Part shown: in pieces, positions 1 through 62,866 of the stretch
Layout: every line of letters starts with the position of its first letter
Numbering within the stretch: position 1 is the stretch's first letter
From: a virus
Taxonomy: Duplodnaviria; Caudoviricetes
Length of the DNA stretch: 62,866 nucleotides
Virus record (IMG/VR): IMGVR_UViG_3300006030_000030
Coordinates: 1 to 62,866 of that record
Direction: 5' to 3' (one strand)
Translations under genes and position numbers: made by a program
Notes under the pieces: generated by a model
Database searches by the model: none
Told to the model about the DNA's origin: nothing
The model's input: the letters and a program-made list of their open reading frames with translations, nothing else

Positions 1-20
1 GCTGCTCTGGCAATACCGAG

Positions 21-44
21 AGGGCACCTTCGGGTGCCCTTTTT
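21..44 (+). terminator. Rho-independent terminator downstream of the major capsid gene (gene wraps round from the window end)
   Basis: AGGGCACC-TTCG-GGTGCCCT hairpin followed by a T run. Confidence 0.85.
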
Positions 45-50
45 ATTGGC

Positions 51-79
51 TGGACACTCTGGCGTAACACTGATATAAA
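51..79 (+). promoter_or_regulatory. Putative sigma70-type promoter
   Basis: TGGACA-17 bp-TATAAA with extended -10 TG, directly after the terminator. Confidence 0.5.
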
Positions 80-86
80 GACGCAA

Positions 87-161
87 CCCCGGAACACTTT
101 GGGTGGCAGACGGCCCGGGCCGACTTCATGCAGACTGCCCCTCACAACTCGCATGAGAGGA
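87..161 (+). ncRNA. Structured pseudoknotted leader RNA, probably the Mu-gpT-DE motif
   Basis: Three crossing pairings: 88-92/115-119, 105-109/135-139, 125-131/151-157. Lies downstream of a Mu gpT-like capsid gene. Family name is from recall. Confidence 0.5.
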
Positions 162-168
162 ATCTACG

Positions 169-888
169 ATGAGTGGTACGCACTATTCCGGCCCCCTGCT
201 GTATTCTGGCGCCAACAAAACCGACTATTTCGCAGGCATGGCCGATCTCCCCGTGAGCTTCAACCTGTCTACGTTCTCGCTCTTGGATGATTTTGTCGGT
301 GTTGCCATCGACACCACTAACAGCTGGACCGTGGTCAAAGACTCGGGTGCCGCTGTCGCCATCGTGGCAGACACGGTAGGCGGCGAAGTTGCGCTGACCT
401 CCACGGCTACCACGGACGACGACGGCGCCTCGATTCAGGGCAACGAAATCTTTTCGGTAGACGCTGACAAGGTCCTGTACTTCCAGACCCGGTTGAAGTG
501 CAACGACGCTGACCAGACCGACATCTGTGTCGGCCTGACTGTCAACTTCGCCACCAACCCGGAAGCCATGTTGACCGCTGCCGACCGCATCGTGTTTCAG
601 GTAAACGACGGCAACGCCTCTATCCTGTGCAAGACCGAAAAGGACGGCACTGAGACTTCCACGGATTCTTTGGTGGATCTGGAAGACAACACCTATGTGG
701 TGCTTGGATTTGCGGCCACCGGAACGGGAAGCGTTCAGTTCTTCATCAACGGCAAGCTGGTCGCAACGCACCTGACCGACATCCCGGATGATGAAAATCT
801 GGCACTGGCCGCAATGAGTGTTTCGGGCAGCGCCACGGGCACCCGTGCCACTACCCTTGACTACATCTTCGGCGCGCAGACCCGATAG
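169..888 (+). CDS. Putative virion protein (beta-rich, acidic)
   Basis: 239 aa ORF with GAGAGGA RBS, first gene after the capsid gene. Confidence 0.75.
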   Translation: MSGTHYSGPLLYSGANKTDYFAGMADLPVSFNLSTFSLLDDFVGVAIDTTNSWTVVKDSGAAVAIVADTVGGEVALTSTATTDDDGASIQGNEIFSVDADKVLYFQTRLKCNDADQTDICVGLTVNFATNPEAMLTAADRIVFQVNDGNASILCKTEKDGTETSTDSLVDLEDNTYVVLGFAATGTGSVQFFINGKLVATHLTDIPDDENLALAAMSVSGSATGTRATTLDYIFGAQTR

Positions 889-896
889 GGGGAGCC

Positions 897-1199
897 ATGA
901 GCTTCAGTAATATCCAATCGGTGACCAAGACGGCAGATGCGTCTGCTGTGGTTGGGCGCACTCGGGTGGTGGGGGTGTACTTCACCTGCACCAACACGGC
1001 AGCGTCTTTCGTCTTGAAAGACGGCACCACGTCAGCAGGCACAGGCAAGATGACAGTTACGACTCCGGCAGCCGCCGGTGCGTACGACATCATCATCCCA
1101 GACATGGGCATCCTGTTTGAAGACGGGGTGTTCATTGATGTCAGCAGTGTTGAAGTAACCAGTGTGACCCTGCTGTTTGAAGGCGGAGCGGCTGCCTAA
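897..1199 (+). CDS. Putative small virion protein
   Basis: 100 aa, GGGGAG RBS, in the structural operon. Confidence 0.75.
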   Translation: MSFSNIQSVTKTADASAVVGRTRVVGVYFTCTNTAASFVLKDGTTSAGTGKMTVTTPAAAGAYDIIIPDMGILFEDGVFIDVSSVEVTSVTLLFEGGAAA

Positions 1200-1489
1200 T
1201 GGCAACCAAAAGCAAGGGCATGGGCATCAAGACCTCGGTCAAGAGCGGTAATTTCCGCCCGACCAAGTCTGGGGCAGGCATGACGGAGAAGGGCGTGGCG
1301 GCGTACCGCAAGGCCAACCCCGGAAGCAAGCTCAAGACAGCGGTGACTGAAGACAACCCATCCCCTGCTCGCGCCAAGCGCCGCAAGTCATTCTGCGCGC
1401 GCTCTGCTGGTCAGATGCGTGATTTCCCAGAAGCAGCAAAAGACCCCAACAGCAGGCTTCGGCAGGCGCGGCGCAGGTGGAAATGTTGA
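1199..1489 (+). CDS. Small basic phage protein (RRKSFCAR motif, DUF6321-like)
   Basis: 96 aa, K/R-rich, stop/start overlap with neighbours. Confidence 0.75.
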   Translation: MATKSKGMGIKTSVKSGNFRPTKSGAGMTEKGVAAYRKANPGSKLKTAVTEDNPSPARAKRRKSFCARSAGQMRDFPEAAKDPNSRLRQARRRWKC

Positions 1490-1683
1490 TGAAGAAGGCC
1501 GCTCCCCAAAAGTCCAAGGTCAACGCGGCAGGCAACTACACGAAGCCTGCGCTTCGGGAGCGCCTCTTCAACCAGATCAAGGGGCAAGCTGTTCAAGGCA
1601 CCCGCGCAGGACAGTGGAGCGCCCGTAAGGCACAGCTGCTGGCCAAGAAGTACAAGGAAGCCGGAGGAGGCTACCGAGACTGA
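1489..1683 (+). CDS. Small basic phage protein (GQWSARKAQL..Y..AGGGY)
   Basis: Coupled TGATG junctions; motif familiar from aquatic phages. Confidence 0.7.
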   Translation: MKKAAPQKSKVNAAGNYTKPALRERLFNQIKGQAVQGTRAGQWSARKAQLLAKKYKEAGGGYRD

Positions 1684-1925
1684 TGAAGAAGACGCAGCAG
1701 TCATTGAAGCAATGGACTGACCAAAAGTGGCGCACCAAGTCTGGAAAGCCATCGAGCAAGACCGGGGAGCGGTACCTTCCGGAGGCCGCCATCAATGCCC
1801 TGACCCCGGCGGAATATGCAGCCACTTCTCGCAAGAAGCGGGAAGACACCAGCAAGGGAAAGCAGTTTTCGAAGCAGCCTAAAAAGATCGCAAGTAAAGT
1901 GCGTAGCTACAGGAGCAAGTCATGA
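1683..1925 (+). CDS. Small basic phage protein (DUF5872-like, KWRTKSGK..GERYLP)
   Basis: 80 aa, coupled to the upstream gene. Confidence 0.7.
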   Translation: MKKTQQSLKQWTDQKWRTKSGKPSSKTGERYLPEAAINALTPAEYAATSRKKREDTSKGKQFSKQPKKIASKVRSYRSKS

Positions 1926-2095
1926 AGAACAAGATGAAGATGGTCGAGAAGAATGGCAAGAAGGTTCCTGCTTTCGCTGCTGACGGCGTAGGCAAGATGA
2001 AGAAGGGCGGCATGGCCTCGGACGACATGGGCCGTGCCGTGAAGCGTAAAACTGCGGACGTTAAGGGCCGCGCTATGAAGACAAGAGGTAAGTAA
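1922..2095 (+). CDS. Small Met/Lys/Gly-rich basic protein (57 aa, not in the ORF track)
   Basis: Translated by hand: MKNKMKMVEKNGKKVPAFAADGVGKMKKGG...; ATGA overlap; fills the gap between genes. Confidence 0.7.
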   Translation: MKNKMKMVEKNGKKVPAFAADGVGKMKKGGMASDDMGRAVKRKTADVKGRAMKTRGK

Positions 2096-2096
2096 A

Positions 2097-2312
2097 ATGG
2101 CTGGACGTGGAATGGGTGCCGCTACCAAAGGCGGCGGTTGCGTTGAAAGTGGCCCGAAAAACCGCATGGTTTCCGAAACCAGCCGAAAGACAGGCCCTGT
2201 CATGATGAAGAAGGGTGGCATGGCCATCAATCAGCACAAGAAGATGGCGATGGGCATGATGGGCGGCGGCATGGCCAAGAAGTACCGCAAAGGCGGCATG
2301 GCGTGTGACTGA
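2097..2312 (+). CDS. Small Met/Lys/Gly-rich basic protein with KGG repeats
   Basis: 71 aa; MKKGG and YRKGG motifs; GAGGT RBS. Confidence 0.7.
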   Translation: MAGRGMGAATKGGGCVESGPKNRMVSETSRKTGPVMMKKGGMAINQHKKMAMGMMGGGMAKKYRKGGMACD

Positions 2313-2977
2313 TGGCAACTTCAGGAACGACGGACTTCAATCTCAACATAGATGATCTTGTTGAGGAATCGTTTGAGCGGTGTGGCATGAGGATGACCTC
2401 TGGCTACCAGCTCACCTCTGCCCGTCGTTCCTTGAATTTGCTGTTTCTTGACTGGGCCAACAGGGGCTTAAACCTCTGGACCATCGAGGAAGCCACGTAT
2501 GCGCTGGTGCAGGGCAGCCGTGAGCTGACGCTGCCGACGGACACGGTCAACGTCTTGTCTGCGGTTATTCGATTGACGCAACAAGGCCAGCAGACAGACA
2601 TCACCGTGGACCGCATAAGCCGCGAGGATTATTTGGAGCTCCCTGACAAGCTGACGCAGGCCCGTCCGGCGCAGTACTACGTTCAGCGGGCCAACCCCAC
2701 AAAAGTGTTCTTGTACCCTGCTGCCGATCAGCCTTATACGTTCGTCTACTACAGGATTCGTCGAATTCAAGATGCCGGTGGTTACACCAACACGGCGGAT
2801 GTCAACTTCCGGTTTTTGCCGTGCCTTGTGTCGGGGTTGGCATATATGCTTTCCTTGAAGTTTGCACCAGAGCGAACCGCGGGCCTCAAGCAGTTGTACG
2901 AAGAAGATTTCCAGCGTGCCGCACTAGAGGACAGGGACACCGCAAGCATTCATCTTGTTCCAGACTTCGGGGGGTGA
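2312..2977 (+). CDS. Putative head-tail adaptor/connector protein
   Basis: 221 aa; motif ARRSLNLLF.DWANRGLNLW; position in the operon. Confidence 0.65.
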   Translation: MATSGTTDFNLNIDDLVEESFERCGMRMTSGYQLTSARRSLNLLFLDWANRGLNLWTIEEATYALVQGSRELTLPTDTVNVLSAVIRLTQQGQQTDITVDRISREDYLELPDKLTQARPAQYYVQRANPTKVFLYPAADQPYTFVYYRIRRIQDAGGYTNTADVNFRFLPCLVSGLAYMLSLKFAPERTAGLKQLYEEDFQRAALEDRDTASIHLVPDFGG

Positions 2978-2978
2978 G

Positions 2979-3329
2979 ATGGCATTTGCAACAGGCAAGT
3001 TCTCCTTCGGCCTTTGTGACTACTGTGGCCAGCGCTACCCCTATCAAGTTCTGCGCAAGAACTGGCGTGGCTTCATGGTGTGTCCTGAAGACTACGAGCC
3101 GAAAGAGCCCCAGCTGGATCCCTTGAACTACCGCGGTGACGCGATAGCCCTAAGAGATCCCAGACCTGATAGAATTGAACCCGTGGTAGTGTACTTGGGA
3201 GTCCCTGCTGACTCTGCATTCCAGAGCATCGGCAGCGCCACCAATACCGTGAACATGAGGCCATTCCCGCAGCAGAATGCTGTTCTGGGAGTGGGTCAAG
3301 TAGGCCGTGTGACCATAGTGATAACCTGA
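2979..3329 (+). CDS. Conserved phage protein with CxxC motif
   Basis: CDYCGQRYP...CPEDYEPKEPQ; ATG at 2979 after GGGGTG. Confidence 0.7.
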   Translation: MAFATGKFSFGLCDYCGQRYPYQVLRKNWRGFMVCPEDYEPKEPQLDPLNYRGDAIALRDPRPDRIEPVVVYLGVPADSAFQSIGSATNTVNMRPFPQQNAVLGVGQVGRVTIVIT

Positions 3330-3985
3330 TGACATACGACGAGCTGGTTACAAATATTCGGAACTACACCGAGGTCGACAGCAACGTGTTCACCAACGCG
3401 GTGATCAACACGTTCATCACCATGGCCGAGAACCGGATCCTGCGGGACATTGATCTGGACGTGTTCAAAAAAGAATCCACGGGCACGATGACCAGTGGCA
3501 ACAAGTTCCTGAGCGCCCCGAGTGACATCTTGACTCATCGGTACATGATGATCACGAACTCTGGGGATCAGATATTCTTGGACTTCCGAGACACGTCGTT
3601 CATGAAGGAGTACTGGGCAGACGGCTCTGAGACAGGCGTGCCGAAGTACTACTCGGTCTGGGACCAGAATACCTTCTACGTGGCGCCGACGCCGAACAGC
3701 AATTACTCAGTGGAGCTGGGCTACATCTATCGGCCGGCGCAGCTGTCCTCGACCAATCCGACCACGTGGATCAGCAACAATGCTCCCGAGGCCCTCCTGT
3801 ATGCCTGCCTGATTCAGGCCTACAGCTACACGAAGGGCCCGACAGAGATGCTGAATTTCTTCACGGCAAGTTACCAGCAAGCGATTCAGGGTCTGGGTAT
3901 CGAGCAGCAGGGTCGCCGTCGCCGTGACGAGTACCGTGACGGCATGATTCGCCTGCCTGTAAAATCAGAATCACCGGGGCCATAA
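3329..3985 (+). CDS. Putative head-tail adaptor / tail tubular protein A-like
   Basis: 218 aa; GVPKYY..PTP..Y.VEL.Y and ALLYACL pattern typical of podovirus adaptors. Confidence 0.65.
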   Translation: MTYDELVTNIRNYTEVDSNVFTNAVINTFITMAENRILRDIDLDVFKKESTGTMTSGNKFLSAPSDILTHRYMMITNSGDQIFLDFRDTSFMKEYWADGSETGVPKYYSVWDQNTFYVAPTPNSNYSVELGYIYRPAQLSSTNPTTWISNNAPEALLYACLIQAYSYTKGPTEMLNFFTASYQQAIQGLGIEQQGRRRRDEYRDGMIRLPVKSESPGP

Positions 3986-3988
3986 AAC

Positions 3989-4276
3989 ATGATCAGTACT
4001 ATTGGCGGTGCGGAGCTGGGGGAAGTAAAAGCCATGTTGGTCTCTGGCCGTGGTTTTACCCCGGAAGAAGTGGCCGAGCAGGCGCTTAACAAGATCATCT
4101 CAGTTGGCGGTAACAGTCACCCTGTCATCCGTGATCAGGCTGAGGCGTTCAAAAATGAAATACGTGGGGTGCTAGTTCACTACATGCGACAGGCCGTGAG
4201 GTCTAACCACACTACGTTGGCAAACCGTTTCCGCGCCGCTGGGCACCCGGAACTTGTGAAATTACTGGAGAGTTAA
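3989..4276 (+). CDS. Conserved hypothetical phage protein
   Basis: 95 aa ORF in the operon. Confidence 0.7.
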   Translation: MISTIGGAELGEVKAMLVSGRGFTPEEVAEQALNKIISVGGNSHPVIRDQAEAFKNEIRGVLVHYMRQAVRSNHTTLANRFRAAGHPELVKLLES

Positions 4277-4277
4277 C

Positions 4278-4736
4278 ATGGCTATTACCGTCACTACCGC
4301 AATGCCCACCAGCTTCAAAGTTGAGTTGCTCAAGGGTTTGCACGACTTTACGGCGTCTACTGGCGATACATTTAAGATCGCTTTGCTGAAATCTGCTTCT
4401 GCAGGTAGCGGCACTTATGGCGCTGCGAGCACCAACTATTCCAACATCACCGGCAACAGCGACGAGGCCAGCGGCACCGGCTACACGGCTGGTGGTAACA
4501 CGCTTACCAACGTCACTCCGACTTCTGACGGCACCACTGCGATCACTGACTTTGCTGATACTACGTGGTCCAGCGCGTCGTTCACTACTTGTGGGGCGAT
4601 GATCTATAACACCAACAACTCAAACTCTGCGTGTGCGGTGTTGAGCTTTGGTGGAGATCAGACTGTGAGTTCCGGTGACTTCCAGATTCAGTTCCCTGCA
4701 GCAGCTGCAGCTACGGCGATCATTCGTATTGCGTGA
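4278..4736 (+). CDS. Putative tail structural protein
   Basis: 152 aa; TFKIAL..GTGYTAGG..L; GGAG RBS. Confidence 0.7.
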   Translation: MAITVTTAMPTSFKVELLKGLHDFTASTGDTFKIALLKSASAGSGTYGAASTNYSNITGNSDEASGTGYTAGGNTLTNVTPTSDGTTAITDFADTTWSSASFTTCGAMIYNTNNSNSACAVLSFGGDQTVSSGDFQIQFPAAAAATAIIRIA

Positions 4737-4744
4737 GGTAAGTT

Positions 4745-5413
4745 ATGGCGCTGGTTCTTAAAGACAGAGTAAAAGAGACCTCGACTACGGCGGGTACAGG
4801 CACGCTTACGCTGGCCGGAGCCGTAGCGGGGTATCAGTCTTTTTCCGTAATCGGCGACAGTAACACTACCTATTATGCAATTGTTGATGGGACGGCCAAT
4901 ACGTGGGAAATAGGTATTGGTACCTATACGGCTAGCGGTACGACCCTTTCTAGGGATACGGTCCTTGAGTCTAGTAGCGGTGGAAGTGCGGTTTCTTTTT
5001 CCTCTAACTCCAAAGATGTTTTTGTAACTTATCCGGCGGAACGCGCTGTCGCTACTGACGCCACGCAAACTCTTTCGGGTAAAACAATTACAAACCTAGT
5101 GTTTGACGGTAATTACACTGAAGACGTATTTACTATTTCTGACGGTGCTTCGGTTGATTTAAATCCAGCTAACGGAACTATCCAATTATGGACGTTGGGG
5201 GCAAACCGATCACCTACGGCATCTTCGTTTGCTTCTGGGCAATCCATGTCATTGATGATTGACGATGGTAGTGCGTACACCATTACATGGCCTAGCGTAA
5301 CTTGGAAGACAGACGGGGGAGTCGCCCCCACTTTACAAACTACAGGGTATACGATAGTCCAACTTTGGAAAGTAAGCACCACGCTTTACGGCGCTAGGGT
5401 CGGTGATGCGTAA
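4745..5413 (+). CDS. Tail fibre N-terminal/anchor-like protein
   Basis: LKDRVKETSTTAGTG..WEIGIGTY..LSRDTV head motif of tail appendage proteins. Confidence 0.65.
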   Translation: MALVLKDRVKETSTTAGTGTLTLAGAVAGYQSFSVIGDSNTTYYAIVDGTANTWEIGIGTYTASGTTLSRDTVLESSSGGSAVSFSSNSKDVFVTYPAERAVATDATQTLSGKTITNLVFDGNYTEDVFTISDGASVDLNPANGTIQLWTLGANRSPTASSFASGQSMSLMIDDGSAYTITWPSVTWKTDGGVAPTLQTTGYTIVQLWKVSTTLYGARVGDA

Positions 5414-6984
5414 TGCTTACCGGGAAACTACTTAGCGTTACGCAGCAGCCAGCTACTTGGAGTTTAGCTTCCTACTCAGATTTATATGTACAGCAGTTTT
5501 CTGTTACTTCGCAAGAGGGTATTCCCCAAGGGTTATTTTTTAAGCCTGACGGTACAAAAATGTACATAGTAGGAAGTGGGGGGGACGAAGTTAATGAGTA
5601 CACTCTTTCTTCTGCGTGGGATATACAGACAGCTAGTTTCGTTCAATTATTTTCAGTAGCTTCACAAGATACTATTCCGCAAGGATTGTTTTTTACATCC
5701 GATGGGTTGGGTATGTATGTGGTCGGGCAAACTAACGACAATGTGTACCAGTATTCTCTAGGTACCGCATGGAATATAAGTACTGCAAGTTATGTAAGAA
5801 GTTTTTCTGTAGCAACACAAGACACTACCCCGACTGACGTTTTCTTCAAACCCGACGGTACAAAGATGTATGTTTTGGGGAACTCAGGGAACGACGTTAA
5901 TGAGTACACATTATCTACCGCATGGGATATAAGCACAGCTAGTTACGTGCAAGTGTTTTCGGTATCTGCGCAAGATACCAATCCGGAGGGGTTGTTTTTT
6001 ACTTCTGATGGGCTAGGGATGTATGTAGTTGGTTCGATTAACCTTAGTGTGTATCAGTACTCTCTGGGTACCGCATGGAATATAAGTACGGCCAGTTATA
6101 TCAGGACTCTTTCTATAGCTTCAGCTGAAGGGTCGCCTAGCGGACTTTCGTTTTCTACTGACGGTACTCAGTTATATGTAGTGGGAACTGAGTTTGATAC
6201 CGTATCTAGGTTTTTGCTTACCACTGCGTGGAACATAGGTTCAGCCAAAGTTCCTACCTCAATGTCTACTGGTTCGCAGTCCAGTGGGGGGCGAGCAATT
6301 TCGTTCAAGCCAGATGGAACAGTTTTGTATCGCGTGGCAACCAGCAATGACGCAGTGTACGAATACAGCCTATCAACACCGTGGGATATAACTACGTCTA
6401 CCTATGTACGTAGTGTTTCTGTGGCTTCACAGGATACTGTCCCCACCGGGTTGTTTTTCAAGCCGGACGGACTAAAGATGTACATGGTGGGGCAAACAAA
6501 TGACACTGTACGGGAATACACATTAGCTACTGCATGGGATGTAAGCACTGCTACGTACAGCCAAGGTTTTTCTGTGGCAACACAAGAGGGCGCACCAACT
6601 GCGCTTCAGTTCAAAGCTGACGGCACAAAAATGTACGTTATGGGTTCTGTAGGAGATAATGTCAACGAATATAATCTCTCTACGGCGTGGGACATAAGTA
6701 CAGCCAGTTATGTGCAAGTGTTTTCAGTGGCAACTCAGGAAACACTCCCGACTTCGCTGTTTTTTAAACCGGACGGCACCGTGATGTACGTTGGGGGGGG
6801 TACGCTTAAACTGTATCAATACGGACTCGCCACACCGTGGGATGTTAGTACAGCAAGTTATTCGGGTCAGAGTTTTGCGTTTGAGCCTTCTGGTCCTGCT
6901 TCAGCAGCGGGGATTGCGTTTAATGACATAGGGTCTAGGCTGTTTATAGCTGCGGCCACGTTGGTGTATCAATTTTCGCTGTAA
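5413..6984 (+). CDS. Beta-propeller repeat protein, putative receptor-binding tail protein
   Basis: About ten repeats of (F)KPDGTKMY..G...V.EY.L.TAWDISTAS. Confidence 0.75.
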   Translation: MLTGKLLSVTQQPATWSLASYSDLYVQQFSVTSQEGIPQGLFFKPDGTKMYIVGSGGDEVNEYTLSSAWDIQTASFVQLFSVASQDTIPQGLFFTSDGLGMYVVGQTNDNVYQYSLGTAWNISTASYVRSFSVATQDTTPTDVFFKPDGTKMYVLGNSGNDVNEYTLSTAWDISTASYVQVFSVSAQDTNPEGLFFTSDGLGMYVVGSINLSVYQYSLGTAWNISTASYIRTLSIASAEGSPSGLSFSTDGTQLYVVGTEFDTVSRFLLTTAWNIGSAKVPTSMSTGSQSSGGRAISFKPDGTVLYRVATSNDAVYEYSLSTPWDITTSTYVRSVSVASQDTVPTGLFFKPDGLKMYMVGQTNDTVREYTLATAWDVSTATYSQGFSVATQEGAPTALQFKADGTKMYVMGSVGDNVNEYNLSTAWDISTASYVQVFSVATQETLPTSLFFKPDGTVMYVGGGTLKLYQYGLATPWDVSTASYSGQSFAFEPSGPASAAGIAFNDIGSRLFIAAATLVYQFSL

Positions 6985-6995
6985 GGGTTTTTATT

Positions 6996-7433
6996 ATGTA
7001 CGCAAAGCTATTGGCAGATGGGTCTATCAAAGCTCCTTACTACTTAGTTGATCTACAACGAGATTACCCCCACACTTCGTTCCCTTCGACTATTACCCAA
7101 GCCGTGCTAGATGAGTTTGGTGTAGCGGTAGTTTCAGAAACGCCGCCTCCCGAAGTAGATTTGGCAACAAGTCGGGCAACGTATACTGTAGTTCGTAACG
7201 AAGGTAAGTACCAACAGGTATGGGAGGTAACACACCTACCAGTGGAAACTGCCTCTCAGAATGTAAGAGAGCGGCGCGACGATAAATTACGAGCATCAGA
7301 CTGGACGCAGATACCGGACGCTACCGTCAATCAAACTTCTTGGGCTTCGTATAGGCAGGCGTTGAGAGATGTTCCCCAGCAAGCGGGATTTCCTTTTTCT
7401 GTAGTGTGGCCCAACCCCCCAACAGGACTTTAA
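6996..7433 (+). CDS. Tail fibre assembly chaperone
   Basis: C-terminal R..L.ASDWTQ.PD..W..YRQALRDVPQQ.GFP..V.WP motif. Confidence 0.8.
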   Translation: MYAKLLADGSIKAPYYLVDLQRDYPHTSFPSTITQAVLDEFGVAVVSETPPPEVDLATSRATYTVVRNEGKYQQVWEVTHLPVETASQNVRERRDDKLRASDWTQIPDATVNQTSWASYRQALRDVPQQAGFPFSVVWPNPPTGL

Positions 7434-8417
7434 ATGTTCGGGTTCAGTAGCTTTTCAGAGGTACCTTTTGCATCCCTACCTACCTCTGGGGGCGCTGTTA
7501 CGGTCGCAGTTACTGGAGTTTCCGGTACCGGTGCGGCAGGCGATGTATCTATCCAAGTAACTGGAGCTGTTGTAGTTCCTTTGGGGGGATGGGGACGCGC
7601 CGGATGGGGAGAGCTTCCTTTTGGTACCGGCTCTGTTTCCGTTGCGGGACAGGGCCAAGTTGGCATTGTTACAACAGCCGTAAATCGTTCGATTGCCGTT
7701 ACTGGGGTTGAAGGCACTGGTGCAGTTGGTAGTGTTACGTTTGACGTGACGTTTGCTGTCCAAGGAGTTTTTGGGACTGGCGCAGTATCTACTCCGCTAC
7801 CTTTGATTGCGCTGACCCCTACAGGGGTTCAAGGCACTGGCGAGGTTGGTGCTGCTTCTGTAGTAAACACTGCTACACCCGTCGGCGTAAGTGGACAAGG
7901 TGCAGTTGGTGACGTCACTGTTCGTGCAGGGCTCTTGGTTGAAGTCACTGGCGTTTCTGGTACTGGCGCTGTAGGGGACGTAGTTCTTTCGTTTGGTAAA
8001 ACTATAGTTCCAGTAGGGGTATCCGGTACCGGAGAGGTCGGCACTCCAACGCTGTCTATAAACTCCAGCGTTGTTCCTGTAGGGGTAAGTGGACAAGGTG
8101 CAATAGGGGACGTAGCTCTCGTATACGACGCGTTTGTCCAAGTTACTGGGGTGCAAGGCACTGGGGCAGTAGACAACGTAAGCACAGGTATAGGTAAGAC
8201 TGTAATACCTACAGGAGTTTTTTGTAGCGGGGCTGTTGGTACTGTATCATTTAAGATAAGCGATTTAGTAATCCCCGTAGGCGTGCAGGGTGTTGGTGCA
8301 GTAGGACAGGTTAGGATACGCGGGTGGACGGAAGTCAACGATGCGCAGAACGCGAATTGGATTGAAGTAAATGACGCTCAGACCCCGAACTGGGTCGAGG
8401 TAGACGTGGCGGCTTGA
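7434..8417 (+). CDS. Gly/Val/Thr-rich repeat tail protein
   Basis: Repeated (V/P)(T/V)GV.G.GAVG.V units. Confidence 0.7.
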   Translation: MFGFSSFSEVPFASLPTSGGAVTVAVTGVSGTGAAGDVSIQVTGAVVVPLGGWGRAGWGELPFGTGSVSVAGQGQVGIVTTAVNRSIAVTGVEGTGAVGSVTFDVTFAVQGVFGTGAVSTPLPLIALTPTGVQGTGEVGAASVVNTATPVGVSGQGAVGDVTVRAGLLVEVTGVSGTGAVGDVVLSFGKTIVPVGVSGTGEVGTPTLSINSSVVPVGVSGQGAIGDVALVYDAFVQVTGVQGTGAVDNVSTGIGKTVIPTGVFCSGAVGTVSFKISDLVIPVGVQGVGAVGQVRIRGWTEVNDAQNANWIEVNDAQTPNWVEVDVAA

Positions 8418-8427
8418 GGAATATTTT

Positions 8428-9792
8428 ATGGCGACCTATGTGAACAACCTGCGATTGAAAGAGATCGCAACAGGCGACGAGTCCGGCACTTGGGGGACGA
8501 GCACCAACACCAACCTTGAGCTGATTGCCGATGCGTTTGGCTACAGCACCGAGCAGCTGGCCGCCAATGCGGACGAGACGTTCACCATGACCGACGGCAC
8601 CGCCGACGGCGTGCGGGCCATGTACCTCAAGCTCACCTCCGCTGTGTCTTTGTCTGCTACGCGCACGGTGACTCTGGCCCCCAACACGGTCAGCAAGGTC
8701 TGGATCATCGAGAACGCCACCACAGGCGGTCAGTCGATTACGATCTCGCAAGGCTCAGGCAGCTCGGTAACCATCGCTACGGGCACAAAGGCGATGATAG
8801 TAACTGACGGTGCGGGCGGCGGCGCAGCAGTAACGCTGGCAAACCCCACGGTGAGCTTGGCTTCTGGTGTTACAGGCACACTACCTGTCGGCAACGGTGG
8901 TACAGGCGCAACCACGCTCACTGCCAACAACGTGATCCTCGGTAACGGCGGTTCTGCCGTTCAGTTTGTAGCACCCGGCACGAACGGTAACGTCCTGACA
9001 TCAAATGGTACAACGTGGCAGTCAACAACCCCGGCAGCAGGGGTTACGCTTTCGGGTAATAACGCCTTCACCGGGGCAAATACGTTCTACAACGCCACAG
9101 GTCAGACCTTCGGCACCGCCACTTCAACGCAGGACGGCATTATTCTTGCTGGGCGTGCAGGAGGTTCGTCCTCTTATCGTGTAACGATGACCCCAACAAC
9201 ACTGACGGCATCGCGCACGCTGACGCTCCCTGATGCCACTGATACTATATCCGTCCTTGGCACTGCACAGACATTTACCGCAGCACAAACCTTTCGCGCA
9301 GCAAACGCAATCCGATCTGAAGCGGCCTCAACACAGGATGCCGTAGTAGTTGCTGGTCGAGCAGGTGGCACAAGCAGTTATGCAATCACATTGACTCCAG
9401 CCACGCTGTCCGCAAGTCGAACCCTGACACTGCCTGACCCCGGCAGTAATGAAACGCTGGGCTATCTGAACATTCCCCAAGTTTCGCAGTCAGCCGCCTA
9501 TACGCTCGTTTTGACGGATGCTGGCAAGCAAATCTTCCACCCCTCTGCGGACACTACGGCAAGGACGTTCACGATTCCTGCCAACGGTTCCGTGGCCTTC
9601 CCTGTCGGCACAGCGGTCACGTTCATCAACCAGAACGGCGCGGGTGTGATTACGATTGCTATCACCACCGACACGATGCGTCTTGCAGGGGCTGGTACTA
9701 CCGGATCACGCACACTTGCAGCGAATGGTGTAGCCACAGCGGTGAAGGTGACTTCGACGGAATGGATCATTTCTGGAGTGGGGTTGACTTGA
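8428..9792 (+). CDS. Tail fibre protein
   Basis: GTWGTSTNTNL N-terminus; LPVGNGGTGATT repeat; T/A/G-rich. Confidence 0.75.
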   Translation: MATYVNNLRLKEIATGDESGTWGTSTNTNLELIADAFGYSTEQLAANADETFTMTDGTADGVRAMYLKLTSAVSLSATRTVTLAPNTVSKVWIIENATTGGQSITISQGSGSSVTIATGTKAMIVTDGAGGGAAVTLANPTVSLASGVTGTLPVGNGGTGATTLTANNVILGNGGSAVQFVAPGTNGNVLTSNGTTWQSTTPAAGVTLSGNNAFTGANTFYNATGQTFGTATSTQDGIILAGRAGGSSSYRVTMTPTTLTASRTLTLPDATDTISVLGTAQTFTAAQTFRAANAIRSEAASTQDAVVVAGRAGGTSSYAITLTPATLSASRTLTLPDPGSNETLGYLNIPQVSQSAAYTLVLTDAGKQIFHPSADTTARTFTIPANGSVAFPVGTAVTFINQNGAGVITIAITTDTMRLAGAGTTGSRTLAANGVATAVKVTSTEWIISGVGLT

Positions 9793-9793
9793 T

Positions 9794-10897
9794 ATGAGCG
9801 GTATTCTTCAAGGGCTACTAGCCAGTTTTTCTGCTGGCGGCCCCGCACTTTATGCGTGGGGTAACAACACCTACGGTCAACTAGGAGTGATAGGTTATTT
9901 TTCCAGCCCTAAGCAAGTTGGAACCTTAACTACATGGTATCAAGTTTCTGCAGGCTCTCAGTTTACTTGCGCGGTCAAGTCTGACGGCACCATGTGGGCG
10001 TGGGGGAGAAGCGAATACGGCCAGCTAGGGTTGGGGAACACTACTAACTACTCCTCACCTAAGCAAATTGGTGCACTTACTACGTGGGCAAGAGTAAGTT
10101 GCGCCTTGGGAGGATGGCACGCAATTGCAATAAAAACAGACGGCACCATGTGGTCATGGGGTAGAAACGAATACGGACAACTTGGGACTGGAAACGTAAC
10201 ATATTATTCTAGCCCCGTACAAATTGGAGCGCTTACTACTTGGGCAAAAATAAGTTGTGGGGGTAATTTCTCAATCGCCATAAAAACTGACGGAACAGCA
10301 TGGTCGTGGGGTCAAGGCAACTCCGGGCAGCGGGGGGATAACACCACCACAGTTACAAGGAACAGCCCTATCCAAATCGGAGCATTAACAAACTGGCAAG
10401 ATATTTCGTGTGGGTATGACCACTCTATTGCGGTAAAAACAGACGGCACCATTTGGAGTTGGGGGTCTGGCAACTCAGGGGCGTTAGGGCTAGGAAACAT
10501 AAACCAGTACGCAAGCCCTAAACAAATAGGCGCGTTGACTGCATGGGCTACCCCGAGTTCTGGAGGCATACACTCCATTGCAATAAAGACTGACGGCACC
10601 CTTTGGAGTTGGGGGCGAAACAACGAAGGGCAATTAGGTAGGGGCAACACGACAAACTACTCTAGCCCAGTGCAAGTAGGTGCGCTAACTACGTGGCAGA
10701 AGGCTGCTTGCGGGGTGTTTTATACCACTGCTATTACATCCGGCAAGGCACTGTGGGTTTGGGGAGCCAACAACGCAGGCCAGCTTGGGTTAAATAACAC
10801 CACCTACTACTCGAGCCCGAAGCAAGTTGGCGCTCTTACTACATGGCTTCAAACGGCTGCGGGGAGGTATTTTACAATGGGCGTATTAAACTCTTAG
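9794..10897 (+). CDS. RCC1-repeat beta-propeller protein
   Basis: Repeats of AIKTDGT.WSWG.N..GQLG.G....YSSP.QIGALT.W. Confidence 0.85.
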   Translation: MSGILQGLLASFSAGGPALYAWGNNTYGQLGVIGYFSSPKQVGTLTTWYQVSAGSQFTCAVKSDGTMWAWGRSEYGQLGLGNTTNYSSPKQIGALTTWARVSCALGGWHAIAIKTDGTMWSWGRNEYGQLGTGNVTYYSSPVQIGALTTWAKISCGGNFSIAIKTDGTAWSWGQGNSGQRGDNTTTVTRNSPIQIGALTNWQDISCGYDHSIAVKTDGTIWSWGSGNSGALGLGNINQYASPKQIGALTAWATPSSGGIHSIAIKTDGTLWSWGRNNEGQLGRGNTTNYSSPVQVGALTTWQKAACGVFYTTAITSGKALWVWGANNAGQLGLNNTTYYSSPKQVGALTTWLQTAAGRYFTMGVLNS

Positions 10898-10905
10898 TAG
10901 GTTAT

Positions 10906-12675
10906 ATGAACAAAACCCTTCACTTTCTCTCAGGTATCCCCCGTTCCGGCTCAACTGTGCTGGCGGCGATACTTAACCAGAACCCACAGACGCACGTTTC
11001 CACTACGTCAGGGCTGGTTCACGCGCTGGACGGGCTGGCAACGACATGGCACCAAGCCGGGCTGTTGAACGAGAACGACAAGGACCGCACCAAGCTCGCT
11101 CAGACCATGCGCGGGATGATTGATGCGTTCTATGGAGAGACCGACAAGCCTGTGGTAATTGACAAGGGTCGTGGGTGGCCGATCCCGGTCATCATGCAAG
11201 CAATGGGGCAGGTGCTGGGGCACAAGCCCAAGATTATCGCCACTGTACGCTCTGTACCTGACTGCATGGCGTCCTTCGTGCGGGTAGCCAAGCCTGAGAG
11301 CCTAGAAGAGTTCATGTACTCCGGGCAGCTTGCGGATCACCTGAAAGCCGCCTATATCTCACTGCAGCAGGGCTACGAGTACGACCCCGAGTGCTTCCTG
11401 TTCGTGGAGTACGAAGACCTTCTTGCCGACGCCAAGGCGCAGCTGGATCGGATTCACACGTTCCTCGACCTGCCCGCGTTCGACTATGACTTCAGCAACA
11501 TCGACGGCTCCTCGGTAAAAGAGGACGACGAGAACTTGCACGGCTACGAAGGCATGCACGACATCAAGCCCGTCCTGCAAAAACAGCACAGCGACAACCC
11601 CAAGGATTTATTGAAGCACCACTATTCAATGTTCTGCCAGCCTGAGTTCTGGCTTGATCGCCCGCGCACCGTCCCTGAGTTGCACGACCTTGATCTGCAA
11701 CTTGCCGCCAGCCGCATGGGCGACTTTGCCGAGGGCTGGAGACTGTGCCAGAAACTAGAAGCCGACGAGCCTGACAACCACCGAGCTGCCTACAACCGGG
11801 GCTGGTACATGCTCCGTCAGGGCAAGCTGCAGAAAGGCTATCAGCTGATGGATCGTGGTCGCATCGTGGGAGTGTTTGGCAACAAGCGCCCTGATGTACC
11901 GACCGCGCCTTGGGATGGCAAGAGCAAGGGCATCGTTATGCTCTACCTCGAAGGCGGTCTTGGCGATCAGATACATCAAGTCAGGTACGCCAAAGCAATC
12001 GCAGATCGTGGGTGCAAAGTCATTGTGTCCTGCACTGGGCCTCTTGCATCCCTGTTCGTTGGTGTAGAGGGCGTCTCCGCTGTCATCCAGCACGAAGCCT
12101 CGTTCGGTATCTACCACGACTACTTTGTTCAGGGCATGAGCGCCGTAGTGCCTCTGGGCTTTGAACTGAACGACTTGAGTGGTAAGCCTTACCTGACCAA
12201 GCCCAAAGTAATCAGGGGCCGCAAGAAACGCATAGGGCTGCGCTGGCAGGGGCAGATGGCGTTCGAGAACGAGCACCAGAAGAAGTTTCCCTATGACCTG
12301 ATGTTTGATGCCGTGAAGGACGCAGATGCGGAGTTCATTTCCCTGCAACGTGATGAGGGTGCAGACTTCTGCCCGTCATGGGTGAAGCAGGTTCCGCTGA
12401 ATAGCTGGGAAGATACCCGCGCTGCTGCGGCATCGTGTGATTTGGTGATCTCTGCGTGTACTTCGGTGAGCCACTTGTCGGCTGCGATGGGCGTGGAGAC
12501 GTGGGTCGTGACTCCGGTGATGCCGTACTTCCTGTACGCCCTTGAAGGAGAGACCTGCCCCTACTACGACACCATGAAGCTCATGCGGCAAGAAGTGTTC
12601 GGTGACTGGACGGCTCCGTTTGAGCGCATTAAAGAACGTCTTAGCGAGAAGCAAGTATTGAGGAGGGTAAAATGA
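10906..12675 (+). CDS. Sulfotransferase-TPR-glycosyltransferase (GT-B, GT9-like) fusion
   Basis: N-terminal PAPS-binding motif GIPRSGST and 3'PB RSVPDCMAS; helical linker; C-terminal EGGLGDQI and DLVISACTSVSHLSAAMG. Start placed at ATG 10906. Confidence 0.8.
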   Translation: MNKTLHFLSGIPRSGSTVLAAILNQNPQTHVSTTSGLVHALDGLATTWHQAGLLNENDKDRTKLAQTMRGMIDAFYGETDKPVVIDKGRGWPIPVIMQAMGQVLGHKPKIIATVRSVPDCMASFVRVAKPESLEEFMYSGQLADHLKAAYISLQQGYEYDPECFLFVEYEDLLADAKAQLDRIHTFLDLPAFDYDFSNIDGSSVKEDDENLHGYEGMHDIKPVLQKQHSDNPKDLLKHHYSMFCQPEFWLDRPRTVPELHDLDLQLAASRMGDFAEGWRLCQKLEADEPDNHRAAYNRGWYMLRQGKLQKGYQLMDRGRIVGVFGNKRPDVPTAPWDGKSKGIVMLYLEGGLGDQIHQVRYAKAIADRGCKVIVSCTGPLASLFVGVEGVSAVIQHEASFGIYHDYFVQGMSAVVPLGFELNDLSGKPYLTKPKVIRGRKKRIGLRWQGQMAFENEHQKKFPYDLMFDAVKDADAEFISLQRDEGADFCPSWVKQVPLNSWEDTRAAAASCDLVISACTSVSHLSAAMGVETWVVTPVMPYFLYALEGETCPYYDTMKLMRQEVFGDWTAPFERIKERLSEKQVLRRVK

Positions 12676-13073
12676 GTAATTTATTTGTCAAAATAGCAAA
12701 CAATGAAGTAACTCAGGTCTGGGACACGCAGCCGCCTGCCGGTGAGTCTGGCTGGAAGTCTGCCATTGAAGTTCGCCCTGTTCTGACCAGCCGTCAGCAG
12801 TACACTGAACACAGCTTTGATCTGACCAAAGACCCCGTAGAGATTGTCTGGGGCGTGCGTGAGATCAGCGTCGATGAGCGCAAGGGCCAGTATGCCTCAC
12901 GCTACAAAACAGCCTTCCAGCAGGTTGTAAACGACGAGATGCGTAAAGAGGTAGACGAGTTCCCCACTACCCAGTACGACGCTGCCGTGGTTGACGCTGC
13001 CCGCGTAGAGTTTGAAACCAAGACAACTGCACTCGCTGCAATCACCACGCACGAAGAACTAGACGCGCTGTGA
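12672..13073 (+). CDS. Hypothetical protein, tail chaperone-like
   Basis: 133 aa, GGAGG RBS, coupled. Confidence 0.65.
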   Translation: MSNLFVKIANNEVTQVWDTQPPAGESGWKSAIEVRPVLTSRQQYTEHSFDLTKDPVEIVWGVREISVDERKGQYASRYKTAFQQVVNDEMRKEVDEFPTTQYDAAVVDAARVEFETKTTALAAITTHEELDAL

Positions 13074-13540
13074 AAATACTAATCATGGGCCTGCCGGGTA
13101 GCGGTAAAACTACTCTTGCAAGAGTGCTGGCAGAGCGCCTGCGCTGTACCCATTTCAATGCCGACGACATTCGTGAGAACATCAACAAAGACCTTGGTTT
13201 TAGTCCTGAAGACAGAATTGAGCAGGCTCGCAGGATGGGGCATCTTTGTAACCTGTCCTCCCGCTGGGGCGAGGCGGTGATAGCAGATTTTGTCTGCCCG
13301 ACAGAAGAAACTCGGGCGGCGTTTGATGCTGACTTCGTGGTCTGGATGGATACAATTTCCTCCAGCCGATACAAGGATACCAACTCAATCTTCGTTCCAC
13401 CGAAGCGATACGATTACCGGATTATCAATTTCAGCAAGCCGACGGTTGACCACGCCAAGGAGATACACGCCAAGGCGTTCAAAAGCCGGTTAACAGTCGT
13501 AGAAATGCCAGTAGAGGTGATGACCCGTGAACATAGATGA
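13070..13540 (+). CDS. cysC: Adenylylsulfate (APS) kinase-like protein
   Basis: P-loop GLPGSGKTT, then ADDIRE..KDLGFSPEDR.EQARR and DFVCP. Confidence 0.8.
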   Translation: MKILIMGLPGSGKTTLARVLAERLRCTHFNADDIRENINKDLGFSPEDRIEQARRMGHLCNLSSRWGEAVIADFVCPTEETRAAFDADFVVWMDTISSSRYKDTNSIFVPPKRYDYRIINFSKPTVDHAKEIHAKAFKSRLTVVEMPVEVMTREHR

Positions 13541-13769
13541 GATCGCTTTACGTCAAATCGTCCGCGAGGAAATGAAGTCGGCTTTGAAAGAGGTCGGGCT
13601 GCACGATGATGACGCTGGGACGGATGTTCGTGACCTTCGCTCACTGATTACCGACTGGCGCGGCATTAAAAAAACTATCTGGCAGACCATTGCTAGGGCA
13701 GGGACTATTTTCGTTCTCGGCCTGCTTATGCTCGGTGGGTGGAACAAGATCAACGGCAATGGTGAGTAA
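13527..13769 (+). CDS. Small membrane protein (lysis module)
   Basis: 80 aa, C-terminal hydrophobic helix, GAGGT RBS. Confidence 0.65.
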   Translation: MNIDEIALRQIVREEMKSALKEVGLHDDDAGTDVRDLRSLITDWRGIKKTIWQTIARAGTIFVLGLLMLGGWNKINGNGE

Positions 13770-13771
13770 CC

Positions 13772-14242
13772 ATGCTCGATCCTGTCTCGGCCATGGCGAT
13801 TGCCACCTCGGCATACAATGTCCTTAAAAAAGGCATCGAGGTAGGCCGTGAGCTGGAGGACATGGGCGGGCAACTGGGAACGTGGTTCGGTGCGATTGCT
13901 GACGTAAAAGCCGCCGACGAAGAAGCTTCTGACCCACCTCTTTTTAAAAAGATGTTTGCTAGGTCTTCGGTTGAGCAGGAAGCGATTGAGAACCTGATGC
14001 GTCGCAAGAAAATTGAGCAGCAAGAGCGTGAGCTAAGAGAGATGATTGTTTACCGATTCGGGGTAGATGCGTATCGGGACATGATTAAAGACCGCAACAG
14101 TATTCGTGACGCCCGCAAAAGAGCAGTTGATGCTCGAGCAAGGAAAATCAAGAAACTGATATTGAACGCCGTCGCCATTGCGCTCATTGCGCTGATAGTG
14201 GCGATACCGATTGTGGCTGCAATAGTGATTATGAGGATGTAA
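13772..14242 (+). CDS. Coiled-coil protein with C-terminal transmembrane helix
   Basis: 156 aa; MLDPVSAMA start; hydrophobic C-terminus. Confidence 0.7.
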   Translation: MLDPVSAMAIATSAYNVLKKGIEVGRELEDMGGQLGTWFGAIADVKAADEEASDPPLFKKMFARSSVEQEAIENLMRRKKIEQQERELREMIVYRFGVDAYRDMIKDRNSIRDARKRAVDARARKIKKLILNAVAIALIALIVAIPIVAAIVIMRM

Positions 14243-14244
14243 GT

Positions 14245-14730
14245 ATGATGACCCTACTTTCCACGCTGCTGGGCTTCGCTTCCGGCGGTCTGCCAAAGGT
14301 TCTCGACTTTTTCCAAGACCGTGGCGACAAGAAACACGAGCTGGCATTGATGGCTATGCAGCGTGAGCGCGAGATTGCTCTGGCGAAAGAGGGTTATATT
14401 GCACAGGCCAAAGTCGAAGAAATTAAGACCGAGCAGATTGCCATGCAGACACAAGCCCAAGAGAAGTTGGCGATGTGGAAGCACGACATGAAGATTGGCG
14501 AAGGGGCCAGCACTTGGGTGATCAACCTTCGCGCCAGTGTGAGACCCGTGGTCACATATCTGTTTGTTGGCCTTTTGATTACCGTTGATGTTGCGGGAAT
14601 CTGGTACGCATATTCAACCGGAGTAGCGTTTGCAGATGCAATGAATCAGGTTTTTTCGGACGATGAGATGAGCATATTGGCCGCGATTATCGCGTTTTGG
14701 TTCGGGTCACAGGCTTTCTCCAAGAAATGA
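14245..14730 (+). CDS. Putative holin (3TM holin-like)
   Basis: LRASVRPVVTY..TM..IIAFWFGS motif, directly before the endolysin. Confidence 0.7.
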   Translation: MMTLLSTLLGFASGGLPKVLDFFQDRGDKKHELALMAMQREREIALAKEGYIAQAKVEEIKTEQIAMQTQAQEKLAMWKHDMKIGEGASTWVINLRASVRPVVTYLFVGLLITVDVAGIWYAYSTGVAFADAMNQVFSDDEMSILAAIIAFWFGSQAFSKK

Positions 14731-15194
14731 GCGATTTGATAAAAGCGTTTGAGGGGTGCCATAACACCCCCTATTTATGCCCAGCGAAACTTTGGACGGT
14801 AGGTTACGGCCATGTTCTTTACCCTGAGCAAGCAAGGCTTAAAGCCGACGAAAGAGCCTCTTATCCAGTCAAGCCTGAGCATAATAGGGTCTGGGATGCT
14901 GACGAAATTGATGCGCTTCTTGCGGAGGATTTACATCGCTTTGAGGCTGGGATATTACGATTATGTCCTGCTTCTGCTGATAATGACCGCCATTTTGCAG
15001 CGCTGGTCAGCTTTGCGTTCAATGTGGGGCTAGGAAATCTTCAGGCGTCAACTTTGCGGATGAGGTACAATCGCGGGGACTACTCTGGCGCGGCAGACGA
15101 GTTTCTCAAGTGGCGCAAGTCAAATGGCGTTGTTTTAAGAGGACTTGAAAGGCGCAGAGAAGCGGAACGGGCGCTGTTCTTATCCGAGGGTTAA
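14727..15194 (+). CDS. Endolysin, GH24 lysozyme
   Basis: IKAFEG..PY.CPA..WTVGYGH, ALVSFAFNVG, GL.RRREAE. Start ATG 14727. Confidence 0.92.
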   Translation: MSDLIKAFEGCHNTPYLCPAKLWTVGYGHVLYPEQARLKADERASYPVKPEHNRVWDADEIDALLAEDLHRFEAGILRLCPASADNDRHFAALVSFAFNVGLGNLQASTLRMRYNRGDYSGAADEFLKWRKSNGVVLRGLERRREAERALFLSEG

Positions 15195-15200
15195 TCACCG

Positions 15201-17066
15201 ATGGCCTATTTTCGCCTCAACATCAAGCCGGGCATCGACAAGCAAAACACTGAGTACGGTGCCGAGGGCGGCTACACGGACGGGGACAACATCCGTTTCC
15301 GTTACGGCCTGCCTGAGAAAATAGGCGGCTGGGAAGGCTTCGAGGGCCAAGATACCTACCTCGTGGGCATGCCCAGCGAGGTGTTTACGTGGACGAGCCT
15401 GTCTGGCATTCCCTACGTCATGGTGGGCACCACCAAAAAGCTCTACGTTTCCACGGGCAGCCTGTGGTTTGACATCACCCCACTGCGGGACACTACCACG
15501 GCAGGTGCAGTCACCTTTGCCGCGACCGACGGCTCGGCCACCATCATGGTGACCGACACGGGCCACGGGGCCGAGTTGGGCGATTTTGTTACCTTCAGTG
15601 GGGCAGTAGCGCTGGGCGGCAACATCACCGCTGCCATCCTGAACTCTGAGTACGAAATCACCTCCATTGTCAGCGCCAATGCGTACACCATCACGGCGCC
15701 TGTGGCGGCCAACGCCAGTGATTCAGGCAACGGCGGCGCCTCTGTGATCGGCGCTTACCAGATTTCCGTCGGATCTGATGTCAACTACTTCGACTTCGGC
15801 TGGGGCACCGGCACATGGGGCCAGAGCACATGGGGCACGCCACGTACCGCAGGCACCACCCCTGCACTGGAGTCCCGCGTCTGGCAGTTTGACAACTACG
15901 GCGAGGACGTGGTCTGCCAGCTGGTAGACGGCCCGGCGTATTACTGGGACCTGTCAGCAGGAACATCGGCCCGCGCAACGGTGCTCTCGGGCGCTCCGAC
16001 CAAGAGCAAGTACGCGCTGGTCTCCACGCCTGACAGGCACCTTGTCTGCTTCGGCACGGAATCCGTCATTGGCACACCGTCCTCACAGGATCCGATGTTC
16101 GTGCGGTTCTCCAATCAGGAGGACATCACGCAGTTCGTCGAGAGCGCGACCAACACGGCCGGCGGTCAACGGCTCACGGACGGCAACCAGATCGTCACGG
16201 CAGTGCGCTCGCGCGGCCAGATCCTGATCTTCACCGACACCTCACTGCACGGCCAGCAGTTCCTTGGGCCGCCGTTCACCTTCGGCTTCCAGCAGCTGGG
16301 CGCCAACTGCGGCTGTATCGGGCCCCACGCGGCTGTGGATGTCAATGGCGTGACGTTCTGGATGGGCACCGAGGCCTTCTACGTGTTCGACGGTACCGTC
16401 AAGAAGCTCTCCTGTACGGTGCAGGACTACGTGTTCAAGGACCTCAATCAGGTGCAGAAGACCAAGGTTCATGTGGGTCTGAACAGCCAGTTCAACGAGG
16501 TGACGTGGTGGTACTGCTCGTTCACCAGCGACTACATCGACCGTTATGTGAGCTTCAATTACCTCGAAAACGTCTGGTCGATTGGCACCATGGCCCGCAC
16601 GGCATGGGTGGATCTGAGCGCGTACCCCAAGCCGGTGGCCACGAAGTACTACCCGGAAGGAACGCAGAGCACGATCAGCACCATCTACGGACTGACTGCC
16701 GGTCGGGCGATTGTGTACCAGCAGGAGTCTGGCACGAACGACAACGGCGTATCGATGCCCAACTATCTGGTGTCCGGCTACTTTGACATCGGGGATGGCG
16801 ACAACATGCTGTACATGAAGCGCTTCATTCCCGACTTCAAGAATCAGGTAGGCGACCTGACCATACGCCTGTTGTTGCGCCCCTATCCGCAGGCCACTGC
16901 CAGCCCGAGTTCCTTGGACCCGTATGTCATCACGCCGACCACTGAAAAGGTGGACACCCGCGCCCGTGGGCGACAGATATCCCTGCGCATTGAGAACGAC
17001 GAGCTGAATTCGTTCTGGCGCTTCGGAACGCTGCGTGTCGATATCCAACCGGATGGTCTGCGATGA
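15201..17066 (+). CDS. Putative tail tubular B / packaged-DNA stabilisation protein
   Basis: 621 aa; VRFSNQED and DTRARGRQ; position before the ejection proteins. Confidence 0.65.
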
Positions 17067-17977
17067 GCAAGATCAATAACGTCCGTCTGCCCAACGCCTC
17101 GGCGGCCTACAGCCCGGAGCAGTTCAACCAGCTGGTGCGCTCGCTGGAACAGGTGATTCTTCTGCTTAACAGCAGCTACGGCTCTGTGGTGGATCAGGAC
17201 ACTGCGGGGGCGCAGTCGTGGTTTGACGGCACCGTGGGCCGCGCAGGGCAGTCCGGCACGCAGGGAATCCTGTTGGCCTATGGCGCGTTTCAAGACGATA
17301 CTGATCAGATTGCAGGGGCCACTACCGCTGCCTACGCAGTTCGGCTGAACACCACTGACTACACAAACGGCATCTACATAAGTGACCGTACGGCTGTTTT
17401 CACCGGCACGATCAACGACGGAACACCCCCCGGCGCGGGCACCGTGCTCAATGTAACGGCAGTCACCTCCGGCACGATTGAGCTTGGGATGCAGCTCACG
17501 GGCACTGGCGTGACCGCAGGCACGCGGATCACGGCCTACGGCACAGGCAGTGGTGGCACTGGTACGTACACGGTGAACACTTCGCAAGAGGTCGCCAGCA
17601 CGACGATTACAGGCACGCTCCCGTCCAAGGTCACAGTGGACTACGCAGGCATCTATAACCTGCAGTTCAGCTTTCAGTTCGTTAACACCGACACGCAGAT
17701 TCACGACACGGACGTGTGGTTTCGCAAGAACGGGACGAACATCGCGAGCAGCAACAGCCGGTTCTCTGTTCCGAACAGTCACGGCGGGGTGGATGGGCAC
17801 TTGATCGCGGCGCTGAACTTTTTCTTGGACATGGACCCGGGGGACTTCATCGAGATCATGTGGCATACCGATGACATTCAGGTGTCCCTCCAACAGCTTC
17901 CGACGGCGGCTTCGCCCACGCGCCCTGCAACGCCTTCTGCAATTGTTACGATGCAATACGTGTCGTCATTGGTGTAA
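17063..17977 (+). CDS. Putative tail protein
   Basis: 304 aa, beta-rich, coupled. Confidence 0.65.
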
Positions 17978-17980
17978 AAC

Positions 17981-18313
17981 ATGGCCAACAAATACCTACG
18001 CAAAAACATCATCCCCTCGGCCGCAACCGAGACCGACTTGTACGTGGTGCCTGCCGCAACCACAGGCGTCCTGCGGTCCCTACGGGTGACCAATGCCAAC
18101 GCCACGCGAACCACGATCACTGTTTCCCAGTACGACTCTGGGAGCGCGACTGAGCATTTCCTGCTCAAGGCGTATGCGATACCCCCAAATACCACGTTTG
18201 ACGTGTTTAATGGCGTGCCCTGTGTGCTGCTTGAGGGGGACGAATTGACTGTGGAGTCGCTTCTTTCGGACTGTCACTTCTATCTAAGCTATCTCGAAGT
18301 GGACAGGTCTTGA
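17981..18313 (+). CDS. Putative small virion protein
   Basis: 110 aa; TDLYVVPAATT pattern. Confidence 0.7.
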   Translation: MANKYLRKNIIPSAATETDLYVVPAATTGVLRSLRVTNANATRTTITVSQYDSGSATEHFLLKAYAIPPNTTFDVFNGVPCVLLEGDELTVESLLSDCHFYLSYLEVDRS

Positions 18314-18392
18314 TAAAGTCTTGATAATTACCGCAATCCATGCCCTGCGCATGCGGCCCTGTGAGGCCCTAAACTACACTTAGGAATCCTTC

Positions 18393-20165
18393 ATGGCCGA
18401 CCCTATGATGCCGGGTATGGGCGCTCCCGAAATGGCCCCCGTTGAACCTTCCATTGACCAGCTCGCTGCGTTTGAGCAGCTGCGTGAGCAGGTCTCTCCT
18501 ACTGAGTTCAACAGCGAGATGCTGTCCGCTGCCGAGCAGGCCGATCCTGTTGCAGTGGCCGAGTTCAAGCGGGAATTGGCAGCATTGGAGGTGGCCCCCG
18601 AGGTCATCGACATGCTCAATGCCATGGTCGATGAGGTGCTTGCCAATCCGGGGGACTACCCGGCCATTCGCCAGAAATACATGGCCATGGGCGTTGACGA
18701 AGAGCTGCTGCCCGAGGTCTTCGATGCAGGCCTGTTCGCCGCGCTCAACATGGCGCTGGACGAGCTCCGTGGTCCGGGGACCATGGCTCCTCCGCAGGGC
18801 TTCGCCAGAGGCGGCATTGCCAGTCTGAAGCCGATGGCCCGCGAGATGGCGGCCGCCGGCCGCTACGGCGACACCATGCTCGCCCACATCAGTCCCGTTG
18901 AAGCCCAGATTCTGCGCCGCTACGGTGGCAGCGGCACAATCAACCCCCGGACAGGGGCTCCTGAGTTCTTCCTGAAGAAGATGTTCAAGTCCATTGGCAG
19001 GGCGGTGAAGAAATTCGCCAGCAGCACGGTGGGCAAGTTGGTCACGACCGTAGCACTGGGGTTCTTTCTTGGCCCGGCCGCAGCCGGCCTGATTGGCGCT
19101 ACTGCCCCTGCGGCGGTCGCAGCCGTGTCCGGCTTTGTAGGCAGCGCAGGCTCGACCCTGCTTGCCGGCGGCAATGCCAAAGACGCTCTCAAGGCAGGTG
19201 CGATTGGAGGGCTGACCGCAGGTGCCACCACGGCCGTGTTCAAGGGCGCCGATGCGTTCAAGTCCGTGCCCAAGGCAGGCACTGCTGCTCCCGCCACAGC
19301 AGGCACTACTGAGGCGGCATTGCCAGCCCTTGAACAGCCTGTTGCCGCGACCACAGCCCCTGCGACCACAGCCCCTGCGACCACAGCCCCTGCAAATCTG
19401 ACACGCTCACCACTGGACTTCACAGTGGACATGGGAACGCGGACCGCGGCCCCCGCTCCTCTGCCGGCACAGGCCGCAATGGCTATGGCTCCCGTCACAC
19501 CCCCTGCGGGAACCGTGAACCTCGATGCGTTGGGAGGAAGAGTCCCTGCGTCAACGGCAGCCAACTACCTCGGGCAGCCTGCGCAGCAGGGGTTCACTGT
19601 AGGCGCCACGCCGGAACCCTCCTTGATGAGCCGCGCAATCAACGCCATTTCTCCGAAAGCGATTCTGGAGGCCAATCCGGATGCAGGGCTGCTGCGCCAG
19701 TATGGCCCGTTGGCGGCTACCGGCCTTGGGATCATGGCACTGACAGGGGGCTTTGAAGAGCAGCCTTCTGAAATACCTCCCGGTTTTGAAGGCATGGTAG
19801 GCGGTCAGGGAACCACTGGAGTCGAACTACTGGCGAAGTATCCCGAGCGCTATGGGATTTCCCTTGGCCCGGTTCAGACTATCTCCAGTGCCCCCTATAC
19901 CTCTGCCAATCGGCTGTACAGCGCCGGCGCCCCGCAGTATGTGGCAAAGGGCGGCATCATGGCGCTGGATCAGTATCCCCGCAAGAACGGGCATATTGCC
20001 GGCCCCGGGACGGGAACCTCGGACGACATTCCGGCAATGCTGTCGGACGGTGAGTTCGTCTTCACTGCCAAGGCCGTGCGTGCCATGGGCGACGGATCAC
20101 GGCGCAAGGGCGCCAAGCGCATGTATGCGCTCATGAGAAAACTGGAGGGCCGTGCCAATGGCTGA
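18393..20165 (+). CDS. Internal virion/ejection protein
   Basis: GR.GDTMLAHI..GGSGTINPRTG.PEFF segment, A/G-rich hydrophobic region, C-terminal GPGTGTSDDIPAMLSDGEFV. Confidence 0.75.
   Translation: MADPMMPGMGAPEMAPVEPSIDQLAAFEQLREQVSPTEFNSEMLSAAEQADPVAVAEFKRELAALEVAPEVIDMLNAMVDEVLANPGDYPAIRQKYMAMGVDEELLPEVFDAGLFAALNMALDELRGPGTMAPPQGFARGGIASLKPMAREMAAAGRYGDTMLAHISPVEAQILRRYGGSGTINPRTGAPEFFLKKMFKSIGRAVKKFASSTVGKLVTTVALGFFLGPAAAGLIGATAPAAVAAVSGFVGSAGSTLLAGGNAKDALKAGAIGGLTAGATTAVFKGADAFKSVPKAGTAAPATAGTTEAALPALEQPVAATTAPATTAPATTAPANLTRSPLDFTVDMGTRTAAPAPLPAQAAMAMAPVTPPAGTVNLDALGGRVPASTAANYLGQPAQQGFTVGATPEPSLMSRAINAISPKAILEANPDAGLLRQYGPLAATGLGIMALTGGFEEQPSEIPPGFEGMVGGQGTTGVELLAKYPERYGISLGPVQTISSAPYTSANRLYSAGAPQYVAKGGIMALDQYPRKNGHIAGPGTGTSDDIPAMLSDGEFVFTAKAVRAMGDGSRRKGAKRMYALMRKLEGRANG
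19348..19393 (+). repeat. 15-bp coding tandem repeat (TTAPA x3)
   Basis: Three ACCACAGCCCCTGC(G/A) units. Confidence 0.8.
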
Positions 20166-21294
20166 CATTACCTACACAGGTCAGATAGTTCGAGAAGCTC
20201 CTGAGATCGAGGCGTACAAGCTCGGCCTGATTGAATCTGCCCGCCAGCTGTCGCAGCAGCCGATGTTTGTCCCCGCCACCGAGGCAGCTGGCCTGTCTCC
20301 GACGCAGGTACAGGCAATCGACTTTGCCAAGCAGGGCGTTGGCGCCTTTGAACCCTATATTCAGGGCGCCTCTCAAGCCGTGACGCAGGGCATGGACCTT
20401 GCCCAGCGCGGTGCCTTGCTGACAGGAGGTGTTCAGACCGCCCCGCAGTTCCAAGAGGCACAGAACGTGCTTGGCCGGGCAATGCCTGTCCTCGGGCAGG
20501 GCATCGGCGGTCTTCTTGGCTCGGCGCAGGCCTATGACCCGAATGCCGCTACTGCTTACATGAACCCCTATCAGCAGGCTGTCACACAGCAGGGCCTGCA
20601 GGAAATGCGCCGTCAGGCCGATATCGCTCGGCAGGGCATGGCTGCACAGGCCGTGGGCTCCGGGGCTTTCGGCGGTACTCGCGAGGGCGTGCAGCGCGCG
20701 GAGTTCGAACGTAACGTGCAGGATCAGATGCAGCAGCGCATCATGCAAGACTACGCTCAGAATTATCTGCAGGCGCAGCAGGCCGCGATGCAGGGCTTCG
20801 AGGCACAGCAGGGTCGTCAACTGGCGTCCAGTCAGGCGCTGGGCAATGCGGCCATGCAGTACGGCCAGCTTGGTCAGGGCATCGGTGCACTGACCGGGCA
20901 GCAGGCAGGCATCGACCTGCAGCGTGCATCACTGCTCGGAGGCCTTGGCTCGCAAATCGGCTCCTTGGGCACACAGATGGGCGCCTTGGGCCAAGCAACA
21001 CAGCAATTGGGCGCGGCCGACACCGGCCTGCTCATGGGCCTTGGTCAGATCGAACAGCAGAACGCGCAGGCACAGCTGGACGCGATCCGTGCAACGCAGT
21101 TGCAGGAGCAGATGGCACCGTACCAGCAGCTGGCCTTTGCGAGCGACATCTACCGCGGTGCGCCGTCCACACAAATGGCACTGACTTCGCAAAGCGCCCC
21201 GACGGCAAGTCCGCTACAATCGGCACTGGGTCTTGGCATCGCAGGGCTGTCCGCTGCCGCTGGCGCGAAACAGATCGGCCTTTTCCCGAGCTAA
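20158..21294 (+). CDS. Gln/Gly-rich DNA ejection/transfer protein
   Basis: YMNPYQQAV..GAFGGTR motif; Q/A/G-rich helices. Confidence 0.7.
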   Translation: MADITYTGQIVREAPEIEAYKLGLIESARQLSQQPMFVPATEAAGLSPTQVQAIDFAKQGVGAFEPYIQGASQAVTQGMDLAQRGALLTGGVQTAPQFQEAQNVLGRAMPVLGQGIGGLLGSAQAYDPNAATAYMNPYQQAVTQQGLQEMRRQADIARQGMAAQAVGSGAFGGTREGVQRAEFERNVQDQMQQRIMQDYAQNYLQAQQAAMQGFEAQQGRQLASSQALGNAAMQYGQLGQGIGALTGQQAGIDLQRASLLGGLGSQIGSLGTQMGALGQATQQLGAADTGLLMGLGQIEQQNAQAQLDAIRATQLQEQMAPYQQLAFASDIYRGAPSTQMALTSQSAPTASPLQSALGLGIAGLSAAAGAKQIGLFPS

Positions 21295-21303
21295 GGAGCA
21301 CAC

Positions 21304-23250
21304 ATGAAAAGCAAGGTACTACAGCGTCCGATGTTCATGTCGCCGGATGAGGTCGAGAATGTCGGCATCATGCAGGGCTTCATGGATGACATGGAAGACA
21401 TCTTTGAAGACGATGAGCAAGAGGGCGACGACATCGATGCCGGGAAGATGATGGGCCGCACGCCCGATTCCCCTGAGATTCTCATGAACAACCTGCGCGG
21501 GGACATGCGCTCTGTAGATGCGCGAGTAGAAGAGCTTGCCAACATGGTCGGTTATCGTGCAGCGGCAGAGACTCCCATGGAAGTGCTTGCCCTGCTGCAG
21601 CCTGTTCTGGCAGGTCAGGGAATTGCTTCACTGCCTGTTGGCGGCGCACCCGGTCAAGCAATGCCCCCCATGCCGCCCGTCCCCGCGGCACCACAAATGC
21701 AGCCTGCTGGCGCTCCTCCAGCAATGCCTGCGGGGGGCATTGCTTCCCTCCCCCAAGGGGACTCTGTTCCGCTTCAAATGAACAAAGGCGGCATCGTGCA
21801 GTATTTTCAGGACGGGTCCGATGAGGAAGGCGTGACCCCTGTCTCTAATTCGCCTTTCTCTAATGACGTTGCCTCCCAATATCGCGACGAGGTTCAGGCC
21901 TATATTACCGACCTCATGAACCAGACTCCCATGGCCGTGCCGTCGCTGCAGCAAAGCATGCAGGAGCGTCTGCCCATGTACGAAAAGCTTCTTGGGACAG
22001 GTGATAAGGACTCCATGCGTGCAGCAATGCTGTTTGACATCGCACAGACTGCGCTGGGGTATGCTGGAAACGTCGGTCCGCAGGGTCAGCCCCTGCGCGG
22101 GTCAGCAGCTGCGCGCCTTGCCGGAGCAGCTTCTGCGTTGCCGGGCCAGATCGGTGCGCGGCTCGCGGCCCAACAGCAGCAGGATCAAGCCGTGCGGCTC
22201 GCGGCACTGCAGGCCGCTGAAAAGGACGTGCAGGCTATTCGTGAGGCCAATTTGGACCTGACAAAAGAACAACGCTCGCTGATGAGTTCATTGGCGCGCT
22301 CGCCCACAGGTTCTACATCGTCTGCGTTTGGCAGCTCCATGGAGGGCCGCGCCCGTGCTCTCGTCACGGAGGACTATGACCTGTATGCACAGGGCCTCCT
22401 CTCCCCTGAAGAAAAGGCTCAGTTTGAGATGGCAGTTTCCATTTTGCAGCAGCCGCGCACTGAGACCGACCCAATTACCGGACTTCCTGTGCGCATCACG
22501 CCGACCCTTCCTGCCTTTGTGGAAGATGCCTTGGCGGCAGCAGGGATGCCTTCTGGGCAAGGGGTTGTAGCTACTGAAACTACTGCAGCAGGTGGGCAAG
22601 CAGGTGAAGAGCAGACCCTTCTGCAAAGAAACCCGCTGTCCGTCGCTCCACGCACCGACTCATACTACGAGGAGGGCATGCCTTCCTTGTTTAACGCAGC
22701 AACCGCAGTAGGCCCCATCCCTGCGTTGAAGGCGTTTGTCTTCCAGACTCCTATCTTGAACACGGTAGCGTCGTCCGATGCTGGAAGCATCACACAGGGT
22801 AGACAGTTCATTGAGTCCGTAAAAAACGCCCTTACGACAGGGTTCCAAGCCGGGACAGACCGTTTCTCTAACACAGAGCGCGAACAGCTTTTGAAAGATT
22901 TGGACATTGACGCAACCGTCATAGATAACCCAGCTGCTTTCCAGACAAGGCTTTTTGCCTTGGATGACGCACTGCAGGGATTCCAAGAAGCGGCCTTGTC
23001 CACCTATCGCAACACGGGCATGCCGGCAGAAAACAGACGAGCTGCGGCACAAAAGCTTGCGGACATACATGAGATCAGGGCTCTGGTGGGAACCCCCCTG
23101 CACATAGGCGGATCGTCCGACCCTCGCGCAAACAACATAATTCGAAACAATCCGGTGGGAACCCCTCTGTACCTGCTTGACAGCAATGGGATGAGGGTGG
23201 GGGCTATCACACAAGGGATGAAAGACGCCTTGGCGGCGCAGGAGCAGTGA
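21304..23250 (+). CDS. Internal virion/ejection protein
   Basis: 648 aa; VLQRPMF start; AAGGAG RBS. Confidence 0.7.
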   Translation: MKSKVLQRPMFMSPDEVENVGIMQGFMDDMEDIFEDDEQEGDDIDAGKMMGRTPDSPEILMNNLRGDMRSVDARVEELANMVGYRAAAETPMEVLALLQPVLAGQGIASLPVGGAPGQAMPPMPPVPAAPQMQPAGAPPAMPAGGIASLPQGDSVPLQMNKGGIVQYFQDGSDEEGVTPVSNSPFSNDVASQYRDEVQAYITDLMNQTPMAVPSLQQSMQERLPMYEKLLGTGDKDSMRAAMLFDIAQTALGYAGNVGPQGQPLRGSAAARLAGAASALPGQIGARLAAQQQQDQAVRLAALQAAEKDVQAIREANLDLTKEQRSLMSSLARSPTGSTSSAFGSSMEGRARALVTEDYDLYAQGLLSPEEKAQFEMAVSILQQPRTETDPITGLPVRITPTLPAFVEDALAAAGMPSGQGVVATETTAAGGQAGEEQTLLQRNPLSVAPRTDSYYEEGMPSLFNAATAVGPIPALKAFVFQTPILNTVASSDAGSITQGRQFIESVKNALTTGFQAGTDRFSNTEREQLLKDLDIDATVIDNPAAFQTRLFALDDALQGFQEAALSTYRNTGMPAENRRAAAQKLADIHEIRALVGTPLHIGGSSDPRANNIIRNNPVGTPLYLLDSNGMRVGAITQGMKDALAAQEQ

Positions 23251-23251
23251 C

Positions 23252-26200
23252 ATGGCCGAACCTACCTTGGCTCAGGTCTTGGATCAGGAGTTCAGCAAGG
23301 CGCCTACTCCTGAGGAGCAGCTGAAGACAATCAACGCCTCTGACTTGAGTCTTACTGAAGCGTTGGAAGAGGCGTTCAATGCCCCCACAAGTCCTGACTC
23401 TCCGGTGACCCCACGAGACATGAGAAGGGCCGTTATCACAGGTGCCGGGGTAGGTGCTGCATCGGGACTGACCGTAGGAGGCGCAGCCGCAGCCGGCATG
23501 CGCATAGGGGCTTCTTTGCCTCTTCCTACACCGGCACGCACTCCAGCGATTATTGGAGGGGGGATTCTGGGCTTTGGCATCGGTTTGACAGGATCTTCTT
23601 ACCTGAACCAGCTCCTCGAGAGCAATGTGCCAGAGCGCTATTTGAATGATCGCCGCTTGATGCCGTACTACCAAGGAGGACGCACCTTTGGGGAAACTAT
23701 TGGCGCCGCTCCTCTGACGTTTGGGATGCCTGTCATGCAAGGCGGCCGGGTTGCCAACTTCATGTCCCGCATTGGGACTGAGGCCCGGCTTGCCCCCAAA
23801 GCAACAATTGCCCAAGAGACGTTTTCTGCTACGGGTGCAGGCCTTGCTGGCGGAGCTGCACTGGCATACAACCCCGAATCCGAGGGTCTTCGCTTTGGAG
23901 CAGAGGCCCTTGGTGGCATGTTCGCTCCCCCGAAGATGCTGCTCACGGGCGCGCAGAATGCTCAAGGCCTCTTGTCCAACATCTCTGCACGCTTCAGCCA
24001 AGATTCCCGTGAGAACATGGCGGCAACGTACCTCAACTCACTGCTTCGTGAGACGGGGGAAGATCCCAACAAGCTGGTTAATCGACTTCTGGAGCCCGTG
24101 CCAGATGGAGTTCCTTCTCCGACTGCAGGGCAAATGACAGGCAGTCTTGCTCTTCAGGTGTTGGAAAACACACTGGCAAGGGAAAATCCTGCGTTTGGGA
24201 CACGTATTGGGGCTCAAGGGCAACGTGCCTTTCTTGCTTATCAAAACCTTGTGGATCGCGTGCGTAATGTGGGAACCCCGGAAGCCTATACTGCGGCCGC
24301 CAGAATGGAGCGGGACATGTTCCAAGGCCTGCTGAATAACAGGCTCATGGTTGCTGAACAGAACGCTGCTTCCCGTATTGCAAGGATTCGAGTAGACAGG
24401 CCCGAGACCCGTGCTTCTGTAGGTCGAATTTTGCAGGAAGAGGTGGAGAACGCTCTGGCAGATGCGCGCGAGTATGAGCAGGCATTGTGGCGACAGGCAG
24501 AACTGGAAGCAGTAGACATAGCTCCCGGAACGCAGGGACTGGATGACGCTGTTGTCACCCCTCGCATGCTTAACGCCAAGGGCAGTAGCCGTGGTGTTCT
24601 TGAGGCCATTACCAGCGTCACCCCCGAGTACCTGCGGGGGATGCAGGGGTATGGCACCGTGCAAGGGATCATGTCTCGACTGGGGATTAACAAGGGCGCG
24701 ATAGAAGCCTATGAGAATGGAAAGCTGACTACCGCTTACCTGCAGGAAGGCGCCGTTCCAAATGAGTACGTCACCAATGTCAAAAACGTCCCTGTGTCCT
24801 ACTTGGTCAAGGCGCGTGGTGACCTGCTTTCACTCTCTCGAGCGGCTGCTTCCTCTGGGGATGTCAACACTGCGCGCGTCTACAACGACATGGCAGAAGC
24901 GCTGATGTCCGATATGGACAAGCTGCAGCTTCCTGCCTATGACCGAGCCCGTGAGTATTCCAGAGAACTCAATGACACGTTTACCCGTACCTACGCACGA
25001 GAGCTGACGGCTCCGATGCGCACAGGGGCGCGCAAGCTTTCTCCAGAAATAATCGTGGCCCGTGCTTTCAACAGCAACAATGACATCACTGCTCAACGTA
25101 TGTCACAGGTAATGAACTCAACGTCTTACCTGAACAGACGCTATGAGCGCCTGTTGAGCGAACTTGGGCCAGATCACCCTCAGGTGCTGGAAATTGCTCC
25201 CTTCGCTCAACGCTCTGCGGAAGGCATGGTTTCTACGGCAGATGCCCAGCGTCAGTGGCTGCTGCTGGGAGCCAACAGGGCACTGGAAGCAGATCCTGCA
25301 GACCCGAACAAGATGCGGGTAAACCGTGGGAAGCTCAACACCTTTATCGCAGAGAATCAGCGCTATCTTCAAGAAGCGGGTCTCTTGAATGACCTTCAGG
25401 ACGCGGACAGGGCAGAAGCCGCCTTGCAGACGGTGCTTAACCAAAACAGCGCCTTCAACAAGGGAATCAAAAACCAAGCTGCGTTTGCCATGGCGCTTGG
25501 CAGGGAAAACCCCGTGAAAGCGGTCTCGGAAGCGATTAACGGTCAAAACCCTGTTCGAAGCATGCGCAGACTGAGTGCTTTGGCTCGAAGCGGTGGAAGG
25601 GAGTCGGTAGACGGGTTCAAATCAATCCTCTACGACTACGCTTTCAGTTCAGCTGGGGGCATGACCGGGAACTTCAGTCCGGCTGCGTACTACGACACGC
25701 TTTTCGAACCTATCTCCAGAAACCAGCCTTCGTTGATTCAGTTCATGACCCAGTCAGGCATGATGACGCAGATGGAAAAGAACAACCTGCGTCGCCTCCT
25801 GCTGCCCATGGTTCAGATTGAAAACGCTGTTGCGAACAAGCAACTGATCAGTGAAGCGGTTGGAGGAAATCCCTCTGCGGTGCAAAGGCTGGCAGCTCGG
25901 TATGTGGGCGCCAGAGCCGGTAGCGCGCTTGCCAGTGGAGCGGGCTCTGGAGCGTCAATCCAGATCCCGGGATTCACGGCTTCCGCTCTGGATGACCTGA
26001 TCAACAGACAGCCCAACATCTTGATCAAAGATATCCTGCAGCGGGCCGCGCAAGACCCCCAGTTGGCCGCATCCTTGATCCAGCGTGCGGACCCTCGATC
26101 CCAGACAGGGGAAGAATTAGCACGCAAACTGGCCGCACAACTTGGTCTCAACGGCATCAACGTAGCGGTACCTGCGGTCATCAACCCACTACAGTACGAG

Positions 26201-26419
26201 CCTCCGCAGCAAGACCAGCCGACGGGAGCCTTTTCTGCAGGTCCCGCGGCAAGGCAGGCGCCTGCAGCCCCGGCCACGCGCGGAGTTCCGGGATTCACGG
26301 CTCCCGCTCCGGCCCCTGCTCCAACCCCCGGGCCACTGGGATCGTCGCCCGCGGCTCAGGGCTCAAGCAGAGAAATGCTTCAGAGGCTGTTCCCTTTTGA
26401 TACTACGTTGAGTGCGTAG
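23252..26419 (+). CDS. Large internal virion/ejection protein
   Basis: 1055 aa, helical, last gene of the late operon. Confidence 0.7.
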   Translation: MAEPTLAQVLDQEFSKAPTPEEQLKTINASDLSLTEALEEAFNAPTSPDSPVTPRDMRRAVITGAGVGAASGLTVGGAAAAGMRIGASLPLPTPARTPAIIGGGILGFGIGLTGSSYLNQLLESNVPERYLNDRRLMPYYQGGRTFGETIGAAPLTFGMPVMQGGRVANFMSRIGTEARLAPKATIAQETFSATGAGLAGGAALAYNPESEGLRFGAEALGGMFAPPKMLLTGAQNAQGLLSNISARFSQDSRENMAATYLNSLLRETGEDPNKLVNRLLEPVPDGVPSPTAGQMTGSLALQVLENTLARENPAFGTRIGAQGQRAFLAYQNLVDRVRNVGTPEAYTAAARMERDMFQGLLNNRLMVAEQNAASRIARIRVDRPETRASVGRILQEEVENALADAREYEQALWRQAELEAVDIAPGTQGLDDAVVTPRMLNAKGSSRGVLEAITSVTPEYLRGMQGYGTVQGIMSRLGINKGAIEAYENGKLTTAYLQEGAVPNEYVTNVKNVPVSYLVKARGDLLSLSRAAASSGDVNTARVYNDMAEALMSDMDKLQLPAYDRAREYSRELNDTFTRTYARELTAPMRTGARKLSPEIIVARAFNSNNDITAQRMSQVMNSTSYLNRRYERLLSELGPDHPQVLEIAPFAQRSAEGMVSTADAQRQWLLLGANRALEADPADPNKMRVNRGKLNTFIAENQRYLQEAGLLNDLQDADRAEAALQTVLNQNSAFNKGIKNQAAFAMALGRENPVKAVSEAINGQNPVRSMRRLSALARSGGRESVDGFKSILYDYAFSSAGGMTGNFSPAAYYDTLFEPISRNQPSLIQFMTQSGMMTQMEKNNLRRLLLPMVQIENAVANKQLISEAVGGNPSAVQRLAARYVGARAGSALASGAGSGASIQIPGFTASALDDLINRQPNILIKDILQRAAQDPQLAASLIQRADPRSQTGEELARKLAAQLGLNGINVAVPAVINPLQYEPPQQDQPTGAFSAGPAARQAPAAPATRGVPGFTAPAPAPAPTPGPLGSSPAAQGSSREMLQRLFPFDTTLSA

Positions 26420-27084
26420 TATCGATCCACCCGTTCCAGCCACTGGACCTTGTAGTCTTCGAACTCAGGCCCAGTGGTGGTGAACACCTGATTCTCTCCC
26501 GTCTGCGTCGCCACCAGTATCACTCCGAACCCGATCCGCGTTCCGTGGACCGCGTCATGCGCACAGGCATACGCGGCCAGCTGATGGAAATAGTCGGTAA
26601 TCCACTGCTTTCGCTTGGGCTTGAGGCTTTGCTTGAAGTCGATGATGGCAGGATTGCCGCGCCACACGCCTATCAAATCCGTGGTCCCCGCATATCGGTC
26701 CGGATACAGAAGAGGGATTTCTGACCCCCAGTGCTCATCAACACTGGGCAGGTACTCGTTCGCCAGACGAAACCCCATCTCGTAGCCACGCATTTCAAGC
26801 CAATCGACCGGCGGCAACAATCTGTCTCCTGTCAGCACGTGCTCCATGACCCGGTGCATGGCAGTTCCGACGTGGGCCGCTTCTGTCTTGATGCGCTCGG
26901 CCTCCTCTTCCCCGACTCGCTTTTTCCACTCCTCAAGCTGACTCTTGTCCTTGGTCGCATCCAGTATCGTGGTCACGCTGGGGAGAGCCTTTCCGTTAGG
27001 AGTCACGTAGTGCCTGCCCTCAGGCTGGTCTACCCGCACCAAGGGCTCGTAGGTGTAGCGGGGTGAGTACCTCACAAGAGCCAT
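26380..27084 (-). CDS. PD-(D/E)XK exonuclease
   Basis: LPSVTTIL, GTAMH, E..L..YAGTTD..IIDFK..QLAAYA. Confidence 0.85.
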   Translation of the reverse strand: MALVRYSPRYTYEPLVRVDQPEGRHYVTPNGKALPSVTTILDATKDKSQLEEWKKRVGEEEAERIKTEAAHVGTAMHRVMEHVLTGDRLLPPVDWLEMRGYEMGFRLANEYLPSVDEHWGSEIPLLYPDRYAGTTDLIGVWRGNPAIIDFKQSLKPKRKQWITDYFHQLAAYACAHDAVHGTRIGFGVILVATQTGENQVFTTTGPEFEDYKVQWLERVDRYYALNVVSKGNSL

Positions 27085-28523
27085 TGTTTGATCTCCTCGC
27101 CCAGCACAGCACTCGCGATGTTGATCTTGTCCCGCAGTGCCTTCACGATGTGCTCGTCCACTGTCTTGGGGGCGATCAGATCGATGTAGGTCACTTTGTT
27201 GGTTTGACCGATGCGGTGCGCGCGGTCCTCGGACTGCAAGCGTTTCTCCAAGTCGAAACTGTTGCTGTAGTAGATCACCACATGTGCTGCAGTTAGCGTC
27301 AGGCCATAGCCCCCGGTGCTGGGATTGCCCACGAAGAAGCGCAGCGGACTATCCGGATTCTGAAAGTCGTTTACCACTCGACTGCGTTCTGTGTCATCCG
27401 TGTCTCCGTAGTAAGTGCCGACGCTGTCCATGCCGTAGGTCTTTTGCAGCTCGAGTCGAATGGCTTCGATGTCCAGTCTGTATGTGGCCCAGATAATGGC
27501 TTTGCCATCCACCTCTTCCAGTATGTTCATCAGCTCCTTCAGACGATTGTTGGGCAGTGACTTGACCTGCCCATCATCAAGCTTGGCGTGGCCACAGACG
27601 ATTTGGTGCAGGCGCATCAGCTGGGTCAGCGCATTGGTTGTGGTCATCATGCCGTCCTCGAACAAAGACAGGGCCATTTTCTTCATGTCCATGTAGGCCT
27701 GCCCCTGTTCATTCGTCAGTTCGACTTCGCGCCGCACGTACACCTTATCCGGAAGATCCAGACACTGGGCCTTGGTCACGCGATAACTGAACCGATCAAG
27801 CTTCTGCTTGAGTTCATCAAGGTGTCGGTACGACACCACCTGCTTGAACGTGTGCGAGGGCATGTGGCGCTCCACCAGCACGGCATATCGGGCTTGGAAG
27901 GTGTAGAAGCTATCGTGCCCAAGGCAGTCCTCTGACAGGAAAAGACACTGCTGAAACAAGTCCAGTGGGTTCTTTGTCACCGGGGAGCCCGTCATAATTC
28001 GACGGAATTTGCAGTATTTACCGACTTTTACTGCATTTTTGGCACGTTTCGCGCTTGGTGTTTTGATGGTTGTTGATTCATCCACCGCAGCGAACGTGTT
28101 GTGGTACATGCAGAAGCGTTGGGCAAACTTGAACCCCTTGTCCGTGGACAGCGCTTCGATGTTCATCACCAATATCTTCAAATCCTCCGTCACATCAAAC
28201 AGCTCGTCCAATGCCTTGGCCTCTGCCTTTCGGGGCGACGGGTTCCACGTAGCGGTGCGGTAAACAATGTGTGCTGGAAGGTGTTTGGGGATTTCTATGC
28301 CTGTCCAGTTGCGGTACACCCCCTTGGGGGCAATGACCAAGACGGCGTTGATGAACCCTTGGTCGTACAGCATGCTGAAGTTGTTGATGACCATGAAGCT
28401 CTTTCCGGTGCCCATGTCCGCGAAGAGGCCAACATTAGCGGTCTTCCAGAAACGGGACAAAAAGGCTTCTTGGTGCTGATACGGCTTGTTGCGATAGGGG
28501 TAGCGAGCCAAAAATTGTTCCAT
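27072..28523 (-). CDS. SNF2-family (SF2) helicase
   Basis: DMGTGKS, VDEST, MTGSP, GGYGLTLTAA, QSEDRAHRIGQ. Confidence 0.9.
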   Translation of the reverse strand: MEQFLARYPYRNKPYQHQEAFLSRFWKTANVGLFADMGTGKSFMVINNFSMLYDQGFINAVLVIAPKGVYRNWTGIEIPKHLPAHIVYRTATWNPSPRKAEAKALDELFDVTEDLKILVMNIEALSTDKGFKFAQRFCMYHNTFAAVDESTTIKTPSAKRAKNAVKVGKYCKFRRIMTGSPVTKNPLDLFQQCLFLSEDCLGHDSFYTFQARYAVLVERHMPSHTFKQVVSYRHLDELKQKLDRFSYRVTKAQCLDLPDKVYVRREVELTNEQGQAYMDMKKMALSLFEDGMMTTTNALTQLMRLHQIVCGHAKLDDGQVKSLPNNRLKELMNILEEVDGKAIIWATYRLDIEAIRLELQKTYGMDSVGTYYGDTDDTERSRVVNDFQNPDSPLRFFVGNPSTGGYGLTLTAAHVVIYYSNSFDLEKRLQSEDRAHRIGQTNKVTYIDLIAPKTVDEHIVKALRDKINIASAVLGEEIKQWLL

Positions 28524-28546
28524 TGACGATATCTCTTTCTAGGGGG

Positions 28547-28574
28547 TTGCGTAGGACTACACCTTGAGTATACT
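28547..28574 (+). promoter_or_regulatory. Putative sigma70 promoter of the replication operon (divergent intergenic region)
   Basis: TTGCGT-16 bp-TATACT, then AAAGGAG RBS. Confidence 0.55.
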
Positions 28575-28605
28575 TCTCACCCTCAGTTAAAGAAAGGAGA
28601 AAGCA

Positions 28606-28941
28606 ATGCCCGTAGTCTACGTGGTGTCGGAAACGGCACAGCACAACATTACCACCGCTCTGGATTTCGGCAGTGTGGTAACTATTCTTCCACCCAATGC
28701 ACAAGTGGCTTTTTCTGTTGCTCCTACCGTTCAGCGGATCAAGAGGAAACTGGAAGCGTTCACTGACGACGATTACCTGCTGTTCATCGGAGACCCGACA
28801 GCAATCAGTATTGTTGCCGCAGTTGCGGCGGCAAAAAATAACGGACGCTACAAATGTCTGAAGTGGGACAAGCTGGAGCGACGTTATATTCCGATCCAAG
28901 TGGATCTGTTCAAGAAAGGAGACAGTTATGACATTGAATGA
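28606..28941 (+). CDS. Conserved hypothetical phage protein
   Basis: 111 aa; DDYLL.IGDP motif; strong RBS. Confidence 0.8.
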   Translation: MPVVYVVSETAQHNITTALDFGSVVTILPPNAQVAFSVAPTVQRIKRKLEAFTDDDYLLFIGDPTAISIVAAVAAAKNNGRYKCLKWDKLERRYIPIQVDLFKKGDSYDIE

Positions 28942-29479
28942 CATGTTCCAACAGGACGCCGAGGCATTGACCCTGTCCGATGACGACATCAAGGGCGTTG
29001 CCGGATTGGCAAAAAGAGCCAAGGAGCTTAACAAGGAGATCGAGGACCTCGAGAAGACCTTGTCAGAGCGCAAGGACAACTACCGAAAACTGACTGAAGA
29101 ATCGCTGCCCGAGGCACTTGCCTCCATGGGCATGTCGAGTTTTCGCATGGACGATGGCAGCAGTATTGAGATCAAGCCCTTTTACGGGGCATCCATCAAA
29201 GCAGAACGTCAGGCAGAGGCTTTCGCTTGGCTTCGCGAACACGGTTACGATGACATCATCAAGAACACTGTGTCCGTGAGGTTTGGCAAAGGGGAGGATG
29301 AGCTGTGTGCTCGCCTTCTGCAGAACCTGAAAGGGACGGGCTTCATACCGGAGCAGGTCCAGAAGGTTGAGCCCATGACCCTCAAGGCATGGGTGAAGGA
29401 GCAGGTGGAGAAAGGCAGAGAGTTCCCAACGGAGCTTTTTGGCGCCTTCATCGGAAAAAAAGCAATCATCAAATCATAA
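28928..29479 (+). CDS. Conserved replication-module protein
   Basis: AFAWLREHG.DDIIKN..TLKAWVKEQ.E.G. Confidence 0.8.
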   Translation: MTLNDMFQQDAEALTLSDDDIKGVAGLAKRAKELNKEIEDLEKTLSERKDNYRKLTEESLPEALASMGMSSFRMDDGSSIEIKPFYGASIKAERQAEAFAWLREHGYDDIIKNTVSVRFGKGEDELCARLLQNLKGTGFIPEQVQKVEPMTLKAWVKEQVEKGREFPTELFGAFIGKKAIIKS

Positions 29480-29494
29480 ACAGGAAACGCGATC

Positions 29495-30268
29495 ATGACG
29501 AAGAGACAAGAAATGCAGAACGCCGAAACCGAAACTCAACTGCCGGCGCTGGCCGGTGCTTTTGAACAGGATGCCAATGGCGGCTTTGATGGGATGGGGC
29601 AGGAGGATATGGCCCTTCCTTTCCTGCGCCTGCTGGCGGCAAACTCTCCGGAGATCGGAGAACTGGAGGGCGCACTACCCGGCATGATTTACAACACCGT
29701 CACAGGAGAGTTGTACGACGGCAAGGTCGGCATCTGCGTCATTCCGTGTGCATACACTCGACAGTACATTGAGTGGTCACCCCGTGGACAGGGGACAGGA
29801 GCGCCTATCGCGGTCTACCCAGCGACCAGCGATATTCTTTCTCGCACGACCCGCGACAAGTCCAGCAACAAGGACTATCTCGACAACGGGAACTACATTG
29901 AGAACACGGCGAACCACTACGTGATGCTGTTGTCCAACAATGTACCCGAAGCCGCCCTGATCACCATGAAAGCCACGCAGCTGAAGAAGTCGCGCAAGTG
30001 GAACTCCATGATGATGTCCCTGAAGTCACAGGGCAGCTCTGGTCAGTACTTCACCCCGCCTATGTACTCCCAGCGTTACCTGCTTACCACTGTGGCAGAG
30101 AGCAACGACAAGGGTAAGTGGTACGGCTGGGAGATTACTCACCTCGGGCCAGTGCTTGATATGGAAGTCTACGGCGCCGCACGCGCCTTCTCACAGAGCA
30201 TTGCCTCTGGCAATGTAAATGTGAAACACTCAAATGACGAAGAAATGCAGTCATCCAGTGTGTTTTGA
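29495..30268 (+). CDS. Putative ssDNA-binding protein
   Basis: 257 aa; position before the primase; aromatic-rich with acidic C-terminus. Confidence 0.6.
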   Translation: MTKRQEMQNAETETQLPALAGAFEQDANGGFDGMGQEDMALPFLRLLAANSPEIGELEGALPGMIYNTVTGELYDGKVGICVIPCAYTRQYIEWSPRGQGTGAPIAVYPATSDILSRTTRDKSSNKDYLDNGNYIENTANHYVMLLSNNVPEAALITMKATQLKKSRKWNSMMMSLKSQGSSGQYFTPPMYSQRYLLTTVAESNDKGKWYGWEITHLGPVLDMEVYGAARAFSQSIASGNVNVKHSNDEEMQSSSVF

Positions 30269-30276
30269 TCCCAGCG

Positions 30277-30303
30277 GGGGGCCGCAAGGCCCCCTGTCTT
30301 TTT
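30277..30303 (+). terminator. Rho-independent terminator/attenuator
   Basis: GGGGGCC-GCAA-GGCCCCC followed by a T-rich tail. Confidence 0.7.
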
Positions 30304-30320
30304 ACTAGACAGAGATACTT

Positions 30321-31853
30321 ATGATGAAGCTTCAGCGCTTTATGGAAATCTTCGAGGGTCTCGACATCGCTTACGGGACCTACCGCATCGAAAAGGACAA
30401 AGACAATGGGAAGCGCGTAGGCAAGGCAGTTGTCGTGCGCCAGCCTCCGGTGGCACACGTATGGGAAGCCCACCTCAACGGCATCGAACCCGCACTGGGC
30501 ATTATCCCCATCCGCGCGGATAACTCCTGCACGTGGGGCACCATCGACATCGACCAATACCCCATAGACCACGCTGCCCTTGTGCAGAGAATTCGAACAC
30601 TGCAGCTGCCTCTTGTGGTGTGCCGCAGCAAGAGTGGAGGCGCACACTGCTTCCTCTTCGTGAAGACCCCAGTGCCCGCGGCCGACATGCAGGACTACCT
30701 CAAAGGTGCCGCTGCCCTGCTGGGAGAAGCTGGGCGAGAGATATTCCCCAAACAGACCGAGATTCTCGTAGAGCGGGGCGACACCGGCAACTTTCTGAAC
30801 CTTCCCTATTTTGCAGGGGAGAACACCACGCGCTACGCCATCCGTGATGACGGCACTGCCGCGTCCATGGCTGACTTCTTCCAGCTGTATGACACCTATG
30901 TGCAGGATGCGCCGCTCACGATCCCCGATGCACCAAAGGCCGCCGTCTCTCCTCTGAAGGATGCGCCGCCCTGCCTGCAGACTCTGTGTCAACAAGGGTT
31001 CCCTGAAGGCAGTCGCAATAATGGCCTGTTCAACCTCGGCATCTATCTGCACAAGGCCTTCGGTGAGAAGTGGGAAGAGAAGATGCTTGAGTACAACCAG
31101 AGCTATATGGCCCCGCCGCTGTCCCTGTCTGAAGTGCAGACGGTGATCAAGCAGCTGAAGAAGAAGGACTACCGCTACAAGTGCAAAGACGCACCCATCA
31201 ACAGTTTCTGCAACGCTTCGGTCTGCCGCACGCGCAAGCACGGCATTGGAGCAGATGCCCCGGACGCGCCACGCATGGCGGCGTTATCCAAGTACAACTC
31301 TGAACCCCCTTTGTGGTTCCTTGACGTCAACGCCCGTCGCGTGGAGCTGGACACCGATCAGTTGTTCAACCAGATGCAGTTTCAGCGCGTGTGCATGGAA
31401 CGGCTGAACCTTCTTCCGCCAACACTGCGCAGGCAGGACTGGGAGCAGACACTGAACCAACTGCTGCGCGAGATGGTGGAGATGGAACAGATCGTGGATG
31501 CGCCAGAAGACACCAGCGTAACCGGACGCTTCAATGACCTTCTGGAGGAATTCACCACGCACCTGCAGCAGGCATTGGACCGCGATGAGATGTTGTTGGG
31601 ACGCCCTTGGATAAACGAGGACGAGGTCAAGGTGTACTTCCGCATGAAAGACCTTGAGGCTCACCTGAAGCGCAACAACTTCACCCTGCTCAGTGCCCCA
31701 CGCATTGCACAGCGCATTCGCGATCTGAATGGCGAGCCGGTAAGCCTGTCACTCAAGGGCCGCGCTACGAGGTTGTGGCGCATGCCGGTCTTCGCCAAGC
31801 AGAGCGCTCCTTTTGATACCCCCACCGCTTACGCATCAGGAGCCCCGTTCTGA
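30321..31853 (+). CDS. AEP-superfamily primase with PriCT-like domain
   Basis: IDID, RSKSGGAH, GNFLNLPY, PPCL..EGSRN.GLF. Confidence 0.8.
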   Translation: MMKLQRFMEIFEGLDIAYGTYRIEKDKDNGKRVGKAVVVRQPPVAHVWEAHLNGIEPALGIIPIRADNSCTWGTIDIDQYPIDHAALVQRIRTLQLPLVVCRSKSGGAHCFLFVKTPVPAADMQDYLKGAAALLGEAGREIFPKQTEILVERGDTGNFLNLPYFAGENTTRYAIRDDGTAASMADFFQLYDTYVQDAPLTIPDAPKAAVSPLKDAPPCLQTLCQQGFPEGSRNNGLFNLGIYLHKAFGEKWEEKMLEYNQSYMAPPLSLSEVQTVIKQLKKKDYRYKCKDAPINSFCNASVCRTRKHGIGADAPDAPRMAALSKYNSEPPLWFLDVNARRVELDTDQLFNQMQFQRVCMERLNLLPPTLRRQDWEQTLNQLLREMVEMEQIVDAPEDTSVTGRFNDLLEEFTTHLQQALDRDEMLLGRPWINEDEVKVYFRMKDLEAHLKRNNFTLLSAPRIAQRIRDLNGEPVSLSLKGRATRLWRMPVFAKQSAPFDTPTAYASGAPF

Positions 31854-33358
31854 TGGACACTGCCTCTACGACCAAGGTCTTTGGCCCTCCGGGCAGCGGG
31901 AAAACCACCTACCTGCTCAATGTCGTCGAGCTGGAGCTACAGCAAGGCACCTCGCCTCTGCAGATCGGCTACTTCGCTTTCACCCGCAAAGCGGCGACCG
32001 AGGCTCGAGACCGGGCAATATCCAAGTTCCCACAGCTCAACGCGCAGCATGACTTTCCGTGGTTCCGGACACTGCACAGTCTGGCCTACCACTGCTTGGC
32101 GGTGAGCAGAAAGGACATGATGCAGCCGGAGAACTTCAATGAGTTCGCCCGGGAAACGGGGCTGGACATCAAGGTGTCGGCCGGAGAGGAAGACTTTCTG
32201 GTCAATACTGACCACCCTATTCTCAACCAGATCAACACCGCCCGTATTCGCGGACAAGACCTTCGCACGCACTACAACAACAGCAAAATCGAGATAGAGT
32301 GGTATCACTTCGAGTACGTGGAGCGCGCCTACCGGCAGTACAAGCAGCGCACCGGACTTCTGGATTTCACCGACCTTCTTGAGAAGCTGCTGGAGGTGCC
32401 AGAGCGCCTGCCTACACTGGATGCTCTAATCATCGATGAGGCACAGGACCTCTCCCGCATACAGTGGAGACTGGTCTCTGCACTGGCGCGGCGTAGCAAG
32501 CGTTTTTTTATAGCAGGGGATGATGACCAAGCACTGTACGCTTGGGCCGGGGCCGACGTGGACAGCTTCCTGTCCTGTGACGGCAGTGTCGTTATTCTCG
32601 ACCAGTCCTACCGCGTGCCCGCAAAAGTACACGCCCTCGCTGATACCGTTGTGCGACGAATCCGACACCGCCAGCCCAAGACATGGAAACCCCGCGAAGA
32701 ACAGGGCGACGTGCGCTTCTACAACCGCTATGAGCACGTGGATATGTCAAAAGGCGAGTGGCTGGTGCTGGCCGCTGCCAACTACATGCTTAATGACGTG
32801 CATGCGTGGCTGCTCTCACAGGGGCTGTTGTTCGAACGACATGGCACGCGGTCGCTGCCAGACTCCATCCTGCAGGCAGTTTCTGCGTGGGAGTTTATGC
32901 GCAAGGGCAATCCGATTACCTCCCAACAGGTCAAGGCAGTCTACAAGTACCTTGGCAGCAACGTGAAGCGCGGATCGCGGCCCGTGGCCTCCTTGTCCGA
33001 TGACAACCTGTACACCATGGACTACCTCAAGCAACACCATGGCCTGTTGACCGATGACATCTGGCACAAGGCGCTGGTGAAGATCGGGGAGGAAAAACGC
33101 AGCTACATCATCGCAATGCTTCGACGCGGAATCCGTATCGGCAGCACGCCCCTGATTCGACTGTCCACGATCCACGGTGCCAAGGGAGGGGAGGCAGACA
33201 ACGTGCTGCTGATTACGGACCTCTCCAGCAAGTTCTCTCATGAGTACGCCGTCAACCCTGACAACATCAACCGAATTCTGTACGTCGGCATCACCCGGAC
33301 ACGGCAGAGCCTGCACATCATTCAACCCAAGAACGTACAAAGAGGTTTCCACCTGTGA
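31853..33358 (+). CDS. UvrD/Rep-like SF1 helicase
   Basis: GPPGSGKT, IDEAQD, GDDDQ, QSYR, STIHGAKGGEAD, YVGITR. Confidence 0.92.
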   Translation: MDTASTTKVFGPPGSGKTTYLLNVVELELQQGTSPLQIGYFAFTRKAATEARDRAISKFPQLNAQHDFPWFRTLHSLAYHCLAVSRKDMMQPENFNEFARETGLDIKVSAGEEDFLVNTDHPILNQINTARIRGQDLRTHYNNSKIEIEWYHFEYVERAYRQYKQRTGLLDFTDLLEKLLEVPERLPTLDALIIDEAQDLSRIQWRLVSALARRSKRFFIAGDDDQALYAWAGADVDSFLSCDGSVVILDQSYRVPAKVHALADTVVRRIRHRQPKTWKPREEQGDVRFYNRYEHVDMSKGEWLVLAAANYMLNDVHAWLLSQGLLFERHGTRSLPDSILQAVSAWEFMRKGNPITSQQVKAVYKYLGSNVKRGSRPVASLSDDNLYTMDYLKQHHGLLTDDIWHKALVKIGEEKRSYIIAMLRRGIRIGSTPLIRLSTIHGAKGGEADNVLLITDLSSKFSHEYAVNPDNINRILYVGITRTRQSLHIIQPKNVQRGFHL

Positions 33359-35220
33359 GACAGAACCCGCTCTTTCCTCCCCACTGCGAGTGGATTCCCC
33401 CGGACAGTTTTCCGGACCTCAGTGGTGCCAAAGAAATCGCCATCGACCTTGAGACACGGGACGAGAATCTGGAGAGCTACGGCCCCGGATGGCCCCGTAA
33501 TGATGGGTATGTGGTCGGATACGCCATCGCAGTGGAGGGCTGGTGCGGGTACTTCCCCGTGGCCCATGAGGGAGGAGGCAATCTGGACAAGGGGGCTGTT
33601 GAGCGCTGGGTGAGCCGGATACTGGCGCTGGAGTGTCCAAAGGTGATGCACAACGCCGCCTATGACTTGGGCTGGCTTCTGGCCTGCGGCTTCAAGGTCA
33701 ACGGAACCATCATTGACACCATGATTGCCGCGGCCTGTCTGGACGAGAATCGCATGTCCTACAGCCTTAACTCACTGGGGTTTGATTACCTCCAGCAGAC
33801 CAAGAGTGAGCAAGGCCTGCGGGACGCGGCCCGGGACTTCGGGGTGCATCCCAAGAAGGAACTGTGGAGACTTCCGGCAATGTACGTGGGCGAGTATGCA
33901 GAGGCGGACGCAGAGCTGACGCTGAAGCTGTGGCAGTGCTTCAAGCCCCTGCTTCGTCGTGAGGACGTGGAATCTGTGTTTGATCTGGAAACGCGCGTGC
34001 TGCCTGTGCTGGTCAACATGACGCTGCAGGGGGTTCGCTTTGATCGAGAACGTGCGCTGTCCCTGATTGAGGAGATGACCTCACGGGAGAAACAGCTTCT
34101 GGCCGACATTCGAAGCACAGCCACGATGCCGGTGGACGTGTGGGCCGCCGCCTCCATCGCCAAGGCCTTTGACAAGCTGGGGCTTGCCTACCCGCGCACT
34201 GAGACAGGGCTTCCCAGCTTCACCAAGACGTTCTTGGACGGACTTGATCACCCGCTGTCGAAGGCCATCGTAGAGGCGCGAGAGCTGAACAAGACCTATG
34301 GCACGTTCCTGCAACCCTATCTGGACCTGTCTGAACACGACGGCCGCATTCACCCACATATCAACCAGCTGCGCTCTGATGACGGTGGCACCGTAACAGG
34401 CAGGCTCAGTATGAATTCGCCAAACCTTCAGCAAGTGCCAGCACGCCACGAAGTGATTGGCCCGCTTGTTCGCAGCCTTTTTCTTCCAGAAGAAGGGGAG
34501 CTGTGGGCGTCGTGTGACTTCTCGTCGCAAGAACCGCGGCTCTTGGTCCACTACGCCACGCTCTTGGGGCTGCCGGGCAGCGAGGTGATGCAGGCCGCGT
34601 ATCTCAAGGACCCACGCACTGACTTTCACCAGATGGTGGCCGACATGGCCGGCATCAAACGCAAGCAGGCGAAGACAGTGGGCTTGGGCCTCACGTATGG
34701 CATGGGCAAGCAGAAGCTCGCCGACTCGCTCGACATGAGCGTTGATGAGGCCAGTGCGCTGATCACACTCTTCCACCAGAAGGTGCCGTTCCTGCGCAGT
34801 ACCATCGACGCGGTCATGCGTCGCATCGAAAGTCCCGCATCAGGCGGCGCGATCCGTACACTGCTCGGACGCAAGTGCCGTTTCCCGCTCTTCGAACCGG
34901 TGCAGTGGGGCGTCAACAAGGCTCTGCCCTATGAACAGGCGGTCATTGAATACGGCCCACGGGTCAAACGGGCAATGACGTACAAAGGGCTGAACCGCCT
35001 GATCCAAGGCTCTGCTGCCGATCAGACCAAGATGGCCATGGTCAAGCTGCATGAGGCAGGTTTCAACATCAAGCTACAGCTGCACGATGAGATCGTGGTT
35101 AGCGTGAAGACCCGTGAGGAGGCAGAAGAGGTAGGCAGGATAATGGCCACTGCCGTGGAGCTGGCCATCCCTTCCGTAGTAGACGTGGAGGTGGGGGAAA
35201 ACTGGGGGTCTGCAAAATAA
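33355..35220 (+). CDS. polA: Family A DNA polymerase (3'-5' exonuclease + polymerase, no 5'-3' exonuclease)
   Basis: IDLET, HNAAYD, TGRLS..PNLQQ, DFSSQEPR, motif B RKQAKTVGLGLTYG, NRLIQGSAAD, LHDEI. Confidence 0.95.
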   Translation: MRQNPLFPPHCEWIPPDSFPDLSGAKEIAIDLETRDENLESYGPGWPRNDGYVVGYAIAVEGWCGYFPVAHEGGGNLDKGAVERWVSRILALECPKVMHNAAYDLGWLLACGFKVNGTIIDTMIAAACLDENRMSYSLNSLGFDYLQQTKSEQGLRDAARDFGVHPKKELWRLPAMYVGEYAEADAELTLKLWQCFKPLLRREDVESVFDLETRVLPVLVNMTLQGVRFDRERALSLIEEMTSREKQLLADIRSTATMPVDVWAAASIAKAFDKLGLAYPRTETGLPSFTKTFLDGLDHPLSKAIVEARELNKTYGTFLQPYLDLSEHDGRIHPHINQLRSDDGGTVTGRLSMNSPNLQQVPARHEVIGPLVRSLFLPEEGELWASCDFSSQEPRLLVHYATLLGLPGSEVMQAAYLKDPRTDFHQMVADMAGIKRKQAKTVGLGLTYGMGKQKLADSLDMSVDEASALITLFHQKVPFLRSTIDAVMRRIESPASGGAIRTLLGRKCRFPLFEPVQWGVNKALPYEQAVIEYGPRVKRAMTYKGLNRLIQGSAADQTKMAMVKLHEAGFNIKLQLHDEIVVSVKTREEAEEVGRIMATAVELAIPSVVDVEVGENWGSAK

Positions 35221-35225
35221 CCTGC

Positions 35226-35250
35226 AAAGGGGGGCTTGACCCCCTTTTTT
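35226..35250 (+). terminator. Terminator after polA, overlapping a possible -35 (TTGACC)
   Basis: AAAGGGGG..CCCCCTTT hairpin with T run. Confidence 0.6.
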
Positions 35251-35298
35251 CATGTGTTATATGATACATAAAAAGCAGTAAATCAGAAAGGAGAGCAA

Positions 35299-35586
35299 AT
35301 GGCAGGCACAAGGACTAAGGCAAAGAGGAAAAAGGCGGACAAACTGCCTCCAGATCCCTCTTGGAGGAAGCCCACTTCCCCCAGCAGGAGGAAAGAACCG
35401 TGGACCACGATCATATTGCGTGCTCCGGTGTACACCATGATCCGCGAACTGGCAGACCACCATGACGTTGCCATGGGCGAAGTTGTCCGTGTTCTGGTGG
35501 AACACGAGTTCAAGAAAACCCTCTGGAAGATTCAACAGGAAGAGGTGCGTGCAGCACGCGGAGGAGATGTCGTTGACAAAGCATAA
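35299..35586 (+). CDS. Hypothetical protein, possible ribbon-helix-helix
   Basis: 95 aa, AAAGGAG RBS. Confidence 0.65.
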   Translation: MAGTRTKAKRKKADKLPPDPSWRKPTSPSRRKEPWTTIILRAPVYTMIRELADHHDVAMGEVVRVLVEHEFKKTLWKIQQEEVRAARGGDVVDKA

Positions 35587-35794
35587 TACGTTTCTTGAAT
35601 TGCCGGTGGAAGTGGTGTACAAAATACTCCCTGCCCTGACAAGGGACGGCGAACCGTGGTTACCAGAACAAGTCGATATCCAGAAAGTCATACTGAAGAG
35701 AAAGAAGAAGGGAAGACAGATCGATGTGCTCAGTGTGCTTGAAGAAGGTGCCTTGTTAACACTTGAAGATCAAATAATGGAGTCCCTGCAATGA
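35567..35794 (+). CDS. Hypothetical protein
   Basis: ATG 35567 after GGAGGAG. Confidence 0.6.
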   Translation: MSLTKHNTFLELPVEVVYKILPALTRDGEPWLPEQVDIQKVILKRKKKGRQIDVLSVLEEGALLTLEDQIMESLQ

Positions 35795-35967
35795 ACGATG
35801 CAATGAACGATGCCCGCACACTGGTACAGCTTGTCACCTTCCACGCGCTACTGCAGCGCGAGGACGTGAAGATTTTCAGCTCGGCAAGGGCGGATGATCA
35901 GTTGATGTCCGCGGTGCTACACCTCTCAGACAAGTACATGGAAAAGGTGGTGGGCGATGCTGTATGA
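35791..35967 (+). CDS. Hypothetical protein (58 aa, not in the ORF track)
   Basis: ATGA-coupled at both ends; starts MNDAMNDAR from a 12-bp duplication. Confidence 0.55.
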   Translation: MNDAMNDARTLVQLVTFHALLQREDVKIFSSARADDQLMSAVLHLSDKYMEKVVGDAV

Positions 35968-36161
35968 AGTCATGTGCAGAGTACCCTGATGAAGACGAGT
36001 CTGCGCAATGGCGGCATGCGCGACGATACAAACGAACCTTGGCCCGCCACCCGGACTGCAGAGACCCGGATCATCCGGGTTGCGAATGTTGTGAGGAACA
36101 GGAAAATGTCGATACAGAAGATCAAGGACAAGTGGTACAGGCTGGACGTGGGATTCGGTGA
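35964..36161 (+). CDS. Small Cys/His-containing protein (HPDCRDPDHPGC)
   Basis: 65 aa, ATGA-coupled. Confidence 0.6.
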   Translation: MKSCAEYPDEDESAQWRHARRYKRTLARHPDCRDPDHPGCECCEEQENVDTEDQGQVVQAGRGIR

Positions 36162-36252
36162 AGAAAGACTTACCTTTTTCGGATACAGTAGGGAACAGGT
36201 TCGGCACCGGTGGGAAGCGTGGGTGCGCTCCTATGACCTGTCCAAACTGTGA
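36106..36252 (+). CDS. Small hypothetical protein
   Basis: ATG 36106 after GAGGA; LTFFGYSREQV. Confidence 0.5.
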   Translation: MSIQKIKDKWYRLDVGFGEERLTFFGYSREQVRHRWEAWVRSYDLSKL

Positions 36253-36356
36253 GAGCAGTACCGTCCGGCAGCGGACCTGCCGGCGCTCCTCCCTTCCGCT
36301 TGGGTGAGCAGTTGGGGGGAGTGTTTATAAACAGAAAGCTAGAAAGGAGAACAACT

Positions 36357-36785
36357 GTGAGAATCATTCAAGAAGTCGAGCGCGACACCGGACAGCCCTT
36401 TGAAGAGATGGTGCGGCTGTACGCCCGAGAGATGCAGGTCACGATGACAGAGGCAGCGCTGCTGCTGGGCTACTCCAGTCACGCTGCGTTTATTCGCCTG
36501 TGCAGGCGCAGGGGTTGGGACAAGTGGTTTGAGGGCAACCTGCCGCGCAAGCCTGATCGCGTGTACAGCAGCGAGCACAACATGGGCAGCCCTTCTGCCA
36601 TTTATATCGAACTGGACGGAATCACCGACACGCTGGTGGGGCATGGCCGCAGGCTGGGCATACCGAAAAGCACGGTGTATGGGAGACAGGCTAGGCGTCC
36701 GGGAGATTGGGAATACGTGTTCCGTAAAGTAAAACACAATTCGCCGCGCAGGACGTGTAAGCCTGCGGTATGGGTAAAACTATGA
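36357..36785 (+). CDS. Putative HTH DNA-binding protein
   Basis: GTG start after AAAGGAG; TMTEAALLLGYS and RLGIPKSTVYGR HTH-like segments. Confidence 0.6.
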   Translation: MRIIQEVERDTGQPFEEMVRLYAREMQVTMTEAALLLGYSSHAAFIRLCRRRGWDKWFEGNLPRKPDRVYSSEHNMGSPSAIYIELDGITDTLVGHGRRLGIPKSTVYGRQARRPGDWEYVFRKVKHNSPRRTCKPAVWVKL

Positions 36786-36831
36786 ACAGACAAGAATTCA
36801 ACCCGAAAGCAGGATTTTATCAGGGGGTAAT

Positions 36832-37380
36832 ATGATTACAGTATCCCTCAACGAAATTCGAGACCACAGACCGTGCAAAAACGGCTGGGAAACTCTGCTT
36901 AAGTCCAAAACAAACGAAGACTGGAACGAGCAGTTTCCGCTGTCAGACATTATCGACAGCAATGGGCTTGACGACGCACTGTGGTGCTTGAAAGTGAGAC
37001 AAGATCACTCAAATCTGTGGCGCAAGTACGCCGTCTGGTGCGCTCGACAAGTTGAGCACCTAATGACAGATGAGCGCAGCAAAGCCGCGCTTGATGTCGC
37101 GTGGCGTCACTCAGAAGGGCAGGCGACAGACGAAGAGATTGCTGCTGCGTGGGCTGCTGCGGTGGCTGCTACGCAGGTTGCTACGCAGGTTGCTGCGGGG
37201 GCTGCGGGGGCTGCGGGGGCTGCGGGGGCTGCTGAGGCTGCGTGGGCAGCTCAGGCTGCTGCTAAGGCTGCTGCGGGGGCTGCTGCGGCTGCTGCGGCTG
37301 CTGCGGAGGATGCGTGGGCTGCGCGGGGGGCACAGGAAAAGAAGCTGCGGGAAATACTTCAAGCGGGGGAGTGGGTATGA
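36832..37380 (+). CDS. Phage protein with Ala-rich AW/AG repeat tract
   Basis: 182 aa; GCTGCGGGG tandem repeats in the coding region. Confidence 0.75.
   Translation: MITVSLNEIRDHRPCKNGWETLLKSKTNEDWNEQFPLSDIIDSNGLDDALWCLKVRQDHSNLWRKYAVWCARQVEHLMTDERSKAALDVAWRHSEGQATDEEIAAAWAAAVAATQVATQVAAGAAGAAGAAGAAEAAWAAQAAAKAAAGAAAAAAAAAEDAWAARGAQEKKLREILQAGEWV
37141..37325 (+). repeat. GCT-rich coding tandem repeats
   Basis: 9-bp GCTGCGGGG run and 12-bp GCTACGCAGGTT x2. Confidence 0.8.
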
Positions 37381-37904
37381 ACAGACAAGAATTCAACGAT
37401 TGGCTAAAAACCAAAAACGCCTTCCCTCACGCCACAGGCTTATCGGTAGCACAGTGGTGCGACCAGAACCCTGATCTATCAGTGCAGGAGCTGATAGCTG
37501 CATGTCCACGGGGTGAGTGGATACTTTGGTTTTACTCCAAGGCCGGCTACGCACCTGAGGTGCTGGCCCCAGTCGCTTATCGTGCAGCAACTAGGGCGAT
37601 GGGATACGCCGCTGATGCGCTGGATCGTGCTGGCATACAGCACGGGCTGCGCGGGATGGTCATCACCGATACTGAGTCAGCGCGGGTTGCTGAGAGGGCT
37701 GCTGCTAAGGCTGAGAGGGCTGCGTGGGCAGCTCAGGCTGCTGCGTTGGCTGCTGCGCGGGCTGATGTTGAGGCTGCTGAGGCTGCGTGGGCTGCTGCGT
37801 GGGCTGCTACGCGGGCTGCTGCTGAGGATGCTGTGGACGCTGAACACAAACTATGTGCAGACGACTGCCGAGAGCTGCTGCCGGAATTGAGGATTGAGAT
37901 ATGA
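37377..37904 (+). CDS. Second Ala-rich repeat protein
   Basis: ATG 37377 (MNRQEF); shares GCT tract sequence with the upstream gene. Confidence 0.7.
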   Translation: MNRQEFNDWLKTKNAFPHATGLSVAQWCDQNPDLSVQELIAACPRGEWILWFYSKAGYAPEVLAPVAYRAATRAMGYAADALDRAGIQHGLRGMVITDTESARVAERAAAKAERAAWAAQAAALAAARADVEAAEAAWAAAWAATRAAAEDAVDAEHKLCADDCRELLPELRIEI

Positions 37905-37923
37905 ACCGCAATGGGGAGTGGGT

Positions 37924-38115
37924 ATGAACAATAGAGATATATTTTTGGCGTTCTGGCTAGGTGTAATCCTTACACTAGTCGTCTTTATGTTACTGGATTC
38001 GATGCCCGGGTCGTACAGATCACTGGCGGTGAAATCCTTAGCAGAGTGCGAGAAAACGCTGCCGCGCAATAAGCAGTGTGTTGTAACGGCCATTCCAGAG
38101 GAGGAAAGCAAATGA
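37924..38115 (+). CDS. Small membrane protein
   Basis: ATG 37924; N-terminal TM; C..LPRN..C. Confidence 0.65.
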   Translation: MNNRDIFLAFWLGVILTLVVFMLLDSMPGSYRSLAVKSLAECEKTLPRNKQCVVTAIPEEESK

Positions 38116-38294
38116 AAACAAAAAAAGAAATACTCGCTATAGCCGAAGAACAAAAGCAGCGGGCCGTATTCATACTGAACACCGTGTTCCTAAAGAATCC
38201 ACCGGAGTATGAAAATAGTGCTGCAACAGCTTTTGTAGACGCTATAGTGTCCGCAGCAATGCTTGAAATTACCGCCGCTCTAACCTGCGCTTGA
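38112..38294 (+). CDS. Hypothetical protein
   Basis: ATG 38112 after GAGGAGG. Confidence 0.6.
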   Translation: MKTKKEILAIAEEQKQRAVFILNTVFLKNPPEYENSAATAFVDAIVSAAMLEITAALTCA

Positions 38295-38313
38295 AAGTTG
38301 AGGAGGAAAGCAG

Positions 38314-38646
38314 ATGAAAACAGAAAAAGAAATACTCGCTATAGCCGAAACCTGCGCTGGAGGACCAGCGTTTCCGAGCACAATGACAGACGACACCCTG
38401 CACGTACCCGGCATGACCCTGCGCGACTACTTTGCGGTACATAGCACGCAGCCCGGAGTGTCAGAGATTTGCAGTGCCGCAGGAGTAGCTTGCGATGGGC
38501 AATGTGTAGAGGTTGATGGCCAACACCTTAGGTTTGATAAGTGGTGGCAATCGCTTAGTAATACTCGTCGGTTTGATCTGTGCGCAAAGGTTAGATATGC
38601 GCAGGCAGACGCCATGCTCGCCGCCGCAAAGGAGAAGCAATCATGA
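38314..38646 (+). CDS. Phage protein with GGPAFP..GMTLRDYFA motif
   Basis: Common small phage family; strong RBS. Confidence 0.75.
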   Translation: MKTEKEILAIAETCAGGPAFPSTMTDDTLHVPGMTLRDYFAVHSTQPGVSEICSAAGVACDGQCVEVDGQHLRFDKWWQSLSNTRRFDLCAKVRYAQADAMLAAAKEKQS

Positions 38647-38912
38647 GCATTAAGCCTGTGGCGTGGATGCACGCAAGCGGCAGTGTCATCACTGCGGTAG
38701 AGAAAACAAAACAAGAGAGGGCATCGAGCATTCAAGGGGCAATGGTGTCAGGGTATAACATCCCGCTCTACGCTATCCCAGACACGCACAGGGTTGTGAG
38801 TGTCGAAACTCTGCTGCGATGGCGCAGCGGGCTTGTCTCCGGCAATCAAGCGTATTGCCTTGTGCCACCTGCTGAAATCCAAGCAATCATCGAGGACAAG
38901 GAGAACACATAA
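38643..38912 (+). CDS. Hypothetical protein (PVAW..PLY)
   Basis: 89 aa, coupled. Confidence 0.65.
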   Translation: MSIKPVAWMHASGSVITAVEKTKQERASSIQGAMVSGYNIPLYAIPDTHRVVSVETLLRWRSGLVSGNQAYCLVPPAEIQAIIEDKENT

Positions 38913-39091
38913 TGTCGAACACTACCGCAGTAAGATGCAAAAAGTGCCTTGTCCCGTACAAGCCGCAGGAAAATACGTTTGAAAAAGTGCAAGCGTGCGA
39001 ATGCGCTGACCCCGATATGCCCGTAACGCTGAAAATGTCTCCGGGCCTGTTTGATTTTATTTTCCGCGCAGCCAAGAAGGAGCCGCGATGA
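38912..39091 (+). CDS. Small Cys-containing protein (59 aa, not in the ORF track)
   Basis: AAGGAG RBS; CKKC..CEC; coupled at both ends. Confidence 0.55.
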   Translation: MSNTTAVRCKKCLVPYKPQENTFEKVQACECADPDMPVTLKMSPGLFDFIFRAAKKEPR

Positions 39092-39396
39092 TGTTTACTG
39101 ATAGAGAATGGTTTGAAGCAAAGTGCTTCGGCCAGTACGAGCAACGCGAAAACCGCGAGGAGGTTGTGGTGTTTCGGCGCGAAGACCTGTGCGCCTACGT
39201 CACGATGCTGCGCCAGTATGATGCCGCTACGCGGCATGAACAATTTATCGGACTGACACTGGAAGAAGTGGAGGACGTCATCAAGTCCAACATCACGATC
39301 ACCGATCAGCGGTTGTATGAAGGCGTCTATGCAGTAGCGGTGGACATCGAGGCGGCGCTGAAGAACAGGAACACAATCACTGGAGACAACAATTGA
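39088..39396 (+). CDS. Hypothetical protein
   Basis: 102 aa; GLT.EE..IEAALK..N C-terminus. Confidence 0.65.
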   Translation: MMFTDREWFEAKCFGQYEQRENREEVVVFRREDLCAYVTMLRQYDAATRHEQFIGLTLEEVEDVIKSNITITDQRLYEGVYAVAVDIEAALKNRNTITGDNN

Positions 39397-39578
39397 GAGC
39401 CAACCTCTATTATAGTAACCTGAGCAGGAAAGCGGTAAAGACAGAAAGCGCTGACGAAGAAAGAAAGAAATTGGAAGAAGCGATCAAAAAGTACCTTGCT
39501 AACGGTGGCAAGATCACCGTAATCCCGGCAGGCGTGACGAGACTGTCGCTTAATGATGAAACAGAAAGAGATAACTAA
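39393..39578 (+). CDS. SutA-like RNA polymerase-binding small protein
   Basis: ERKKLEEAIKKYLANGGKITVIP resembles the SutA core (ER..L..AMEEFL..GGKV..I, from recall). Confidence 0.55.
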   Translation: MRANLYYSNLSRKAVKTESADEERKKLEEAIKKYLANGGKITVIPAGVTRLSLNDETERDN

Positions 39579-39590
39579 AACGGAGCAATC

Positions 39591-39974
39591 ATGACACACC
39601 CACTGCAACAAGTGTTTGACCAAGCGATACAGCAGGCCACCAAGGGCAAAGGCGAAAGACATGGCGGCGACACCACGCCGTTCCTAGAGCAGCCGTGGGT
39701 ACACTACGGCAAGATGCACGGTCGGGGGTTCTTGACCGGGCAGGCAGCTAAGAAGTTAGAAGAAGCGGCCAGCACCCGTGAGGGAGATGCGTTCGTGCAA
39801 GAAGCACTGGGGGCGATTGTGTATATCGCAATGGCTGTTTTGAAGGAGCAGGAAAGGAAGGAAGTCGTTGTGCCGCCAGCTGCTATTCGTCGGTGCTCAC
39901 ACATAGACTCGTCAGGCAATCGCTGCAGGGGGAGTTCCGGCCACGGTGGCCGACACAGCAGCAAGGGGAGGTGA
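39591..39974 (+). CDS. Conserved alpha-helical phage protein
   Basis: QA..GKG.RH..PF..QP..GQA.KK..E.LGAI.Y. Confidence 0.7.
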   Translation: MTHPLQQVFDQAIQQATKGKGERHGGDTTPFLEQPWVHYGKMHGRGFLTGQAAKKLEEAASTREGDAFVQEALGAIVYIAMAVLKEQERKEVVVPPAAIRRCSHIDSSGNRCRGSSGHGGRHSSKGR

Positions 39975-39977
39975 GTG

Positions 39978-40154
39978 GTGAGTGACAACGTGAGGGTACT
40001 GGGCTCAGTGTTTAGATCAGAGGAGCAGCTGAGGGGGGAGATCCGGGAGGTGGTCAGGAAATACAACGGGCGGATATCCTACGCGCAGCTTCTTGGACTA
40101 CTGGAGATACTGAAGTATGAGTATTTACGGGACGGGTGTACGGGAGATGAGTGA
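39978..40154 (+). CDS. Small hypothetical protein (not in the ORF track)
   Basis: GTG start after GGAGG; ends ISYAQLLGLLEILKYE.. Confidence 0.5.
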   Translation: MSDNVRVLGSVFRSEEQLRGEIREVVRKYNGRISYAQLLGLLEILKYEYLRDGCTGDE

Positions 40155-40182
40155 TGAACAAACACATAAAGGAGATCACAGA

Positions 40183-40446
40183 ATGAAGACCAACAATGAA
40201 ACGATACACCATGCTCACGCACTTGACCTGCTCGACTACTTTGCGGCGGCCGCCCTGCAGGGCATTGTGGCGAACCCCGAGCACACGCATTTGACAATTC
40301 CGCAGGTTGCGAAGATGGCGTACACGTTCGCCAAGACCATGCTGACCGAAAAAACAATGCGTGTGCTCGGGGATGGGTCACACACAACGGATCAACAGGA
40401 GGTGGAGCTGGATGCTAAGCAATCGACCCAGCAGTGTGCCGGATAA
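40183..40446 (+). CDS. LLDYFAAAALQG-family small protein, related to the 38314 gene
   Basis: ATG 40183 after AAAGGAG. Confidence 0.65.
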   Translation: MKTNNETIHHAHALDLLDYFAAAALQGIVANPEHTHLTIPQVAKMAYTFAKTMLTEKTMRVLGDGSHTTDQQEVELDAKQSTQQCAG

Positions 40447-40611
40447 AGAAGACAAGAAGCTGTTGGCAGGCAAGAGCGCCAGTTACATCATCGGCTGGAA
40501 CAAGGTCAAACACAGAGGAGACAAGCATGACACTGCAAGAAATACTGAATCCGTGGAAGGCACTGCGCCGCGCAAAGCTCGAAATCGAAACCCTGCGAAG
40601 GGAGAGGGGAT

Positions 40612-41988
40612 ATGAGATACGGTAGTGTTTGTAGTGGCATTGAGGCAGCAAGTGTGGCGTGGCACCCGCTTGGGTGGGAGGCCGCGTGGCTGGCTGAAAT
40701 TGAACCGTTTCCCTCAGCGGTATTAGGTCATCATTATCCAAGCGTACCCAACTACGGAGACATGACCGCCTTGGCTGACAGAGTCAATAATCTGGAGATT
40801 GAAGCTCCGGATGTGCTGGTCGGCGGTACGCCATGCCAAGCGTTTTCCGTCGCTGGGCTGCGTCAGTCACTGGATGACGATAGGGGACAACTAACAATCA
40901 AGTTTTTGGAGCTTGCTGATGCAATTGACACTGTTCGCAGAAATAGAGGAGAGCCAGAGTGCATTATCGTCTGGGAAAACGTACCCGGCGTCCTATCCAC
41001 AAAAGACAACGCCCTCGGATGCTTTTTGGCAGAGCTTGCCGGAGAAAGTGAGCCGCTGCAGCCGGCAGGGAAAAGATGGTCGGACGCTGGTTGTGTGTAT
41101 GGATCCAAAAGGGCAATCGCGTGGCGAGTCCTCGATGCCCAATATTTCGGCTTGGCCCAACGACGCCGCCGCGTGTTCGTTGTCGCAAGTGCTCGAAACG
41201 GGTTCGATCCCGCAGCGGTTCTTTTTGAGTTCGAAGGCGTGCGCCGGGATACTGCGCCGAGCAGGGAATCGGGGAAAGCAGTTGCCCCCACAATTGCAGG
41301 ATGCGCTAACGGCGGTGGCCTTGGCACCGACTTCGACTGCGATGGGGGAGTGATTCAGCAGTCGATTACTTTTGAGCCGGGATTATTAAAAAGGGAAGGG
41401 ACTCATTTTTATCATGAGCACACGGGGACGATAAGAAGCGATCCCGGTGACAACGCAATGGCCGTTGCATCGGTGGTCTTCCACGAGTCACTGCAAAGCG
41501 CCAGCACAGAAAACCTGTCGCCAGCCTTGGGCGCGATGAATCCAACGGCGGTGTTGCAGCCTGTCTGCGTTACCGGCGACCGCACCCACGCGCTCAAAGC
41601 TGAAGGCTTCGACGGCAGCGAGGACGGCACTGGCAGAGGCCATCCCATCATTGCTTTCCCCGCAAACCTGTCAGCCACACAACACGCCAGCGCCGAAAAC
41701 ATTGCGCCAGCGATGGGGGCGAAGAATCCGACGGCGGTGGCAATGCAGGCTGGGAAGCAGCACGGTGTCGGTACCGCCATGCAAGTCCGCCGCCTCACGC
41801 CCGTGGAGTGCGAACGCCTGCAAGGCTTCCCCGACAACTACACCGCCATCCCGTGGCGCAAGAAACCCGCAGACGAATGCTCGGACGGCTCGCGATACAA
41901 GGCGTTGGGAAATTCAATGGCCGTTCCGGTGATGGCGTGGATTGGCAGTCGTATTGATCAAGAAACCAGACTGCGAGAGACGAAATGA
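40612..41988 (+). CDS. C5-cytosine DNA methyltransferase
   Basis: Motif I SVCSGIE, IV GGTPCQ, VI ENVPG, VIII QRRRRVF, IX RRLTPVECERLQGF, X LGNS. Confidence 0.95.
   Translation: MRYGSVCSGIEAASVAWHPLGWEAAWLAEIEPFPSAVLGHHYPSVPNYGDMTALADRVNNLEIEAPDVLVGGTPCQAFSVAGLRQSLDDDRGQLTIKFLELADAIDTVRRNRGEPECIIVWENVPGVLSTKDNALGCFLAELAGESEPLQPAGKRWSDAGCVYGSKRAIAWRVLDAQYFGLAQRRRRVFVVASARNGFDPAAVLFEFEGVRRDTAPSRESGKAVAPTIAGCANGGGLGTDFDCDGGVIQQSITFEPGLLKREGTHFYHEHTGTIRSDPGDNAMAVASVVFHESLQSASTENLSPALGAMNPTAVLQPVCVTGDRTHALKAEGFDGSEDGTGRGHPIIAFPANLSATQHASAENIAPAMGAKNPTAVAMQAGKQHGVGTAMQVRRLTPVECERLQGFPDNYTAIPWRKKPADECSDGSRYKALGNSMAVPVMAWIGSRIDQETRLRETK
40913..41353 (+). CDS. Overprinted alternative-frame ORF resembling the M.EcoHK31I beta polypeptide
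   Basis: 146 aa inside the MTase; CSLSQVLET..FLS..GILRRA..RGKQLP..L..AL. Similarity from recall; start uncertain. Confidence 0.55.
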   Translation: MLMQLTLFAEIEESQSALSSGKTYPASYPQKTTPSDAFWQSLPEKVSRCSRQGKDGRTLVVCMDPKGQSRGESSMPNISAWPNDAAACSLSQVLETGSIPQRFFLSSKACAGILRRAGNRGKQLPPQLQDALTAVALAPTSTAMGE

Positions 41989-42113
41989 AAAAACGCATTC
42001 ACGTCAATCAACATCACATCCGCGCCAATGCCAAGGGCGCCCAGCTGCCCGTGCTCACGGTCAAGACCTACAAGGGCAACACCCTGTGCAATAGTGTCGA
42101 GGTCCGCGGCCCG
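41985..42113 (+). pseudogene. 5' half of a small phage gene split by an insertion
   Basis: MKKRIHVNQH.IRAN..PVLTVKTYKGN..VEVRGP; read-through stops at 42134 inside the insert. Confidence 0.7.
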
Positions 42114-42135
42114 ACGCAGATAATGCGCACATGAT

Positions 42136-42161
42136 GACAATGAATCTACAGACTATGAGTA
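42136..42161 (-). promoter_or_regulatory. C-protein operator (paired C-boxes) of a PvuII-type R-M system
   Basis: Minus strand TACTCATAGTC-TGTA-GATTCATTGTC fits the GACTnnnAGTC-TGTA-GACTnnnAGTC architecture. Confidence 0.7.
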
Positions 42162-42168
42162 GCAGCCC

Positions 42169-43245
42169 ATGTTGATGAAAGTAAAAACCGCGCCCGCTTA
42201 TTACACCGCCAAGGGTGGTGCATACATAGGGGACTCGATAGAGCTTCTAAGTGAGCTGCCAGATGAAAGTGTCAATCTGGTTATCACAAGCCCACCGTTT
42301 GCTCTGCAGCGCCAGAAGGAGTATGGCAACCTGGATCAACATGCATATATCGATTGGTTTGTAGAATTTGCCCGAATTGTTCATAGAAAACTCCGAAAAG
42401 ATGGGAGCTTCGTTGTCGATTTCGGGGGCGCTTATATGAAAGGTGTCCCGGTGCGTAGTCTCTATAACTTTCGTGTGCTAATTCGATTGGTTGATGAGCT
42501 GGGGTATTTTCTTGCTGAAGATTTTTATTGGTTCAATCCTTCTAAGCTACCTAGTCCGATTGAGTGGGTGAATAAGAGAAAGCTTCGAGTAAAGGATTCA
42601 ATTAATACGGTGTGGTGGTTCAGCAAAACCGAATGGCCGAAATCTGACATCACTAAAGTGCTCGCACCATATAGTGAACGAATGAAGAAGCTAATCGAAG
42701 ACCCTGATAAATTCTATACGCCAAAAGTTCGTCCATCAGGGCACGATATTGGCAAAGGATTCGCCAAAGATAATGGTGGAGCTATTCCCCCAAACTTACT
42801 TCAAATATCAAATTCCGAATCCAACGGACTATATCTTTCCGGATGTAAGGCAGTAGGAGTAAAAGGACATCCAGCCAGATTTCCCGCAAAGCTTCCTGAG
42901 TTTTTTATACGAATGTTGACTGAGCCAAATGATCTTGTTGTAGACATTTTTGGTGGCTCCAATACTACGGGGCAAGTAGCAGAACAAGAAGGTCGCCGAT
43001 GGATGTCTTTCGAAATGTCGCCCGAATATGTGGCAGCTTCGTCCTTTCGACTTTTGGATAAAAATACCCCTGTCGACGTAATGACTTTTATTTACGAAAA
43101 AGTTCTCGCCGGTGAATCGATTAATATCGATGAGTTCGTTCGCCAGTCACGTCTAGATTTGCGCGAGGAATCTGCTCCTAACAAACCAAGCAACTTCGTG
43201 CGCAAAAAGCGCGCACCGGACGCGGCAAGCCGCGCCGGTTCTTAG
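42169..43245 (+). CDS. Beta-class N4-cytosine DNA methyltransferase, M.PvuII-like (predicted site CAGCTG)
   Basis: TSPPF catalytic motif, HPARFP, DIFGGSNTT; long stretches match M.PvuII as I recall it; C-terminus reads into the attC. Confidence 0.88.
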   Translation: MLMKVKTAPAYYTAKGGAYIGDSIELLSELPDESVNLVITSPPFALQRQKEYGNLDQHAYIDWFVEFARIVHRKLRKDGSFVVDFGGAYMKGVPVRSLYNFRVLIRLVDELGYFLAEDFYWFNPSKLPSPIEWVNKRKLRVKDSINTVWWFSKTEWPKSDITKVLAPYSERMKKLIEDPDKFYTPKVRPSGHDIGKGFAKDNGGAIPPNLLQISNSESNGLYLSGCKAVGVKGHPARFPAKLPEFFIRMLTEPNDLVVDIFGGSNTTGQVAEQEGRRWMSFEMSPEYVAASSFRLLDKNTPVDVMTFIYEKVLAGESINIDEFVRQSRLDLREESAPNKPSNFVRKKRAPDAASRAGS

Positions 43246-43256
43246 GGGCGTTACGT
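43176..43256 (+). other. Integron attC recombination site
   Basis: R'' TCCTAAC, L'' AAG(C)AAC pairing with L' GTTCTT, inner CGG(A)CGCGGC/GCCGCGCCG stem, R' GTTACGT; both extrahelical bases present. Confidence 0.8.
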
Positions 43257-43328
43257 GCACGAGCACTTTCCGAACCAAGAGCCAGCGGCAGGCATGAACC
43301 CTATGAAATTGGCCCGATTGATTGCAAT

Positions 43329-43418
43329 TGCAAGGTGGTCTACCGACCTGACAATCCGTTGTCATGTGGTGCCAAGGTCTGGATCGAGACAGAGGCTGAA
43401 GTGGTGACAGGAGACTGA
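43329..43418 (+). pseudogene. 3' half of the split phage gene
   Basis: CKVVYRPDNPLSCGAKVWIETEAEVVTGD*, the expected continuation of the 41985 ORF family. Confidence 0.7.
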
Positions 43419-43534
43419 CTTACCTCCTGTTCATAGCAGTTGTCACATGGCCTCTGACTGCTTGGTTGTACATACATGGCCGATTTTAAACACGCAAAAA
43501 CATTTACAAGAACACCCAAGAAAGGAGATTCAAG

Positions 43535-43837
43535 ATGACGAAAGACGAGGAGATGGAGAAATTAACGAAACTAACCGGCTTGGACTTCGAGGCCCTCGAC
43601 AAGGAGTACGACCAACTGCAAAAGCTGGTTCTGCAGTTTGACCCCACCCGCGTCATGATGCTGCTGTCCACCTGCCTGATTCACCACAGCCGGTGCCGAG
43701 GAATCGACCCCGGCACGCTGCTCGGGGCTCTGTGCGAGATATGGAATATCACCCGCGACGAGGAGACAGAGGGGTTTATCGGGGTGGCCAAAGCCAAGGC
43801 AGCCGCAGTGATGGACACGGACGGGAAGCTTCATTGA
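43535..43837 (+). CDS. Hypothetical protein
   Basis: 100 aa, AAAGGAG RBS. Confidence 0.7.
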   Translation: MTKDEEMEKLTKLTGLDFEALDKEYDQLQKLVLQFDPTRVMMLLSTCLIHHSRCRGIDPGTLLGALCEIWNITRDEETEGFIGVAKAKAAAVMDTDGKLH

Positions 43838-43969
43838 GAGGCGGGGGCAAGGGATGCCGTTTAAGGCTCCTGTGGTGAGATTTGGGACGTTTTAGGGGGT
43901 AGGGGGAAGGAGAGCGTTTTGAGAGGGGCGAGAGAGCAGGGGTCGCGGGTCGAGGATCGGGGGGAAAGA

Positions 43970-44032
43970 TCGAGGTTCGAGGTTCGCGGCTCGAGGTTCG
44001 CGGCTCGAGGTTCGCGGCTCGAGGATCGCGGG
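43970..44032 (+). repeat. Non-coding tandem repeat, 14-bp unit with 7-bp sub-period
   Basis: TCGAGGTTCGCGGC x3 exact (43977-44018) plus degenerate flanks. Confidence 0.9.
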
Positions 44033-44216
44033 TTGGGGGTCAAGGGGAGAGGGGAAAGGACCGCGGCCCGGGGCTCCAGAGGGGCAAAAAGGCAGTTGCC
44101 CTACGGATTGTTACGTTTCTGTTTGCTATAGGGAGAAAAAAGCTTGTTTTATGAAAGTGATGAATATGAGTGAAAATTGGTGTGTGTGGTGTAATGAGTG
44201 GTGTTTTGTGTAGATG

Positions 44217-44229
44217 AATCAAGGGTTTA
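44217..44229 (+). promoter_or_regulatory. IHF consensus site in an AT-rich intergenic region
   Basis: AATCAAGGGTTTA matches WATCAANNNNTTR. Confidence 0.5.
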
Positions 44230-44429
44230 GGTATTACACACAGTGAAATGAGTAAAAACAGGTGATGTGATGGTAAATTGTGGTCAAGAGAGGGTATGGA
44301 ACACAATATGTAGGATTAGTGAGAAGAGTTATCATCTTCTCTATCTACGGGGCGTTTTCGTATAATCATAAATTTCATGAAACAAGCTTTTTTGACCCTA
44401 TATAGAAAAAGCATTACGACGGAGGTGAG

Positions 44430-44735
44430 ATGCCTTTACTGTACGACCAGCCGGGCAAGTTCCTGTGGAAAAACCGGTGCAAAGAATGGCCCGTGGAATG
44501 GGGCACGAATGGAGGTAAGACCCTGTATCCATTGGAGAAAATGCAGGTGGGAGACTACTTCCTTGTTCCCTTGGAAGAGAACAGGCTTGCCAAGGTACAT
44601 CAGGCCGTAGCTCGCTGGACACTGAGGTGGAAGGCCAAGTGGGAGGAGCGCCGCCCGGGCAAACCATTCCCAGAGTTCTCCTGCCGGCTGTCCCGGGAGT
44701 TTCCCGGGGCATACGTATGTCGAAGGGTAAAATAG
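44430..44735 (+). CDS. Small protein with YPL.KM.VGD.F motif
   Basis: GGAGGTG RBS; paralogue of the next gene. Confidence 0.7.
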   Translation: MPLLYDQPGKFLWKNRCKEWPVEWGTNGGKTLYPLEKMQVGDYFLVPLEENRLAKVHQAVARWTLRWKAKWEERRPGKPFPEFSCRLSREFPGAYVCRRVK

Positions 44736-44745
44736 GGGAGCAAAG

Positions 44746-45015
44746 ATGCCTGTTTTCGATGACACAGAGAATCACCATCTGCTCTGGCCCGGGTGCAAAA
44801 TGCACTTTGTGGTCGAGACGCCGGCTACCAAGTCAGGACTCTGGTTCCCGTTAAAGGACATGAGGCGGGGAGACTATTTGGAGCTTGTGGAGGAGGAAGA
44901 GCTGGTTGCTTGCCGCCAGATGGTAGGCTACTGGAATCGCACAAACGACAGCAAATTTACGATACGTTTCGACAGGTCCCAAGAGGGGACACACATTTGC
45001 AGGAGGGTGATTTAG
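44746..45015 (+). CDS. Small protein with FPL.DM..GD motif
   Basis: GGGGAG RBS; ends ICRRV like the upstream paralogue. Confidence 0.7.
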   Translation: MPVFDDTENHHLLWPGCKMHFVVETPATKSGLWFPLKDMRRGDYLELVEEEELVACRQMVGYWNRTNDSKFTIRFDRSQEGTHICRRVI

Positions 45016-45699
45016 ATGGTTCGAAGAAGCGAGATTCCAGAGGCACTGAAGAGCGCCCCAACTGACAGGAAGATGTCAACTTGGAAGAAAACCAAGGAGA
45101 AACTCCTGACCCCAGTGCAAAAACCACCGAACAGACCCCTGACGGCGCAGGAGTGGCGATTCGTTCAAGAGATTGTTGCCAGCTTTGGGGAGATCACTCT
45201 GAAGGAGGCCGCCATACGTGCCGGGTACGATCCCCTGAAAGCCAAGGCCAAGGCAGTGGAGCTGACCAACCCCAAGACCTCTGCGCATATTGTTGCTGCC
45301 ATTCAAGAGCATCGGCAGGAAATGGCCGAGGTATACGGCACGACATATGAGCGGCATATGCGAGACCTACAGCGCATTCGCGACGCGGCTCTGCGAGCAG
45401 GGAGCTTTGGAGCGGCAGTGCAGGCGGAATTCCGCCGGGGTCAGGCTCTGGGGACAATCTATGTCGAACGCAAAGAAGTCAGGTACGGCACCATCGATGC
45501 CATGAGCAAGGAAGAGGTCATGAAGGAGCTGGAGCGCTTGAAGGATGTATATGGCTCGGGAAATATTATCGAATTAACGCCTGAGCAGGTCGAGCAGGCA
45601 GTACTGGAGGGGAAGGAATATGCCAGCGAATCCGGAGACGCTGCTGTACCAGCGACTGAGGGACAATCTGCCACAGGATTGCAGGATCACGAGGATTGA
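45016..45699 (+). CDS. terS: Terminase small subunit
   Basis: LTAQEWRFVQE..TLKEAAIRAGY HTH, AAVQAE..RG..G.Y, IDAMSKEEV. Confidence 0.8.
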   Translation: MVRRSEIPEALKSAPTDRKMSTWKKTKEKLLTPVQKPPNRPLTAQEWRFVQEIVASFGEITLKEAAIRAGYDPLKAKAKAVELTNPKTSAHIVAAIQEHRQEMAEVYGTTYERHMRDLQRIRDAALRAGSFGAAVQAEFRRGQALGTIYVERKEVRYGTIDAMSKEEVMKELERLKDVYGSGNIIELTPEQVEQAVLEGKEYASESGDAAVPATEGQSATGLQDHED

Positions 45700-46039
45700 A
45701 TCTCGCGTAGGCCTTGGATTGCCAGACTGTTGGGTGGCCATTGCAGGGCAGGGAATAGCGCTGCTTGAGCTGAAGGTGGTCAAGCGGGGCAAAAAAGTGA
45801 AATTGAGCCCGCACCAGATAGCATTTCACGTCACACACGGAGCAATGCGCGTCCCGTGCTTTATTCTTGTTCAGTACCATCCGCCGAAGTCGCCTACCAT
45901 CAGGGGCGCCCGGTGGCTACTGTATCGATCCGAGCAGGTGATGGACTTAGTGCGTGACGGTGTGGACCTCGCCCCTTGCGCGAGTTGGCCGGCAGATGCA
46001 GTACTGTGGCATATGCTCAAAGGTGAATTGACCTATTGA
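45620..46039 (+). CDS. PD-(D/E)XK nuclease, VRR-NUC / Holliday junction resolvase-like
   Basis: E..L, RIE..GLPD, LELK, LSPHQIAFH. Confidence 0.8.
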   Translation: MPANPETLLYQRLRDNLPQDCRITRIESRVGLGLPDCWVAIAGQGIALLELKVVKRGKKVKLSPHQIAFHVTHGAMRVPCFILVQYHPPKSPTIRGARWLLYRSEQVMDLVRDGVDLAPCASWPADAVLWHMLKGELTY

Positions 46040-46107
46040 CAGCGTGCCAGCGGCGGCGGCAATCTACGCCTTGCCGCAATGGGCGGCGCATATACAGGAG
46101 AACTAAA

Positions 46108-46356
46108 ATGCAAATCAGATATACGACCTCAGTTTTCACGCCTGCTGGCTGGCGATCAGAAACAGTCACGGCTCAGGCCGAGGCGATCAGCCCGAAACGC
46201 CTGCGAGTTGTCAGTGTGCTAGACGTGGGGGGAAACGGCACGACCGGCTACGGGTCGCGCACGGGAGCAAAGAGGCAAACATACCACGTGGGCGGCATAG
46301 CTCTGCGCGAAGTCGGCGCAGTCAAGCTGCTGAACAAAGTGGAGGTGGTGCAATGA
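46108..46356 (+). CDS. Hypothetical putative early protein
   Basis: ATG 46108 after ATACAGGAGA leader. Confidence 0.65.
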   Translation: MQIRYTTSVFTPAGWRSETVTAQAEAISPKRLRVVSVLDVGGNGTTGYGSRTGAKRQTYHVGGIALREVGAVKLLNKVEVVQ

Positions 46357-46550
46357 TAAACGGCACCACGAAGCTGATCGTGTTAATCGACTCTGCTATA
46401 TGCGGAGGGGCCGATATTGAGCAGATGAGGCAGATTCTAGCGTCTGCCCGTAGCAAGTTGATATTGCTGAGTGCCGCGCAGGATGCCGCGCGCAATGGCG
46501 AGGGCGTGGAACTTTTGCGGGAAATACTAGACGAGGGGGCCGAACAATGA
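46353..46550 (+). CDS. Hypothetical protein
   Basis: GGAGG RBS, coupled. Confidence 0.6.
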   Translation: MINGTTKLIVLIDSAICGGADIEQMRQILASARSKLILLSAAQDAARNGEGVELLREILDEGAEQ

Positions 46551-46783
46551 AAATCAGTAAAAAAGCCGCTGTTTTTTTAGGCGAGGCCTTCGCAGCTGAG
46601 GTTCACCAGTACGTAGACTCAAGCATGCGCGGGACAATACTAATCTTGCGGGACAATATTGCTGACAGTTTGCACTATGAGAGCCGGCAAGCATTCCTTC
46701 AATCGTTCCGACAGACGCTGGACAAAATAGAGCCGATTGTTCTAATTCCGGCAAGGAATGCGTGCCATGCGTCGCGGCAGTAG
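46547..46783 (+). CDS. Hypothetical protein
   Basis: 78 aa, coupled. Confidence 0.6.
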   Translation: MKISKKAAVFLGEAFAAEVHQYVDSSMRGTILILRDNIADSLHYESRQAFLQSFRQTLDKIEPIVLIPARNACHASRQ

Positions 46784-46919
46784 GCGCCGGGGCCGCCGGC
46801 CGCGGGATGTGCCGCGGGAGATTCCACCAAAGTCGCCGGAGGAAATGGAAAATGAAAGCCGGAGGGAGGTTATTAGATTAATCCGGTTCTTATTCTTTGG
46901 ATTTTTATTTAAAGGGTAG
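46767..46919 (+). CDS. Possible 50-aa Arg-rich peptide with hydrophobic C-terminus
   Basis: Translated by hand: MRRGSRRRGRR..LIRFLFFGFLFKG; AAGGA upstream. Confidence 0.35.
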   Translation: MRRGSRRRGRRPRDVPREIPPKSPEEMENESRREVIRLIRFLFFGFLFKG

Positions 46920-46947
46920 TTGACACGGCCGCGCGAATGCGAATAAT
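46920..46947 (+). promoter_or_regulatory. Sigma70-type promoter
   Basis: TTGACA-16 bp-AATAAT; 27/31 identical to the promoter at 49473. Confidence 0.7.
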
Positions 46948-47008
46948 CGGCCATACCGGCATTTAATTCCCGCCACGCCGGGGCGGATCATACAGAGAGA
47001 AAATTACC

Positions 47009-47545
47009 ATGGGCTGGACATACCCCTACGAAACGACGACGAGAGAATCCCTTGTTTCCTACTTGCGCCGCCCGCAGCGATTCGGCGACACGGTCGAACT
47101 AGTGAAAGATTGCACGAAAGGCAATAGGCACTGGTACTTAGTGCGCGTGAAGGAAACAGGGTTGCACTTTATCGGCCTTGATTTAATGCAAGGCACGCGC
47201 GGCGAGTCATCATGGGGTTACAAGTGCATGGATGAATCCGCAGGGCCTTATTATTACGACGTGCCGATTACCTACCTTGACGCGCCGACAGATGAATCCG
47301 TAGGCAGTGCTGCAGAATGGCGCGCACGCGTGCGCCGCTACCATGCCGATCAGAAAGCAAGGGGGAGGCCAGAAGCCGGCGGAATTGTACTGTTTAACGA
47401 CGGCCGGGAGTTTACGCTGCAGTATCCAATCGGGCGCAAGGGCTGGTGCGCGACGGATGAACGGGGCGCGCAGTGGCGGATAACGCACGCGCAGATTAAA
47501 CGCAACGATTACGTCGCGCCGGGACAAGAGAGGGCCGCCGCATGA
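47009..47545 (+). CDS. DUF6927-like protein
   Basis: MGW start; WGYK.MDES.GPYY..P..L..A.EWRARVR. Confidence 0.7.
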   Translation: MGWTYPYETTTRESLVSYLRRPQRFGDTVELVKDCTKGNRHWYLVRVKETGLHFIGLDLMQGTRGESSWGYKCMDESAGPYYYDVPITYLDAPTDESVGSAAEWRARVRRYHADQKARGRPEAGGIVLFNDGREFTLQYPIGRKGWCATDERGAQWRITHAQIKRNDYVAPGQERAAA

Positions 47546-48165
47546 TCATTGCAACGGACAAAAAACAGCGCGCCGGCGTGCATGTTTCCACCATGACTGG
47601 CAAGCTTGCCGGTATTCAGGCGATTAACACTAACACGTTGACCAATGAATTCTGCGGCGCCATGCGCGAGACTGACGCTATATGCGGCGACTGTTATTCC
47701 GCCGCTATGCTTTCCGGCAGCCGGAAAAATTGCGTGCCGGCTTTCGAGCATAACAGCGCGCTTTTGTCGTCGCGCATGTTGCGGCCGGGAGAATTGCCGG
47801 CAATCAATGCGGCGATTTCCCGGTTTCACGGGCACGGCGAGTTGATCAATGGTTTGCACTTGCGCAATTTGTACGCGATAGCGGGTAAAAATCCGGCGAC
47901 TATTTTTGCACTATGGACAAAGCGCCGGGACATCATCCGCAAGGGCGGCGCGCGCCCGGATAACGTCGTGCTGATCTACAGTAACCCATCATTAGACCGC
48001 GTTATGCAACGGCCGCCGGCCGGCTTTGATCGCGTCTTCAATAACGTGCCGGCCGCGTACACCGGCCCGGCGAATTGCGACGGCCAAAAATGCATCGATT
48101 GCCGGGCGTGCTATCAGCACGGCGGCGAGACTGTCATTATTGAGCATGCAAAGGTGCGGAACTAG
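47542..48165 (+). CDS. Cys-cluster (GP88-like, putative Fe-S) protein
   Basis: C..ICGDCY, RFHGHGE, FALWTKR, C-terminal C..CIDCRACY. Confidence 0.6.
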   Translation: MIIATDKKQRAGVHVSTMTGKLAGIQAINTNTLTNEFCGAMRETDAICGDCYSAAMLSGSRKNCVPAFEHNSALLSSRMLRPGELPAINAAISRFHGHGELINGLHLRNLYAIAGKNPATIFALWTKRRDIIRKGGARPDNVVLIYSNPSLDRVMQRPPAGFDRVFNNVPAAYTGPANCDGQKCIDCRACYQHGGETVIIEHAKVRN

Positions 48166-48188
48166 GGGCGCGCCCCTTGCCTGAACCC

Positions 48189-48216
48189 ACGGCCGCCATG
48201 CGCGGCCGTTTTTTTT
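48189..48216 (+). terminator. Rho-independent terminator
   Basis: ACGGCCGC-CATGC-GCGGCCGT followed by a T run. Confidence 0.85.
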
Positions 48217-48226
48217 GCGAGAATGC

Positions 48227-48254
48227 TTGCACTAATTTTCTTCCCGGTTATAGT
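48227..48254 (+). promoter_or_regulatory. Sigma70-type promoter
   Basis: TTGCAC-16 bp-TATAGT just after the terminator. Confidence 0.6.
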
Positions 48255-48318
48255 TGCGGCTCCGGTTCTAATTTTCCGGCCGGTTACCGGGCCCGGTCAC
48301 AATACAGTGAGAGCACAG

Positions 48319-49413
48319 ATGAGCACACTAATGGATGCAAACAAGCAATGGTCCAGCCGCCCCGCCGAAGAGCGCTTTTTGTCGCTGCCCGACATGCAGC
48401 GCATGTTGCAGCTGTCCCGCGATAATAGCCGGTCCGGCGTTGTACCGTCGCGCCGGCTGGAAGTTATCCCGGCGGCCGACAATCGCGGCTTAGTTGTCAC
48501 CGGCCCGAACGGGCACGGCTACGCCCCGACACACTATGCGTTCGGTCAGCTGGCCAGCCTAGTAGGCGCCCCGGCCGGCTATCTGCGGGAATTGCCGGCC
48601 CCCATGGCGGCCGATTGTCTTAACTACGGTTTGCAATATAGCCGGGAAATTGAAGATGTCGGCGTGCTGATCTCCCGGGCACCGGGCGCGCCGGAGGGCA
48701 CTCTTCGGGCCGCCACCGGGCCGCGTTATGGCCGCGTGTGGAACAGCGACGTCGTGCGCGCGCTCATGGATAAATTCGGCGACGGCCGGAATGGCGATTT
48801 CCGCGTGCCGGGGGAATTCGGCCGCGCCGTGGATATCACGGAAAAGAACACTACTCTTTTCGCCAGCGACCGCGACATGTTCGTCTTCCTCGCCGATGAT
48901 GTGAATCGCATAGAGCTGCCGAACCGGCGCGACGGCCAGCCCGGCACGCTGGCGCGCGGCTTTTTCGTCAGTAACTCCGAGGTAGGCGCCGGCGCGCTCA
49001 AAGTCCGAACTTTCCTTTTTGATTATGCCTGCTCGAATCGTATCGTATGGGGCGCCGAACAGGTACAGGATATCAGTATCCGCCACACTGTAAGCGCTCC
49101 GGATCGTTTCATCGAGCAGGTCCAGCCGGCCCTTATCGCGTACGCCAACAGCGCGGCGGGCGGCATCGAGAGCGCTTTGAAAGAGGCGCAGAAAGCGCGC
49201 CTTGATAACGTGGACGATTGGCTGGCCAAGCGCTACGGGCCGAAACGCGCGGCAGCGTTTCAGCATGCGCACATGATGGAAGAGGGCCGCCCCATTGAGA
49301 CGATATGGGATGCAATGACAGGCATCACCGCGCACGCGAAGACAATCCCATACACGGCCGACAGGATAGAAGTAGAGGCCGAGGCGGGCGCCCTGCTAAA
49401 GTTTGTCGCCTGA
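48319..49413 (+). CDS. DUF932-family protein
   Basis: THYAFGQL..GAP..YL, GFFVSNSEVG, CSNRIVWG, IRHT. ATG 48319. Confidence 0.75.
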   Translation: MSTLMDANKQWSSRPAEERFLSLPDMQRMLQLSRDNSRSGVVPSRRLEVIPAADNRGLVVTGPNGHGYAPTHYAFGQLASLVGAPAGYLRELPAPMAADCLNYGLQYSREIEDVGVLISRAPGAPEGTLRAATGPRYGRVWNSDVVRALMDKFGDGRNGDFRVPGEFGRAVDITEKNTTLFASDRDMFVFLADDVNRIELPNRRDGQPGTLARGFFVSNSEVGAGALKVRTFLFDYACSNRIVWGAEQVQDISIRHTVSAPDRFIEQVQPALIAYANSAAGGIESALKEAQKARLDNVDDWLAKRYGPKRAAAFQHAHMMEEGRPIETIWDAMTGITAHAKTIPYTADRIEVEAEAGALLKFVA

Positions 49414-49431
49414 TTCCTTCCCTACTCTTTC

Positions 49432-49461
49432 AACGGCCGCCATTGTGCGGCCGTTTTTTTT
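49432..49461 (+). terminator. Rho-independent terminator
   Basis: AACGGCCGC-CATTGT-GCGGCCGTT followed by a T run. Confidence 0.85.
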
Positions 49462-49472
49462 GCTGCAGCGGG

Positions 49473-49500
49473 TTGACACGGCCGCCCGCGTGCGCATAAT
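49473..49500 (+). promoter_or_regulatory. Sigma70-type promoter
   Basis: TTGACA-16 bp-CATAAT. Confidence 0.7.
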
Positions 49501-49561
49501 CGCGGGACCTGCAACTAATTTTCCGGCCGGCAGGTGCTGGGCATACAGTGAGAACGTAACC

Positions 49562-49933
49562 ATGGGTGACCGAGTACTGATCCAATTTATCAACGGCCGC
49601 GACGCGCGCGAATTTTCTCCCGTCGCATATTTACACTGGCACGGCGAGGATGCGCCGGACCTGATCAAGGCATGTGCCGAGCTTATGCGCGGCCGCGACG
49701 GTGACGTGGGTTATTCTTTTGCCCGGTTTATCGGGATCTGTCACGAGACGGTCGGTGGCAATCTTTCCCTTGGTGCATGGAATGCAAAGGCCGTGCTGCA
49801 GCCAGATGAGTCACACGGTGACGCCGGGTGCTATGTGGTGGACGTGACGACGTGGGAGGTGCTGGCCTTTGGTGGGTACGGCACGCCATTCAACGCGCGC
49901 GAAGAGGAGGCGGAAAGACACGCGCATGGCTGA
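49562..49933 (+). CDS. Hypothetical putative early protein (MGDR..YLHWHG)
   Basis: ATG 49562 after the conserved ATACAGTGAGA leader. Confidence 0.7.
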   Translation: MGDRVLIQFINGRDAREFSPVAYLHWHGEDAPDLIKACAELMRGRDGDVGYSFARFIGICHETVGGNLSLGAWNAKAVLQPDESHGDAGCYVVDVTTWEVLAFGGYGTPFNAREEEAERHAHG

Positions 49934-49953
49934 CGCGCACGCGCGCCCCCTCG

Positions 49954-49978
49954 AGCCCGGCATCTGCCGGGCTTTTTT
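49954..49978 (+). terminator. Rho-independent terminator
   Basis: AGCCCGGC-ATCT-GCCGGGCT followed by a T run. Confidence 0.85.
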
Positions 49979-50183
49979 ATGCCCGGCCGCAAACCGGCCC
50001 GCGCGCCGCGCGCCCTGATCCAGTCAGCGCAAGGCGCGCCGCCATACTCCGGCCGGGCCGCTCCCGGTCCGTGGTCCGTCGGCCGCGCTCCGTGCTGGCC
50101 TGATCTAGCGCCGCGCGCCCTGATCCGGGCCCGGAATCGGGCCGCGTGAACGGTTTTATCTATCGCGCGCGCCTTGTTTTTCG

Positions 50184-50196
50184 TAACCCATTGATT
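50184..50196 (-). promoter_or_regulatory. IHF consensus site
   Basis: TAACCCATTGATT is the reverse complement of WATCAANNNNTTR. Confidence 0.55.
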
Positions 50197-50208
50197 TTAT
50201 TGGAGTCA

Positions 50209-50240
50209 CTATTTCCGGTAATTGCTATTACCGGAAATAG
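50209..50240. repeat. Perfect 14-bp inverted repeat
   Basis: CTATTTCCGGTAAT-TGCT-ATTACCGGAAATAG. Confidence 0.9.
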
Positions 50241-50567
50241 CGCCCCGGGCCGCGTGCCGCCGGCACGGGTCCCTTGCCGGCCGATCCGCCCGCCTCGGGC
50301 CCCGGTCCAGAGCCGATCCGGCAAAAGCCCCCGGCCTAGCGCAGCGGTGGCTTAAGCCCGATTTTGTACATACATGGATTAGTAAAACGCTTTTTAGACC
50401 CCCTTTCCGTAAGCCCCCGGCCGCGCGCCAATAACCGTGCCAAGTCCGCCCGCTGTATAATGAATTCGTCAAACAGGAATATTCATATAACTTTTAGTTA
50501 TAAAAAGTTCTGAAGGGCTTATATCCCTTGGTTATAGGTCATATTCCAAACGGTTATATGCACCCGA

Positions 50568-50583
50568 TGTTCCACGTGGAACA
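50568..50583. promoter_or_regulatory. parS: Chromosomal-type parS site (ParB/Spo0J binding)
   Basis: TGTTCCACGTGGAACA, a perfect palindrome matching the bacterial parS consensus, intergenic. Confidence 0.75.
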
Positions 50584-50705
50584 TCCCGGCCTTTTTGCCC
50601 ATGGAAAAAGGGCCTGAAGAGGCCTTCTGGGAAAGGCCCCCCTTGGTTTGCAAAATCGAGGGGGCGGGGGTATATATAAAAATTCAAAACAGAAATGGAG
50701 AAATC

Positions 50706-52178
50706 ATGGGTAACGCAGGAAGGCCGCAGTTTGACATTGAGTCGCATCGCAAGAAGCTGCAGCTTCGGATGTTGCAGCTTGAGGCGCAGGACAAGGCGAG
50801 GGACACCTTCTTGTCTTTTTGTCAGTACGTCTGGCCGGAGATGCTGGTCGGGGAGCACCACAGGCTCATTGCCGAGAAGCTTGATCGGGTGGTCGAGGGC
50901 AAGTGCAAGCGGCTGATGATTGCCATGCCCCCTCGTCACGGAAAGAGCCAGATGGGCAGTTACCTGTTTCCGGCGTACCTGATGGGCCGCTTGCCGCGGT
51001 CCAAGCTCATTGTGGGGTCGCACACGGCAGAGCTGGCGCAGCGCTTTGGCAGGATGATTCGAAACCTTGTGTCCGAGGAGCGTTATCGGGATATCTTTCC
51101 TGAGTTGAAGTTGTCTGCGGACTCCAAGGCCGCGGGCCGTTGGGATACCAGCGCCGGGGGCGAAGCGTTTTTCATTGGCAAAGGCGGTGCGATGACGGGC
51201 CGTGGCGGGGACATCGTAATTCTGGATGACATCTTGGATGAGCAGGATGCGATGTCGGACACGGCGATGGACAACACGTTTGAGTGGTACACCTCTGGCC
51301 CGCGTCAGCGTCTGCAGCCTAACGGGGCGATTATTGTGATCAACACCCGCTGGCGCACGGATGACCTGACGGGTCGTTTGCTCAAGATGCAGGGGCAGCC
51401 CAGATCGGACCAGTGGGAGGTGTTGGAGTTCCCGGCAATCATGCCGTCGGGCAAGCCCCTGTGGCCGGGGTACTGGAAGCTGGAGGAGCTGGAGAAGGTT
51501 CGCACGGCGATTGGCGTGCGCAAGTGGAACGCGCAGTGGCAGCAGACGCCCACGGCAGAGGACGGGGCGATCCTCAAGCGTGAGTGGTGGCGACGTTGGG
51601 AGCATGATGAACCGCCGCCCGTGCATTACATTATTCAGTCGTATGACACGGCGTATTCGAAGAAGGAGACGGCAGACTACTCTGTGATCACGACGTGGGG
51701 AGTGTTCTATCCGGACGCGGACTCGGGGCCGAACTTGATTCTTTTGGCCGTGTGCCGCGGTCGGTGGGACTTTCCTGAGTTGAAGCGTGTTGCGAAGGAC
51801 GAGTACAAGTACTGGAACCCTGACAATGTGTTGATTGAGGCCAAGGCCACGGGCACCGTGCTGCAGCAGGAGCTGCGTCGGATGGGGATTCCTGTGACGA
51901 TGTACAGTCCCGGGGGGCGCAGGGCGGGGCAGGACAAGGTATCGCGGGCCAATGCGGTAGCGACGATGTTCGAGGCGGGGATGGTCTGGGCGCCACGCAC
52001 GGAGTGGGCGGACGAGTTGATTGAGGAGTGTGCGGCGTTCCCCAGTGGCGACAATGATGACCAAGTGGACTCCACGACGCAGGCGTTGATGCGTTTCCGG
52101 GCGGGGAACTTCATTGCTTTGGAAACGGACGAGGGGGATAAGCCCGGTGACCCTTCTGTTGTGAAGGAGTATTATTGA
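50706..52178 (+). CDS. terL: Terminase large subunit
   Basis: Walker A MPPRHGKS, Walker B IILDD-like IVILDD, NTRW, nuclease SYDTA and DDQVDS. ATG 50706 after GGAG. Confidence 0.93.
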   Translation: MGNAGRPQFDIESHRKKLQLRMLQLEAQDKARDTFLSFCQYVWPEMLVGEHHRLIAEKLDRVVEGKCKRLMIAMPPRHGKSQMGSYLFPAYLMGRLPRSKLIVGSHTAELAQRFGRMIRNLVSEERYRDIFPELKLSADSKAAGRWDTSAGGEAFFIGKGGAMTGRGGDIVILDDILDEQDAMSDTAMDNTFEWYTSGPRQRLQPNGAIIVINTRWRTDDLTGRLLKMQGQPRSDQWEVLEFPAIMPSGKPLWPGYWKLEELEKVRTAIGVRKWNAQWQQTPTAEDGAILKREWWRRWEHDEPPPVHYIIQSYDTAYSKKETADYSVITTWGVFYPDADSGPNLILLAVCRGRWDFPELKRVAKDEYKYWNPDNVLIEAKATGTVLQQELRRMGIPVTMYSPGGRRAGQDKVSRANAVATMFEAGMVWAPRTEWADELIEECAAFPSGDNDDQVDSTTQALMRFRAGNFIALETDEGDKPGDPSVVKEYY

Positions 52179-52224
52179 GGGATAGAATGGGGCACTGACT
52201 TTTTTGGAGGGTGGCGCTGTGGCG

Positions 52225-55200
52225 ATGAATGCACGACAAATGCTGGCGGGGCTGCCTGTTCAAATGGCCGAGGGCGGCGAGACGTGGTCTCCGGGCGATT
52301 CCCTTGGCCGGCGTCGTGCTATTGAGAGTGGTAATGAGGCGGGCTGGTTGCAGGCGGTAGCGGACTCTGCTCAACGCTGGATGTCTAATCCGGGCACTGC
52401 GGCTGAAGCCTACGATGCCATGGTACAGTCCGGCATTGGCATCAAGGACCTTCTGGATGCGGGGGTGTCGCAGGCAACCATCGATCAGGCCCTGTCTATT
52501 CCTACCAGTGAAGCACAGAAGCAGGTCAACAGGCTGACCGCCACCAGCCTGACCAACACCTTGGCACAGAACCCGAACATTGCAGGGGAGCTTGCCGCCC
52601 GCGGGGCGCAGGACGTGTACGCGCAATCCCGTCAGTTTGTAGAGAACCTGCAGAAGGACGGCCTGACGGACGACGAGCGGCGCTACTTGCAGCAGGTCGC
52701 GGCACAGCAGGGCTGGGGGTTTTCTGACATTCGCGCTGCAGGCGTGGACCCCAGTATCCTGTTCAAGTCTTTTGAGGCCCCTGCTCCGGTGACTCCTGCT
52801 CCGGTGACTCCTGCCCCTGTCTTCCCTCAGCCCGACCCCTACACCCCGGTGACGGTGTACGACCCCAACCAGTTCATTCGCGAGAACGCAGGGGCGGACT
52901 TGTACGCGAAGGGCCAGCCTGCTTTGGACACGGCGTTTCGAGAAAGCCCTGTTCGTACAGTCAGTCCGGTGACGGGGCAGTACGTGTACACCCCGGCGGC
53001 TTCTCTGCGCCCTGCCACTGGTTCGGGGTTCAGTTTTACGCCGCCTGTGGTGACCAGCCGTCCGCGTCAGCTGCTGGACGTGGCACCGACTGCCTCTGCT
53101 TCGCAGCTGTACGCACAGTCGCGTCAGGAACAGGACCGCGCGCTGCGAAACGCCTTCACTGCAGCCCAGATACCTCTGGGCGGTCAGGACGTTTACAGTT
53201 GGCAGTCCCGTCTTCGCAGCGGAGACTACATTTCCCCGACCGGAGCGTTTGACACCACCCGATTCAATCAGGACTTCCAGTCATGGGCCGCGGGCCGCGG
53301 CTCGGGAACCTCTGGCACTTCTGGCCAGCCGGACGCAGTAGCGTATGACGCCATGGGAAACCCGATACAGCCTGTAGATCCCATGCAGCTGCAGCCCAAG
53401 ATGTTCTTGGGTTTCGCTGACGGCGGGGACGTGAGAGCGCGGGAGTTGCTTGATCGCTTAAAAAAGCCTGAAGGCGCCGAGGAGCAGGTCCTTGGCGCCG
53501 AGGACACTTACGCTCAAGCGCCGGGAACCTTGGACTTTGTTTCGGAAAAGGTGGGCCGCGGCGCGCGGGCTTTGCGAGACGTTGTGGTGAACTTTACCCC
53601 CCTGTCGAAGATGGAAGAGGACGCGACGCGGATATCGCTCGAGCACTTCCCGGACAGCAGGCAGTACGGCGGGGAATCGGACGCACTGAGGCACATGCTG
53701 TTTCAAGCGCAGGCTGTTCAGCGCTTTGGGCAGCCGGCCGCCAAGGCACTGAGTCTGATCAACGAGTATGGGCTGGCTATTCTGGAGTCGCAGCCGAAAG
53801 AGCATCTGCGCATGGATTTGGAAAACGATGCTCTTGGTAGAGAAATTGGTCTTTCCGACCTGAGTGAAGAAGAGAAGCTTCAGGCTATTCTGGATCTCAT
53901 CGGGTCTGGAAAGGCGGTTGTGCTCAACCCTCAGAGGAAGGAGTTTGCCAAAGGCGGAGAGGCCTCTGCCTCTCCCACTCCCGAAGAACTCTTGGCCCAG
54001 ATAGACCGCAGCATGGCCAACTCCCCGGCCTCGGCTCAAGGCACCGCCAGCAGTGTGCAGCCAGACTCCGTGGAACAGGACAGCCGCAGCATGCTTCGCC
54101 GCATCAGTGATGCGTTCGGGCAGAACGTGACGGCTCCCGTGGTGGGATCGATGTTGGACATGACCGCGGGGGTCGGCGACCTTGCTCAGATGGGCATAAA
54201 AGCCGGAGCGAATAAGCTTGGCATTGAGACCCAGCCGTTCACCCCGGTCTCCTCTGCTATTCAGGAATCCCTTGGCGTGGCAGGGTATGACCCGTACTCC
54301 CCGGCAGCCATTGCGACCGCCATTGGCCTTCCGGCGGCAGCGTCGCTGCGCGCAGCAGGGGCCGCGGCCCGCGCTTCACGGCCCATGGTGTCCGAGATGG
54401 CGGCCTCAGGTGGCCGGCGTCGCCCGGCCCCGGGCAGTGCTGAGGAGATCTTGATGCGCCTTGCCCCTATCGTGGACAAGGAAGCCTCAATCTATGCCAG
54501 CTCGGAGCTTGCGGCCATGGGGGCACGGGAAGTGGCGCCCGATAACATGACCGCGGAGATAGCCGCGGCGGTTGCCGGCGGCGGGGCGTACAACACGCTG
54601 GACAACATCTTGAGCAGTTCTTCGCGGTCCGCGGACATGGGCCCGGCCAACACTGCGCGCTCTCAGATGGCGCAGATCTACCAACATATCCCCACGCCGG
54701 AGCGTCCGTTTGTCGGGCGGCTGGATTCCTTCATTGCCAATGACTTGAACGTCGGCCGCATCAGCCGGGACGAGTTGCTGGCGCGCATGCGGGGCAAGTT
54801 CCGTGGCCCGGAGCTATTGCGGGTGGAGCGTGCGTTTGAGGGGGTGGATCCCAAGGCGAAGCTGACCCCGAACGAGGTGTTGGAAAAACTGCAGGCGTCT
54901 TATGATCCGTCGGACCTTGAGCTGGTCACCATCCGAGGGGATGTTCCCTACAAGAGCATGGACAACCCGTGGTTTGGCGACGAGCAGTCTCTTGGTACTC
55001 AGCGGGAGCAGCTCACGGGGGTGGGGGAAGACATGCAAGGGACCATCGTGCTTCGCCGTGCGGGGCAGCCGAGTCAAAGCACCGTTGACCCCGAGATGGT
55101 TTCTGCTGCAGAGAACACCTATCGTGAGCTGGACCGAACAGGCCCCATGACAGCCGATTCCCCGTTTGTAAGGGGGATGATTCGGCCGCTGTCATACGAA

Positions 55201-56610
55201 GACTTTGCCGCACCTTTTGAAGCGCTCTTCAAAGGGCGCCAAGATGACACTTCGCAATTTGTCCTTGAGCGTCTGGATAACATGGAAAGGGTGGTCAACA
55301 AACGGTCGGAGCAGGCCAGTGCGCTGGGGGTGCTGAATGACAGGTTTGAAACCTTGGGGGCTATGGCCGCGGATCTTTTCCCACAGAAGCGGCTAGAGTT
55401 GCTTGAGCAGGGGGGCGTCTCCAGAGAAGACCTGATGGGCAAAGCTTATGCCAAGGCATTTGAAGAGGCCTACTCAGAGGCGGTGGCCGGGGCGGCTTTG
55501 GGCACCCCGTACGGCCGTGACATGATCCTTTCTTTCCCGAAGCCCGAGAACATTACAGACCCGCAGTTGGCAAACGAGTTCCTTAAGACCCGTGCGCGCC
55601 CCTACTTGTCTGGGAAAATACAAGAGATCTCGGCAGATGCCACTCTGCGGTTGGCAGTCGAGTTACGCCTGCTGAGAGGTTCAGAGGATGTCCGAGACGC
55701 ACTAAAGAACATGGCTGCTCAACGGCCGGAGATGGTCCCCGGGGTTAATCCGGACTACCGTGGGCAGCATACAATGGTTACTGAGAACACCCCCGGGGTC
55801 GTATCGTTCAGCCGATCAACAGATGTCCGCACCGAGATCCCGGGAATGGGGCAGGTAAACGGCATCTACCTGCATGAGCTGCAGTCGGATCTTCTGGATG
55901 ACTTGCGTAAGCGACAGGGCGGCATACCCCGTGGCGCGACGCAAGAGGAGTTGCAGAGGATCATCAGCACCACGCAGGATCAGGTGGAACCCATCTCAAA
56001 CAAGATTCGGGAGCTCAATGAGCAGCTTCAGGACATGCCCCCGAGATATAGCGAAACAGGGGCCACAGAATGGATGCTGCGTGTAAACGAGATCAATTCG
56101 TTGCAGAACAAGAGAGACGCTCTTTTGGGCAACCTTACGTCGGCTAAGGAACGACTGGACACGCTTCGCGAACGCGGACGTAGCCTTTCTGAGCTGGACG
56201 AGATTTTCCCCGGGATGACCACGGACTCCAAGTCAGTGCAGACGATGATGATCAAGGCAGCGGTGGCCTCAGCAGCGCAGCGCGGGCTTAACTTTGTCGC
56301 CCTGCCCTCGCAGCTGTACTCAGGCCAGCCTCAGTTGTACGAGCGCTTGCCTCAGAATGCGCGCGACGTGGTGAAGGACCTTGGCGAAGGCTTCGCGCTG
56401 CAGCAGATCAACCTTCGTAACCGTGCCGGGGAGTTCCCTGTGTTGGCCATCACGTGGGATCAGTCCACGGCCGCGGGCCGCGAAGGGTTGAACAGGGTTC
56501 TCACCCGTGGGGTTCCGTTCAAGCACGGCGGTGAAGTCACCACGCAGCCCGATGACTTGAAAAACCTGCTATCCTTCTTGGACAAAAAACCAGCCAGCAA
56601 ACGGAAATAA
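52225..56610 (+). CDS. Giant multi-module, probably internal virion protein
   Basis: About 1460 aa between terL and portal; modules bounded by xxxGG motifs; DALRHML..D..ND segment and ELQSD segment. Confidence 0.7.
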   Translation: MNARQMLAGLPVQMAEGGETWSPGDSLGRRRAIESGNEAGWLQAVADSAQRWMSNPGTAAEAYDAMVQSGIGIKDLLDAGVSQATIDQALSIPTSEAQKQVNRLTATSLTNTLAQNPNIAGELAARGAQDVYAQSRQFVENLQKDGLTDDERRYLQQVAAQQGWGFSDIRAAGVDPSILFKSFEAPAPVTPAPVTPAPVFPQPDPYTPVTVYDPNQFIRENAGADLYAKGQPALDTAFRESPVRTVSPVTGQYVYTPAASLRPATGSGFSFTPPVVTSRPRQLLDVAPTASASQLYAQSRQEQDRALRNAFTAAQIPLGGQDVYSWQSRLRSGDYISPTGAFDTTRFNQDFQSWAAGRGSGTSGTSGQPDAVAYDAMGNPIQPVDPMQLQPKMFLGFADGGDVRARELLDRLKKPEGAEEQVLGAEDTYAQAPGTLDFVSEKVGRGARALRDVVVNFTPLSKMEEDATRISLEHFPDSRQYGGESDALRHMLFQAQAVQRFGQPAAKALSLINEYGLAILESQPKEHLRMDLENDALGREIGLSDLSEEEKLQAILDLIGSGKAVVLNPQRKEFAKGGEASASPTPEELLAQIDRSMANSPASAQGTASSVQPDSVEQDSRSMLRRISDAFGQNVTAPVVGSMLDMTAGVGDLAQMGIKAGANKLGIETQPFTPVSSAIQESLGVAGYDPYSPAAIATAIGLPAAASLRAAGAAARASRPMVSEMAASGGRRRPAPGSAEEILMRLAPIVDKEASIYASSELAAMGAREVAPDNMTAEIAAAVAGGGAYNTLDNILSSSSRSADMGPANTARSQMAQIYQHIPTPERPFVGRLDSFIANDLNVGRISRDELLARMRGKFRGPELLRVERAFEGVDPKAKLTPNEVLEKLQASYDPSDLELVTIRGDVPYKSMDNPWFGDEQSLGTQREQLTGVGEDMQGTIVLRRAGQPSQSTVDPEMVSAAENTYRELDRTGPMTADSPFVRGMIRPLSYEDFAAPFEALFKGRQDDTSQFVLERLDNMERVVNKRSEQASALGVLNDRFETLGAMAADLFPQKRLELLEQGGVSREDLMGKAYAKAFEEAYSEAVAGAALGTPYGRDMILSFPKPENITDPQLANEFLKTRARPYLSGKIQEISADATLRLAVELRLLRGSEDVRDALKNMAAQRPEMVPGVNPDYRGQHTMVTENTPGVVSFSRSTDVRTEIPGMGQVNGIYLHELQSDLLDDLRKRQGGIPRGATQEELQRIISTTQDQVEPISNKIRELNEQLQDMPPRYSETGATEWMLRVNEINSLQNKRDALLGNLTSAKERLDTLRERGRSLSELDEIFPGMTTDSKSVQTMMIKAAVASAAQRGLNFVALPSQLYSGQPQLYERLPQNARDVVKDLGEGFALQQINLRNRAGEFPVLAITWDQSTAAGREGLNRVLTRGVPFKHGGEVTTQPDDLKNLLSFLDKKPASKRK

Positions 56611-56612
56611 CC

Positions 56613-59003
56613 ATGTCCTCCATAGACAAAGCACTGAACCTTGCTCCGGAAACTGACATCCTTGTGGTGGAAGACGCAGAAGCCCCTGACATTGAGATCC
56701 TGTTGGACGAGGAAGGCGGCGTAGAGGTGGCGTTTGACGCTGAAGCGGATGACGTGGACTTCTACGACAACCTTGCCGGGCTGATTCCGGACCAAGACTG
56801 TGCTCGGATTGCGTTGGACATGATGGGTTTTTACGAGGCCGACAAGTCTTCGCGTCAGGAATGGGAGTCGCAGTACTCCAAGGGCCTGAGTTTGCTGGGC
56901 TTCCGCATGGAAGAGCGCACTCAACCTTTCCGAGGGGCCTCGGGTGCAGTGCATCCGATGCTGTCAGAGGCGGTGATTCAGTTCCAAGCACAGGCGTTGA
57001 AGGAGCTGATGCCGGCCGAAGGCCCTGTTCGAACCAAGATCATGGGCAAAGAGACGCTGGACAAGGCCCAACAGGCCAGTCGTGTGCAGGATTTCATGAA
57101 TTACCAGCTCACCACGGTCATGAAAGAGTTCACGCCGGAGATGGATCAGGCACTTTTCTACCTTGGTTATGGTGGATCGGTGTTCAAGAAGGTGTATTTC
57201 GACGCTCAGTTGGGGCGAATGGTCTCAAAACTGGTGCTTCCGGACGACCTTTTCATCCCGTATGCCGGTTCTTCGGTCATGCAGCAGTGTTCCCGCATCA
57301 CTCACCGCATTGCGATGTACGAAAACGACTACCGCAAGCGTGTTCTTGCGGGGGAATACCTTGATGCGCTTGATTTCCCGGACGACAACAACCTTCCGCA
57401 GAGCGATATTGAGGCGCAGACCAACCGAATCGTCGGAATTTCGCCCACCACTGAGAACGAAGACCTCTTCCTGCTGGAATTCCACGTGTATTTGGACATT
57501 CCGGGGTTCGAAGACAAGGGGGAGGACGGAGAACCTACCGGGATCAAGCTTCCGTACGTCGTCACGCTGGAAGAAAACAGCGGAAGGCTCGTTGGAGTGC
57601 GTCGAAACTGGGAAGAAGGCGACCCGCTGAAGCTGCGCAAGGAGTTTTTCGTCCATTACGTGCTGGTAGAAGGCCCCGGAGCGTATGGCTTGGGCTTTGT
57701 TCACCTCATCGGCGGCCTTTCCAAGGCGGCGACCAGTGCACTGCGTCAACTTCTGGACTCGGGAACGCTTGCTAACCTGCCGGCGGGCTTCAAAGCCAAG
57801 GGCGCGCGCATCGCTGACGACAGTGACCCGATTCAGCCGGGCGAATGGCGTGATATTGACGCCGGCGGCGCCGAGTTGAGCGCGTCTTTGCTGCCTTTGC
57901 CGTACAAAGAGCCCAGCCAGACGTTGTTTGCGCTTTTGGGGTTCACGGTGGACGCCGGTCGTCGTCTTGCCGGCATCACGGACATGCAGGTAGGGGATGG
58001 AAACCAGCAGGCTGCCGTCGGAACGACGATTGCACTGCTCGAGCGTGGGGCGCTGGCCATGTCGGCCATCCACAAGCGTTTGCACTACGCACAGAGCCAA
58101 GAATTCGAGATGCTGGCAGCGGGCTTTGGCACGTATTTGCCCGACGAGTACCCCTACGACGTGCCGGGGGCCTCCCGGTACATCAAGCGTCAAGACTTTG
58201 ACAACCTTGTCGCGGTACTTCCGGTTGCTGACCCGAACATCTTCTCGACTGCGCAGCGGATCCAGCTGGCACAAGCTCAACTGCAGTTGGCACAGCAGGC
58301 GCCGCAGATGCACAACATGTACGAGGCCTACTACCGGGTGTATGCCGCCTTGAACGTGCGTGACATCGACGGGATTCTGCATCCACAGAACACGCAGATG
58401 CCCAAGGACCCGGCACAAGAGAACGCAGATGTCTTGGACACCATGCAGTTGAAGGCGTTTGCCGGTCAGCAGCACGACGCGCACATCCTGTCCCACCTGA
58501 TCATGGGACTTTCTCCCATGCTGCAGGCGCTGCCGCAGGCGGCCATTGAGCTGCAGAAGCACATCTTGGAACACGTGCGCATCAAGGCCGAAGAAGACAC
58601 CGAAGCGGAGCTCTTCCTGCAGTACGGAGTTGATCCGGAGGGCATGGTGTCTGACCTGCAGCGTGAGGGCATGGTCGCACTCAAGGCTGCGCAGTACATG
58701 CAGCAGGTTCGCGACATGCAGAACGGGCTGACTGGTCAAGGTGGGCAGCCTGACCCCGTAGTGATGCTCAAGGAGAAGGAAATTGCCTTGCGTGCACAGG
58801 TAGAGCAGAATAGAACGCAGGAAGCGCAAGCGCGTCTTCAGCTGGACGCTCAGAAAGCACAGCAGACGATGCAGGCCTCTCGGGAAAGGATTCAGTCTCA
58901 AGAGAAGATTGCTCAGACAAGAGCCGACACAGCGCAGCAACGTATTGTTGCGGCAGACTTCATGCAGCGGAGACGAGACAATGCCACTCAAAAAAGGCAG
59001 TAG
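56613..59003 (+). CDS. Portal protein
   Basis: 796 aa; HPMLSEAVIQFQAQA, GSVFKKVY, VGTTIALLE; Q-rich coiled-coil C-terminus. Confidence 0.85.
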   Translation: MSSIDKALNLAPETDILVVEDAEAPDIEILLDEEGGVEVAFDAEADDVDFYDNLAGLIPDQDCARIALDMMGFYEADKSSRQEWESQYSKGLSLLGFRMEERTQPFRGASGAVHPMLSEAVIQFQAQALKELMPAEGPVRTKIMGKETLDKAQQASRVQDFMNYQLTTVMKEFTPEMDQALFYLGYGGSVFKKVYFDAQLGRMVSKLVLPDDLFIPYAGSSVMQQCSRITHRIAMYENDYRKRVLAGEYLDALDFPDDNNLPQSDIEAQTNRIVGISPTTENEDLFLLEFHVYLDIPGFEDKGEDGEPTGIKLPYVVTLEENSGRLVGVRRNWEEGDPLKLRKEFFVHYVLVEGPGAYGLGFVHLIGGLSKAATSALRQLLDSGTLANLPAGFKAKGARIADDSDPIQPGEWRDIDAGGAELSASLLPLPYKEPSQTLFALLGFTVDAGRRLAGITDMQVGDGNQQAAVGTTIALLERGALAMSAIHKRLHYAQSQEFEMLAAGFGTYLPDEYPYDVPGASRYIKRQDFDNLVAVLPVADPNIFSTAQRIQLAQAQLQLAQQAPQMHNMYEAYYRVYAALNVRDIDGILHPQNTQMPKDPAQENADVLDTMQLKAFAGQQHDAHILSHLIMGLSPMLQALPQAAIELQKHILEHVRIKAEEDTEAELFLQYGVDPEGMVSDLQREGMVALKAAQYMQQVRDMQNGLTGQGGQPDPVVMLKEKEIALRAQVEQNRTQEAQARLQLDAQKAQQTMQASRERIQSQEKIAQTRADTAQQRIVAADFMQRRRDNATQKRQ

Positions 59004-59250
59004 CAAAAAGGTTATCAGCGAAAACATCGGCGAGATGGTAGGAAAGTACAAGCGTACTGGCACCATCGGCACCAGCAAGCCGTCTAGCGCGAAGAAGGCT
59101 GCTGCTCAGGCAGCGGCCATCGCCTACGAGGAAGCTGGGAAGTCCAAGAAGCCGAAGATGGCAGCCAAGGGGGGCGAGATGAAAAAGCCCAAGGGCGCAT
59201 TCATGATGGTCAAGCGCCGAGACGCGGATCAGAAAACAGCGATCTATTAA
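58981..59250 (+). CDS. Small basic protein (MPLKKGSSKKVIS.NI)
   Basis: ATG 58981; K/A-rich; AKGG motif. Confidence 0.7.
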   Translation: MPLKKGSSKKVISENIGEMVGKYKRTGTIGTSKPSSAKKAAAQAAAIAYEEAGKSKKPKMAAKGGEMKKPKGAFMMVKRRDADQKTAIY

Positions 59251-59303
59251 GCAGGCCGGTTTTCGGGAGGCACCTCAAGTCCTCCCGCTTTCATGGGAAC
59301 TCC

Positions 59304-59495
59304 ATGCGTACACTTGCAGAAAGCATATTGCGTGAGCTTGAAAAGACGATTCGCGACACTGAAAGCATGGTGTTGGGCGGTGGCGTGACTGACATGGAGC
59401 GCTATCGTTTCCTTATGGGCCGTCTTGAGGGGTTACGATTCTCGCAGCAGTCCGTGAAAGACATTTTGAAAAGACAGGCTGACGAAGAGTTTTAA
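59304..59495 (+). CDS. Conserved small head-module protein
   Basis: 63 aa; DMERYRFLMGRLEGL. Confidence 0.7.
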   Translation: MRTLAESILRELEKTIRDTESMVLGGGVTDMERYRFLMGRLEGLRFSQQSVKDILKRQADEEF

Positions 59496-59518
59496 CCACC
59501 AAGGGTCCAAGGAGCACT

Positions 59519-59986
59519 ATGACCACTGAAGCACTCACCGCGTTGGAAAAGAAACGTATGTTGAAGGCGGCCGAAGAAGAAAAAAGGCCGAAGAACTTTG
59601 GCGATGTTTTTAGCGCCGAGGGGAAACTCGACAATGCTGTTCTAGAGTCCTCTCTTTCTATGATCCCCTCCCCCACCGGGTGGCGGATCGCTGTGCTTCC
59701 CTACCGAGGCGCACAGCTTACGAAAGGGGGGATTGCCCTTACACGAGAAACACAAGACAAGGCGGCGATAGCTACCACCTGTGCTTATGTTTTGAAGGTT
59801 GGCCCGCTGGCTTACCGGGATGAGTCAAAGTTCCCGGACGGTCCGTGGTGCAAGGAGGGGGATTGGGTCATCTTTGGCAGATATGCCGGAGCGCGGATCC
59901 ATATTGATGGCGGAGAGATCAGGTTCCTGAACGATGACGAGATCATCGGCAAGGTGAACAGCCCTGATGACGTGTTGCATTTCTAA
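59519..59986 (+). CDS. groES: GroES-like co-chaperonin
   Basis: PTGWRI.V, TKGGI.L, VLKVGP, GDWVIFGRYAG, LNDDEI. Confidence 0.88.
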   Translation: MTTEALTALEKKRMLKAAEEEKRPKNFGDVFSAEGKLDNAVLESSLSMIPSPTGWRIAVLPYRGAQLTKGGIALTRETQDKAAIATTCAYVLKVGPLAYRDESKFPDGPWCKEGDWVIFGRYAGARIHIDGGEIRFLNDDEIIGKVNSPDDVLHF

Positions 59987-59996
59987 GGAGACGAGT

Positions 59997-60914
59997 ATGT
60001 TGAGGCAAGAAGAGCAGTTGGAGTTTGATATCGGCGAGGGAGTAGAGCCAAAGACGGTAAGTCTGGGTGAAAACGGAGAAGCCGAGGTTCTGGAAAAACA
60101 GGAACCCCCGGCCGTCCTCACCGAAGAGGATAGCAACAAGGAGGAAGTCCGGGCGTATGGTTCGGAGGTCCAGAAACGCATCGACAAGCTCACCGCCCGT
60201 TTGAGAGAAGCGGAGCGTCGTGAAAATGCGGCGCTGGAATACGCGAGAAGCGTCAATGCTCAAAAGGAGACCTTGGAGCAGCAGTTCCGAGCTGCGGACG
60301 GCGCCCGCTTGAACGAAGCCAAAGGTCGCATTGAGACTCAGATGTTGGCGTTGAAGCAGGTCATCCGAAAGGCTCGCGAAGAGAATGACATTGATACAGA
60401 AACTGAGGCCCAGCAGCGTCTGGCTGCTTTGATATATGACTCTTCTCGTGTGGCGGACGCACAGGCTCGTGCCCCGCAAGCGCAGGCTCCTGTTGTAGAG
60501 GCCAAGCCAGCACAGCAGGCCCCTGCGCCTCGTCAGCAGGTTGAAGTGGATCCGAGGGCAGAGGAATGGGCCGAAAACAACCCTTGGTTTGGCAAGGATG
60601 TTGTGATGACCAGTGCTGTTCGTGGCATCCACATTGACCTTGTTCAAAATCAGGGATTTGACCCTAGGACAGATGAGTACTATGATGAGATAAATCGCAG
60701 AATGCAGGGAATGTTCCCCGACAGGTTAGGGAAGCCCGCCTCTGCGCAACAACCGACCAGAAGCAGCCGCCCCGTGCAAACGGTTGCCTCTGCAAACCGG
60801 GCAACCGGCGTTGCATCTGCACGCAGGCTCGTGAAACTGTCTCCAAGTCAGGTAGCGATTGCCAAAAAACTAGGTGTTCCTCTCGAGGAATACGCCAAAT
60901 ATGTGAAGGAGTGA
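59997..60914 (+). CDS. Capsid scaffolding protein
   Basis: Acidic coiled coil VQKRIDKLT; W...NPWFG; C-terminal IAKKLGVPLEEYAK. ATG 59997. Confidence 0.75.
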   Translation: MLRQEEQLEFDIGEGVEPKTVSLGENGEAEVLEKQEPPAVLTEEDSNKEEVRAYGSEVQKRIDKLTARLREAERRENAALEYARSVNAQKETLEQQFRAADGARLNEAKGRIETQMLALKQVIRKAREENDIDTETEAQQRLAALIYDSSRVADAQARAPQAQAPVVEAKPAQQAPAPRQQVEVDPRAEEWAENNPWFGKDVVMTSAVRGIHIDLVQNQGFDPRTDEYYDEINRRMQGMFPDRLGKPASAQQPTRSSRPVQTVASANRATGVASARRLVKLSPSQVAIAKKLGVPLEEYAKYVKE

Positions 60915-60916
60915 GC

Positions 60917-61408
60917 ATGAACGACGAAAGCCTGAGCGTACCGTCTCTTAACCGTGCAGCCCGTGGGTCCTCTACTCGCGACAAAACTGCACGCCGCAAG
61001 CCGTGGGCTCCACCTTCTCGCTTGGACGCGCCTCCCGCGCCTCCCGGATACAAACATCGCTGGATTCGAACTGCAGCAGGGAATCAAGAAGATCGTACCA
61101 ACGTGGCAGGCAAGCTCCGTGAGGGCTATGAGTTTGTCCGTGCTGACGAGCATCCTGATTTCGCTGCACCTGTCGCCGAAGACGGCAGGCATGCGGGGGT
61201 GATAAGCGTTGGCAATCTTGTGCTTGCCCGTATCCCGGATGAAACAGTCGAAGAACGCAATGAATACTACCAATCACGGGCTTCTGACCTGCAACGGGCA
61301 GTGGACAACGACATGTTGAAGGCTAATCAGCACGACACCATGCGTATCCATAACCCCGAAAGGTCGTCCAGAACTTCATTTGGGAGTTCGCAGGGCAAGC
61401 CCAAATAA
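60917..61408 (+). CDS. Conserved head-module protein
   Basis: WAPPS.LDAP.APPGY.HRWIR..LREGYE.VR. Confidence 0.75.
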   Translation: MNDESLSVPSLNRAARGSSTRDKTARRKPWAPPSRLDAPPAPPGYKHRWIRTAAGNQEDRTNVAGKLREGYEFVRADEHPDFAAPVAEDGRHAGVISVGNLVLARIPDETVEERNEYYQSRASDLQRAVDNDMLKANQHDTMRIHNPERSSRTSFGSSQGKPK

Positions 61409-61426
61409 CCTTCATAGGACACGACA

Positions 61427-62011
61427 ATGGCAAACGTAGACAAAGCATTTGGCTTGCGTCCTCTTGGTAACCTGTCCGCCACTGGTGCTCAGAAGCAGTA
61501 TGGCTATGAGATCGCAGACAACCAGTCTGGCGCGATTTACCAAGGTGACCTTGTCACACTATCCAGTGGCTACATTGTTAAATACGACGACACTCTGCAC
61601 ACTGCTGCGGTAGGCGTATTCAACGGCTGTAACTACACTGATCCCACCACTGGGAAACCCACTTGGAAGAACTTCTACCCGGGTTCAGTCAACATCACGT
61701 CCGGAGTTATCACCGCAGACGTAGTTGATGATCCCAACCAGCTGTTCCTCATCCAAGCTGACGAAGATGTTGTGCAGGCAGATGTTGGCTTGAACGCCAA
61801 GATTGCTTACACAGCAGGCAGCTCTGTTACGGGCGTTTCCGGAACTGAGTTGGATTCTTCCACTATCGCCAACACAGCAGCTCTGGTTCTGAAGATTGTG
61901 GGCTTCTATGACAGCCCGAACAACATTCGTGCCACCAACCATGTTGACGTTGTGGTTAAAATCAACACTCACCTGTATGGCAGCACTGGCGTTGCCAATA
62001 CAGCGCCGTAA
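61427..62011 (+). CDS. Putative capsid decoration/minor capsid protein
   Basis: MAN.D.AFGLRP..IYQGDLV..GVFNGC.Y, directly before the capsid gene. Confidence 0.7.
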   Translation: MANVDKAFGLRPLGNLSATGAQKQYGYEIADNQSGAIYQGDLVTLSSGYIVKYDDTLHTAAVGVFNGCNYTDPTTGKPTWKNFYPGSVNITSGVITADVVDDPNQLFLIQADEDVVQADVGLNAKIAYTAGSSVTGVSGTELDSSTIANTAALVLKIVGFYDSPNNIRATNHVDVVVKINTHLYGSTGVANTAP

Positions 62012-62023
62012 TAGGAGCTAATC

Positions 62024-62866
62024 ATGGCTATTTCACGCGCTCAACTTGTTAAAGAACTGGAACCCGGCCTGAACGCCTTGTTTGGTCTGGAATACCAGAA
62101 CTACGACAAAGAACACGCCGAAATCTACGATATCGAAACCTCTGATCGTGCATTCGAAGAAGAGGTGATGCTGTCTGGGTTTGGCGAAGCTCCGGTAAAG
62201 ACTGAAGGTGCTGGCGTCGCATATGACAACGCACAGGAAGTCTACACTGCGCGATACACACACGAGACCATTGCACTGGCGTTCTCGCTGACCGAAGAGG
62301 CCGTAGAGGACAACCTCTATGACCGCCTGTCAGGTCGCTACACCAAGGCACTGGCCCGTAGTATGGCTCAGACCAAGCAGATCAAAGCGGCAGCTGTGCT
62401 CAATGGTGCTTTCACCACTTCCGTAGGCGGTGACGGAAAGCCCCTGTGTGCAGATGACCACCCGACGCTGAGTGGCCCGAACCTGCGCAACGAGCTGGCA
62501 GTGCCGGCGGACCTTTCCGAGACGTCTCTCGAACAGGCTCTGATCGACATCGCCGCCTTCACCGATGAACGCGGTATGAAGATTGCGATTCAGGGGCTGA
62601 AGCTGATTATCCCGAAAGAACTGATGTTCACTGCAGATCGCATCATGAAGTCCACTCTGCGCGTAGGCACAGCAGACAACGACATCAATGCGGTTCGCAA
62701 CATGGGCATGGTTCCGCAGGGCTACACTGTGAACCACTACCTGACCGATCCGGACGCATGGTTTATCAAGACCGATGCCCCGAACGGCATGAAGATGTTC
62801 GAGCGTGTATCCATGAAGACTGGGTTCGAGGGCGACTTCGATACCGGCAACGTGCGCTACAAGGCA
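62024..62866 (+). CDS. Major capsid protein (Mu gpT-like), truncated by the window end
   Basis: Open for 281 codons from ATG 62024 (AGGAG RBS): MAISRAQLVKELEPGLNALFGLEY...GDFDTGNVRYKA. Missing from the ORF track because no stop codon is present. Confidence 0.9.
   Translation, partial: MAISRAQLVKELEPGLNALFGLEYQNYDKEHAEIYDIETSDRAFEEEVMLSGFGEAPVKTEGAGVAYDNAQEVYTARYTHETIALAFSLTEEAVEDNLYDRLSGRYTKALARSMAQTKQIKAAAVLNGAFTTSVGGDGKPLCADDHPTLSGPNLRNELAVPADLSETSLEQALIDIAAFTDERGMKIAIQGLKLIIPKELMFTADRIMKSTLRVGTADNDINAVRNMGMVPQGYTVNHYLTDPDAWFIKTDAPNGMKMFERVSMKTGFEGDFDTGNVRYKA

What the first reader, a model, noticed from the sequence alone, without database searches (positions are those of the whole stretch)
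41985..43418. Integron-borne PvuII-type methyltransferase captured by the phage, with attC kept and the restriction gene absent
Seen: a small phage gene is split into 41985-42113 and 43329-43418 by about 1.2 kb of more AT-rich DNA. The insert holds an M.PvuII-like MTase whose C-terminus runs into a well-formed attC (43176-43256), followed by what looks like the first ~70 bp of the next cassette (MNPMKLARLIAIA..). GGCCCGA occurs near both junctions (42108, 43311). CAGCTG sites are present in the genome (e.g. 321, 3111, 42042). Inference: the phage took a slice of a host integron defence array by illegitimate recombination rather than IntI insertion, turning an R-M cassette into anti-restriction protection. 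The attC might also accept further cassettes via host IntI.
Basis: partly seen in the sequence, partly recalled or inferred. Interest (0 to 1): 0.88.

Follow-up and report, generated by a model that had tools for sequence, protein, structure and literature searches.

The report
Phage-captured slice of integron PvuII cassette
A freshwater phage carries, wedged inside one of its own small genes, a 1.2-kb piece of a bacterial integron defence cassette that keeps only the protective PvuII-type DNA methyltransferase; it is a clean example of a phage stealing the antidote to a host restriction enzyme, but similar cases are already in print.

Summary
41985-42113 and 43329-43418 are the two halves of one small phage gene (phrog_8676). 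Four of four translated intact homologs run straight across the break.

The 1215-bp insert (about 42115-43329) consists of:
- the PvuII C-box operator;
- a full M.PvuII-type N4-cytosine methyltransferase gene (E=1.5e-177 to PDB 1BOO);
- an attC-like site at exactly 43176-43256;
- the first 74 bp of another gene.

No R or C gene and no integron integrase occur in the 62.9-kb phage, which has 43 CAGCTG sites.

An attC covariance model built here from 71 attC sites outside PvuII cassettes scores the site 20.0 bits (E=0.012). That is the best hit in the window, but well below typical attCs (28-67 bits). In the closest bacterial relatives, the R-C-M unit is an integron cassette bounded by attCs.

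Contigs from three other runs bridge the junctions. A fourth run holds the insert at 100% identity with different flanks, which is probably the donor context.

Neither breakpoint is at the attC crossover, so capture was by illegitimate recombination.

Qi et al. 2023 already describe integron fragments and methyltransferase cassettes in phages. This scan has also noted phage integron-like methyltransferase arrays on other DNA. I class this as a new member of a known kind.

The parts
41985..42113 (+). N-terminal 43 codons of the split small phage gene (phrog_8676 family). Its ATG overlaps the stop of the upstream C5 methyltransferase gene (ATGA). The open frame runs on for 6 foreign codons to the stop at 42134.
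   Evidence: The intact homologs match phrog_8676.
42115..43329 (+). Foreign insert, 1215 bp. Each breakpoint is uncertain by 1 nt: A42114 and G43330 fit both the phage and the donor.
   Evidence: Homology to PvuII-type loci starts at 42115-42119. X17 contigs match from 42114 to 43330 and then diverge. Intact homologs have no extra codons. GC 0.44 against 0.56 for the phage.
42136..42161 (-). Orphan C-box operator (OL-TGTA-OR) of the lost pvuIIC-pvuIIR-type operon. It matches 23 of 26 positions of the wild-type PvuII boxes as described in PMC2175313.
   Evidence: Sequence. In the 7-sequence alignment with PvuII-type loci, including Proteus hauseri, all but one column of this block is invariant. 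Passages of PMC2175313.
42169..43245 (+). M.PvuII-type N4-cytosine DNA methyltransferase, 358 aa. The last 24 residues are encoded by the attC, because the frame misses the TAA that ends the gene inside R'' in relatives.
43176..43256 (+). attC-like recombination site, 81 bp. R'' is TCCTAAC and R' is GTTACGT. The L''/L' stem has a bulged C on the top strand (extrahelical G on the bottom strand). The variable region forms two hairpins.
   Evidence: R2: 20.0 bits, E=0.012, best hit in the window. R1: 10.0 bits, E=4.5. The bottom-strand MFE fold pairs the R and L boxes.
43257..43330 (+). First 74 bp of the neighbouring donor cassette: a 37-bp leader, then an ATG at 43294 that opens an ORF (12 codons kept).
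   Evidence: In run X17 the same frame continues without a stop through the 30 loose letters shown, beyond 43330.
43331..43418 (+). C-terminal part of the split phage gene. In frame it reads from codon TGC at 43329, whose first one or two bases come from the insert.
40612..41988 (+). Context: phage C5-cytosine methyltransferase gene directly upstream, in the same orientation.
   Evidence: PF00145, E=4.7e-36.

Best explanation
A roughly 63-kb freshwater phage acquired, by illegitimate (non-homologous, not IntI-mediated) recombination, a 1215-bp slice of a bacterial integron cassette array. The slice runs from about the start codon of the controller gene C of a PvuII-type R-C-M cassette. It continues through the C-box operator, the whole methyltransferase gene and the cassette's attC, and ends 74 bp into the next cassette. 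It landed in the middle of a small phage gene of unknown function (phrog_8676) and split it.

The restriction and controller genes were left behind. The phage therefore holds an orphan M.PvuII-type N4-cytosine methyltransferase, lying in the same orientation as the surrounding phage genes and probably transcribed with them.

Inferred function: the enzyme methylates the phage's 43 CAGCTG sites and so protects it from PvuII-type restriction enzymes, such as the one in the donor cassette.

Shown: the split gene, the identity of the parts, the absence of R, C and IntI, the junctions in independent assemblies, and the integron context of the closest relatives. Inferred: the direction of transfer, enzyme activity and specificity, expression, and any activity of the attC.
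For: (1) Split gene. The halves abut in other phages, and 4 of 4 intact homologs are colinear across the break.

(2) Methyltransferase. M.PvuII family membership: PF01555 and 1BOO at E=1.5e-177 with the SPPF and FGG motifs aligned. It is 88% identical to the M of loci L014-L016.

(3) Relatives carry the whole system. They have a divergent C (HTH_3) and R (PF09225, Endonuc-PvuII). Nucleotide homology to them begins at 42115-42119, right after their C start codon. The 26-bp C-box operator is kept.

(4) No R, C or integron integrase in the window.

(5) Integron context. In L014 the unit is attC 3327-3384 | R (split by an IS) | C | M | attC 7018-7075. Neither attC was a seed of the models that scored it (38.8 and 45.1 bits with R1; 31.7 and 50.3 bits with R2). 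Two more attCs and defence-type cassettes lie upstream, and a truncated integrase N-terminal domain lies further upstream. Downstream attC hits also follow M in L016, L066, L219, L253 and L220.

(6) Window attC. With model R2, 43176-43256 is the only hit at default filters. There were 0 hits at E<=10 in 626,581 bases of 83 other phage loci. The M stop codon of relatives lies inside the same R'' context GCTCCTAAC.

(7) Junctions. The left junction is bridged by contigs in X8, X14 and X15, and the right junction in X14 (3 of 4 and 1 of 4 runs laid). The stretch is held by 20 runs of 16 studies.

(8) Donor-type context. X17 contigs match 42114-42310, 42882-43061 and 43038-43330 with no differences and then run on into other sequence. 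Beyond 43330 that sequence keeps the 43294 ORF open with hydrophobic, signal-peptide-like codons.

(9) The phage has 43 CAGCTG sites, which is not a depleted count.
Against: - The attC call is weak. R1 (14 seeds) gave only 10.0 bits, E=4.5, third in the window. R2's 20 bits is below the 28-67 bits of the attCs it was built from, and E-values from these briefly calibrated models are rough.
- Folding energies are not unusual: z = -1.83, -0.86 and -1.32.
- My crude box scanner finds 5 such sites in the window against a mean of 1.8 in shuffles, so box matches alone mean little.
- R' (GTTACGT) and R'' (TCCTAAC) each miss the consensus at one position, and the second extrahelical base of canonical attCs is not evident.
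- Only one attC is present.
- Beyond R'' the site does not resemble the attC that follows M in relatives.
- No near-identical donor was found in the genome, metagenome or viral collections. The best nucleotide identity is about 75%.
- The left flank of the X17 contig (21 letters) was not shown to me, so C and R in the donor are not demonstrated.
- Most PvuII-type loci examined have no attC after M: 3 post-M hits among 89 loci and 3 among 80.
Confidence: 0.8

Rival explanations
1. The insert came from an ordinary PvuII-type R-M locus outside any integron. On this reading, 43176-43256 is a chance attC look-alike made of GC-rich hairpins, and the following 74 bp is simply the donor's next gene.
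For: The model scores are weak (10.0 bits with R1; 20.0 bits with R2). Folding z-scores are unremarkable. Most PvuII-type loci have no attC after M. The crude box scan gives false positives.
Against: The hit is the best in 62.9 kb on both strands. It sits in the right orientation exactly where the homology to M ends. It shares the GCTCCTAAC R'' context with the attC of integron-borne relatives. There were 0 hits in 626 kb of control phage DNA. The closest clade of relatives is integron-borne.
Confidence: 0.12
2. The 1.2-kb segment is itself a discrete mobile unit that inserts at many places. On this reading, the X17 context is another recipient, not the donor.
For: In X17 the identity ends at the same two positions as in the phage (42114 and 43330).
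Against: Donor and recipient must share exactly these ends in any case. The segment has no recombinase, no terminal repeats and no target duplication. Its left end cuts a regulatory unit at the C start codon. Its right end cuts an ORF that stays open and hydrophobic in X17 but not in the phage.
Confidence: 0.05
3. The integron integrase inserted a circular cassette at a secondary site in the phage.
For: An attC-like site is present, and IntI can use secondary sites (established knowledge, recalled).
Against: An IntI product would begin with the last six bases of an R' box and end at the G of R'. Here the left end lies in the C-M intergenic region, and the right end lies 74-80 bp past the crossover point G43250|T43251.
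Confidence: 0.02
4. The insertion was transposition-like, with a 7-bp target duplication GGCCCGA. On this reading, 43318-43328 would be phage sequence.
For: GGCCCGA stands at 42108 and 43311 in the same codon phase, and removing one copy plus the interval leaves an open frame.
Against: That frame would add four residues that 4 of 4 intact homologs lack. X17 matches without a difference through 43311-43330 although it lacks the phage flank beyond, so these bases belong to the donor. There is no transposase and there are no terminal inverted repeats.
Confidence: 0.02
5. The junctions are an assembly chimera.
For: The record is a single metagenome assembly.
Against: Contigs assembled separately from other runs bridge the left junction in X8, X14 and X15 and the right junction in X14, with no differences. 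The exact 358-aa protein is on 14 contigs, the longest 64,130 bases.
Confidence: 0.01

Closest known systems
Integron fragments and attC clusters (CALINs) in phage genomes: Qi, Rajabal, Ghaly, Tetu and Gillings 2023, Front Microbiol, PMC9892861. I read the abstract, section 3.1 and passages; I could not see the supplements.
   Same: Phages carry pieces of bacterial integron arrays with attC sites. Five phage-borne cassettes encode DNA methyltransferases, including N6_N4_Mtase. The authors propose protection from host restriction and mention illegitimate recombination as one route.
   Different: Here there is a single, weak attC, so the usual two-attC criterion for a CALIN (recalled) is not met. 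The captured piece is the M side of a complete R-C-M cassette and still carries its C-box operator. It interrupts a conserved phage gene at a defined codon. A donor-type context is visible in a sequencing run. Whether a PvuII-type M is among their five cases may be in their Table S4, which I could not see.
PvuII restriction-modification system (pvuIIM divergent from pvuIIC-pvuIIR, C-box operator): Mruk et al. 2007, PMC2175313. I read passages only.
   Same: The M protein aligns over residues 7-322 with M.PvuII. The 26-bp operator matches 23 of 26 positions of the wild-type boxes described in the paper. Relatives keep the same gene order.
   Different: C and R are absent from the phage. M carries a 24-residue tail encoded by the attC. 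The gene sits in a phage, not on a plasmid or chromosome.
PvuII-type R-C-M integron cassette of the gammaproteobacterial MAG locus L014, with relatives L015/L016 (Candidatus Competibacter) and L219.
   Same: M is 87-88% identical in protein. The intergenic operator is the same. An attC starts at the end of M with the same GCTCCTAAC context.
   Different: Nucleotide identity is only about 74%, and those M genes are 56% GC against 44% here. Their M ends at a TAA inside R''. Beyond R'' their attC differs from the window's.
Orphan DNA methyltransferases of phages (Murphy et al. 2013, known to me only as cited in PMC9892861).
   Same: A methyltransferase without its nuclease, taken from a bacterial R-M system and carried by a phage as anti-restriction.
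   Different: Here the capture event is still legible: both breakpoints, the leftover operator, the attC and a fragment of the neighbouring gene.

Membership tests
M.PvuII-type beta-class N4-cytosine DNA methyltransferase | N6_N4_Mtase domain over the whole catalytic core | tested here: met
   PF01555: E=2.2e-44, residues 35-290, profile positions 1-218 of 221.
M.PvuII-type beta-class N4-cytosine DNA methyltransferase | Near full-length colinearity with M.PvuII, including the SPPF catalytic motif and the FGG SAM-binding motif | tested here: met
   1BOO chain A: E=1.5e-177, query 7-322 aligned to chain 6-321. 'tsppfalq' and 'difggsnttg' are identical in both.
M.PvuII-type beta-class N4-cytosine DNA methyltransferase | Methylates the internal C of CAGCTG at N4 | not testable with these tools
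   Inferred from 75-88% identity to PvuII-type M proteins that sit next to PF09225 nucleases. It needs a methylation-sensitive assay.
Complete PvuII-type R-M system | PvuII-type endonuclease gene and controller (C) gene next to M | tested here: not met
   tblastn with the R and C proteins of L015 found no hit in the window at E<=1e-3, while the control loci in the same search hit.
Complete PvuII-type R-M system | C-box operator GACT-N3-AGTC-N4-GACT-N3-AGTC upstream of C | tested here: met
   Present on the minus strand at 42161-42136. All but one column of the block is invariant in the 7-sequence alignment. Consensus taken from PMC2175313.
Integron attC site | Match to a covariance model of attC sites (R''-L''...L'-R' with paired boxes) | tested here: met
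   R2 (71 sites): 20.0 bits, E=0.012, full model length, best hit in the window. R1 (14 sites) gave only 10.0 bits, E=4.5. The score is weak beside the 28-67 bits of typical sites. IntegronFinder's own model was not available.
Integron attC site | Inverse core RYYYAAC and core GTTRRRY | tested here: inconclusive
   TCCTAAC and GTTACGT each fit 6 of 7 positions. The AAC/GTT triplets are present. The consensus is recalled.
Integron attC site | Extrahelical bases on the folded bottom strand | tested here: inconclusive
   The bulged C91 on the top strand (G on the bottom strand) is at the model's bulge position in L''. The second bulge, seen at alignment column 23 of the seeds, has no clear counterpart.
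Integron attC site | Lies at the 3' end of a cassette ORF, in the same orientation | tested here: met
   R'' begins 6 bp after the last M codon shared with relatives.
Integron attC site | Recombined by an integron integrase | not testable with these tools
   It needs an attC x attI assay such as that of Qi et al. 2023.
Integron or CALIN within the phage | An integron integrase, or at least two attC sites | tested here: not met
   TIGR02249 gave 0 matches at E<=0.01. R2 finds one site only.
Phage orphan methyltransferase (anti-restriction) | A methyltransferase without a cognate nuclease, on a phage genome that carries its target sites | tested here: met
   Virus record with CheckV completeness 100. 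No R gene. 43 CAGCTG sites. Protection itself was not tested.

The most novel reading that the evidence does not exclude
The leftovers may be more than fossils.

(a) The retained attC may still be a substrate for host integron integrases. The phage could then trade cassettes with the defence arrays of its hosts, taking in further cassettes next to M or handing M back.

(b) The orphan C-box operator, amplified on replicating phage genomes, may titrate the host's C protein. That would perturb activation of the resident PvuII-type nuclease operon and add to the protection given by methylation.
Probability: 0.1. Interest if true: 0.7.

Novelty: new member of a known kind. Interest (0 to 1): 0.45.

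Why it matters
Integron arrays are now seen as stores of anti-phage defence genes. This locus shows the other side of that: a phage took the protective half of such a cassette and left the nuclease behind. The capture is unusually legible, with two exact breakpoints, an orphan operator, the cassette's attC and a stub of the next cassette.

It therefore serves as a worked example of how orphan methyltransferases arise in phages. It also shows that integron DNA can reach phages without the integron integrase.

The same junctions occur in runs dated 2017, 2019 and 2024, so a phage that lost its phrog_8676 gene to the insert persists in nature.

The general phenomenon is published (Qi et al. 2023), so the value lies in the detail and in the tests it allows, not in a new principle.

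Tried and rejected
- Near-identity search of 40600-44200 against phage records matched only the C5 methyltransferase part (3 records).
- The gene downstream of the insert has no relatives in IMG/VR.
- The 24-residue tail of M has no counterpart in 92 loci.
- Region 43171-43334 gave only chance-level hits in plasmids (3 records, E>=0.1).
- The exact 37-mer 43294-43330 was not found in metagenome contigs or viral contigs.
- Searching with the M protein in metagenomes gave 80 loci. The best was 91% identical over 270 residues (L251, cut by the contig end). None exceeded 75% nucleotide identity and none matched the part after 43170.
- Folding the 116-nt and 81-nt stretches gave no significant z-scores.
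- A hand-made box scanner was too unspecific: 5 hits in the window against a mean of 1.8 in 30 shuffles. I used it only to pick seed attCs.
- A MAFFT alignment of the post-M regions mis-registered the R'' boxes, so I did not use it.
- The promoter and terminator scan around the insert was at chance level.
- No contig among the pieces shown for the four laid runs skips the insert, that is, none shows an empty site. Contigs show presence, not absence.
- In X17 the phage flanks had no cover. I draw nothing from that alone. The argument rests on the loose end at 43330 and on the record that stops matching at 42114.
- Genomes G146 and G044 are marked unpublished.
- The supplements of PMC9892861 and PMC2175313 were not seen.


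Full report
WHAT THE WINDOW IS. The window is a whole IMG/VR virus record of 62,866 bases, rated 100% complete by CheckV. The insert occurs in it once. Genes around the finding all read on the + strand.

THE SPLIT GENE. ORF 41985-42134 starts with an ATG that overlaps the stop of the upstream C5 methyltransferase gene.
- Its first 43 codons (to 42113) hit 21 phage records by tblastn, 17 of 21 over at least 80% of the query.
- The 29 codons from 43329 hit 45 records at E<=10.
- Where both pieces hit one record they lie side by side. They abut directly in DSL-LC04 and DSS3_VP1 and lie one codon apart in HTVC111P.
- I translated four intact homologs: L001, L002, L003 and the IMG/VR contig L123, which is the closest at 72% and 70% identity to the two halves. 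All four read G-[P/K]-S-x-[V/I/L][V/I]-Y across the point where the window reads ..RGP, insert, CKVVY...
- The two flanks are therefore halves of one gene, with no codon lost or gained.
- The intact homologs belong to phrog_8676, of unknown function. Pfam has nothing for them.

THE INSERT: LEFT END AND METHYLTRANSFERASE.
- GC falls to 0.40-0.46 between 42200 and 43199. The M gene is 0.441 GC and the phage 0.561.
- ORF 42169-43245 (358 aa) is an N6_N4_Mtase. It aligns over residues 7-322 with the solved M.PvuII (1BOO, E=1.5e-177), with the SPPF and FGG motifs conserved.
- The exact protein is on 14 contigs; the next cluster is 88% identical.
- In genomes the closest relatives (87-88%) are a gammaproteobacterial MAG (L014) and two Candidatus Competibacter genomes (L015, L016).
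- In L015 a 78-aa HTH_3 protein and a 174-aa PF09225 (Endonuc-PvuII) protein lie divergently upstream of M. This is the PvuII gene order.
- Nucleotide homology of the window to these loci (about 74%) begins at 42115-42119 and ends at 43169.
- The seven-sequence alignment, which includes Proteus hauseri, shows an almost invariant block at 42119-42164. Homology stops just after the relatives' C start codon.
- On the minus strand, 42161-42136 reads as the two C-boxes with the TGTA spacer. It differs at 3 of 26 positions from the wild-type PvuII operator as described by Mruk et al. 2007 (passages of PMC2175313).
- tblastn with R and C of L015 finds nothing in the window.
- So the phage has the M side of a C-regulated PvuII-type system, cut at about the C start codon.

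THE INSERT: RIGHT END.
- After ..LDLREE (43169) the window has nothing in common with 92 relatives' loci.
- In L014, L015 and L016 the M gene ends ..YGS, with its TAA stop inside the sequence GGCTCCTAAC. The window has GCTCCTAAC fifteen bases closer to the shared ..REE codons, and there it is read in a frame in which TAA is not a codon. The ORF therefore runs on for 24 codons to TAG at 43243.

TESTING THE attC: FIRST MODEL.
- I collected 14 attC sites from cassette arrays next to integron integrases or in arrays (L183, L185, L186, L014, L016) and aligned them.
- The canonical pairing holds on that alignment: 88% of cells paired, and 0 of 500 shuffles reach the covariation score.
- I built model R1 from it.
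- R1 finds the window site at exactly 43176-43256 on the + strand, but at only 10.0 bits (E=4.5), third in the window.

TESTING THE attC: SECOND MODEL.
- R1 detects attCs at E<=1e-5 in 47 of 151 genomes of the same class.
- From 28 of the loci returned, plus three seed loci, it collected 71 sites scoring 28-67 bits. None is from a PvuII cassette, and the two unpublished genomes were left out. Some of the 71 are duplicates, because L189 overlaps L185.
- Model R2, built on these, scores the window site 20.0 bits, E=0.012. The next hit scores 10.1 bits.
- At default filters it is the only hit in the window.
- Under the same settings, 626,581 bases of 83 other phage loci give no hit at E<=10. The filters are laxer for smaller inputs, so this control is approximate.
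- The alignment puts the bulged C of L'' at the model's bulge position. The MFE fold of the isolated bottom strand pairs the R and L boxes around a two-hairpin variable region.

WHAT COUNTS AGAINST THE attC.
- The score is well below ordinary attCs.
- Folding z-scores are unremarkable.
- Each R box misses the consensus at one position.
- The calibration of my models is short.
I take the site as a real but atypical or decaying attC, with roughly 85% confidence.

COMPARATIVE SUPPORT FOR AN INTEGRON ORIGIN.
- In L014 the layout is attC 3327-3384, then R (residues 23-174 at 3837-3382 and residues 1-46 at 5711-5589, with a transposase-bearing element between them), then C at 5944-5711, M at 6001-7023 and attC at 7018-7075.
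- The two flanking attCs were not seeds of R2. They score 31.7 and 50.3 bits with R2 and 38.8 and 45.1 bits with R1.
- Upstream lie two more attCs and cassettes for a PIN protein, a YcxB-like protein and an AAA/OLD-TOPRIM protein.
- Beyond these is an ORF with only the N-terminal SAM-like domain of an integrase.
- Hits directly after M also occur in L016 (18.2 bits) and L066 (17.9 bits) among 89 loci, and in L219 (18.2), L253 (32.6) and L220 (20.8, partial) among 80 metagenome loci.
- Most PvuII-type loci have none. The integron association is therefore a property of the clade closest to the window's M, not of the family.

JUNCTIONS AND DONOR.
- The stretch 41800-43600 is held by 20 runs of 16 studies.
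- I laid four runs as contigs.
- The left junction is bridged without differences by X14 record 4 (41970-42174), X15 record 12 (42070-42270) and X8 record 27 (41971-42227).
- The right junction is bridged by X14 record 7 (43199-43507).
- The record is not a chimera. The insert-bearing phage was present in samples dated 2017, 2019 and 2024.
- X17 is different. Its contigs match 42114-42310, 42882-43061 and 43038-43330 with no differences.
- The 218-letter X17 record stops matching at 42114 with 21 letters to spare. The 378-letter record runs on for 85 letters beyond 43330 in sequence unlike the phage.
- By my hand translation, the 30 loose letters shown continue the ORF that starts at 43294 for ten more codons. 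These are hydrophobic, with no stop, as in a signal peptide. In the phage the same frame turns into unrelated residues.

HOW THE SLICE GOT IN.
- The X17 match fixes the breakpoints at A42114 or 42115 and at 43329 or G43330, with at most one shared base on each side.
- The second GGCCCGA (43311-43317) lies inside donor sequence and is not a target duplication.
- Neither end is at the attC crossover (G43250|T43251).
- The phage has no integron integrase.
- Capture was therefore illegitimate recombination, not IntI action.

FUNCTION. This part is inferred.
- The phage has 43 CAGCTG sites where 28.3 +/- 5.3 are expected, so it would be a good target for a PvuII-type nuclease.
- An intact M with all motifs, placed in the same orientation as a second methyltransferase gene just upstream, fits an anti-restriction role.
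- The native pvuIIM promoters face the pvuIICR promoters (PMC2175313). I could not tell whether they survive in the 55 bp kept upstream. The promoter scan was at chance level. I assume read-through from the phage genes.

COMPARISON WITH WHAT IS KNOWN.
- Qi et al. 2023 (PMC9892861; abstract, section 3.1 and passages) report integrons, fragments of chromosomal integrons and attC clusters in 21 phages. Five of the phage-borne cassettes encode methyltransferases. Their recombination assays show that some phage attCs work. They propose the same anti-restriction benefit.
- The scan's own index lists many phage integron-like methyltransferase arrays on other DNA. Those are arrays with other recombinases, and I did not check them.
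- This locus is therefore a new member of a known kind. What sets it apart is how much of the capture event can still be read.

Noticed in passing
L014:339-3384 and L182:3790-5085: The array that holds the PvuII cassette in the MAG also carries cassettes for an AAA/OLD-TOPRIM protein, a YcxB-like protein and a PIN toxin with a small partner. It sits downstream of an ORF that keeps only the N-terminal domain of an integrase. It looks like a defence-rich array with a decayed intI.
   Followed up: partly
L014:3838-5588; L018 near 4398-5496: In two relatives the PvuII-type R gene is split (in L014 by a transposase-bearing element) while C and M stay intact. This is a decay of the nuclease that parallels its loss in the phage.
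   Followed up: partly
L016:4582-5190 (likewise L015, L219): In the Competibacter loci a GNAT acetyltransferase gene ends only about 34 bp from the end of R, with no attC between them. An attC-like hit (23.1 bits) lies upstream of the GNAT gene. This may be two cassettes fused by loss of an attC.
   Followed up: no
window 1-62866: CAGCTG is over-represented in the phage: 43 sites against 28.3 +/- 5.3 expected, and 0 of 100 shuffles reach 43.
   Followed up: no
window 41985-42134: The truncated N-terminal fragment of the split gene keeps its translational coupling (ATGA overlap) to the C5 methyltransferase gene. A 49-residue remnant may therefore still be made.
   Followed up: no
window 41770-41863: Contigs of many other organisms pile up here in all four laid runs (depth 14-225 against about 2-7 elsewhere). 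This is the conserved C-terminal motif region of C5 methyltransferases, not a feature of this phage.
   Followed up: no
Pseudoalteromonas phage H101 (KR534323), 66814-67044: This phage has an intact homolog of the split phrog_8676 gene. It is also one of the virulent phages in which Qi et al. 2023 list a two-attC cluster. I did not check whether the two lie near each other.
   Followed up: no
window 42169-43170 against L014-L016: The M protein is 87-88% identical to relatives but the DNA only about 74%. GC is 44% against 56%. The gene has therefore spent a long time in a lower-GC lineage than any sampled relative, and that lineage also differs in GC from the 56% GC phage.
   Followed up: partly

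Follow-up and report, generated by a model that had tools for sequence, protein, structure and literature searches.

A chromosomal-type parS site without cognate par genes upstream of terL in an aquatic podovirus genome and its recurrence in related phages

To our knowledge, the phi29 family is the only group of virulent phages that uses host-type parS sites, and its use of them is tied to sporulation. The virulent Bacillus phage phi29 carries five parS sites, which are used through the host protein Spo0J for spore entrapment (accessible parts of PMC2731898 and PMC9437464; Meijer et al. 2005 as cited in PMC2731898). SGI1 hijacks the parABS system of the IncC helper plasmid with its own copies of parS, according to the accessible part of PMC10954446. 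These two, phi29/Nf and SGI1, were the only cases of a cis-only parS in the literature searched. Plasmid prophages (P1, N15 and the extrachromosomal mycobacteriophages) also have a partition centromere on the phage genome. In contrast to phi29, phages of the P1/N15 type are temperate and have their own ParA and ParB and a private parS (PMC7157519, in its accessible part). The centromere of the chromosomal ParABS systems is TGTTNCACGTGAAACA, and all Pseudomonas chromosomal parS have the variant TGTTCCACGTGGAACA (PMC5450999). In the review PMC7022226, parS is given as TGTTCCACGTGGAACG for Myxococcus and as NGTTNCACGTGAAACN for chromosome I of Vibrio cholerae. A Burkholderia ParB tolerates changes at positions 5 and 12 of parS (PMC5450999).

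We analyzed a phage genome of 62,866 bp, which is the whole IMG/VR record IMGVR_UViG_3300006030_000030 (completeness rating 100%) and is called the window below. Between the early and the late genes it contains a 550-bp non-coding stretch, 3' of the last early-region ORFs. A perfect palindrome, GATGTTCCACGTGGAACATC, lies in this stretch 120 nt upstream of terL (Table 1) and is overlapped only by spurious antisense ORFs. Its 16-bp core is identical to the published parS2/parS3 of Pseudomonas aeruginosa (PMC4368675, Table 1) and fits the consensus TGTTNCACGTGNAACA exactly. An exact match to the 16-mer was found in 0 of 100 dinucleotide-preserving shuffles of the window. The core is the single match in the window even when up to three mismatches are allowed, but that setting is uninformative, since 26 of 100 shuffles also gave a match. 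Half-sites (11 further GTTCCAC and 3 GTTTCAC, both strands) are not enriched in the window. The original prediction, made from the letters alone, had described a perfect intergenic 20-bp palindrome about 120 bp before terL, present in one full copy and representing a bacterial chromosomal parS. The positions, the sequence and the copy number were confirmed, and the identity with the P. aeruginosa sites supports the assignment to parS as far as a sequence can. The window site is like a chromosomal centromere in its identical 16 bp and in the positions that tolerate change. It is unlike one in that the window has no cognate parAB operon and no identifiable replication-origin context, and in that the replicon is a 63-kb virus.

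Table 1. Features of the region around the parS-type site, in positions of the window.
Feature	Position	Strand	Basis
20-bp perfect palindrome GATGTTCCACGTGGAACATC	50566-50585	no strand	sequence read
16-bp core TGTTCCACGTGGAACA, chromosomal-type parS by sequence; putative functional unit of the palindrome	50568-50583	no strand	sequence read
Spacer (about 55 bp, hairpin-rich) that separates parS from the promoter-like block	50586..50640	+	alignment, inverted repeats
Promoter-like element TTGCAA-17 nt-TATATA, putative late (terL operon) promoter	50648..50676	+	conserved block
terL (ATG at 50706), large terminase subunit, first gene of the structural/packaging operon	50706..52178	+	Pfam and PHROG

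The window had also been predicted to encode no ParA, ParB or integrase, and the protein searches agree with this. Among the Pfam matches listed for the 101 window ORFs there was no ParA, ParB (ParB_N, HTH_ParB), ParA-type ATPase, integrase or repressor. Three of the scans listed their best 25 families, and for two Pfam ORF sets this covered matches down to E 0.0042 and 0.00056. We also built a local HMM from five bacterial ParBs and searched the six-frame ORFs of the window, of five complete relatives and of other viral loci. The HMM gave no match in the window or in the five complete relatives (best E 2.5); the only matches among the viral loci searched were in L252 (E 2e-10) and, weakly, in L192 (E 1.6e-3). 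A genome-wide search for ParB_N (PF02195) gave 0 matches in the window, the 5 complete relatives, the 36 records that contain the 20-mer, and the 50 records searched among the 119 that have the canonical site (see below). This search found a chromosomal-type ParB in 4 of 5 metagenome bins, the source of the ParBs in the HMM, and missed the ParB of phage P1, the positive control (0 matches); the negatives therefore exclude only a ParB of the chromosomal type. None of the window genes adjoining the site co-occurs with parS (50 loci, 23 of them with a site). Because there is no cognate parA or parB on the same replicon, we refer to the site as an orphan parS.

This arrangement is like that of phi29 and Nf: a phage of the lytic class without its own ParB has a host-consensus parS in cis and, in the case of the window, would likewise exploit the chromosome-segregation protein of its host. 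No integrase, repressor or par genes were among the listed matches, and the phage genomes contain one site in the window, two each in three of the five complete relatives and five in the relative L010. The differences concern number, arrangement and pay-off. The five sites of phi29 are dispersed, are paired with Spo0A boxes and pay off by entry into the endospore, whereas in the lineage of the window, an unrelated aquatic podovirus group, the sites cluster at terL and number one or two, with as many as five in some relatives. No second host-factor site was identified in this lineage. Like SGI1, the phage would be a mobile element with only a cis site, borrowing the ParA and ParB of another replicon. 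The target of SGI1 is a plasmid system, and its gain is stability and helper exclusion, as the accessible part of PMC10954446 has it, whereas the element here is a lytic phage that would borrow the system of the chromosome. The likeness to the P1/N15 type ends with the centromere on a phage genome, since the window has no lysogeny genes and no parA-parB operon adjoining a private parS (PMC7157519, accessible part, for the comparison).

To follow the site in relatives, we used a TerL search of IMG/VR, which gave 598 matching stretches; the best 80 loci (594,016 bp) were analyzed. The 14-bp core GTTNCACGTGNAAC was found at 50 sites in 34 of these 80 loci, and the reversed control at 0. For the consensus TGTTNCACGTGNAACA, the best 80 of the 598 TerL loci contained 40 exact matches and 11 matches with one mismatch. 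In the closest relatives the site precedes terL, at position -138 (L002, 92% TerL identity), -186 (L003), -87 (L006) and -135 (L008). We took the site rates from loci with adequate flank and not from the labels of a TerL tree. With enough flank available in 54 loci, a site was found within -700 to +800 of terL in 20 and anywhere in the examined DNA in 23. When at least 3.5 kb was available on each side (27 loci), 12 loci had sites, and all 21 of these sites were located between -1802 and +1178 of terL. Among the five complete relatives, two sites are present in each of three and none in the other two; all five large partial relatives without a terL-proximal site have none anywhere in the examined DNA. 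The site is dispensable, because it is absent from 46 of the 80 loci, from two of the five complete relatives and from the five further large partial ones. In a quick TerL tree, sites after terL belong to one subclade and sites before terL to the subclades of the window; the tree needs many changes between presence and absence, and some of its "none" labels reflect short flanks. Relatives that have sites and those that do not are alike in GC content (0.527 vs 0.528). The original prediction depended on a parS that keeps its position in relatives without a parB. Such conservation was found: the site is upstream of terL in the closest relatives, core sites are present in 34 of the 80 loci, and the five complete relatives are ParB-less.

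The site also occurs well beyond the closest relatives. The exact 20-mer is present in 36 IMG/VR contigs, 13 of which share proteins with the window and 23 of which share none detectable; in more distant kin it lies near portal and GroES genes. The canonical site TGTTTCACGTGAAACA was found in at least 119 IMG/VR stretches (the L141-L259 set), as compared with 2 for the reversed control. A TerL of the window's family is encoded in the examined flanks of 24 of these stretches, and in 16 of the 24 the site is no more than 1.5 kb from it. The recurrence of the site is not due to chance. Among cultured phages, the Pelagibacter phage HTVC027P (MN698241.1) has CGTTTCACGTGAAACA at 16412-16427 with the 14-bp core intact. 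This site is intergenic; its distance is about 630 bp to the annotated terS and 4 kb to terL. The match in HTVC023P, TGTTACACATGTAACA at 29137, is weaker.

Several loci contain more than one or two sites. In L010 (3340-3760), five parS-type sites are interleaved with tandem arrays in an 800-bp non-coding stretch before terL; the arrays consist of a 7-bp unit repeated about seven times, a 19-bp unit repeated three times and a 15-bp unit repeated about seven times. By its sequence organization this region looks like a composite centromere or an iteron region. L073 has four sites in a similar non-coding region before terL that is rich in tandem repeats. Five-site arrays were also seen beside more distant TerLs, and several unrelated viral contigs have arrays of three to five sites.

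The subclade with sites after terL made it possible to compare the DNA with the peptide that it encodes. In this subclade the large gene downstream of terL contains the sites, which lie 436-530 bp after terL. Among 22 homologues of this gene, 14 keep the 16-mer in one frame, where it encodes (N/D)V(P/S)RET. There is no synonymous change in the GTT, CGT, GAA and ACA codons of these 14, in contrast to the codons for Leu, Gly, Lys, Ser, Val and Ala in the flanks, which vary freely. The sole variable base in the 14 in-frame 16-mers is the N of the consensus, and its change is non-synonymous (Pro to Ser). In one homologue the core is broken by a lone synonymous change (TCC instead of TCA), and the remaining seven have an unrelated linker peptide at this spot. 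In relatives, the gene (L038:5496 onward) has a conserved N-terminal part followed by a hypervariable linker, and the linker is the place of the in-frame parS. The phage sites differ from one another at positions 1, 5, 12 and 16, which are the positions open in the published chromosomal consensus NGTTNCACGTGAAACN (PMC7022226). The flanks of 35 distinct sites have nothing in common. The 16-mer is frozen and its flanks drift or are unrelated, so the constraint appears to act on a protein-binding DNA word and not on a peptide or a captured fragment. Judged from these alignments, the 16-mer is maintained by purifying selection at the DNA level and not by descent of a larger block. The extended 20-bp palindrome was considered as the unit and rejected; the flanks differ between sites, and it is the 16-mer that is conserved.

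The terL gene next to the site was identified by its matches to Pfam Terminase_6C (E 6.8e-13) and Terminase_6N and to PHROG 38 (E 1.2e-113). In an alignment of terL-upstream regions, the TTGCAA-TATATA block is conserved in 6 of 7 sequences, and we consider it the putative promoter of the terL operon. A consensus promoter scanner made no call on this block, the second hexamer of which is without the final T. The spacer of about 55 bp is limited to the window and its relatives L002 and L003, and this region contains inverted repeats and gave a weak terminator-like match. In L004, L006 and L008, the site directly adjoins a C-run and the TTGCAA-17 nt-TATATA block. The other neighbors of the site are ORFs without Pfam families or with matches to DUF932/GP88, and a TerS homologue is located at 45016-45699, 5 kb from the site. 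Just 3' of the last early-region ORFs, at 50209-50240, there is a perfect 14-bp stem with a 4-nt loop and no T-tract, which may terminate transcription or bind a protein where the early and late regions meet.

Taken together, these data suggest that the site is probably an orphan centromere, a chromosomal-type parS that is kept in cis, without par genes of the phage's own, to load the host ParB at the start of the late operon. The sequence itself, the variation that it permits, the unrelated viral contigs in which it recurs and the absence of a phage candidate together point to a bacterial ParB as the common binder. From the established biology of ParB, dimers of the host protein would bind the phage parS, close as CTP clamps and spread over the neighboring 1-2 kb, and the coated stretch would include the terL promoter region. 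The ParB-coated genome would then be coupled to the host ParABS system and the pole-anchoring machinery, which we rate as the most likely pay-off. In slow-growing hosts, a genome coupled in this way would be kept and partitioned during a stalled infection, comparable to phi29 via Spo0J. The same ParB complex would damp the late operon as long as ParB exceeds the phage genome copies. There are precedents for both effects. ParB of P. aeruginosa bound at parS3/parS4 represses adjacent genes, and a single chromosomal parS together with a par operon stabilizes plasmids (PMC7022226).

The benefit to the phage may thus lie in tethering and partition during a stalled infection, in damping of the late operon, in a role linked to packaging or in titration of ParB. 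The clustering of the sites at terL favors damping or a packaging role. Tethering and partition are favored by the precedent of phi29 and by the sites of remote kin and of HTVC027P, which lie farther from terL. Neither function explains all positions: segregation by itself leaves the clustering at terL unexplained, and promoter damping leaves unexplained the sites that lie kilobases from terL in more distant kin and in HTVC027P. No stalled or carrier state is documented for the HTVC023P-type group, which is described as strictly lytic (bioRxiv 10.1101/2019.12.14.876532, accessible part). The original prediction had proposed a cis-only hijack of the host ParABS. The core of this proposal, a parS of the host type in cis on a phage that has no par genes, is supported by all the computational tests, namely by its identity, its recurrence, the selection on it and the lack of ParB; the five functions offered along with it could not be separated.

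Apart from the loading of host ParB for segregation or damping, the site could be an accessory to packaging, which we consider unlikely. Host ParB at parS would be an architectural factor for the initiation of packaging, as IHF is at lambda cosB, or it would load SMC and fold each concatemer unit with the packaging region at the tip. The tight clustering of the sites at terL in the close clade, together with the 16 of 24 further contigs that have the site within 1.5 kb, is what this explanation would lead one to expect. Packaging regions are often non-coding and rich in repeats, as is the region before terL, and the HTVC027P site is intergenic and close to terS, at about 630 bp. However, a pac or cos site would be expected in all members that share a terminase, usually in or beside terS, and this site is missing from more than half of the relatives, including two of the five complete genomes, and lies 5 kb from the TerS homologue of the window. 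We also know of no terminase that uses ParB.

Less probable still is a take-over of the host by titration, in which replicating genomes that bear parS would soak up ParB and thereby derange chromosome segregation and the ParB-dependent control of division. The evidence for binding of ParB, such as sequence can provide, would serve this explanation as well as the loading of ParB at the late operon, and the arrays of four or five sites in some relatives would titrate more strongly. Most genomes, however, have only one or two sites. Titration requires no particular position, yet the sites cluster at terL, and the literature consulted contained no report of a benefit to a phage from the loss of ParB.

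It is very improbable that the site is an operator or pac site recognized by a protein that the phage encodes (TerS or a regulator), with a coincidental or convergent likeness to parS. Its location in the regulatory region before terL, adjoining a conserved promoter-like block, and the many window ORFs without an assignable function would suit such a protein. Against it, no neighboring gene co-occurs with the site, the HMM search found no ParB-like ORF in the window, and the same consensus with the same variable positions is found in those 23 of the 36 contigs for which no protein in common with the window was detectable, as well as in at least 119 IMG/VR stretches against 2 for the reversed control. 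One outcome that would have spoken against the original prediction, binding by TerS instead of ParB, is unlikely for the same consensus in unrelated contigs, for the 5-kb distance of the TerS homologue and for the absence of the site in more than half of the relatives. That the site is functionless is hardly credible, whether it is taken for a palindrome that arose by chance, for a captured fragment of host DNA or for a hairpin in the leader RNA of terL: the window has a single copy, the perfect palindrome could form an 8-bp RNA stem and a few chance 16-mers are expected over a scan of many windows, but the recurrence, the positional conservation and the frozen synonymous sites in relatives argue against it, the unrelated flanks indicate that there was no common captured fragment, and Rfam gave no family at the site, with only sub-threshold sRNA matches elsewhere.

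We return to the orphan parS as a site that would load host ParB. The literature searched contained no description of parS in the HTVC023P-type lineage, of a tie between parS and terL, or of parS in lytic phages beyond phi29/Nf, and neither parS nor ParB appears in the main text of PMC9599517, the main genomics paper on the HTVC023P type. The trick is known in kind from phi29, and what is new is the lineage (HTVC023P-type podoviruses) with its hosts, which probably do not sporulate, and also the embedding of the site in a reading frame and its tie to terL. A wider reading, which we put forward tentatively and hold with less than even confidence, is that the orphan chromosomal parS is a widespread, selected cis-element of the strictly lytic HTVC023P-related aquatic podoviruses, placed at terL so that ParB-CTP clamps act as a copy-sensing brake on late genes, as a spore-independent carrier tether or as a packaging factor. 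If this were true, host ParB would be a general dependency factor of phages outside Bacillus. A lineage that includes some of the most abundant aquatic viruses would, if host ParB is loaded, have a small and mutable DNA handle on the chromosome segregation of the host. The wider reading would also bear on the persistence of "strictly lytic" phages in slow-growing oligotrophic hosts, on the timing of late gene expression or packaging, and on parS content as a marker of host range, that is, of hosts with ParABS.

The known or suspected hosts of the HTVC023P group (SAR11, Verrucomicrobia, Bacteroidetes) are not known to form endospores. The nearest named phages by TerL identity are DSL-LC04 (63%), HTVC027P (56%), 023Pt_psg01 (55%) and HTVC023P (51%). 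The HTVC023P type has been described as consisting of lytic, integrase-less podoviruses, as the most abundant marine viral group known and as having homologues among the single-cell genomes of Verrucomicrobia and Bacteroidetes (bioRxiv 10.1101/2019.12.14.876532, in its accessible part). In bacterial assemblies, all relatives of the window TerL were found in metagenome bins, of six different phyla or classes, and 4 of 5 bins with TerL relatives have ParB and core parS sites. One bin labeled Verrucomicrobia contains a ParB gene and a phage contig with 80% TerL identity to the window and a core site 87 bp before terL. The same bin has two exact copies of TGTTCCACGTGGAACA, 800 bp apart, at the end of a 111-kb contig (G097:C49:345-360 and 1143-1158; L289). 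The bins show that bacteria with this parS share the habitat of the phage and nothing beyond that; binning is not evidence of a host.

Pfam and PHROG scans of the 101 ORFs gave a family-A DNA polymerase, UvrD- and SNF2-type helicases, an AEP primase, an exonuclease and two DNA methyltransferases, as well as an SU10-type adaptor, proteins similar to Pam3 gp32-34, a lysozyme, a GroES-like protein, a portal and a capsid protein; many ORFs had no assignable function. No tRNA genes were found in the window. A 61-aa ORF at 39393-39578 (+) matches the RNA-polymerase-binding domain of SutA (PF20661, E 6.9e-11, above the cut-off) and may be a phage-borne mimic of a host factor that binds RNA polymerase; a pattern scan of the genome contigs revealed no close relative of it. 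Between terL and the portal gene, at 52204-56610 (+), there is a 1468-aa ORF with a DUF6973 match, and its counterpart in DSL-LC04 is annotated as PcfJ-like; its homologues in relatives are the ones with the hypervariable linker and the in-frame parS. The structural half of the window (169-26419) encodes APS-kinase-like, sulfotransferase-like and long RCC1-repeat proteins (Pfam E 8e-17, 1e-16 and 6e-89), which suggests auxiliary genes related to sulfation and a beta-propeller tail protein.
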